33,284 nucleotides of DNA from a virus (Duplodnaviria; Caudoviricetes), in IMG/VR virus record IMGVR_UViG_3300025277_000072, positions 1 through 33,284 of that record; one strand, given 5' to 3'. Made by a program: the position numbers and the translations under genes. Of the stretch, positions 1-33,284 are shown piece after piece. The stretch's first letter is position 1, and the number at the start of each line of letters is the position of its first letter. The notes under the pieces were generated by a model that was not told the DNA's origin, did no database searches, and was given only the letters and a program-made list of their open reading frames with translations.

Positions 1-2
1 TC

Positions 3-824
3 AGTGTTCGTTTTGGCGGTCTGGCGCGGCTACGGCTCCCTCTCCCAGGCGGCGTGTACTTGGGAGGCGGGAAGCTCATCGTCGGGTCTCTGGCAACCGT
101 CGCCCTTGGGTTCATTGCCTCGATGTTTGTTTTAATTTCCAGTGGAGACCAGGAAATCACATGGCCTATGTTAGGCGCCTCGTATGATGCTCCTAGTATG
201 ATTGGCAGTCCTGTGGTGGATAGAGAGTTTCCCTCCGCTAGGTCACAAACTTTGAAGATTAACCTTCCAGCGGGTATCCGCTTGGACAAAGTTACCTTCA
301 AAAATATATCACTGGGGAAAATTGGACTTACTGATTCTTTCCAAATTGCAGGAACAAGCACAACAGATGTGATTACAATTGATACGTTGACTATCAAAAA
401 TAGCGAGTTTCCGACGATGGATTGGGCGGCGGGGGATATTTATACACTAACTGCCACATCTTCAGTAGTTGCCGCTGGTCACACGTTTTCCATGACTATG
501 GCAAGCACCACGAATGACGTGGTAATCGGGTCCGGCAGAGGGGCGACTTCATATATAGCGGAAGACATGACAGTTGACAGGATTCTTATCATACAGTCCA
601 CATCTGGCGGAGATGTGCTGATTGATGAGATGACTTTAGATGGCGTTCGTGCTTTTGCAGGCGCGTTTAATGCAGACAACTTTGAAATCGGTCGTCTCAT
701 CCTTGAAAATGTAAGAATCGGTGATGACGGGGACATTGATTCAGCAGATTTTGTGATAAATTCGTCAGTTTCCGTCGGAACGGTTAACGACGGCGTGCTT
801 GAGGAGCCAGTATTCATTCGGTAG
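3..824 (+). CDS. Membrane-anchored beta-strand-repeat (beta-helix-like) protein, 5'-truncated
   Basis: Frame is open from nt 3 (SVRFGGLARL...) through the tracked ORF at 54; hydrophobic segment LIVGSLATVALGFIASMFVLIS followed by repeated 'IDTLTIKN / VDRILII / IDEMTLDGV / IGRLILENV' strands. Confidence 0.6.
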   Translation, partial: SVRFGGLARLRLPLPGGVYLGGGKLIVGSLATVALGFIASMFVLISSGDQEITWPMLGASYDAPSMIGSPVVDREFPSARSQTLKINLPAGIRLDKVTFKNISLGKIGLTDSFQIAGTSTTDVITIDTLTIKNSEFPTMDWAAGDIYTLTATSSVVAAGHTFSMTMASTTNDVVIGSGRGATSYIAEDMTVDRILIIQSTSGGDVLIDEMTLDGVRAFAGAFNADNFEIGRLILENVRIGDDGDIDSADFVINSSVSVGTVNDGVLEEPVFIR

Positions 825-833
825 GAGCGTGAG

Positions 834-1061
834 ATGTGGAAGATATTTGTAATGGCGTTAACACACAAGGACCTGATGGCGCTGGCTCTGGAGTTCGCTG
901 TGTACGCCAAGGATTCCACGAAGGACGGCAAGTTTAACGGTCGTGAGCGTGGCCGCGTGCTGAGCTACATGTGGCGCATGGTGAAGACGATTGAAGGTAT
1001 GGATAGACCTGCCCCAGGACGCCCTAGAAGCCTCGGAGAGCCACGCAAGCAGGAAGAGTAG
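834..1061 (+). CDS. Small hypothetical protein, last gene of the + strand (late) operon
   Basis: 75-aa ORF, AGGAG RBS overlapping the previous stop, converges on rusA. Confidence 0.7.
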   Translation: MWKIFVMALTHKDLMALALEFAVYAKDSTKDGKFNGRERGRVLSYMWRMVKTIEGMDRPAPGRPRSLGEPRKQEE

Positions 1062-1101
1062 GTTCTTCTCCGTCTCTACTTGACCTGCTTGCGTTGCGCT
1101 C

Positions 1102-1470
1102 TCAATCTTTGATTTGACGAATCACTATTTCGGTGTAGCTTGTGTCGTCCAGAACGTACTGTCCCGAGAGTTTTGAGACGTGCTTGCCTGAGTCGTCGTG
1201 GATGACCTCTCCCACCAGCCCATCTATCCAAGCCTTCGATGCGGCCAGAAGATTGTCCACGTCCCTGCTCCGTCGGTCTCCCGCGTGATAGACAAACTCT
1301 AAGGCAACGTGCCCCCATAGGGGGTCCTGTCTGAGGTCCCTGCTTCGCACCTCTGCCACCATCTCGTCCTTCGCAGCCTGGAAGTGCCGGTTCTTTTGCA
1401 TGTGGTAGTTGCGGGAGTTGGGGTTAAGCTCTCTTGCGGGTAGGTGGGGTATGACCATGCGCATTGCCAT
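1102..1470 (-). CDS. rusA: RusA-family Holliday junction resolvase
   Basis: RDVDNLLAASKAWIDGL...DDS matches the RusA DxDN..K...D.L...DD motif; start moved to ATG 1470 behind GGAGAGGAG. Confidence 0.85.
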   Translation of the reverse strand: MAMRMVIPHLPARELNPNSRNYHMQKNRHFQAAKDEMVAEVRSRDLRQDPLWGHVALEFVYHAGDRRSRDVDNLLAASKAWIDGLVGEVIHDDSGKHVSKLSGQYVLDDTSYTEIVIRQIKD

Positions 1471-1475
1471 GTGCC

Positions 1476-2744
1476 TTAGCTCCTCTCCAGGTAGACGTAC
1501 TTGCCCTTCTCGGCATGCTGCCACAGGCGGTTATTCCACCTCTTGTCCGAGAGGCTCGTTTTCACAGTGGCGTAGTTGTCCCAGCCAATGCCTTCCCTGA
1601 CTTCCTCTATGGTCATGGGGACGTACTCAAAGGAGCCGTTATTCCCGACCTCGATGCTCTCACGCAGGAACACCTCAATCTGTTGCCATAAGTCCATGCC
1701 CGAACGGGTGTCTTCTTCCTCTGACGGGTCTCTCTCCGACACCCACACCGCGTCGATGTTGGACTTCTCATCGTCTTTGAACACAAACTCCAGGCCGAAG
1801 GAATCGTGCCTGCGTCCCACGTTGGTCTTACGATGGTACAGGCCCATGAGGGAACGGTCCGACCCTACCGCTTGGGACGCGCGCATCTCCCACACGTTCC
1901 TGGCCTCGTTGAGGTTATAGACCGAGCCTATCGGCCCTCCGGCGCTCTCCTTGGAGACATGGTCTATGATTACCGATGTCACGTGCAGGGAGCGCAGGGC
2001 GTTGAACATATCAATTGTTTCCTTCGCTTCGTTTATCAGTCCGCCTATCGCTGCGCCTTTAGCGTCCACGATAACGAGGTCGATATCCTCGGCCGCAATC
2101 ATAGAGGCGATGGTGTCTATATCGTCCACGAGGGACTGATGGCAGTAGCGGTAGTTTATCTCCGCCTCGATGCCGAGGCCCTTGCTGAGCGCTGCCAACC
2201 TGTCGTTGAGGTCGTCCTCGCCGGACTCCCAATCGAGGTACAGCACGTTGGCCGGTTGCGGGGCCAGACGCCCGACGCTCAGGTTGTACTGGACGAGCAG
2301 CGCAAAGTAGAGGCTCACGTAGCTCTTGCCGATACCTCCTGCGCCGTAGATGATGCAGGGCGCGTCCTTTCGAATCACTGGGTACAGCAGGTACGGGACC
2401 TCTTTGCGCTTGGGGTTCTTCCCGATTTTCACCATCGCCGCGCCCTGTCGGTACGTCCGTATCGAGCGGGTGCAGAACAGTTCCACTATGCCGTCCCACT
2501 CCCCGATGGCAACGCGTTCTTCCAGGGTCTTGGCAAGCGTCTGCTTCGCCCTGCCGCCCGATAGGTTCTGTCGTTGCAGCAGAACGTGGGGGTGAACGAG
2601 GTTGGGGTGCTTGCCAAGGTCGGCCTCGATGGTGACATCAGCCGACAACTCGTGCCTCGACTCGTGGAACCTATCGACCTTAATCGTCATGCCAAACTCG
2701 GGAAAGTTGTACTGGTGGTAGCCGAATTTTGTTATCTCTTCCAT
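1476..2744 (-). CDS. RecA-fold ATPase/helicase (AAA_25, RepA/DnaB-like)
   Basis: Walker A GAGGIGKS, VLYLDWE, Walker B LVIVD, IIDHVSK, GS...ARNVW, HRKTN. Confidence 0.85.
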   Translation of the reverse strand: MEEITKFGYHQYNFPEFGMTIKVDRFHESRHELSADVTIEADLGKHPNLVHPHVLLQRQNLSGGRAKQTLAKTLEERVAIGEWDGIVELFCTRSIRTYRQGAAMVKIGKNPKRKEVPYLLYPVIRKDAPCIIYGAGGIGKSYVSLYFALLVQYNLSVGRLAPQPANVLYLDWESGEDDLNDRLAALSKGLGIEAEINYRYCHQSLVDDIDTIASMIAAEDIDLVIVDAKGAAIGGLINEAKETIDMFNALRSLHVTSVIIDHVSKESAGGPIGSVYNLNEARNVWEMRASQAVGSDRSLMGLYHRKTNVGRRHDSFGLEFVFKDDEKSNIDAVWVSERDPSEEEDTRSGMDLWQQIEVFLRESIEVGNNGSFEYVPMTIEEVREGIGWDNYATVKTSLSDKRWNNRLWQHAEKGKYVYLERS

Positions 2745-3016
2745 TAAACATTAAACCCCTTAAACGGTTTATCTTCTGGCTTGGGCCGGTTTTGGAACGG
2801 GCGTTTCTTGAGACGGGAGACCCGTAGGTCATCACGCAGTTCGTCGTGGACCTCGTCAATCGCCTGCCAAATCTCTCTTCGCACGGTCTCTATGGTGACG
2901 CTCTGTTCGGCCTCACGCGCTAGCGCCCACTTATAACGGCACCAGGGCGCGGCCACCTGAAAATCGTGGTCATCGCAGTAGCTAGGGGTGCAAGGCATAT
3001 CGCAAAACCTCCTCAT
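2744..3016 (-). CDS. Small Cys-rich hypothetical protein translationally coupled to the helicase
   Basis: 90-aa ORF with CDMPC...C..H...C; stop overlaps the helicase ATG. Confidence 0.6.
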   Translation of the reverse strand: MRRFCDMPCTPSYCDDHDFQVAAPWCRYKWALAREAEQSVTIETVRREIWQAIDEVHDELRDDLRVSRLKKRPFQNRPKPEDKPFKGFNV

Positions 3017-3091
3017 CTTTGCGTTCGGGCATTGGCACTGTTATAGACAGTGCGTTGTGGCTATGTTATGGGGGTTAGTGTTGGGCGCGGC

Positions 3092-4000
3092 TTACCACAC
3101 CGTCGGGAGCTCGTCAGGCAGGTCGAAGTAGTCTTCTAGTTCTGCCTTGGCGTTGTCGGTCAGCCCGGGCATGTTGAGCGAGTACCACAGCTGCATCGCA
3201 TTGAGGAACCCGTCGAGGGCCAGCTGGGGATTGCTCACACGGCGCGCCTCGAACTCCGCTGTTTCCTTGCCGAGGCGTATTACCCACGGCTCGATACGCT
3301 CCCAGGTGTTCCAAGGGAAGTCGAGGTTGCCGTTGACCTTCACCCGCAGGGGGTACGAGAGGGCGTTGGCGTACGCGGCCACCTGTAGGGCCATCTCTGA
3401 ATAGATGCCCTTGCCGGTCTTCCAATCCAGAACCATGAACTTGCCGTCAGAGTTATAGGCCAGCGCGTCCACGCTTCCGGCGTACCGGAATCCCTCGGAG
3501 TACACGGCGAACTCGGTCTTGAGCCACCGCTCTATCCCGGCTTCTTCCTCCCATTCGCGGAACGAATCGAACACGGTCATCAGGTCTTGCGGCGCCGTCG
3601 AGATGGGGCGGTCCTCCATGCGCGATGTGATGTACTCGGAGAGCCAATCGTGCGCGCGGGAGCCGAGGTCTGCGGCCTTTTCCTTGGTCTTTTTGGGCCT
3701 CTGCCCTGCCTCACGGAGCGCCTCCTCAAGCGTCTCCTCGGAGAGCATCTTGCCCACGTGGGGTTCGAGCTTCTCCGCAACGGCTTCGCGCCCCTGCTGA
3801 TTATACCATCGCATCAGCGCAGGCTTTGCCACGGTGTTCGATAGTATGGTGGTCACAGACCATAGGGGCAGCGGGTCTCCTGGCTTCTGGTAGGCCCTCA
3901 TGCCCCCTCGTGGCCCTGTAACCTGGTTCAGGTGCAGCAAGTCTTCGTCTATGATGGGGTACAGATGCACCTCTGTTGTCTTTACTTTGCTCTTAGCCAT
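3092..4000 (-). CDS. PD-(D/E)xK exonuclease (RecB/Cas4-like phage exonuclease)
   Basis: SVTTIL, AADLGSRAH, E..VYS..FRYAGSVDAL, VLDWKTGK, LQVAAYA motifs; GGAGGAG RBS. Confidence 0.9.
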   Translation of the reverse strand: MAKSKVKTTEVHLYPIIDEDLLHLNQVTGPRGGMRAYQKPGDPLPLWSVTTILSNTVAKPALMRWYNQQGREAVAEKLEPHVGKMLSEETLEEALREAGQRPKKTKEKAADLGSRAHDWLSEYITSRMEDRPISTAPQDLMTVFDSFREWEEEAGIERWLKTEFAVYSEGFRYAGSVDALAYNSDGKFMVLDWKTGKGIYSEMALQVAAYANALSYPLRVKVNGNLDFPWNTWERIEPWVIRLGKETAEFEARRVSNPQLALDGFLNAMQLWYSLNMPGLTDNAKAELEDYFDLPDELPTVW

Positions 4001-4009
4001 TGCTCCTCC

Positions 4010-4342
4010 TTAAATTAGCCGTAGCTGTTGCGCTTCGGACGTGGTCCAGTGCTTCAGGGTCAGGAACCATTGGGTGTTATGCCCTCGGTTTAACTCCCCC
4101 TTGTGGTCTAGGAACACGTCCATGCTTGTGACGTATCGCTTGTGTGTGTCTCGGGTCTCTACGATGAGGCCCGACGCGCCCATATTAAGGCCGTTCTCTA
4201 TCACGGAAATATCCCAAGCCCATGCAGGCGGCTTCCGCAGCATGTGCTGGCCCTCCTCTGCGCTCTTGACTAGGTCTCGGCCGTCGAAGTAGCAGGCGAA
4301 CCTACCGTCCTCGGTGTAGATGGGCGTGCGTCGGGAACTCAC
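4010..4342 (-). CDS. Hypothetical phage protein (HMLRKPPAWAWD motif)
   Basis: 110-aa ORF, GTG start behind GAGGAGG, fills the gap between neighbours. Confidence 0.7.
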   Translation of the reverse strand: MSSRRTPIYTEDGRFACYFDGRDLVKSAEEGQHMLRKPPAWAWDISVIENGLNMGASGLIVETRDTHKRYVTSMDVFLDHKGELNRGHNTQWFLTLKHWTTSEAQQLRLI

Positions 4343-4356
4343 TGCGTCCTCCTCGT

Positions 4357-5181
4357 TTACTCAGTTTGTGTTCGGAAATCTTCGGGCGGGACGAGCCCTG
4401 CTTCGACCGCTGCGTCCTGACAGGCGCTGAGCGCAAGGCGCATACTGCGTCCCTTCTCCTGCTTCACCCAGTCCACGGGGTCCAGGCCGTCAAGCCACTG
4501 TTCTATGTCGCTCCAGGCCCAGCCTGCTCTGTCCATGTACGTGTTGAACGCTTCCTCGGTAATCCGTTTGGGCGGCGCGGGGTAGACGTACGTGGGTTCC
4601 GGCTCCTCTTCCACCACCTCAACGATGTGCGCCCCGCTCTGTATTAACGCATCTACGAGGCCGTCAGCCTTGCCTGTGGAGATATAACCCACGAATCTCT
4701 CGGCCATAGCCACCACTCTCTGGAACTTGTCATCGTCATCGTCCAGCGCAAGGGGGGCAATCAGGGAAGAGGCGCAGTTAAGGCCGGTCTGTCTCCTGTA
4801 TACCATCTCCTTGTTGTCAGTCTCAGATGACGGCGCCGTGCCGTATACTGTGGGCACGGACTGAGAGGGCGGAGCCGTCGCGCCGTTCTGTTCGGCCTGG
4901 GACTGCGCTGTGGTCATGGTTCGCTCGTCCACGATGCCCTCGAACATTGCCACGTTCCACCAGAAGTGGTCGGGGAAGTCCCCGCTCTTGCCTTCCTTGA
5001 GTTCGCCCTTCACCAAGACGGCCTCGTAATCGTCCTTCCCGTCCCGCAGCTGTTCGCCTTGCTCCGGCGTTAGGTTCAGCGGGATGGGATACTTCCCGTA
5101 CCCCGGTATACTGCACCGGATGAGCGGGTTTCCTTTCTGGTTGGTTGACCGTGATTCCACGGTCACCCTCACTGTTTCCAT
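4357..5181 (-). CDS. Putative ssDNA-binding / annealing protein
   Basis: Beta-rich N-terminus, low-complexity linker, RQTGLNCA helix; sits next to the exonuclease; likely start ATG 5181 behind GGAGGG; function inferred from context. Confidence 0.45.
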   Translation of the reverse strand: METVRVTVESRSTNQKGNPLIRCSIPGYGKYPIPLNLTPEQGEQLRDGKDDYEAVLVKGELKEGKSGDFPDHFWWNVAMFEGIVDERTMTTAQSQAEQNGATAPPSQSVPTVYGTAPSSETDNKEMVYRRQTGLNCASSLIAPLALDDDDDKFQRVVAMAERFVGYISTGKADGLVDALIQSGAHIVEVVEEEPEPTYVYPAPPKRITEEAFNTYMDRAGWAWSDIEQWLDGLDPVDWVKQEKGRSMRLALSACQDAAVEAGLVPPEDFRTQTE

Positions 5182-5232
5182 GTTACCCTCCGTGTGGTAG
5201 ATTAGGGTTGCGATGGTGTCCACCTCGCAATT

Positions 5233-5261
5233 GGGACGGCTCCTATGGGGTCGTCCCTTTT
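5233..5261 (+). terminator. GC-rich hairpin with T-tract, oriented antisense to surrounding genes
   Basis: GGGACGGCTCC-TAT-GGGGTCGTCCC-TTTT; pairs fully (with G:U) only on the + strand. Confidence 0.5.
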
Positions 5262-5285
5262 CACGCGGCAGTTATTGCTCATAGG

Positions 5286-5537
5286 CTACTCCTCTCCATA
5301 TAAGAATTTACGTAAGGGTATTCTGCGAAAGCGCCAGGAATGTCCTACGCGCACCGCGCCAGGGAGTTCTTCTTTTCGGGCCATTGCGTGACCGGTCACA
5401 GTGCTGATGTTCAGCAGGATACATCCCGTCCTGAAATCCAACAGCATCTTGGTGTCATCGTTCAAATCCGCAATCGCTTGTTTCTTTGAACTTACAGTGA
5501 AGTCCTTGGGTGAGCGCCGCCATGCTTCCGTTGTCAT
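5286..5537 (-). CDS. Excisionase-like (HTH_17/MerR-type) DNA-binding protein
   Basis: LLDFRTGCILLNISTVTGHAMARKEELPGAVRVGHSWRF fits the Xis-like winged HTH; AAAGGAG RBS. Confidence 0.8.
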   Translation of the reverse strand: MTTEAWRRSPKDFTVSSKKQAIADLNDDTKMLLDFRTGCILLNISTVTGHAMARKEELPGAVRVGHSWRFRRIPLRKFLYGEE

Positions 5538-5553
5538 GCCATCTCCTTTCTAC

Positions 5554-5599
5554 ATGCAGCTATGTTATAACAGACAGTGATATGGGTCAATTGCTGCAT
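5554..5599 (-). promoter_or_regulatory. Sigma70-type promoter for the HTH/replication operon, flanked by an inverted repeat
   Basis: Minus strand TTGACC (5590-5585), 17 nt, TAACAT (5567-5562), with an overlapping TGtTATAAC; ATGCAGC (5554-5560) and GCTGCAT (5593-5599) bracket it. Confidence 0.6.
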
Positions 5600-5630
5600 A
5601 CTGACAACATCTGACAATACCCCTGTTCTT

Positions 5631-5840
5631 CTATTTGGTTCGTATTTCATGCTTTATCTCGCCTAGCATGTCTTGAATGCCGCCTGTCTCCATGTACTGC
5701 ATGCTGGACGCCAGCTGCATTCCTATGCCCACGAGGGCCTTGGCAATGACACGAAGATAGTAGACATCGCTCCCCCCGACGTTGTCGAGTCTATCGCGTA
5801 GGTCCTTCCATTCTTCTGCTGAAAATGGTTGCTGATTCAT
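5631..5840 (-). CDS. Small hypothetical early protein
   Basis: Start ATG 5840 behind AGGAGG; coupled to the upstream stop. Confidence 0.7.
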   Translation of the reverse strand: MNQQPFSAEEWKDLRDRLDNVGGSDVYYLRVIAKALVGIGMQLASSMQYMETGGIQDMLGEIKHEIRTK

Positions 5841-6043
5841 GCTTCGTCCTCCTTTTGTTTCGATTCGTTTCGTGAATGGACGGGGGGCCACATGAGTGGC
5901 TTAACTTCGGTGATGTCCAATCTTGATATGACGTACTGGTCGAAGAAAAGCTCGCAGGCTATATCATGGGCTTCGTCCTCATTCTCTGCCTCGAACTCCT
6001 TGACGACGGCCCATGCTTCCACCTCAGCTTTATACTTTGGCAT
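5837..6043 (-). CDS. Small acidic early protein (VKEFEAENEDEAHDIA)
   Basis: Start ATG 6043 behind GGAGGAG; 'VEAE.EEEA...A' pattern common in small phage proteins. Confidence 0.7.
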   Translation of the reverse strand: MPKYKAEVEAWAVVKEFEAENEDEAHDIACELFFDQYVISRLDITEVKPLMWPPVHSRNESKQKEDEA

Positions 6044-6335
6044 CACTCCTCCCTTCGTATCGGGCCCTATCCCTGTAATATGTTTCGATGCCGTCTTGGA
6101 TAGCATCGTCCCAGTTGTACATGCTATCACCGGCCCAACTCCCTATGAATTGTTTGACGGTACGGATGACTCCTTGCCTTTCCTCCAAGGGCAGGTCCTC
6201 AAATTTTCCTTCCGTCCGTTCGTCCTCGTTGTAGCAACCTTCTAGGTCTTCCACCGTCAGGACGTACAGGATTTCCTTTTCGTGGGAGGAAGCATACAAT
6301 AATTTCCTTGCTTGTATCTCACACATATCACACAT
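6030..6335 (-). CDS. Small acidic early protein with N-terminal CxxC
   Basis: Start ATG 6335 (MCDMC) behind AAGGAGGAG. Confidence 0.7.
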   Translation of the reverse strand: MCDMCEIQARKLLYASSHEKEILYVLTVEDLEGCYNEDERTEGKFEDLPLEERQGVIRTVKQFIGSWAGDSMYNWDDAIQDGIETYYRDRARYEGRSDAKV

Positions 6336-6355
6336 TGTTCTCCTCCTTGTTTGTG

Positions 6356-6577
6356 TTACAGACCCCAACTGTGTGACGGTTGTGTCGATAGGTTCGTAGT
6401 CTTGATACGTTTGACGTTAGTGCCGCCTCTATTCTCGACCAAGACAGCTGGGGGATTTCCGTGCATTGGCGGGTAGGTCTTCAGCACTTTCGCATAGTGG
6501 TGAAAACAGTAAGGCAACAGGGGCAGGCCCTGACACTTACAACGCCCGACTTCGTACACTACTTCTCCTATCTGCAT
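6356..6577 (-). CDS. Small Cys/His-containing early protein
   Basis: 73-aa ORF, GGAGAGGA RBS, CKC...C.HH. Confidence 0.6.
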   Translation of the reverse strand: MQIGEVVYEVGRCKCQGLPLLPYCFHHYAKVLKTYPPMHGNPPAVLVENRGGTNVKRIKTTNLSTQPSHSWGL

Positions 6578-6613
6578 GTCATTCCTCTCCTTATTTCTCT
6601 GATGGTCTTGGGC

Positions 6614-6829
6614 TTAGTCATTTCGCACCCACCTTTCGATTGTGTGGCTGTATTTGTTTAGGAACTCCTCGACGGCCACCAGCTTGCAGCCGTCCCTATG
6701 CTCGTCGCCGTCCTCCACGCCGCACTCATTACAGTAAAGTTTGTACTCGGCCGGAGTGTACCGAGTCTCGGGATAGGTCTGCACCCGTCCGTACACGAGT
6801 TCGTTAATGATACGGTTTGTTATGTTCAT
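6614..6829 (-). CDS. Small zinc-finger early protein
   Basis: Start ATG 6829 overlaps the upstream TGA; CNECG...H...C. Confidence 0.7.
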   Translation of the reverse strand: MNITNRIINELVYGRVQTYPETRYTPAEYKLYCNECGVEDGDEHRDGCKLVAVEEFLNKYSHTIERWVRND

Positions 6830-7560
6830 GCCGTCGCCCTCGCTTTCTCCAGCGCTAGCCTCAGTTGTTTTAGCGCACCGTGTCCGTGCAGTCCGATGAC
6901 ATACCCCCGCTCCTTCAGGAGTTCGACATTGGCGCATAGCATGCACTTGTCGCAGGTCACCTCGGGATTGAAGTTGTTGGGACACGGCAGGACTGTGACG
7001 CCCTCACGCTCATGCACCTTGCGGGACAGGTGCTTCAAGTACGTCCACTCTGCCGACGGATACCCCATTTCTTCCCTCGCGATGTTGATGCCTTCGACCG
7101 TCTCGCACGATGCGAGGACTCTTGCGCCCATCCATGCGGAGTACGGGACCTTGGCCCATGAGTGGCAGTAGGTGTAAGCCTGCCGTCCGGTGCGTTCCTC
7201 GAACCGCACCATAGCGGAGCCTACGAGGTTTGCCGCCGGTATGGTCTGGCAGTCTCCGACGACGTGAATACGCGCGTCCCTGTCGCCCGAGAAATCGTCT
7301 ATGATTTCAGCTTCCACCTCTGCGACCGCTAGCGCAAGGCGCATACGTTCGGCGCCGTACACATCGTCCTCCATCTCGCCGTAGAACGGGCAGTCCTGGG
7401 GGCATGTGACCTGGGAAGCGTGGGTCACGTGAAGGTCGCCCAGCTTGCTTGCGCCGGTCTTGTCCACGCCGATGGCGGTCATCTCTTCGTTCATGCGGTT
7501 GGTCGTGAATTGCTGTTTCCCCGTGTTTGTATAACAACCGTTTCCTTTGGTTATTCGCAT
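6826..7560 (-). CDS. Phage GP88-like (radical-SAM-fold, Fe-S) protein
   Basis: Start ATG 7560 behind AAGGAGG; KLG..TH...TCPQDCPF, RIHVVGD, AYTY.H, LASCET, PCP...TCDKCMLC, IGLHGHG. Confidence 0.7.
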   Translation of the reverse strand: MRITKGNGCYTNTGKQQFTTNRMNEEMTAIGVDKTGASKLGDLHVTHASQVTCPQDCPFYGEMEDDVYGAERMRLALAVAEVEAEIIDDFSGDRDARIHVVGDCQTIPAANLVGSAMVRFEERTGRQAYTYCHSWAKVPYSAWMGARVLASCETVEGINIAREEMGYPSAEWTYLKHLSRKVHEREGVTVLPCPNNFNPEVTCDKCMLCANVELLKERGYVIGLHGHGALKQLRLALEKARATA

Positions 7561-7577
7561 GTGTCCACCTCCTTGAT

Positions 7578-7595
7578 TGTACTTGTACAAGTACA
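7578..7595. repeat. 18-bp palindrome, copy 1 (perfect): TGTACTTGTACAAGTACA
   Basis: Read directly; 17 nt upstream of ATG 7560. Confidence 0.95.
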
Positions 7596-7613
7596 GACTA
7601 TGACGCTCTATTT

Positions 7614-7856
7614 TTAGAACTCTCGTATCATTTCGTCTAGCGCTTCGATGTCTAGCTCTTTGTCCCACAGGCTGACCCCGTCGCCGGTGTGGGTGCATTT
7701 GAACATTCCGTTCATGAAGTCCATCCGCAGGCTTAGGTATGGTTGTGGGTAGGTCGAGTACCCTTGTGAGGCACGATAGACTGTGTAGTCGTTCCCCAGC
7801 CACAACGCCACGTTCCAAGTGGCGCGGTTCTTCCAGCCGTTATACTCGTCGCTCAT
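7614..7856 (-). CDS. Widespread small phage early protein (YNGWxNxxTWNVALW family)
   Basis: EYNGWKNRATWNVALWLGND; start ATG 7856 behind AAGGAGG. Confidence 0.8.
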   Translation of the reverse strand: MSDEYNGWKNRATWNVALWLGNDYTVYRASQGYSTYPQPYLSLRMDFMNGMFKCTHTGDGVSLWDKELDIEALDEMIREF

Positions 7857-8125
7857 TGCGTCCTCCTTGCTTCTCGCTGTTTCCGGTGCCACTCGAATCT
7901 TCCAGGATTGCACCCGCAATCGCACTGGATATTAAGGTCCGGCTCCATCTTGGCCGTGCATTCGTGGTCGGGCAATTCCTCGCCCATCGTGACCATGAAC
8001 GCAACCTGCTTCACCCATGCCTTACGATGGTCCCAGTCGTCATCGAGGAGTTCATTCCCCCCGATGCCGAGGTCATACGCTGGCAGTGAGCAGTCGTCGC
8101 ATATGTTCATATCCCTAACCGTCAT
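7853..8125 (-). CDS. Small Cys-rich early protein
   Basis: Start ATG 8125 behind GGAGG; CDDC...HEC...CDCGC. Confidence 0.7.
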   Translation of the reverse strand: MTVRDMNICDDCSLPAYDLGIGGNELLDDDWDHRKAWVKQVAFMVTMGEELPDHECTAKMEPDLNIQCDCGCNPGRFEWHRKQREARRTQ

Positions 8126-8127
8126 TG

Positions 8128-8337
8128 TTATCCTCCGTGTCCCATGATTAAGAGTTCCTCGGCGCCGAACACCTTGCGTTCGCCGCATGACTCGCACTCG
8201 TAGTTCCTGGCGTCCGGCTCACACCCGCCCTGCACGTAATGGCAGGCAAGGCATATACCGTCGTTGCCCATGCCGAACATCTGCTCCTCCGCGAGTTGCA
8301 TCACCATGTTTTCAAACTCTTGTTTCGTGTGTTTCAT
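8128..8337 (-). CDS. Zinc-ribbon early protein
   Basis: GICLAC...GCEPDARNYECESCGERKVFGAEELL, a common phage Zn-ribbon pattern. Confidence 0.8.
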   Translation of the reverse strand: MKHTKQEFENMVMQLAEEQMFGMGNDGICLACHYVQGGCEPDARNYECESCGERKVFGAEELLIMGHGG

Positions 8338-8531
8338 CTGTCACCTTCCTTCTCGATTCTTCGCTCAGTCGGCATCAAAGGCCCCAGCGAACCTTTCACA
8401 TCCCATTTCGTCCATGTCGCTTCGCCATGCTTGGGGCATGCCCACTCAGCCAGCTGGCAGTAACAGCAATGCACGCCTTCAACTATCACCCAACCCTGGG
8501 AATTGATTACCTTTCCATCTTCGCTAGCCAT
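8334..8531 (-). CDS. Small Cys-rich early protein
   Basis: 65-aa ORF, GGAGG RBS, CCYC....WACPKH. Confidence 0.65.
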   Translation of the reverse strand: MASEDGKVINSQGWVIVEGVHCCYCQLAEWACPKHGEATWTKWDVKGSLGPLMPTERRIEKEGDR

Positions 8532-8533
8532 CG

Positions 8534-8878
8534 TTATCCTCCTTCTTCTTCATGGGTGTATTCCTCAATGATTGTGTGACAATCACCACAGGCTAGGTAT
8601 TGGGTCGGGTTCTCAGCGAGGAAGCCCTCCTCAAATTCCTGCCACTCGTCAGTCGAGAACATCGGGTGTATCGGGTTGCCTTCGTTATCCAGTGTTGGGA
8701 ATTGTGGGTCATCCCATACACCGTGCTCGTCAACGTAGCGCGTGAAATTCATCTTCTGTACTTCTGCAAGTACAAGACGCGCTACGTTCCGTTTGGAATT
8801 AGACTCGTCACTAAACCGCTTGATAGTGCAGGCAATACAGTGAATGTCTGCCTCGTACGTGTACGCTATGATGTTCAT
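8534..8878 (-). CDS. Zinc-binding early protein
   Basis: AYTYEADIHCIAC...DNEGNPIHPMF..DEW...CGDC; GAGGAGG RBS. Confidence 0.75.
   Translation of the reverse strand: MNIIAYTYEADIHCIACTIKRFSDESNSKRNVARLVLAEVQKMNFTRYVDEHGVWDDPQFPTLDNEGNPIHPMFSTDEWQEFEEGFLAENPTQYLACGDCHTIIEEYTHEEEGG
8757..8774. repeat. 18-bp palindrome, copy 2 (intragenic): TGTACTTCTGCAAGTACA
   Basis: Read directly; lies inside ORF 8534..8878. Confidence 0.9.
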
Positions 8879-9048
8879 TCGTCCTCCTCGATGGTTTCAC
8901 CCATCTCAATTAGTTGCTCTCGACCGTTTCCCTTGTCATTTGCCCATCCGCAGTAGCACCGCGCCAACCCTTCGTGGTCGTCGCAGCCATAGCACACCTT
9001 CGCGCCACAGTAGTCGCTGAAGATATACTCATGCTTACACGTCGCCAT
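8875..9048 (-). CDS. 57-aa Cys-rich protein (not in the ORF track)
   Basis: MATCKHEYIFSDYCGAKVCYGCDDHEGLARCYCGW...EEDE; AGGAGG RBS; TGA overlaps the next ATG. Confidence 0.75.
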   Translation of the reverse strand: MATCKHEYIFSDYCGAKVCYGCDDHEGLARCYCGWANDKGNGREQLIEMGETIEEDE

Positions 9049-9049
9049 C

Positions 9050-9271
9050 TCAATCCTCCTTCCCGATGTCTAGGAGTATGGGCATCATGCGTTTGCACTC
9101 AAAACACGGCTCAGACTTGGGCACGTTGACCCCGTGCATCCGTCCGGCTCTCATTTCCTCTTGGCCTGTGTGGTTGGCCTGCACCATCGCTAGCGCATCG
9201 GGCAAGTCAATGCCCAACACGTGTTCGATAATGTGTTCCACATCCTCCAGAGTGAACAATTTCTCAGGCAT
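9050..9271 (-). CDS. Small hypothetical early protein
   Basis: Start ATG 9271 behind AAGGAGG; C-terminal H...PCFEC. Confidence 0.7.
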   Translation of the reverse strand: MPEKLFTLEDVEHIIEHVLGIDLPDALAMVQANHTGQEEMRAGRMHGVNVPKSEPCFECKRMMPILLDIGKED

Positions 9272-9533
9272 CGTTATCCTCCTTCTCAGGCTTGTTAATG
9301 GATAGCTTCCCATCTTCGTTAGCGTACGCTTCCAAGGCAACCAACTTTTCTACCATCATGGGAATTACCCCAAGGGCATAAGCTGTATGTCCTTGTTTAA
9401 GCTCGTCTATCGCTAAGTCACCAAGGAGTTGCCAGCTAGGCGGTTCCCATTTAATTTCCAACGGCTTCCTCTCTTCCAGCCACGCTTCGGTTAAGCGTGC
9501 ATTCAGGTCTTGGGCTTTGCATTTGAGCTTCAT
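9264..9533 (-). CDS. Small hypothetical early protein
   Basis: 89-aa ORF, AAGGAGG RBS directly after palindrome copy 3. Confidence 0.75.
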   Translation of the reverse strand: MKLKCKAQDLNARLTEAWLEERKPLEIKWEPPSWQLLGDLAIDELKQGHTAYALGVIPMMVEKLVALEAYANEDGKLSINKPEKEDNDA

Positions 9534-9548
9534 CAGTGCCTCCTTCCC

Positions 9549-9566
9549 TGTACTTCTACAAGTACA
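9549..9566. repeat. 18-bp palindrome, copy 3: TGTACTTCTACAAGTACA
   Basis: Read directly; 15 nt upstream of ATG 9533. Confidence 0.95.
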
Positions 9567-9595
9567 AGCTGTAATTCCCGTAGTTCAACGCAGTC

Positions 9596-9826
9596 TCATG
9601 CGCCCTCCTTTCTTTCCCACGGCCCTTGTATGACGTGCGAGAAATCGTAGAAGTAGTAAGACGGCCACGTGACGCCGTCGGTGGACTCGACGAGGTGTTT
9701 CTCGCACACATAGAGCAGGTTCACGCTCTTGTGACCGTCATGGAAGTCACGGGTGTACTGCCCTATGGTGCGAGACGCACGCTCAGGACACATGTAGTCA
9801 GGTATTTCACACAACATCGTCATCAC
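9596..9826 (-). CDS. Small zinc-finger early protein
   Basis: 76-aa ORF, C......C...VCEKH. Confidence 0.65.
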   Translation of the reverse strand: MMTMLCEIPDYMCPERASRTIGQYTRDFHDGHKSVNLLYVCEKHLVESTDGVTWPSYYFYDFSHVIQGPWERKEGA

Positions 9827-10266
9827 TACTGCTGTTCTATTTCTGACAGCAGTTCGTAGTAGAACGAGCCGTCGGCGAAGTGGAACACGCTTCCATCCTC
9901 GGCGACGTTATCGTTCAACCAGTCTTCTGCCTCCGTTATTGCCTCATCGTAGAACTCGTTGTCCGCAGGCAGTTCCTCGCCGGTCCAACCGTAGGATGTT
10001 GCCAAGTCTTGGACGGCCTCGCCTGTGAATCGACCGCGCACGTCCCCGTCGAACACAAGGCCGTGCGGTGGCGGCGTCCCATGAATCTGCGAAGCACAAC
10101 TGACATGGCTAATCAATTTCGAGACACACACTCGGTGTATATGGGTGGGAACGCGAACGTACTGTCGCGCACATTGGGCACGTTGCCCTGTTTCAATTTT
10201 CGCCTCACATAGGCAGCAATCCGTCGCGCCTGACCTCACGGTCTCGCGTTTGAAAACCCAGTGCAT
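9826..10266 (-). CDS. Two-part early protein: N-terminal zinc finger plus acidic C-terminal domain
   Basis: CCLC...HRVC, then DNEFYDEAITEAEDWLNDNVAED; AGGAGG RBS. Confidence 0.7.
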   Translation of the reverse strand: MHWVFKRETVRSGATDCCLCEAKIETGQRAQCARQYVRVPTHIHRVCVSKLISHVSCASQIHGTPPPHGLVFDGDVRGRFTGEAVQDLATSYGWTGEELPADNEFYDEAITEAEDWLNDNVAEDGSVFHFADGSFYYELLSEIEQQ

Positions 10267-10275
10267 TGTTTCCTC

Positions 10276-10434
10276 CTAGCTCGTTTCCTGATGGTATTCA
10301 CATTTGCCATTGGCTACGGCAGACTGGTCACAGAACCACATAATCCCAGTTGACCGTAGACGGCCTAACCGTAGAAGCCGGATTCCCTCATCCGTTAAGG
10401 GTCGCTTTACAATGACATCACACATTCTGGGCAT
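10276..10434 (-). CDS. 52-aa Cys/His protein (not in the ORF track)
   Basis: MPRMCDVIVKRP...WFCDQSAVANGKCEYHQETS; GAAGGGGG RBS; stop abuts the next RBS. Confidence 0.6.
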   Translation of the reverse strand: MPRMCDVIVKRPLTDEGIRLLRLGRLRSTGIMWFCDQSAVANGKCEYHQETS

Positions 10435-10461
10435 AACATCCCCCTTCGCAATAGCTGAGCC

Positions 10462-10479
10462 TGTACTTCTACAAGTACA
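10462..10479. repeat. 18-bp palindrome, copy 4: TGTACTTCTACAAGTACA
   Basis: Read directly; intergenic, 27 nt upstream of ATG 10434. Confidence 0.95.
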
Positions 10480-10482
10480 ACG

Positions 10483-10701
10483 TCAGCGTAAGGTGTTATC
10501 TGAAACTTTCAGAAGGTTAGCTCGTTTCCTGTAATTATCGACCATCGTTTTCCTTCTTTGCGATTCTTGCTCAGTATGTTCCCAATGACATCCGGTATTA
10601 AGATTCCGTTTGTCACAAGTCTCACGCACGTTCTTGCCACCACGATACGCGAAGAACGTCTTACCGCAACCGTGACATCTGACTTTAACCCGTTGTTCCA
10701 T
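10483..10701 (-). CDS. Small basic zinc-finger early protein
   Basis: Start ATG 10701 behind GAGAGG; CHGCGKTF...TC.......C. Confidence 0.7.
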   Translation of the reverse strand: MEQRVKVRCHGCGKTFFAYRGGKNVRETCDKRNLNTGCHWEHTEQESQRRKTMVDNYRKRANLLKVSDNTLR

Positions 10702-10725
10702 TGTTTCCTCTCGCAATAACTAACT

Positions 10726-10743
10726 TGTACTTCTACAAGTACA
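10726..10743. repeat. 18-bp palindrome, copy 5: TGTACTTCTACAAGTACA (extends to CTTGTACTT-CTAC-AAGTACAAG)
   Basis: Read directly; 24 nt upstream of ATG 10701. Confidence 0.95.
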
Positions 10744-10812
10744 AGGCGGTAACAATAAATTCACATAGGCGCTCACTTTCTGGAATGCAACAATGCAAAC
10801 CATACGCAATTG

Positions 10813-10843
10813 AAAACACCCGATACGTTATGCATCGGGTGTT
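10813..10843 (-). terminator. Intrinsic terminator after the first early gene
   Basis: Minus strand AACACCCGAT-gcataacgt-ATCGGGTGTT-TT: 10-bp perfect stem ending in a short U-tract. Confidence 0.7.
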
Positions 10844-10912
10844 GGGAGTAGTTGGCGCGTTGTTGTGACACACACAGATTGATTGATTGCTGATAACGTC
10901 GATATTAGGTAT

Positions 10913-11749
10913 TTATTCTTCGTCTTTGATACTCAGGAAGCGGTCATGAAAGTCACATCGTAGCAATCGAATATAATCATTCACGCTCTCATGCTTGACG
11001 CGTATCCCATAGGGCGCCGCGTCGGTCAGTGGGCAGTCAGGCTCGCATACCAGAATGACCGTCGACTTCTTTGTGTCCACTTCCGATTTGGGAGTGTAGG
11101 CGGGAACATACATTCCCGCTAGCGTCTTTAGGTGTTCCTGAATCGCTTCGCCCTTTGCCCATTTCTCAAGACCTTTTGTGCCCCGATAATGACCTATGCG
11201 ACTTTCAGGTTCCACGCCTATTGCCTGTAGGTCACGCTTGAAGTCGGGAGTTAGTTTCCCGCCTGTATCAGCGCTTGAGCGAGCCTTTAAGGTGTTACCC
11301 CTGTAAACCAACTCTAACCCAGTCGCGACAATGTGAGCGCAAACGGTTGTCCAGTTTTCACCTTTGACCGCTTTTGCGTAATCCTCATGCCCTACCCAAA
11401 GATAAAGCACATGTGCGTGTTCAATGTCAGGTTTGCCTATACTGACAATGTTCGCTTGACGCCTGTTAGGCTGACTATTCACTACCAGTCGCACGCTGAT
11501 TGGTGACTTGAAGTCTTTTGCGCGCAATTCAGGCATCCGGTCGATTCCGGCTTTCATGATGCTGACAAAAGCCTCATGATACTTCGACTCCACGCCGTTA
11601 GCGCTCAAGTCGATTAAGTCGGAAAGTTTACCTTGCTTGATTACAGGCGCCGGTACAGGCGCCGGTGCTCCGTCGACGTCTTTGTTAACGTCGATTGCCT
11701 TGGTAGACTGACCGGTTTTCTTTGTCTTGTCAGGTGTCTTCGTTGTCAT
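10913..11749 (-). CDS. First early gene; SprT-like architecture with C-terminal zinc ribbon but no HExxH
   Basis: Start ATG 11749 behind GGAGAG; FKRDLQAIGV, KKSTVILVCEPDC...IRV...LRCDFH. Confidence 0.55.
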   Translation of the reverse strand: MTTKTPDKTKKTGQSTKAIDVNKDVDGAPAPVPAPVIKQGKLSDLIDLSANGVESKYHEAFVSIMKAGIDRMPELRAKDFKSPISVRLVVNSQPNRRQANIVSIGKPDIEHAHVLYLWVGHEDYAKAVKGENWTTVCAHIVATGLELVYRGNTLKARSSADTGGKLTPDFKRDLQAIGVEPESRIGHYRGTKGLEKWAKGEAIQEHLKTLAGMYVPAYTPKSEVDTKKSTVILVCEPDCPLTDAAPYGIRVKHESVNDYIRLLRCDFHDRFLSIKDEE

Positions 11750-11768
11750 GGTGTCCACTCTCCATAGT

Positions 11769-11786
11769 TGTACTTCTACAAGTACA
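11769..11786. repeat. 18-bp palindrome, copy 6: TGTACTTCTACAAGTACA
   Basis: Read directly; 19 nt upstream of ATG 11749. Confidence 0.95.
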
Positions 11787-11844
11787 GCGTGTGTGCCACA
11801 ACAACGCGTCGACTCAATATTCAGTTGGTAAAGTGCGTGACCGG

Positions 11845-11874
11845 AGTATCGCACGACTGATATAGATGTGTCAA
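11845..11874 (-). promoter_or_regulatory. Early sigma70-type promoter
   Basis: Minus strand TTGACA (11874-11869), 18 nt, extended -10 TGc-GATACT (11850-11845). Confidence 0.7.
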
Positions 11875-12028
11875 GCGTAACAATCAATACGCCAAACGGG
11901 ATAAATGTGGGTAAGTCTGACAGTGGGATTGTATCTGGAAAGATACCAGATACCAACCACAGTAAATTTCCAAATTGTGACGCCTGACATTCTATACTTC
12001 TATACTTACAATTCCCGACTGTCCAGCA

Positions 12029-12179
12029 GCGTCACGGCTTGAGAGCCTCATGACTTGAGAGCCTCATGACTTGAGAGCCTGACATCTTGAGAGCCTGACA
12101 TCTTGAGAGCCTCACGACTTGAGGCGTCACGACTTGAGGCGTCACGGCTTGAGAGCCTGGCGGCTTGAGAGCGTCACGA
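12029..12179. repeat. Tandem array of nine 15-16-bp units, core CTTGAG(A)GC
   Basis: CTTGAG starts at 12038, 12054, 12070, 12086, 12102, 12118, 12133, 12148 and 12164. Confidence 0.95.
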
Positions 12180-12252
12180 GTGGGGCATTACGCTATGAGG
12201 ATGAAGTTTGAAAGACAAGGAATCAAGCTAAAAGGAGAGAGCATTACGCGAC

Positions 12253-12585
12253 GGGTGGGGGGTGGGGGGTGAAGGATAGATGACGATGAGAGCTAGGAGG
12301 TGATGGGTGGTGGTAGATGGTGATGGGAGATAGCAGTGGCGTCAAGGGGTTGGGGTGTATGTGATGGGTGGAGTGGTGATGGGTGGTCAGGGGTTAGAGG
12401 GTGATAGCTGTAAGGGTTAGTAGATGGTAGGGGCTCAGGGATGTTGGGTGTTGTCGGTGGGTGTGGGTGTTAGGGTATGAAGATGGGGGTGTATGTATGG
12501 ATGTGATAGGGTCTGAGGCGTATGAGGTTGGCTGTAGAGGGGCGTTAGGGTGTAGTAAGGTGTTAGGGGTCAGGAGGGGGGTATG
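12253..12585 (+). other. Non-coding G/T-rich, C-depleted tract
   Basis: About 15 C in 333 nt by hand count; many GGG runs; no ORF. Confidence 0.9.
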
Positions 12586-12680
12586 TCTTAGGTCTTGTGG
12601 TTGTTTGGTGAGGATACCCCTCTACGTTTTATTTTATTAAAAGGCTTGTCTGTATGACGTTTAGGCTCACTGTCTCTAGC

Positions 12681-12944
12681 GGGAAAAAATTGCGGGTTCT
12701 GGGCAGAGAACCCAGGGCAAGTAATTTTTTTCCCTGGTGGAGTTAAAAATAATCCTTCGATTTATAAATAAATTGGCAGATTATTTTTAGTTTCTGGGTC
12801 ACCGTTATAACGTATTATGTAATGTTGGTAAGTGTAAAAGATAATAGTTCTCCGGCTATTAGAGCCTGCGCCTATTATTTTTACATTAGTATGTACTGTC
12901 GTTATAACGTATAAGACTTATAGACTTATAAGTTCCTTATAACG
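12681..12944. repeat. AT-rich cluster of three long inverted repeats plus CGTTATAACG palindromes
   Basis: Arms at 12681-12734, 12744-12789 and 12833-12885; CGTTATAACG at 12803 and 12900, TTATAACG again at 12937. Confidence 0.8.
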
Positions 12945-13084
12945 CGCGCCCGCGCGGGGGTTATTGCAATTTAGGTATTTGGGGTTAGGGGGGACGGGTT
13001 GAAGCATGCCCATCCCCCCTGAAGGAGGAGGTGAGGGTCCCGAGATTTAATTATGGGAGGAGGACTCTCGGGCCCAGCACTATC

Positions 13085-13113
13085 TTGATTATACAACTGT
13101 CTTGGTGTATTGT
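13085..13113 (+). promoter_or_regulatory. Candidate promoter of the packaging/structural operon
   Basis: TTGATT, 17 nt, TATTGT, about 20 nt before ATG 13133 with AGGAGAGG RBS. Confidence 0.55.
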
Positions 13114-13132
13114 CGTGGGGTAGGAGAGGATT

Positions 13133-13318
13133 ATGAACGCTTGGGAGGGTCTAAGTCAGTTTTTCGGGCGAATCCGCCCCCAGATATTCCTTTCGTTGTT
13201 AATCCTTGGATTAGTTGCCTACGTCAGTATTATGGAGAACTTGAACGAAGTGGCTGTTGGGTGTATCGCGGGAATAATAGCGTTATCGAAAGACGTGTTG
13301 AATCAGGGGGATGACTGA
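13133..13318 (+). CDS. Small two-TM membrane protein, holin-like
   Basis: IRPQIFLSLLILGLVAYVSI and VAVGCIAGIIALS hydrophobic segments; TGATG coupling to terS. Confidence 0.6.
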   Translation: MNAWEGLSQFFGRIRPQIFLSLLILGLVAYVSIMENLNEVAVGCIAGIIALSKDVLNQGDD

Positions 13319-13836
13319 TGTGCGCGGAGCTACGGGTAGGGGTTGGGAATCCGTCCAAGGAAACTGAGCGCAAGCAGGAGCTATTCCTCAAAGCGTATCG
13401 AAAGTTCGGCACGAAGACCAAGTCTGCGAGGGCGGCGAAGATTGAGCCTTCGAGGGTTAGCTCTTGGCGCCGGACGGACATGTTGTTTCTGGAGAGGATG
13501 AAAGAGGCGGAAGAGGCGTACAACGACGGTCTTGAGGAGATACTTAACGACCTGATTGCCGAGCAGCATAAGAACCTCGATTACAAGTCCAACCCGACGT
13601 TATTGATATTCAAGATGAACGGGGCGATGCCGTGGAAGTACAAGGGCGTCACTCCAGCGTCTACCGAGGCGAAGGACGTTCTCTCGGAGTTCCGAAAGGC
13701 GATGCGAGAGTTTCGCGGCCATCCTTCGGCCCCTCCGCCTATGGTGGACGAAGAAGAAAAGAGCGCGTTGGAACAGGCCCGACTTATTGTCCAGGGCAGG
13801 TTTGGTGCCTTGAATGACTCAGAAGACAGCGCATGA
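13318..13836 (+). CDS. terS: Terminase small subunit
   Basis: HTH KQELFLKAYRKFGTKTKSARAAKI...SWRRTD..F, then LLIFKMNGAMPWKY; immediately precedes terL. Confidence 0.8.
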   Translation: MCAELRVGVGNPSKETERKQELFLKAYRKFGTKTKSARAAKIEPSRVSSWRRTDMLFLERMKEAEEAYNDGLEEILNDLIAEQHKNLDYKSNPTLLIFKMNGAMPWKYKGVTPASTEAKDVLSEFRKAMREFRGHPSAPPPMVDEEEKSALEQARLIVQGRFGALNDSEDSA

Positions 13837-15157
13837 CGTTCTAGAGTATCTCTACGACCGTGTGGGCTTTGTGCCCACGGCGGCGCAGACGCCCATAATG
13901 GCTTCTCGCAAGCGGTTCGTTCTCGTTGCCGGGGGCGAGCAGGCAGGGAAGAGTCTCATGGCGTCGAAGTTCCTTCTCGGCCGCATGTTCGAGGTGGCGG
14001 ACGCGGGTCTTTACTGGCTCGTCGCGGCGGACTACGAGCGCACCAGGGCCGAGTTCGAGTACCTCGTCGAGGACTTCGCCAATCTCGGGGTTCTCAGAGA
14101 GGCGTCCAAGCGCGTCGACCCCGGCAGGATAATCCTGGCGGACGGAACGCGCATCGAGACCAAGAGCGCGAAAGACCCGAGAACGCTGGCCATGAGGGCG
14201 CCCGACGGGATAGTGGGATGCGAAGCGTCTCAGCTGGACCTCGACACCTTCTACCGCCTGCGGGGCAGATGCGCCCCGAAGCGCGGGTGGATGTTTCTCT
14301 CGGGAACGTTCGAGGGGTCTCTTGGCTGGTATCCGCAGATGCACATGTCCTGGTCAATGGCAACGGACGAGGAGGAGAGCTTCTCCCTTCCGAGCTATTC
14401 CAACACCCACCTCTATCCCGAGGGGGTTAACGACCCCGAAATCCAGCGCCTCAAGCGCGGCTCCTCAGACGACTTCTTCCTCGAACGAATAGAGGGCATT
14501 CCCTCTCCCCCCGTGGGTCTGGTGTTTCCAGAGTTCAGGGCGGACCTTCACGTTGCCGACACCTCGTGGGAGGTGGGCAGTCCCGTTCACCTGTGGATGG
14601 ACCCGGGATACGCCGGGGCTTACGCCGTTGCGGCGGTGCAGGTGCGCTCGGACACAATTCACGTGATAGACGAGGTCTACGAACAGGGAATGGTCACCGA
14701 GGAGATTATCGACGTTTGCAGGGGCCGTCCCTGGTGGAAGGACGTGGCGCACGGAGTGATAGATGTAGCGGGGTATCAGCATCAGGCAATGGCCGCTCCT
14801 GCGGAGATTTGGCTCAAGGAAACGGGGCTTTACCTCTCGTCCCAAAGAGTCCTCATTAACGACGGGACCGAACGCCTAAAGAGCTTCCTCAAGCCCGACC
14901 CCATTACCCACGAATCAAGGGTCAAGGTCAGCCCCAAGTGCGCGGGGCTTCTCTCGGAGTTCGGCGCTGTCCCCAGCCCCTTCGACGGACAGACCCGTGC
15001 GTACCGCTGGAAGATGGACCGTGACGGCAACATTGTGGGCACAACGCCGGACGACAAGAATAATCATGGCATTAAGGCGCTCATTTACGGTATAGTCGAC
15101 AAGTACGGTTACGGTTACGTGCGCGGACAGGACAGAATCGCCGTAAAGAGGTGGTAG
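13814..15157 (+). CDS. terL: Terminase large subunit
   Basis: AQ..I..SRKRFVLVAGGEQAGKS, WLVA..Y, GIVGCEA, LSGTFEG coupling motif, nuclease WMDPGY, VIDEVY, DKNNH..ALIY. Confidence 0.93.
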   Translation: MTQKTAHDVLEYLYDRVGFVPTAAQTPIMASRKRFVLVAGGEQAGKSLMASKFLLGRMFEVADAGLYWLVAADYERTRAEFEYLVEDFANLGVLREASKRVDPGRIILADGTRIETKSAKDPRTLAMRAPDGIVGCEASQLDLDTFYRLRGRCAPKRGWMFLSGTFEGSLGWYPQMHMSWSMATDEEESFSLPSYSNTHLYPEGVNDPEIQRLKRGSSDDFFLERIEGIPSPPVGLVFPEFRADLHVADTSWEVGSPVHLWMDPGYAGAYAVAAVQVRSDTIHVIDEVYEQGMVTEEIIDVCRGRPWWKDVAHGVIDVAGYQHQAMAAPAEIWLKETGLYLSSQRVLINDGTERLKSFLKPDPITHESRVKVSPKCAGLLSEFGAVPSPFDGQTRAYRWKMDRDGNIVGTTPDDKNNHGIKALIYGIVDKYGYGYVRGQDRIAVKRW

Positions 15158-15158
15158 T

Positions 15159-17015
15159 TTGGCGCGTCGAAAAGCCTCTGACATTATAGAGCTCGTAGAG
15201 GGACATTACTCTGCGACGTATCCGCTTCGAGACCGCATGGAGTCTGACCACAGGCTCTACCGATTGGAGCCGTACGACGCCGGAGACGGTTACCGTTCGT
15301 ACACCTCCAACGAGCCGCAGGTCATGGCGGACAAGATAATCTCCTGGCTCACGAGCGCGGAGATGGTTGTGCGCATTCCCTTCAGTGGACACGAGAGAGA
15401 CCAGCGCGATGCGGACAACCAGAAGGAGCGATTCCTGACGGGCGTCATTCGCGCTGCGGACGATAACTGCGCCATGCGTTTGCTGCCGCCGGTTCGTGAC
15501 CAGCTGTGTTGGTACATCGCTCTTCGCGGCTGGTACGCAGGCCGCGCGCTGCTCGTCAAGAACAAGGACGACGAAACCCGTGTGGACATCACGCCGTGGG
15601 ACCCGCTGAACACGTTTTGGTCCGAGGGCCAGGACGGGCTTGATTGGGCGTGCTACCGGTTGAGGAAAACCCCCTCGGAGGTGCGCAGCCAGTACGGCGT
15701 GCGCAACCTCGGGGACGACCACGACCGTGACGAAAGCGTTCTGGTCTACGACTTCTACGACCGTGAGGACAACTACGTCGTCATGGAGGACCGCATTCTC
15801 AAACGCAGGACCCGGCATGGACACGACGGCGTGCCGGTCTTTCTCGGGATGGTCGGCTCGGCGCCCCTGGTGCAATCGGACGAGGTAGGCGCCGATGCGA
15901 TTGCCGACTTCGGGGAGTCCGTCTTCAAGCACAACCGCGACAACTTCGATAACAACAACTTCATGATGTCCACGATGCTGGAGCTAACGGCGCGCTCTCG
16001 GCGCCAGGGACTCAAGGTCACATCGAGGGACGGACAGAAAACCCTTGACGAAGACCCGTACCAGGAAGGCTCGGAAATCTCCCTCGCTCAGGGAGAGGAA
16101 GTTGAGCCTTTAGGCATGTTGGAGATGGCCAAGGAGTCCGGCGCGTTCATGGGCCTAGTGTCCAGCGAGATTCAGCGCGGGGGCCTGCCATACTCAATCT
16201 ACGGGGAGCTTCAGTTCCAACTCTCTGGCTATGCCATCAACACGCTCAGGCACGGCGTCGAGACGGTGCTTGCGCCGAGAATACAGGCGCTGGAGCGAGC
16301 GTACCGTGCCGCGTTCATTATCATTAGCGAACAGTACGCCAGCGGCCGTTTCAAGGCAATGGAGGTCTCCGGCCGGGACCGTGACAGGATGTACTTCTCC
16401 GACGAGATAGGCCCCGACATCGTTAAGAAGGGCGGCGAGCCGGAGGTGTCAATCATCAGCCAGCTGCCGCAGGACGATATGTCCAAGATGACGATGGCGC
16501 AGATAGCCCGGGAGGGCCCGACTCCGCTTCTGCCGGACATCTTCATAAGAGATATTATCCTCGGCCTTCAGGACGCAGACCAGCTGGACGATGTCATCAA
16601 AGAGCAGGTCGCAGAGAAGGCGCTGCCCGAGGCAGGCTTATGGAGCCTGCTGTCGTCCCTGGAGAACAGGGGCCGTGGCGACCTAGCGCAGTTCTACTAT
16701 GGGGAGCTTATGAGGCTGCTCATGGAGAAGACTTCAGCGACCAAGATGGCGATGGCCACGGGATTCCAGGGACCGCCGGGGGGAGGCCCCCCAGGCGCAG
16801 GACCCCCAGGAGGACCCCCGGGAGGACCGCCTCCCCCGGGAGGACCGCCGGGTCTGCCGCCCGAGGTTATGCCGTCAGCGGCGATGGGCGTTCCGCCCAC
16901 ACCGCCGACCGGTCCGCCGACGCAGATGCCCCCAGGCGCTCCCAGGCCCGGGGCGGTTCAGAACGATGAAGAGCGGCTAAGGCGCGTGGGCCTAGTGCCG
17001 CCGAGAGCAGGCTAG
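15159..17015 (+). CDS. Portal (head-to-tail connector) protein
   Basis: 618 aa directly after terL; helical core, LSGYAINTL motif, Pro/Gly-rich C-terminal tail. Confidence 0.85.
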   Translation: MARRKASDIIELVEGHYSATYPLRDRMESDHRLYRLEPYDAGDGYRSYTSNEPQVMADKIISWLTSAEMVVRIPFSGHERDQRDADNQKERFLTGVIRAADDNCAMRLLPPVRDQLCWYIALRGWYAGRALLVKNKDDETRVDITPWDPLNTFWSEGQDGLDWACYRLRKTPSEVRSQYGVRNLGDDHDRDESVLVYDFYDREDNYVVMEDRILKRRTRHGHDGVPVFLGMVGSAPLVQSDEVGADAIADFGESVFKHNRDNFDNNNFMMSTMLELTARSRRQGLKVTSRDGQKTLDEDPYQEGSEISLAQGEEVEPLGMLEMAKESGAFMGLVSSEIQRGGLPYSIYGELQFQLSGYAINTLRHGVETVLAPRIQALERAYRAAFIIISEQYASGRFKAMEVSGRDRDRMYFSDEIGPDIVKKGGEPEVSIISQLPQDDMSKMTMAQIAREGPTPLLPDIFIRDIILGLQDADQLDDVIKEQVAEKALPEAGLWSLLSSLENRGRGDLAQFYYGELMRLLMEKTSATKMAMATGFQGPPGGGPPGAGPPGGPPGGPPPPGGPPGLPPEVMPSAAMGVPPTPPTGPPTQMPPGAPRPGAVQNDEERLRRVGLVPPRAG

Positions 17016-17019
17016 TAGC

Positions 17020-19023
17020 ATGCCGTACTTTGGCAAGACCCCTCTAACCAAGAACGTCAGTCAGTTCGTTCAGAACTTCAACACTAATCTCCAGCAGGAG
17101 ATGGGGCTGATGTACGCGCCTCAGAACACGCAGGTCAACGCGGTGGTTGCCAAGATGCAAGAGGATGCCGCGTACCAACAGCAAAAGCAACAGAGCATAC
17201 AAAAGGCGATGGGTTCCATGATAGCGGCCGATAAAGGGCTGAACCCTGCGGACGCAGCGGCGCTGGCGCAGATGATGGCGCCGAAACCAACCCCGCAACC
17301 AACCCCGCAGCCAGCCCCGTCGATGATGGCTCCGCCAACGCCGATGCCAATGCCGATGACTGGGACAGGCCAAACGGGCGGTGAGGTAGACCCAACGACG
17401 GGCCAGCCCTTTACATTCATGCCTACGCCAATGGGCGTGGAGATTGACCCGTCAACGGGCCAACCCTTCATGCCACCCCCGCCGCCTCCGATGCCGCCTC
17501 CGATGCCGCCTCCGATGCCGCCTCCGCCGATGCTGCCTTCGACAGGCCCGATGGGCGGAGAGTTAGACCCAACGACGGGTTTGCAATTCATGCCACCTCC
17601 GCCACTGCCGCCCGGGGGAGGCCCAATGGGCGGGGAGTTAGACCCAGCAACCGGCCAACCTTTTCTGATGCGAGGAGACCCGGGAACGCTTCCGATAAGA
17701 CCGATGGGCGGTCCTAATATCCAATTTCCAGATGTGACCTCATGGCCTGGAAAGATTTGGGGAGCCGCACAGGATGCCCTTTCGGCATACGTCGATAAAT
17801 CTGGAGCGCCTGCAACTGAGGCAGGGCCTATCTTTGTGCCGCCATCGGAGGCTGAGACTGGAATAACGGAGGGGGGCGGACTCTACCAAGAGGAAATGGA
17901 CGCATTCCAGGAGGAGTTCCGAAACCCCAACCTAAACAGTGTCGACAGGATGAACCTGATTTCACGCATGCTGAAGAAAGAATATGATAAGAACCCTTCG
18001 AACCCCGAGGGGCTAAACATGCTTTCGAGCATTCTCTACAGTTGGCTACGCGACCCCACAGCCGCAGGCGGTCAGCCTGTGCCTTTCGACACAAACATAA
18101 TCACAGACATCCAGCCGTTCCTAACCCGAATTAAGGACTACACCGCTGAGTTGATAGAAATAGGAGCCGAGGTTCCCCCAGCTGAGACTGACTTCATCCC
18201 AAGCGATGAACTTGAGAGCGTTATTGCGAAGGACGAGGCGCAGCAACCTGCCGTCGACGGGCAGAGCTATCTCGATTGGCTCTCGGCAGTCGACTCCGGC
18301 AAGAACCAGATTTACGAATATTTCACGGACACTGACCCCCGGTTCCGGCTCATGTCTCCCTACGCCGAATCGGTCTATGGCAAGGCCGAGGAGCAGATGA
18401 GACACCAGTATAATCTGGAGTCTCTCGACGAGGCCAGCCAATGGTTCGGAAGGTCGGTGGAGACGCCCGAAGCGGCGAACCAGAACTACCTCGACTACCT
18501 AAAGGCCGCGTTCAGCCCCAGTGACAGGACCGCGAATCTCTGGAGTCGAGAGCAGTGGTATGACAAGCTTAATTCGATATACCAAAGAGCGTTCACAGAC
18601 AAGGGCCAAACCATTGTAGGCAACGTATTCGGAGGCGGAGGAGGGAGCGGCTATGGAACGGGCGCGAAGCTCGGTGAGCCACTAGCGCCGGTCACGACGG
18701 CCGGAATCAGCGGCAGTGCGTTCAGGGAGTACGCGAGAGACCCTGCCACGGTGATGGCGTGGATTAAGGCAAAGTCCCTCAAGGGAGCGAACCCTATCGT
18801 CTCCTTCTACGGACCCGCAGCGGTCGAACGCAGCATCAACAAATGGCTTATTGAGAACACCCCGAGCATGGATATCGGCGACCCTACGGACGACCCCGGG
18901 GGGTTGGGAGCGGATTTGGCCGCAGGAAAGGCGGCAATGTCGCTCTTTGATGAGTGGGCCTCAAGAGATTTTCAGTGGTTTAAGAAAAAGGGCCAAACAG
19001 GCCAGGGATACGCAGCCCCATAA
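17020..19023 (+). CDS. Putative internal virion/ejection protein with Pro/Met-rich repeats
   Basis: 667 aa; four GxExDPxTGxxF units; helical C-terminal half; position in the structural operon. Confidence 0.55.
   Translation: MPYFGKTPLTKNVSQFVQNFNTNLQQEMGLMYAPQNTQVNAVVAKMQEDAAYQQQKQQSIQKAMGSMIAADKGLNPADAAALAQMMAPKPTPQPTPQPAPSMMAPPTPMPMPMTGTGQTGGEVDPTTGQPFTFMPTPMGVEIDPSTGQPFMPPPPPPMPPPMPPPMPPPPMLPSTGPMGGELDPTTGLQFMPPPPLPPGGGPMGGELDPATGQPFLMRGDPGTLPIRPMGGPNIQFPDVTSWPGKIWGAAQDALSAYVDKSGAPATEAGPIFVPPSEAETGITEGGGLYQEEMDAFQEEFRNPNLNSVDRMNLISRMLKKEYDKNPSNPEGLNMLSSILYSWLRDPTAAGGQPVPFDTNIITDIQPFLTRIKDYTAELIEIGAEVPPAETDFIPSDELESVIAKDEAQQPAVDGQSYLDWLSAVDSGKNQIYEYFTDTDPRFRLMSPYAESVYGKAEEQMRHQYNLESLDEASQWFGRSVETPEAANQNYLDYLKAAFSPSDRTANLWSREQWYDKLNSIYQRAFTDKGQTIVGNVFGGGGGSGYGTGAKLGEPLAPVTTAGISGSAFREYARDPATVMAWIKAKSLKGANPIVSFYGPAAVERSINKWLIENTPSMDIGDPTDDPGGLGADLAAGKAAMSLFDEWASRDFQWFKKKGQTGQGYAAP
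17482..17532 (+). repeat. 12-bp tandem repeat CCGCCTCCGATG (PPPM) x3 plus one imperfect copy
   Basis: Read directly. Confidence 0.9.
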
Positions 19024-19032
19024 GGAGATGAC

Positions 19033-19803
19033 ATGACAACTTGGGCAGATTATATACGAGGCTTAGAGAGCCAGACTATGGGGGGGCGCCTTGGGTCGTA
19101 CCTCCAGCAGCTTGACGTAGGCCCTCTTGGATACATGAACCCGGCAGTTCGGGCCACGGCTCGGAACTGGTTCGACCCAATGTCCTCACGATACCTCCTG
19201 GCGGCAGCGCCCGGGACTATGGGGGGTTATGGGGGATGGCAAACTGGGGCGGAAACTGCGGGGCAACCCACGGGGTCAACCTTTGCAGAATACCTCGGAG
19301 CGCCGTTAAGGTACGGTCAGCAAGATGGTGGAGAGTTCGGGTACGCGGCAGCGCCCACGGATAGAGATGTGGGAACGGGCGCAGGGTATCTCCAAGCCTT
19401 CCGGCCGTGGACCCGAGAGCAGTGGGGAGAACGCTTGGGCCAGCTGGGCTTATGGGACAAACCGACAGTTGCACAGGAAGCAGCTGGAGGTCGTGGGACG
19501 GCAATAACGGCAGCTGACCTAACCGATGTGCAGAGAGACTACCTTGGCATGCTCACCATGCCCGAGACGCAGTCGATGATAGGCGCCGCAACTATGACGG
19601 GAATGAATCCCATAGCGCAGCGCGCTTATCGGCCCGGGCTGAGTCGCGCGATGTCCGCTTGGCAGATGGCAAACCCCGAGTTGGGCGCTGGCGAACTGCT
19701 CAGGCAGTTTGCGACAGGCACTTTCACGGACCCGTTAAGGACAACTCCGTACATGCCCGGTGTGAATGTGCCTGCTACTACTGGCCCAACGACGTTCCTC
19801 TAG
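19033..19803 (+). CDS. Putative internal virion protein
   Basis: 256 aa, Gly/Ala/Gln-rich, no Cys; AAGGAG RBS. Confidence 0.55.
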   Translation: MTTWADYIRGLESQTMGGRLGSYLQQLDVGPLGYMNPAVRATARNWFDPMSSRYLLAAAPGTMGGYGGWQTGAETAGQPTGSTFAEYLGAPLRYGQQDGGEFGYAAAPTDRDVGTGAGYLQAFRPWTREQWGERLGQLGLWDKPTVAQEAAGGRGTAITAADLTDVQRDYLGMLTMPETQSMIGAATMTGMNPIAQRAYRPGLSRAMSAWQMANPELGAGELLRQFATGTFTDPLRTTPYMPGVNVPATTGPTTFL

Positions 19804-19812
19804 GAGTTCTTC

Positions 19813-20151
19813 ATGGGCACACAGAACAGCTACTACGGGACCGATAATCCGTTCATGGATTACCTAGAACAGCTGCCTGCGCAGGCCGCGTACTATTCCG
19901 GCCCCACCGCGACCTCGTTCATGGAGGGGCCTCTCGGCGCTCAAAGGTACTACCAGAACCAGTTCCAGAACGTCTACAACGAGTACCTCGGCGCTCTCGG
20001 CACGCAGGCAAGAACGGGACAAGGCCCCGTGCGCTGGACGGACTGGCTAGAGCAGCAGCCGTTCACCGAGCGGTACGCGGCGCTCACGCCCGAGATGGCG
20101 GGACGCACCACTCGTAGGTTCAGCCCCGGCACAAGGCAGATTTACTTCTAA
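19813..20151 (+). CDS. Small putative virion protein
   Basis: 112 aa, Tyr/Gln-rich; AGGAG RBS; TAATG coupling to the next gene. Confidence 0.6.
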   Translation: MGTQNSYYGTDNPFMDYLEQLPAQAAYYSGPTATSFMEGPLGAQRYYQNQFQNVYNEYLGALGTQARTGQGPVRWTDWLEQQPFTERYAALTPEMAGRTTRRFSPGTRQIYF

Positions 20152-23100
20152 TGGGAACGGAAGCAGGTCGCCTAGCGCTGGAACGTCTGGACAAGAGCCT
20201 TGACAGGGCGCATGCGCGTCGTGAGGAGTTTAAGACCTTCCGCAAAACGCCGACTTGGGGCGCGATAAAGTACGGCGTGCCGCGCGCTTTCTCTGCGACC
20301 GCTGAGAGCCTTCCTAGCTTTATGGGCGGCGTGATGAGCCGCACTCCAGGGCTGTTGCCCCGCAAGATAGACCTCCCTGGTTGGGTGGCGGGGACGCCTG
20401 TGGGCGTTGGCCTTGGCCCGGGGTATGTGCCGGAGGTAACCATCGGCAAGGACCGCCATGTGCCGCTTATCCCAAAGGCTGGCGAGGCGATGGGATTGCT
20501 GTCGAGAGCGCCCGGGATGGGCGCCTTCGGGGAACCAAAGCCAGAAGCGATGGAAGCGTTCAAGACTTTCGTGACTCCCGGCAGGGAGGGCCTTGGCCTT
20601 GGGGAGACCCTTCGAGATGTTCAACGCGTTCAAGAGGCAAGGCCGATGCTAGAGCAGATTGGCCTTGGCCTGATTGACCCGGTAGGCACGCTCGCCACGG
20701 GCGGTCTCGGCGCGACCAAGGCTATCCCCGCAGCTATGCGTGGCGTCCCTAAACTCGCAGGCCGTATTCCTGGGCTATTTGGACGACTGCGTCCTCCAAT
20801 TCCTCCAACGCCAATCCCTCTTGGAGCTATCCCTACAAGGACTAGCCGTCTCTGGGATGAGGCCACCGCAAGAGCCGCACCTACCCCCACAGAGGCAGTC
20901 ACGCCGGTGACACGTCCGCCCACACCCGCAACCTACCAAGACCCTCAATTCCAGGAAATGGCTGACGCATTTCGACAAAGACAGGCTATGGAGGCCTTTG
21001 CACGTCCCACCGTCGCACCAGGGGCAGAGGTCGCAAGAGCCGCACCCACCCCCACTAGAACCACTCCCCTCTGGCGCGGAGAGGAGCTTCCTCCAATTCC
21101 TCCGGTAAGGACTCGTCTTGGGGGAACGCTTCCAAGGACTAGCCGTCTCTGGGACGAGGGAGCCGGTGTCCCAACGCCGGAGCCACTCGAAACAACTCCC
21201 CAGGCGATGGGTTCCATATGGCGTGCTGGTCCTTTCTGGCGAGGACAACAACCCCCGCGTTGGACTCAGGAAGTTCAGGACATACCATACGCGCAGCAAG
21301 CCGGACCTCTCTGGCGTGAGGGCGCTCGTGCTCCTACGATTCCCACTAGAACCACCCCTCTTTGGCGAGGAGAAGAGCTTCCCCCAATCCCTCCGATGAT
21401 GGCTCGTCTTGGAGGAACACTTCCAAGGACTAGCCGTCTTTGGGACGAAGCCGCTCGTGGTCCGGCAATGGAGCCTCTCGGAACAACACCTACGCAGATT
21501 GGTCGTTTCTGGGAGGAGGGCGTTCCTCCGACTCCTACGATGGAGCCACTTGGAACCACCCCTAGTAGAACTACCCCTCTCTGGCGCGAAGGGGGAGCGA
21601 CCCCGCGCATGACCCCAGAAGAGATGATGGCCGCTGGCTATGAGTACGATATATTTACCGGCGCCCCTCTAGACAGGGCCATTGGCAGGGAGGGCGGACG
21701 TTTGGCGACCAATCGTCTCTGGCGCGGCGAGGAGATTCCTGGAGGGCCGACTGGAGACGTTGAAGGTCTTCCTTATGCGCTAGGCGCCAACCGGCTATGG
21801 GCAGAGGGCTCTCGCAGGGCTAATCAGCTGGACGAGATGGACGCGGTCATTCGCACCCAACGTCAGGAGCCGGATGTTGCCGGTGCGCCTGAAGTCATCG
21901 AAGCGGGTCGTCGTGGGCCTGGAGCTCAGCCGGAGATGGTGCAGCCCATCAGGGAACAGGTTGCCGAGGCCGTCAGGGGATGGCCAGCTGGCATAAGCGG
22001 CGCTGCCGCGCGTCTGGCAGGGCGAGGCCCCGCCGTTGGGGTCGAAGCGTCGGAGCGCACCGCCGAGGTCACGGGTTCGTGGGTCGCGCGTTACGGTAAT
22101 GAAGAGGACATAGACGTAGTCCATAAGCTAACTGACGTGCTCAAAACCGCGGGTAGGGTTCGAGAGGAAGAGATAAAGACGGCGGTGGCCTCGGAGCGCT
22201 CGGAAAGGTTAGCTGCCGGACTATCGGCTGCAAAGGGCCTACGCGGTTCCGAGGCTATGAAGGCTTTTGCCAGTGTGCAGGCTGGGGATGTAATTTCGGC
22301 GCGTAGGACGCTGAATGTGGACGATATATTGGAGGGCGTTGGCGGTCAGCGGGGCGTCAACCGGCTAATGGATATGATGGACGAAGTGGGCGCCATTGGG
22401 GGTGACACTCCCAAGGAACGCCTGCTCCCTTGGCAGCAGTTCAACGCACAAAATGCGCTAAACGACCTACTCAACCAGGGGGCGGTGCCCACGTCAAGCA
22501 ACCTGAACCTGCTGGCTGATGTTTTCGGAGAGGGCGTGGGAGGGGCGCTGGTGCGTCGTAGGCCGGTGAGTTTATGGGAGGGCGGCCCTCTCGGGCGCAT
22601 GCTGACCGAACGCACGGGATACAAGCCCAGCGAACTTCTCCTGGATATTTTGAATATGCCAAGGGCGAATGTATCCTCGGTTGACCTATCTTTTTTGCTA
22701 AGACAGGGTGGCATGCTCTTCCCTTCCCAGCTAAAAGAGGTTCGCGCTTCCACGGACCTTGCGTTGCGCGCTATGGCGCCAGGGGGCGAGCAGGTTGCGC
22801 TCGGTGTTATGACGGACATGCGCAACGTCGAGAACGGCCAACTTTGGATGAGGTACGTCGATGGTGGCGGACTGTTTATGCACGATGTGGCCGGTGGCGT
22901 GGGAGGAAGGGCAATTGGCAGCAGGGAGGAAGCGTTCATATCGACCCTCGCCGGGAAGGTCTTCCCGTGGGTGAGGCCCTCTGAGCGCGCGTACGGCACG
23001 TTCCTGAACAAGATGCGCTGGGACGTGATGGACGAGATGATTAAGAAGTATGAGACCGCCCGTGGTGGACGCATAATCGACCCTAAGAATAGTTCAGACC

Positions 23101-24737
23101 TTCAGATGTTGAAGGATACCGCGCGTTACATCAACACGGTCACAGGAAGAGGTCCGCTGGGCACCAATGCTGGTTGGATGAGAGGCGCTGCCACTCTGAT
23201 GAATGCGCTCATGTTCTCCCCGAGGCTGTTCACCTCTAGGTTTGCTGCCCCTGTTCAGGCTATGAAGATGGTGGTGGCTCCTGGGGATAGGGCCAATATA
23301 CAACCCGGGATTAGGGCTTTATTCAAAAGGGCGGTTGAGGGCGATGAAGAGGCCCTAGCCGCGTACAAGACGATGAGTTGGACTGTGGCCAGACAGATGA
23401 TTACATGGTTTGGGACGGGCGTAGGCATACTGACTGCGGCAAAGATGGCCCAGGAGGGGGGCCTGCCGGTCAGTGTTGGCGCCAACTGGCGCTCGTCTGA
23501 CTTCGGCAAGGTGCAGGTCGGGTCGGTTAGGTACGACATCTGGTCTGGGTATTCTCAGATAGCCCGTGCGATAGGTCAGTTGAAAGAAAAGGAATCTAAG
23601 TCTGCGTCAACTGGAACTGTGTATGAGCAGTCAGTTGGGGAAACCCTAAAGCGTTTTGTTCGAACCAAGTTCAACCCGGCGGTAAGTATCTTCCAAGAGT
23701 ACAACCTCATCCCCGGCACACGAGTGGGCGAGGGTGGGTTTATGCACGGCCAAGGCTTCCTCGGAGAGGATAGGGACCTGCTGGAGGACATGAAGACCTC
23801 TCCCATTCGTTTAGAGCGCGGTGTGCCGCTGCTGGATGAGGAGAGCTTCTGGACCAATGTTATGGGACCGCTGTTCCTGCGAGACCTATCCGATGCGATA
23901 GACGATGAGATTTCGCCCCTGGTGCCGCGTGAGGCGGTCACGCAGGTGAACATCGGCAAAGAGCCGCCTTCGCTGGTATGGGGTGTGGTGCGCGGTGTGC
24001 TGCGGGGCGCTCCCAGCGCTGTCGGCATTGGCGTCACCGCCTTCCGCACAAGGGATGACATGGCTCGTGAGGTGAGCAAGGATGAGCCGCGAGGCCCTCG
24101 TGAGTACAACTTGCTTCCAGAGCATCAAAAGCAGATGGTGGACGACCTCATCAAATTGAAGGATTTAGAGAGAGGGCGCAAGCGCACCCGGGGCATGATG
24201 GCCGAGCTTGAGGGCAATAGACAGCAGGAACAGAATGCCTACCGTAGGCTTGCCCAAAAGGTCTCGACTACGAGGGTGAGCGTGTCTGACGTGCGAGAGG
24301 ACTTCTATAACATCCAGCAGGAGGTGGACGCTAGGCGTCAGGATATATTCGAGAAGCACATTGGCGGTGTCACGGAGAGGGGGAAAGAGTTGCGTCGTGA
24401 GGGGATGGGACCGCTGGAGAGGCGCATTCAGGCTTTCTACGATATGTTGGACCAAGCCCAGATAAAGAAGGGCACTGAACTGTTGCCTGCTAAGCTCTTG
24501 CCCAAGGAATACATTCAGGTACTGGATGCGTGGGAGAGCGAGATGGTCGCCTCGGACGAGCCGGACGACCGCGCGGCGGTGCTGTGGAAGCGCATGAACA
24601 TGTACCGAGAGGACATACCCGAGGAGATTCTAAAGTACCTTTCGGTTGGCGTGCGTCAGCGCTACGAGGCGGCACGCAAGATGCGTGAGTGGTATGATGC
24701 AGGCGAGTTGCGGGAAGAACTATACCAACAGCGTTAA
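20151..24737 (+). CDS. Large internal virion / DNA-ejection protein
   Basis: 1528 aa; repetitive Pro/Thr/Trp N-terminus; C-terminal LRQG, SERAY, INTVTGRG, FSPRL, SSDFGKV..G..RYDIWSG motifs like those of large podoviral core proteins. Confidence 0.7.
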   Translation: MGTEAGRLALERLDKSLDRAHARREEFKTFRKTPTWGAIKYGVPRAFSATAESLPSFMGGVMSRTPGLLPRKIDLPGWVAGTPVGVGLGPGYVPEVTIGKDRHVPLIPKAGEAMGLLSRAPGMGAFGEPKPEAMEAFKTFVTPGREGLGLGETLRDVQRVQEARPMLEQIGLGLIDPVGTLATGGLGATKAIPAAMRGVPKLAGRIPGLFGRLRPPIPPTPIPLGAIPTRTSRLWDEATARAAPTPTEAVTPVTRPPTPATYQDPQFQEMADAFRQRQAMEAFARPTVAPGAEVARAAPTPTRTTPLWRGEELPPIPPVRTRLGGTLPRTSRLWDEGAGVPTPEPLETTPQAMGSIWRAGPFWRGQQPPRWTQEVQDIPYAQQAGPLWREGARAPTIPTRTTPLWRGEELPPIPPMMARLGGTLPRTSRLWDEAARGPAMEPLGTTPTQIGRFWEEGVPPTPTMEPLGTTPSRTTPLWREGGATPRMTPEEMMAAGYEYDIFTGAPLDRAIGREGGRLATNRLWRGEEIPGGPTGDVEGLPYALGANRLWAEGSRRANQLDEMDAVIRTQRQEPDVAGAPEVIEAGRRGPGAQPEMVQPIREQVAEAVRGWPAGISGAAARLAGRGPAVGVEASERTAEVTGSWVARYGNEEDIDVVHKLTDVLKTAGRVREEEIKTAVASERSERLAAGLSAAKGLRGSEAMKAFASVQAGDVISARRTLNVDDILEGVGGQRGVNRLMDMMDEVGAIGGDTPKERLLPWQQFNAQNALNDLLNQGAVPTSSNLNLLADVFGEGVGGALVRRRPVSLWEGGPLGRMLTERTGYKPSELLLDILNMPRANVSSVDLSFLLRQGGMLFPSQLKEVRASTDLALRAMAPGGEQVALGVMTDMRNVENGQLWMRYVDGGGLFMHDVAGGVGGRAIGSREEAFISTLAGKVFPWVRPSERAYGTFLNKMRWDVMDEMIKKYETARGGRIIDPKNSSDLQMLKDTARYINTVTGRGPLGTNAGWMRGAATLMNALMFSPRLFTSRFAAPVQAMKMVVAPGDRANIQPGIRALFKRAVEGDEEALAAYKTMSWTVARQMITWFGTGVGILTAAKMAQEGGLPVSVGANWRSSDFGKVQVGSVRYDIWSGYSQIARAIGQLKEKESKSASTGTVYEQSVGETLKRFVRTKFNPAVSIFQEYNLIPGTRVGEGGFMHGQGFLGEDRDLLEDMKTSPIRLERGVPLLDEESFWTNVMGPLFLRDLSDAIDDEISPLVPREAVTQVNIGKEPPSLVWGVVRGVLRGAPSAVGIGVTAFRTRDDMAREVSKDEPRGPREYNLLPEHQKQMVDDLIKLKDLERGRKRTRGMMAELEGNRQQEQNAYRRLAQKVSTTRVSVSDVREDFYNIQQEVDARRQDIFEKHIGGVTERGKELRREGMGPLERRIQAFYDMLDQAQIKKGTELLPAKLLPKEYIQVLDAWESEMVASDEPDDRAAVLWKRMNMYREDIPEEILKYLSVGVRQRYEAARKMREWYDAGELREELYQQR

Positions 24738-24772
24738 GTTTTATGTATACTCAAGGAAATTGGAGATAGCAC

Positions 24773-25525
24773 ATGGTTACCGAACAGGTTGAGGCGCCCG
24801 AACCACAAGACACAGCGGCTTATGACTTAACGCCGGAGGGGCAGGACGTGCCTGACACGGGGCCGGAGGGGCCGTCTGCGGTTGAGACATCGTCTGCGCC
24901 GGAGCCGACACAACAACAAGCTCCACAGGACATTCCTGCGCAACAGCCTCCTGCTGGGGAAACCCCGCCAGAAGAGACTTCACCGCAGTCGTTTACCGAG
25001 CTTCGGGACCAAGTCAGAGGCCAACAGGAACAGTTGCAGTATTACGCTCAGCTGGAGCAGCGCGCGCAGATGCAGCAGATGGCCGACCAGTATGCTCAGC
25101 AGCTGCAACAACAGGGCTATCTCCCTGAGCAGGCTCAGCAGGCTGCGCAGTCTCGAATGGCGCAGGCAGCGCAGTACCAGCAAATCGGCGAACAGGCCGA
25201 CCAGTATCGTCTTTTTCGAGAGGGACAGCGCAATGCGGCAGTGCATTTCGTCAAGCAATTTGGTCTCGGTGTGGACGAAGTGTCTATGCTGGAGAAGTAC
25301 AACACACCGGCCGAGATGGAGTTTGAAGCCAAACGGTTGTCCGAGACCCGGGAGCTACGAGCCGAGAACGCGAGGCTCAAACAGCAGGAGGTCCCTGCGC
25401 AATCGTTCGACAATAACCAACCTTCCCCGTCGGCTACGGGGTCCGAGAACGACCTATTGGATAAGTACATAGGGGGCGACCGGTCACCGAACGTGGTGGC
25501 GGCAGCTGCAAGATTGTTGGGCTAA
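24773..25525 (+). CDS. Capsid scaffolding protein
   Basis: Acidic Pro-rich N-terminus, Gln-rich coiled coil, directly upstream of the capsid gene. Confidence 0.75.
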   Translation: MVTEQVEAPEPQDTAAYDLTPEGQDVPDTGPEGPSAVETSSAPEPTQQQAPQDIPAQQPPAGETPPEETSPQSFTELRDQVRGQQEQLQYYAQLEQRAQMQQMADQYAQQLQQQGYLPEQAQQAAQSRMAQAAQYQQIGEQADQYRLFREGQRNAAVHFVKQFGLGVDEVSMLEKYNTPAEMEFEAKRLSETRELRAENARLKQQEVPAQSFDNNQPSPSATGSENDLLDKYIGGDRSPNVVAAAARLLG

Positions 25526-25545
25526 CACCCTAGAAAGGAAGACCA

Positions 25546-26409
25546 ATGGCACAAACAGCAACTACGGGAAATCTGGAAAATGCGCAGCGCATTATCATAG
25601 CGGCGGCGAAATACACCGAGGAACACAACGCTCCGGCAATGGCTCTCATTGAGTCGTTCAACCTCCCGCGTGGGGCGAAACAAGTGACCGTGCCCAAAGT
25701 AGGGCAGATGACCATGAGCGACCTCACGGACGGTCAGGACATCATAGACGAAGAGGATATTGGCATGACCACGGTGGACCTTACGGCCTCCGAGGTTGGC
25801 GCCAAGATTATCCTCACGGACAAGTTGGTGCGACAGTCGGCCCCCAACGTGATGACCATTGTGGGACGGCAGCTTGGGGACGGGATGGCACGAAAGAAGG
25901 ACACGGACGTTCATGCCCTTTACTCAGGGCTTAATGGCGGCACAACCCTTGGGGCAAATGACACATCAATGACCCTTGCCTTTACGGCAGCGGCCATTGC
26001 CTACGCCAAGGCCAACAAGTTCGGGACCCAGATTTACATACTTCAGCATCCTAACGCAGTCTTTGATATTGCCAACACAGCGGTGACTTCATCGCAGTAT
26101 GCAATCCCGAAGGGCTGGTCCGAGGACCTTCTGGGCAACTTCTGGAGTGGCATACGACCACTGAACAATGTCCCAATCTTTGAGGACGGGAACCTTTCCA
26201 CGTCCGCAGGCGACGATGCTGTCGGCGTTATTGCCGATAAGAGCGCACTGGCCGTGCTCAAGAGCGTTGACACCCGCACTGAGAGACAGAGGGATGCGTC
26301 CATGAGGGCAACCGAGGTCGTCCTCACGGCTGACTACGGGGTCTTCGAGCTTGACGACTCCCGTGGCGCCCCGCTCACATTTGATGCCGCTGCTCCTGCA
26401 ACGAGTTAG
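25546..26409 (+). CDS. Major capsid protein (HK97 fold)
   Basis: GAKQVTVPK, LTASEVG..IILTDKL, GRQLGDGMARKKD.D, HPN..FDI, ERQRDAS.RATEVV.TADYG..EL. Confidence 0.9.
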   Translation: MAQTATTGNLENAQRIIIAAAKYTEEHNAPAMALIESFNLPRGAKQVTVPKVGQMTMSDLTDGQDIIDEEDIGMTTVDLTASEVGAKIILTDKLVRQSAPNVMTIVGRQLGDGMARKKDTDVHALYSGLNGGTTLGANDTSMTLAFTAAAIAYAKANKFGTQIYILQHPNAVFDIANTAVTSSQYAIPKGWSEDLLGNFWSGIRPLNNVPIFEDGNLSTSAGDDAVGVIADKSALAVLKSVDTRTERQRDASMRATEVVLTADYGVFELDDSRGAPLTFDAAAPATS

Positions 26410-26411
26410 TA

Positions 26412-26825
26412 ATGGTTACATTTAAGGACAGGCGGCAGATGCGCCAGGAGCTTGTCTCGCAGGGTTTTGCCTGGGAGTACATTGACGAGTGGCAACCTAA
26501 GACAACGTTGTTTCGGCACGCGCCGGGACTGGATATGCAGGGCAACGAAGCGGCCCCCGTGGGCGCTCAAATCAAGGGCGTCCCGGGGAATCCCGATTAT
26601 GTGCTACGAAAGGCGCGGCTCGGGATGTTTCCGTACCCTCCGAGCGAGGGGTGCCAGTGTCGCTGGTGTAGCCAGAGGGCAGAGGCGAACAGGCCCGTTG
26701 AGGTTATAGAGCGAGTGGTGGACGAATATGCGTGTCCCGAAGAGGGATGCGAGTTCATTGCGAATGGAGAAGCGCATCGAGCCAAGCTCTCGTCCCTGCG
26801 TCTCCACAATCGGTACAAACATTAG
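26412..26825 (+). CDS. Zinc-binding protein with C-terminal C2H2-like finger
   Basis: CQCRWC and CPEEGC...LRLHNRYKH. Confidence 0.7.
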   Translation: MVTFKDRRQMRQELVSQGFAWEYIDEWQPKTTLFRHAPGLDMQGNEAAPVGAQIKGVPGNPDYVLRKARLGMFPYPPSEGCQCRWCSQRAEANRPVEVIERVVDEYACPEEGCEFIANGEAHRAKLSSLRLHNRYKH

Positions 26826-26836
26826 TATCTAAGTAG

Positions 26837-26925
26837 CTGTAACGATTGACCGAGGCTATTTAAGATTATCATATCGGTTGGTCGCAGGACGTAGAGCCTG
26901 CTCAAAAATAACCTTCAAGGAGGTT
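26837..26925 (+). promoter_or_regulatory. Structured intergenic leader
   Basis: Stems CGATTGACCGA/TCGGTTGGTCG, GCAGG/CCTGC and AACCT/AGGTT (the last overlaps the SD). Confidence 0.5.
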
Positions 26926-26929
26926 CGAC

Positions 26930-27694
26930 ATGGCATTCCCACTAACGGTGAATTTAGCGTATGGAATGGAGAAACGAGAGACTTCCGACCAGAGGCATAA
27001 GCTAGGCACCAGGGCAACCACTCCTGATGGCAGGGTGTTCTACTATGCTGAAGCCAGCAGTGCTGCTATTGCCCGTGGCGGCAACATAGTAAATGGAATA
27101 GCCGCTGTGGCAGCGCACGACATGGATGTAGCGGCTACGGCAGCACAGTCAGCAGGCGATACCACTATCAGCATAGAGGTGCCGACTACTGACCTAACCA
27201 AAGACCAGTACAAGGATGGTTACCTCTATTTCAATGATGGCCCTGCCGAGGGTGAGATATACAGGATTAAGTCTCATCCTGCTCACGATGCTTCAGATGA
27301 CAACACAGTCATCATCACTATTGACGAGCCAGATGGAATCGTAACGGCTCTTACAACTTCGTCGCTCTGTGGCCTGATGTATAGCCCTTACAAGGACATA
27401 TACATTGTTGATGGTAACGGCACTCCAACCACAGGCGTTGTTGGCGTAACCACTGCGCCCGTAACGGCAGATTACTTCTGCTGGGTGCAGACCTCTGGGC
27501 CTGCCGCCGTCCTCATGGGCGCGCAGGTAGGCATAGTAGGTGACGGCATCGCTAGGTCGCAGCAAGATGAAGACGGAACAGTGGAACGTAGCGACTACTC
27601 AGATGAGTCAGACCTTGTGAATCTCGGTGTCTCTATGGGCATACCTGCGGTAGCCACCGACTATCAGTGGGTGATGCTGAATATCAGGTCCTAA
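26930..27694 (+). CDS. Capsid decoration/cement-like protein
   Basis: LGTRATTPDGRVFYYA and YFCWVQTSGPAAVL motifs; follows the capsid gene; strong AAGGAGG RBS. Confidence 0.65.
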   Translation: MAFPLTVNLAYGMEKRETSDQRHKLGTRATTPDGRVFYYAEASSAAIARGGNIVNGIAAVAAHDMDVAATAAQSAGDTTISIEVPTTDLTKDQYKDGYLYFNDGPAEGEIYRIKSHPAHDASDDNTVIITIDEPDGIVTALTTSSLCGLMYSPYKDIYIVDGNGTPTTGVVGVTTAPVTADYFCWVQTSGPAAVLMGAQVGIVGDGIARSQQDEDGTVERSDYSDESDLVNLGVSMGIPAVATDYQWVMLNIRS

Positions 27695-28074
27695 TGACAG
27701 CCAGCCTACAGGAAGCAGAACTCTGGACCCCGCCTGGGGTGACCCATACCCGGGTTGCCCCGGTGGGGCGCAATGCCGAGACCGGCGGACTAATCTATGA
27801 GTACCGTTTCCGAGTCTACGATGAGGTGACGGACCGCAAGCACGAGTTTCGTTTGCTTGTGGACAACCAGACCTCCAAGGCGCACATCGAGGAGATGGTG
27901 GGCAACGCTATGGACAGCTGGCTCGTAGATGTTCGTAGGAAGCATTCTAAGCCCCCTCCTACGCCCAAGCAGCGCAAGGAGATAGGGAAGATACTGGACG
28001 AGATACGTTTATACGCGAGACAGCGTAAAGAGAGTAGCAACAATAAGCGCTACTACTCAGGAATAAAACGCTGA
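27694..28074 (+). CDS. Hypothetical protein
   Basis: Likely start ATG 27694 (TAATG coupling); 126 aa, basic C-terminus. Confidence 0.7.
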   Translation: MTASLQEAELWTPPGVTHTRVAPVGRNAETGGLIYEYRFRVYDEVTDRKHEFRLLVDNQTSKAHIEEMVGNAMDSWLVDVRRKHSKPPPTPKQRKEIGKILDEIRLYARQRKESSNNKRYYSGIKR

Positions 28075-28085
28075 AAGGACACCAA

Positions 28086-28325
28086 ATGACAAACGAACGA
28101 ACCGAAGTGCAGATAACAGAAGCAGACCTGTCCGCAATGTTGCAGCAGAAGGTCAACGCCGTCACCAACCTGGAGGTTCAGGCGACGGTGTTGCAGCGTG
28201 TCATTCAAGAGAAGGACGCGCTCATAGACCAGCTTTCAGAGCGTCTTGCGGAGAAGGAACCCTCTTCATCGTCAAAGGAGTCTACCAATGCCAAAGGTAG
28301 GAAAGAAGAAGTTCCCGTACTCTAA
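28086..28325 (+). CDS. Small coiled-coil protein
   Basis: 79 aa heptad pattern; AAAGGA RBS. Confidence 0.65.
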   Translation: MTNERTEVQITEADLSAMLQQKVNAVTNLEVQATVLQRVIQEKDALIDQLSERLAEKEPSSSSKESTNAKGRKEEVPVL

Positions 28326-28404
28326 GAGCGGCAAGAAAGCCGCTAGTGTCTATGCGAAGCGCACAGGGAGAAAGGTCAAGACTTCTAGAAAAAAGCGCTA
28401 TTAG
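28288..28404 (+). CDS. 38-aa highly basic protein (not in the ORF track)
   Basis: MPKVGKKKFPYSKSGKKAASVYAKRTGRKVKTSRKKRY with AAAGGAG RBS; resembles the short MPxVGKKKFPY peptides of aquatic phages. Confidence 0.8.
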   Translation: MPKVGKKKFPYSKSGKKAASVYAKRTGRKVKTSRKKRY

Positions 28405-28418
28405 GATAAGGTGTAGGC

Positions 28419-29687
28419 ATGGCTGTTATTCAGGGGCGAACCCGCAAGGAGATTCGCCAATCCGTAGGATATAACCTTGGCTCTGTCTATGTCAGCACGG
28501 CCACAGGTGGCAGCACCTCAACCGTAGTAGATACTAGCCTCACAACTGTTATTGGGGGCGACAACGACCACATAGGCAAGTGGATTGTGTTCACCTCGGG
28601 TGGGTTGGACGGCACTATTGCCCGGGTCACTGACTATGTGGCCTCTACGACAACGCTGACGTTCCAGCCCACGGCGGGGTCCTCCGCGTCGGGGCTGGCG
28701 TACGAGTTGTGGGACGGCGACTTCGCCCCCGCACGGGTTCACGACTTCATCAATCAGGCCGTCATAGAGGCCACAGGCAGTGCCTATGACATGGTTGAGG
28801 ATGTGAGCCTGCACACGGACGGCCACACCCTTCGCTTCGACATCCCCTCGGGCATAAGCATGATTCAGGATGTCTTCTACCGTTCTAGCGTCGAGTTCAC
28901 CCGTCTCCATGCCTGTAATACCGCGTTCGATGAGACCGTCGATTCAGACATCACTGTGTCGATAGATTCCGAGGACAAGCGGCAGGGCAATGGCAGCAAC
29001 AAGTTTGTCATAGCTGCTGGAGCCAGCGCTGGGGATATTGCGACTGATTCCATCACCAGCAAAGACATATCGAAATATGATTACCTAGAGGGATGGGTGA
29101 AGATTGCTCTCGCAGCTGGCACGTCTGCGGGAAATCTCAAGATATTGCTGGATGACACGGCCAGCTGCGCCAGTCCTCTTGAGACGTTGTCTGTGCCAGC
29201 CCTGACGAACGACACATGGACCTTCTTCCGTGTGGCCTTAGCCAATCCTGAGTTGGACACGGCCATTATATCTGTGGGCCTGGAGTACGACTCGGACCTT
29301 GGGGCCTGCACCGTCTGGTTGGATGACATATCCGTGGTGCGGAATGACTCGGCCTACTGGGCCAAGGCGCCCCGCAACCTATGGCGCATAGACAAGCAGG
29401 CACAGGACCTAGTCTTTGACGAGTACCTCGATGGCTTTGCGCCCTACACCCTCATCAAGCTCGTGGGCGGCGACAAGCCTGCGCTGCTGTCCTCCGACTC
29501 CACAACCAACGAGATAGACGACGGGTTCATTATCGAGCGCGCCACGGCTCTGGCGTTCTCGGCCAGTTCTGGGGGGCCTCTGACTGACCCTGACGCGAGG
29601 CGGCAACAGGCTGCGCTCTGGTTCGGGCTGGCTCAGGCGTCCAAGCGTAATTTCCCGATGTTGGTTAATGTACGGACGGTGAACTGA
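28419..29687 (+). CDS. Head-tail adaptor (tail tubular A-like) with inserted beta domains
   Basis: N-terminal helix TRKEIRQSVG, VHDFINQA, C-terminal FIIERATALA; internal WTFFRVAL...VWLDDI jelly-roll-like insert; precedes the nozzle. Confidence 0.6.
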   Translation: MAVIQGRTRKEIRQSVGYNLGSVYVSTATGGSTSTVVDTSLTTVIGGDNDHIGKWIVFTSGGLDGTIARVTDYVASTTTLTFQPTAGSSASGLAYELWDGDFAPARVHDFINQAVIEATGSAYDMVEDVSLHTDGHTLRFDIPSGISMIQDVFYRSSVEFTRLHACNTAFDETVDSDITVSIDSEDKRQGNGSNKFVIAAGASAGDIATDSITSKDISKYDYLEGWVKIALAAGTSAGNLKILLDDTASCASPLETLSVPALTNDTWTFFRVALANPELDTAIISVGLEYDSDLGACTVWLDDISVVRNDSAYWAKAPRNLWRIDKQAQDLVFDEYLDGFAPYTLIKLVGGDKPALLSSDSTTNEIDDGFIIERATALAFSASSGGPLTDPDARRQQAALWFGLAQASKRNFPMLVNVRTVN

Positions 29688-31648
29688 TGACCAACAAGGT
29701 ATCTTCACCGAACGAGGTCTTTCTCAAAGACACATACTATCCCTTGGCGCGACCGGTCCAGAGCGTGCTGGCGTCACTGTACCCCGCGAAGGTGGTCATT
29801 GGAGACACCACACGGGACTCGCAGATACGTTCGTCGGTGATTGCGTGGTCGGACTGGCGCGGCGGTATCGGAGTCAACCGCATGGAGGGCGCCGGAGAGA
29901 CCGATAGGGCGTGGTGGTCGGAGTGTCAACTTAGGTATCGCAACCATCTCGTTATGCCCGGGAAGCCAGAGGTTACGGCTACCGTATCCCACAGCCTGTC
30001 CAATGCGACAATAGGGGCTATTGGCGAGTTGGCTGACGAGGTCTACGTGGCCTGGAACGGGTCAACTTCTGAGAACCCCAAGCTGTTCAAGTACAACAAC
30101 ACTGGCGATTCATGGGGCAGCGCGCTGTCGCAGAGCATGACCGACCAAGTGACGGATGTTGTTAATTTCACTGCCCGTACCGGGACATCCTACCTCGTCT
30201 TCGCCCACTACGATGCCAATGATTCGGGTTACACATACTCTTCCGACGGCAGCACTTGGACTACTGACACCCAGGACACCCAATATCTCACTGTTTGGGA
30301 CGAGAGACTCTGGGGCATGTCATACGCCGGTCAGCTTTGGTATTCTTCCGTCATAGGCACAGAGGTCACCGACGCCAAGCTACCACTGCCTGACGGCTAT
30401 ATTACAGGGCTGTTCGTGGCTCGTGACGCCTCGGGAGAACCCATAATATACGCTTCCACCAAGAAGGGTCTTTGGGCGCACGACGCCATGAACTCGCGGT
30501 TTGTCGAGACCCAGCTGGGACTGCCCTTCCATCCCGATGCGGGAAAGGGCTCTACCAGATGGCGCGACTCGGTGTACATTCCCTCCGGCCTGGGCATCTA
30601 CAAGTACATCAACGGGTCTTCCCAGGCGGTCGTGACCATTACGGGACCTGACAAGGATGACGGACTGCCCTCTGACAAACGCGGGTCCATCAAGCATATG
30701 AGTTCCACTCATAACGAACTGCTTGTGGCAGTAGATGCTACCACGGCCCCTAACATTACAAGCGGAGACTCGATACCTTACCAGTGGGCATCCCACCAGG
30801 GGTCCGACGTTATAGATGCCGACACGGGGTACAGCACCATCCTCGGGTACAACGAACTGGGATGGGAGGCCAAGTGGCTGTCCTCCACAGCGGGTCGGGG
30901 CATCGACGCTATTGCCGTCAATAATGCTTACGATGACTACCGTATGTGGTGGGGGTTCAACGACAGGGTCTACTTTATGACAATGCCGTCTAACATCATT
31001 AACCCCTCGGAGATTGCCAACTTCGCCTACGCTGCGGGGAGCGCAACGCATGAGACACCGTGGTTCAACGCCGGTCAGAGCGAGGTTGATAAGCTGGCCC
31101 TGAAGGCTAAGGTGGAGGTGGACGATACGACCTCCGATGCCCTTGATGACGCTAACGACTATGTGCGTTCCGTGGCTGTTCAGTATGCTACTAACTACAG
31201 CGAATCTTACACATCGTTGGGGACCATCACGACCGACGGAACAACCACCTACACGTTTGGCTCAAACCTTGGCACGCCCTTTCGTGCGATTAAGTTCAAG
31301 CTGACGTTCACTCGCACAGCTGGCGTAAATGCGACTGACGAGAACCAACTCAAGCTGACCTCTCCAGACGTTGTCTCCACCACGCTTGAGTTCCGCAAGA
31401 AGCTAGAGGCCAAGTGGGGGCATCAAGTCCAACTGGACCTCAACAAGACCTATAAGGGGAACACTCCCCAGCAGCTACGGGCCAATCTCGTTTCGGCCAT
31501 TGAAAGCACCACCCTGGTGGAGTTCACGTTCAGGGACGACGACGGGGGCACGCGCAACTACTATGTGGACGTTGCCAGCGCCACGGGGCTTGAGAACACT
31601 GGGTATAATGAGGGCGGTTTCAGCACTATATCCGTTGTGGAGCCGTAA
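29687..31648 (+). CDS. Tail nozzle (tail tubular B-like beta-propeller)
   Basis: 653 aa, WSDWRGGIG, YSSDGSTWT Asp-box, repeated Trp/Tyr strands, ETPWF...K C-terminal domain. Confidence 0.7.
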   Translation: MTNKVSSPNEVFLKDTYYPLARPVQSVLASLYPAKVVIGDTTRDSQIRSSVIAWSDWRGGIGVNRMEGAGETDRAWWSECQLRYRNHLVMPGKPEVTATVSHSLSNATIGAIGELADEVYVAWNGSTSENPKLFKYNNTGDSWGSALSQSMTDQVTDVVNFTARTGTSYLVFAHYDANDSGYTYSSDGSTWTTDTQDTQYLTVWDERLWGMSYAGQLWYSSVIGTEVTDAKLPLPDGYITGLFVARDASGEPIIYASTKKGLWAHDAMNSRFVETQLGLPFHPDAGKGSTRWRDSVYIPSGLGIYKYINGSSQAVVTITGPDKDDGLPSDKRGSIKHMSSTHNELLVAVDATTAPNITSGDSIPYQWASHQGSDVIDADTGYSTILGYNELGWEAKWLSSTAGRGIDAIAVNNAYDDYRMWWGFNDRVYFMTMPSNIINPSEIANFAYAAGSATHETPWFNAGQSEVDKLALKAKVEVDDTTSDALDDANDYVRSVAVQYATNYSESYTSLGTITTDGTTTYTFGSNLGTPFRAIKFKLTFTRTAGVNATDENQLKLTSPDVVSTTLEFRKKLEAKWGHQVQLDLNKTYKGNTPQQLRANLVSAIESTTLVEFTFRDDDGGTRNYYVDVASATGLENTGYNEGGFSTISVVEP

Positions 31649-31941
31649 TGAAACTAACCGCTAATAGGACAAGGGTTTCTTCTGCTGGCACGGCCGTGCA
31701 GCTGAGTGATGTCACCGATAGGGTCAGCTGGATAAAGGTCAGCGCACGCACGGGCAACGGCAATGTTGTTTACTTCGGCACTTCGACCGTCTCCAGCACT
31801 GTGGGCTACGAGCTTAGCGCCAACGACAGCCTAGAACTGAACTTCGGGGAGCAGGGCGGAACGGTGCCTCTCAGCACGTTTTGGGCGGACGCCGGTGGCT
31901 CTAACCAGGACCTCGACTGGGTGGCTATAACGGGGGATTAG
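31648..31941 (+). CDS. Small beta-sandwich virion protein
   Basis: 97 aa, V..AGTAVQL...N...VYFG...V....GYEL pattern; TAATG coupling. Confidence 0.65.
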   Translation: MKLTANRTRVSSAGTAVQLSDVTDRVSWIKVSARTGNGNVVYFGTSTVSSTVGYELSANDSLELNFGEQGGTVPLSTFWADAGGSNQDLDWVAITGD

Positions 31942-31942
31942 G

Positions 31943-32338
31943 TTGACGACTGAACAGACCGCAGTATTGCCTCCCGATTGGGAGGGCAGCTTGCCAGAGT
32001 ACGTGGCCTTTGTGGAGCTCACGCGTCAGGGCAAGGTCCCGGGCATCGACTTCAGCTATCAGTCACCACTGCTGGGAGGGCGCCTTACCAAGGGCGGCGT
32101 GGTCTTGGACTTTGAGTTCACGAATCCGCCAGACCTTGCCATCAACATTCAGGGCGTCTACTATCATTATGAGTTTGGCGTTGAACAGAAGGCAATAGAC
32201 ATCATGGCTAGGGCGATGATGGCTGGGCAGGGGATTACGTTGATATTCGTCGATGAGGACGACCTTCTGCGCGACCCGCCGTACTATATTAGGGAAGCAT
32301 TGAATTACCGTGACCACTCACGTATGAGCCGGGGGTAA
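31943..32338 (+). CDS. Vsr/DUF559-like endonuclease-fold protein
   Basis: S.PE...F.YQ......G..LDF.....LAINIQGVYYH......D.......G..LIFVDE.D. Confidence 0.65.
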   Translation: MTTEQTAVLPPDWEGSLPEYVAFVELTRQGKVPGIDFSYQSPLLGGRLTKGGVVLDFEFTNPPDLAINIQGVYYHYEFGVEQKAIDIMARAMMAGQGITLIFVDEDDLLRDPPYYIREALNYRDHSRMSRG

Positions 32339-32341
32339 GGT

Positions 32342-33284
32342 ATGACCGTATACACGTCAGGATACGTTTTCCAAGATGACGGTGATGCCCTCAACGGGGC
32401 TACCGTCCAGCTATTGCAGGTTTCTGACGGCGCCGAAGAGGCATCAACCACAACGAACTCCAGCGGTTTCTGGTCGTTCAATGAGACCGATGAGGACCGT
32501 TACGATGTGAAGATAACCTCGGGCACTTCCATCCGGTTCCGTAAGTGGGCGGACGAGATAAGCCTGAAGATGGTAGATGCCAGGAACAACGAGGGCGCCG
32601 GTATTCCTGCGGCAGTCTTCACCAACCTGACCAACTCTACATCTAATCAGGTAGCCATCTTCCGAGGAGCCAACACCACCAGGGCTGACAACGACGAGAT
32701 ATACCTTTCGTTTGAACTGGCAGATAGTGGTGGGGCTCTGGACGAGTTTGCGCGGATAACGGCAGTGGCAACTGATGTCACAGCTGGGTCAGAAGATGGC
32801 GCGCTTGTCTTCTCTGTTGCAGACACAGACAGCAGTGGAGACTTGCAGGAAGCCTTCAGGATATCCTCCAGCACAGGGGGGACTGTATCTCAGACATTCA
32901 CAACTGATTCCGTCACGTTTGGGACTGGCGGGGATGAAGACGTAGTAATCAACTTCAATGCCAACACTGCCGATGGGGTCCTGACCTGGATGGAAGACGA
33001 GGACTACTTCAAGTTCTCTGATGACATCCTGATGAACAGCACTGAGCGCATCAATTTCTACGACACTGGTATTTACATCTACTCGTCAGCCGATGGTCAA
33101 CTGGACCTAGTCGCTGACACCGAGATACAGATAGCGGCCACCACCATAGATATTGATGGCGCAGTGGCGTTCAATGGCGCGCTCACGGGCATCACCAACA
33201 TCACGCTGTCAGGCACTCTTTCGGATGGGAACTACACATTCGACACAAGCGGCAATGTTAGTGGGCTAGGAACCATAGGCTCTG
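32342..33284 (+). CDS. Tail fibre protein, 3'-truncated (not in the ORF track)
   Basis: Open from ATG 32342 to the edge: MTVYTSGYVFQDDGDALNGATVQL...; DGVLTWMEDEDYFKFSDDIL...SSADGQLDLVADTEIQIAATTIDI fibre-type segment. Confidence 0.85.
   Translation, partial: MTVYTSGYVFQDDGDALNGATVQLLQVSDGAEEASTTTNSSGFWSFNETDEDRYDVKITSGTSIRFRKWADEISLKMVDARNNEGAGIPAAVFTNLTNSTSNQVAIFRGANTTRADNDEIYLSFELADSGGALDEFARITAVATDVTAGSEDGALVFSVADTDSSGDLQEAFRISSSTGGTVSQTFTTDSVTFGTGGDEDVVINFNANTADGVLTWMEDEDYFKFSDDILMNSTERINFYDTGIYIYSSADGQLDLVADTEIQIAATTIDIDGAVAFNGALTGITNITLSGTLSDGNYTFDTSGNVSGLGTIGS

What the first reader, a model, noticed from the sequence alone, without database searches (positions are those of the whole stretch)
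7578..11786. Six copies of an 18-bp palindrome (TGTACTT-N4-AAGTACA) punctuate the early-gene array, five just upstream of ribosome-binding sites
Seen: copies at 7578, 8757, 9549, 10462, 10726 and 11769. Four are identical (TGTACTTCTACAAGTACA), one is a perfect palindrome and one has a single loop change. The 7-bp arms never vary; only the 4-nt centre does. All fall in a 4.2 kb span of the early arm and I saw none elsewhere. Five are intergenic, 15-27 nt before a start codon; the one at 11769 lies about 50 nt downstream of the predicted early promoter, so it is transcribed. Inference, three alternatives: (a) operator array for a dimeric phage or host protein (repression, roadblock or titration of a host regulator); (b) RNA tetraloop hairpins UGUACUU-GUAG-AAGUACA acting as processing, stability, antitermination or translational signals; (c) recombination sites delimiting exchangeable cassettes of small anti-host genes. 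It does not match the LexA (GAAC-N4-GTTC), parS or NtcA (GTA-N8-TAC) consensus as I know them, and no classical repressor is encoded in the window.
Basis: partly seen in the sequence, partly recalled or inferred. Interest (0 to 1): 0.85.

Follow-up and report, generated by a model that had tools for sequence, protein, structure and literature searches.

The report
Switching palindrome array, dead-protease reader
A marine phage repeats one 18-letter DNA palindrome six times among its first genes, close relatives swap all copies to a different palindrome together, and the sites are likely docking points for the phage's own first protein, a predicted protease-shaped protein that lacks its cutting residues and would damp early gene expression.

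Summary
The six copies are real; five precede a ribosome-binding site and one lies inside a gene. The window is a marine tailed phage, probably of Dehalococcoidia. Relatives carry their own, different 18-bp palindromes in the same arm. Between near-identical relatives all three shared copies switch together (14-15 of 54 site bases against 8-15 of about 120 flank bases), tracking the allele of the first early gene. That gene (10913-11749) is predicted to fold like SprT/SPRTN but lacks HExxH and ends in a cysteine-rich putative zinc ribbon. Arrays occur in 8 of 8 arms with a SprT-like gene and 1 of 11 without, though only 3 independent pairs exist. Symmetry reaches the centre and some copies are flipped, favouring double-stranded DNA over RNA hairpins. 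No host regulon was found. Best reading: a phage-specific operator array read by a dead SprT-like protein; binding is untested. This scan noted SprT-plus-motif pairings before on other DNA; the dead-enzyme branch and allele-linked switching are what this case adds.

The parts
11769..11786 (.). Site 1, between the early promoter and the RBS of the first gene (19 nt before ATG)
10726..10743 (.). Site 2, downstream of the first gene, 24 nt before ATG of ORF 10483-10701
10462..10479 (.). Site 3, 3 nt after a stop codon, 27 nt before ATG of ORF 10276-10434
9549..9566 (.). Site 4, 15 nt before ATG of ORF 9264-9533
8757..8774 (.). Site 5, inside ORF 8534-8878, in a segment that varies between homologues
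7578..7595 (.). Site 6, perfect palindrome, 17 nt before ATG of the DUF7227 gene (6826-7560)
10913..11749 (-). First early gene, 278 aa: predicted SprT/zincin-like domain without HExxH plus C-terminal Cys/His putative zinc ribbon; candidate reader of the sites
11845..11874 (-). Sigma-70-type promoter-like site (TTGACA-18-GATACT) heading the early arm; consensus match only
8534..8878 (-). Small early ORF that holds site 5 in frame
6826..7560 (-). DUF7227 gene directly after the last site

Best explanation
The six palindromes are likely double-stranded DNA operators for the phage's own first early protein (10913-11749), a predicted SprT-fold protein that lacks the HExxH motif and would bind each dyad as a dimer to damp its own and later early transcription. 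Shown: the sites, their places, their lineage-specific sequence, the switch of all shared copies between close relatives, the bracketing of the first gene by sites, the absence of HExxH. Predicted: the SprT fold. Inferred: the protein is made first from the host-type promoter at 11874; it binds site 1 (about +52 to +69, too far downstream to block initiation) and sites 2-6 as roadblocks to elongation; it would also bind the same sites on an incoming kin genome, so a phage gains by changing protein and sites together, which would explain the many site versions.
For: (1) Lineage-specific 18-bp dyads in the same arm: L143, L144, L237, L156, L171, L191, L262, L294, L169; none downstream of terL in the 26 phage loci scanned. 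(2) Concerted switch: L237/L143/L144 differ at 14-15 of 54 site bases but 8 of 121, 14 of 121 and 15 of 120 flank bases (Fisher p 0.0009, 0.014, 0.018); small genes between sites are 96-97% identical while the first gene is 70% identical. (3) Site type follows first-gene allele in L237, L143 and the L144-like loci L239-L242; old-type and half-old/half-new sites persist far from the gene in L143 and L242. (4) Array with 3 or more copies in 8 of 8 arms with a SprT-like gene and 1 of 11 without; the label needs 5 changes on the TerL tree. (5) Two unrelated phage contigs found by a palindrome alone carry an intact SprT-like gene (phrog_6361, E 1.3e-42 for L323) inside their array. (6) Four of five dead-protein lineages (window, L143 clade, L156, L294) share GT(A/C)C outer arms; the two phrog_6361-type lineages do not. 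(7) Over 61 sites, pairs 8 and 9, which would be loop in a hairpin, are complementary in 87% and 57%; both orientations occur in L156 and L294. (8) Model pLDDT 85.7; 3 of the 5 viral matches at E<=0.001 are named SprT-like; best solved match is the SPRTN domain 6MDX, Z 6.5, rmsd 3.3 over 103 residues. SPRTN binds DNA through a zinc-binding domain behind the protease domain (PMC7534798, passages).
Against: No binding is shown, and sequence-specific binding by a SprT-family protein is in none of the papers I saw; SPRTN is structure-specific. Only 3 independent pairs support the gene-array link (sign test p 0.25), and I first spotted the L156 and L262 genes by eye next to arrays (profile E 3.4e-3 and 1.2e-5 afterwards). 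L169 (2 sites around an unassigned 315-aa gene) was left out. L153 has a family fragment but no clear site in the DNA held upstream. L277 has a 15-bp array and L079/L008 have look-alike arrays with no SprT gene in the DNA held. The Z of 6.5 is middling. In the window 5 of 5 asymmetric sites, and in L191 9 of 9, face the same way, which an RNA or directional role also predicts. The putative zinc ribbon hardly differs between L237 and L143 although the site differs at 5 bases; changes cluster in residues 126-150 (8 of 24 replacements, p 0.04, post hoc). High flank identity may partly reflect recent gene exchange, so the switch may be older than it looks. The transcriptional outcome is pure inference.
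Confidence: 0.55

Rival explanations
1. Same reader and same duplex sites, but the purpose is not transcription control: the protein marks the phage's own first-entering DNA, to shield it or displace host proteins, a remnant of the DNA-dependent protease role of intact SprT relatives.
For: All gene-array evidence above applies. Only site 1 is near a strong promoter-like site, none overlaps one, and one lies inside a gene. Intact-HExxH relatives also sit in arrays.
Against: Five of six sites lie 15-27 nt before a start codon and the gene is usually bracketed by sites, which fits gene control and autoregulation.
Confidence: 0.17
2. The palindromes act as folded structures (mRNA hairpins, duplexes between two copies, or extruded DNA hairpins) read by the SprT-like protein or a host RNase.
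For: A 7-bp hairpin of -6.2 kcal/mol is predicted, a copy-copy duplex of -19.2; orientation is constant in the window and L191; SPRTN is activated by hairpins (PMC7534798 passages); YbeY RNases are among the fold matches. A copy-copy duplex would also explain central symmetry.
Against: In context the hairpin is predicted to be under 20% formed at 2 of 6 window sites; loops are not conserved between lineages; several lineages have no loop; flipped copies exist; structure alone does not explain linkage to a protein allele.
Confidence: 0.1
3. The sites are boxes for a host regulator that reads only the outer arms (TGT[AC]C-N8-G[GT]ACA), used or titrated by the phage.
For: Those arms recur in four lineages; the loose pattern is slightly commoner than its reversed control in 41 host-order genomes (477 against 396, summed by hand).
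Against: The exact motif occurs once each in 2 of 401 Dehalococcoidia genomes; the motif upstream of host lexA genes is G(A/T)AC-N4-GT(A/T)C (7 of 9 loci); four other lineages have unrelated arms; a host reader gives no reason for centres to stay symmetric and switch in concert. The host assignment itself rests on TerL only.
Confidence: 0.07
4. Another phage protein, such as the excisionase-like HTH at 5286-5537, reads the sites.
For: It is the only annotated DNA-binding domain in the arm; L262 has a close homologue; the L143-clade and L156 contigs end before that region.
Against: No homologue in the 10-kb arms of L171, L191 or L294, which have arrays, and a weak one in array-less L174.
Confidence: 0.06
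5. The sites are crossover points of a site-specific cassette-exchange system.
For: 7 of 45 listed breakpoints lie within 12 nt of a site edge (5.5% expected, p 0.01); L237 has an extra site with a different gene and L242 a deletion between sites.
Against: 13 of the same 45 lie at start/RBS zones generally (10% expected, p 0.0003); no recombinase was annotated in the window; one site is inside a gene. Passive homologous exchange suffices.
Confidence: 0.05

Closest known systems
Repressor-stoperator systems of Cluster A mycobacteriophages (PMC6550527, passages)
   Same: Many phage-specific sites, mostly away from promoters; site motif diverges with the cognate phage protein; proposed roadblock and immunity role.
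   Different: Stoperators are asymmetric 13-mers (20-30 per genome) read by an HTH repressor in temperate phages. Here: six 18-bp dyads in 4.2 kb, a SprT-fold candidate, no integrase or repressor annotated in the window.
17-bp dyad repeats of Cluster O mycobacteriophages (PMC4351075, passages and Discussion)
   Same: Invariant 7-bp arms with a biased centre, between and within genes, function unknown, predicted dimeric reader, not obviously temperate.
   Different: Over 30 copies genome-wide, 3-bp spacer, not tied to starts, same motif across the cluster, no reader named.
PeSL cassettes of T4-type phages (PMC2839356, abstract only)
   Same: Repeated elements between small early genes in a hyperplastic region where genes are swapped.
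   Different: PeSLs carry a promoter and terminator each; here no promoter per site and no lineage-shared module.
SPRTN/SprT zincins (PDB 6MDX; PMC7534798 passages; phrog_6361)
   Same: Predicted fold; a zinc-binding element behind the protease domain; DNA binding in SPRTN.
   Different: HExxH absent in the window protein and in 19 of 19 representatives checked; SPRTN is structure-specific and an active protease.
SprT-like gene plus repeated-motif arrays noted earlier in this scan (unchecked AI notes)
   Same: Same pairing of a SprT zinc-ribbon gene with iterated sites in phages.
   Different: Those notes describe 8-10 bp words or a 32-bp element with proteases; here 18-bp dyads, a dead branch and allele-linked switching.

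Membership tests
Cluster A stoperator system | Asymmetric site oriented with transcription | tested here: not met
   Sites are dyads; flipped copies in L156, L294
Cluster A stoperator system | HTH immunity repressor cognate to the sites | tested here: not met
   Only HTH is excisionase-like and does not track arrays
Cluster A stoperator system | Site motif diverges with the cognate protein | tested here: met
   Site type follows first-gene allele; cognate status inferred
Cluster A stoperator system | Bound protein blocks elongation | not testable with these tools
   Needs experiment
SprT-like (PF10263 / phrog_6361) | Zincin fold | tested here: met
   Predicted model matches SprT-named viral models at E 8e-5 to 9e-4 and 6MDX at Z 6.5
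SprT-like (PF10263 / phrog_6361) | HExxH catalytic motif | tested here: not met
   Absent in window protein and 19 of 19 representatives
SprT-like (PF10263 / phrog_6361) | Profile match | tested here: not met
   No Pfam or PHROG hit for the window protein; L171, L191, L323 do hit
LexA SOS box of the likely host | G(A/T)AC-N4-GT(A/T)C | tested here: not met
   Seen upstream of 7 of 9 lexA-family loci; window site has GTAC-N8-GTAC
PeSL cassette | Promoter plus terminator at each element | tested here: not met
   Promoter-like sites near 2 of 6, terminator-like at 1 of 6
Site-specific recombination sites | Breakpoints concentrated at sites; recombinase gene | tested here: inconclusive
   Breakpoints follow gene starts generally; no recombinase annotated, but the contig may be incomplete
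parS-type centromere array | Cognate ParB | tested here: not met
   None annotated in the window; ParB-like ORFs (judged by eye) occur in array-less L175 and L188

The most novel reading that the evidence does not exclude
A family of catalytically dead SprT proteins has become a sequence-specific DNA-binding fold whose 18-bp target is re-written in step with the protein, giving phages of Dehalococcoidia a repressor-free self/non-self system: the first protein made silences or blocks incoming kin DNA that carries the same palindrome, and escape drives whole arrays to switch.
Probability: 0.3. Interest if true: 0.85.

Novelty: new variant of a known kind. Interest (0 to 1): 0.62.

Why it matters
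Repeated palindromes of unknown function are common in phage early regions and their readers are mostly unnamed. This family supplies a named candidate and a natural specificity series: three alleles 70-91% identical with three different sites, plus hybrids. That makes a swap experiment simple. If binding holds, the SprT/zincin fold gains a sequence-specific DNA-binding role by loss of catalysis, and phage-phage competition gains a fast-evolving recognition system in viruses of an abundant, little-studied marine host group.

Tried and rejected
Exact-motif scan of viral contigs: 124 loci from part of the collection, almost all single chance matches; a tighter pattern found the full array only in a contig of the same phage. 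Helicase-anchored search gave 1 locus; five near-complete relatives gave no array in the parts fetched, which mostly miss the start of the arm. First genome-contig scan with a single TerL found nothing; cultured phages gave only 25-28% TerL matches in the rows shown. Pfam, PHROGs, the protein atlas and Foldseek-PDB gave nothing for the first protein. Profile-profile tests did not link L191, L171 or L169 proteins to the window family. The C-terminal domain has no listed fold match, but it was barely tested. No RNA holder listed. Complex prediction of a homodimer was not available. How the first site reads in the closest relatives was not resolved. Paper searches for SprT with phage and early gene (4 papers), palindrome and DNA-binding (8), zinc ribbon and operator (0), GTTTAAAC (1) and SPRTN-bacterial (6) showed no title or abstract on this pairing (listings only); SAR202 phage search showed none on this family. 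Subscription papers and supplements were not searched. NtcA, TyrR, CRP, parS and trp operator consensus were compared from recall only and do not fit.
Full report
Observation. The six copies are at the stated coordinates and far above chance; they are the only repeated palindrome family of this size in the window. Five precede an SD and start codon by 15-27 nt; the copy at 8757 is inside ORF 8534-8878. All lie on a leftward arm of small genes headed by a promoter-like site at 11874-11845.

Context. The window is a 33-kb virus record with terminase, major head protein, exonuclease, helicase-like and RusA genes. Near-identical DNA is held by marine runs. A TerL-alignment scan of bacterial genomes gave 15 loci, 14 titled Dehalococcoidia and 1 Chloroflexota, at 53-55% identity; only the terL region matches the window there, so the host is likely, not shown.

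Relatives. TerL searches fetched two sets of 80 loci (best 80 of 150 and of 516). Most end 1-3 kb upstream of terL. I scanned the window and 25 loci with longer arms and kept 20 with at least 3,985 nt for a tree, dropping L173 (near copy of L174) and five short arms (L129, L149, L153, L275, L276). The exact motif is absent from relatives, but other 18-bp dyads take its place: TGTCCGCTTAAGAGGACA (L143), TGTCCTGTCGAYAGGACA (L144), TGTACTGTTAACAGTACA (L237), GTACGCT-N2-AGCGTAC (L156), TGTCCCGATTTCGGGACA (L294), CTCCACTTCAAAG(A/T)GGAG (L262), ACTAGATGTGCATCTAGT (L191), an ACGTGTACACGT core (L171) and two copies of a TATTATT dyad (L169). None was found downstream of terL. Loose ends in marine contigs suggest that phages sharing window genes put yet another palindrome at the place of site 6 (partial letters, inferred).

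Concerted switching. L237, L143 and L144 share three site positions. Sites differ at 14-15 of 54 bases and 20-nt flanks at 8-15 of about 120. Changes keep the symmetry, including the innermost pair. Genes between the sites are 96-97% identical in L143 and L144 while the first gene is 70% identical; L237 and L143 first genes are 90.6% identical. L143 keeps a half-old, half-new site upstream and a near-L237-type site far downstream; L242 has three L144-type sites near its first gene and one L237-type site far away. This fits selection by a protein encoded at the head of the arm, with mosaics made by recombination. Recent gene exchange could inflate flank identity.

The candidate reader. The first gene has no profile hit. 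A deep search gave 24 representatives; none of the 19 longer ones checked has HExxH, and Cys-x3-Cys and a later Cys are nearly invariant. A model from 25 sequences (pLDDT 85.7) matches viral SprT-like models and, best among solved chains, the SPRTN domain (Z 6.5, rmsd 3.3, 103 residues). Family members lie at the head of the arm in L143/L144/L237, L294 (E 1e-11), L262 and L156 (E 1.2e-5, 3.4e-3); L171 and L191 carry phrog_6361 SprT-like genes, which I could not link to the window family by sequence. Arrays of 3 or more copies occur in 8 of 8 arms with such a gene and 1 of 11 without (L277, a 15-bp element); Fisher p 1.2e-4 uncorrected, but only 3 independent pairs, p 0.25; L169 was left out as unassigned. 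Two unrelated contigs retrieved by a palindrome alone hold an intact SprT gene in their array. Against: L079 and L008 arrays show no such gene in the DNA held, and L153 shows no clear site before its gene fragment.

DNA or RNA. Over 61 sites from 11 loci, pair 8 is complementary in 87% and pair 9 in 57% (sites are not independent). These would be loop positions. L156 and L294 have flipped copies; the window and L191 do not. Predicted hairpins form well at 3 window sites, partly at 1 and poorly at 2. Duplex DNA is favoured; a copy-copy duplex is not excluded.

Host factor and recombination. The exact motif occurs once each in 2 of 401 Dehalococcoidia genomes, the loose arms pattern is only slightly above its control, and the motif before host lexA genes is different. 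Listed breakpoints in four runs fall near sites (7 of 45) but as much at gene starts in general (13 of 45); the tool listed only part of its breakpoints. The HTH gene does not track arrays.

Mechanism. Inferred: the first protein binds its dyads as a dimer, limits its own synthesis at site 1 and damps the early transcript at sites 2-6, as stoperators are reported to do (PMC6550527, passages); binding to incoming kin DNA would reward escape and explain the switching. I give this 0.55, the same reader with a non-transcriptional role 0.17, and other readings 0.28 together.

Novelty. It works like a stoperator array but fails membership (symmetric sites, no HTH repressor). Cluster O repeats are the nearest anatomy (PMC4351075). 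I saw no paper on SprT proteins reading such sites. Earlier notes of this scan report SprT-plus-motif pairings in other phages; I had reached the first-gene idea before seeing them (note), and they are not independent evidence. New here are the dead-enzyme branch, the 18-bp dyads and the allele-linked switch.

Noticed in passing
window 12012-12185 and 12230-12600: A 16-bp tandem array and a G/T-rich strand-biased tract between the early promoter and terS; relatives have their own short tandem arrays there and many contigs end there: likely genome end or packaging region.
   Followed up: no
L245-L259, around the TerL match: Dehalococcoidia chromosomes hold a TerL homologue with no other window-like gene within 10 kb: possibly a domesticated terminase.
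   Followed up: partly
L277 (4.1-4.9 kb upstream of terL): Three copies of a 15-bp GC-rich palindrome with a GAA centre in a relative without a SprT-like gene.
   Followed up: no
L323:4660-9100 and L339:6140-10400: Unrelated phages with 6-7 repeated modules of about 60 bp around a GCACGTTTAAACGTGC palindrome and an intact SprT-like gene.
   Followed up: partly
L079:3001-3803, L008:2816-3130: Unrelated AT-rich phages with 3-4 copies of nearly the same arms and an AT-rich centre.
   Followed up: partly
L143:3333-3590, L153:648-908, L156:5052-5384: A small basic ORF sits between the promoter and the SprT-like gene in some relatives; the window lacks it.
   Followed up: no
L171:8010-8333: A 107-aa SprT-like ORF with intact HExxH but no C-terminal Cys domain, beside an array of paired sites.
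   Followed up: no
window 10850-10875 and 11789-11814: A 26-nt inverted repeat (88% complementary) brackets the first gene just outside site 1.
   Followed up: no
window 20151-24737: A 1528-aa unannotated protein with internal Pro/Arg/Trp-rich repeats, among Pro/Gly-rich genes after the portal-position gene; possibly ejected virion proteins.
   Followed up: no
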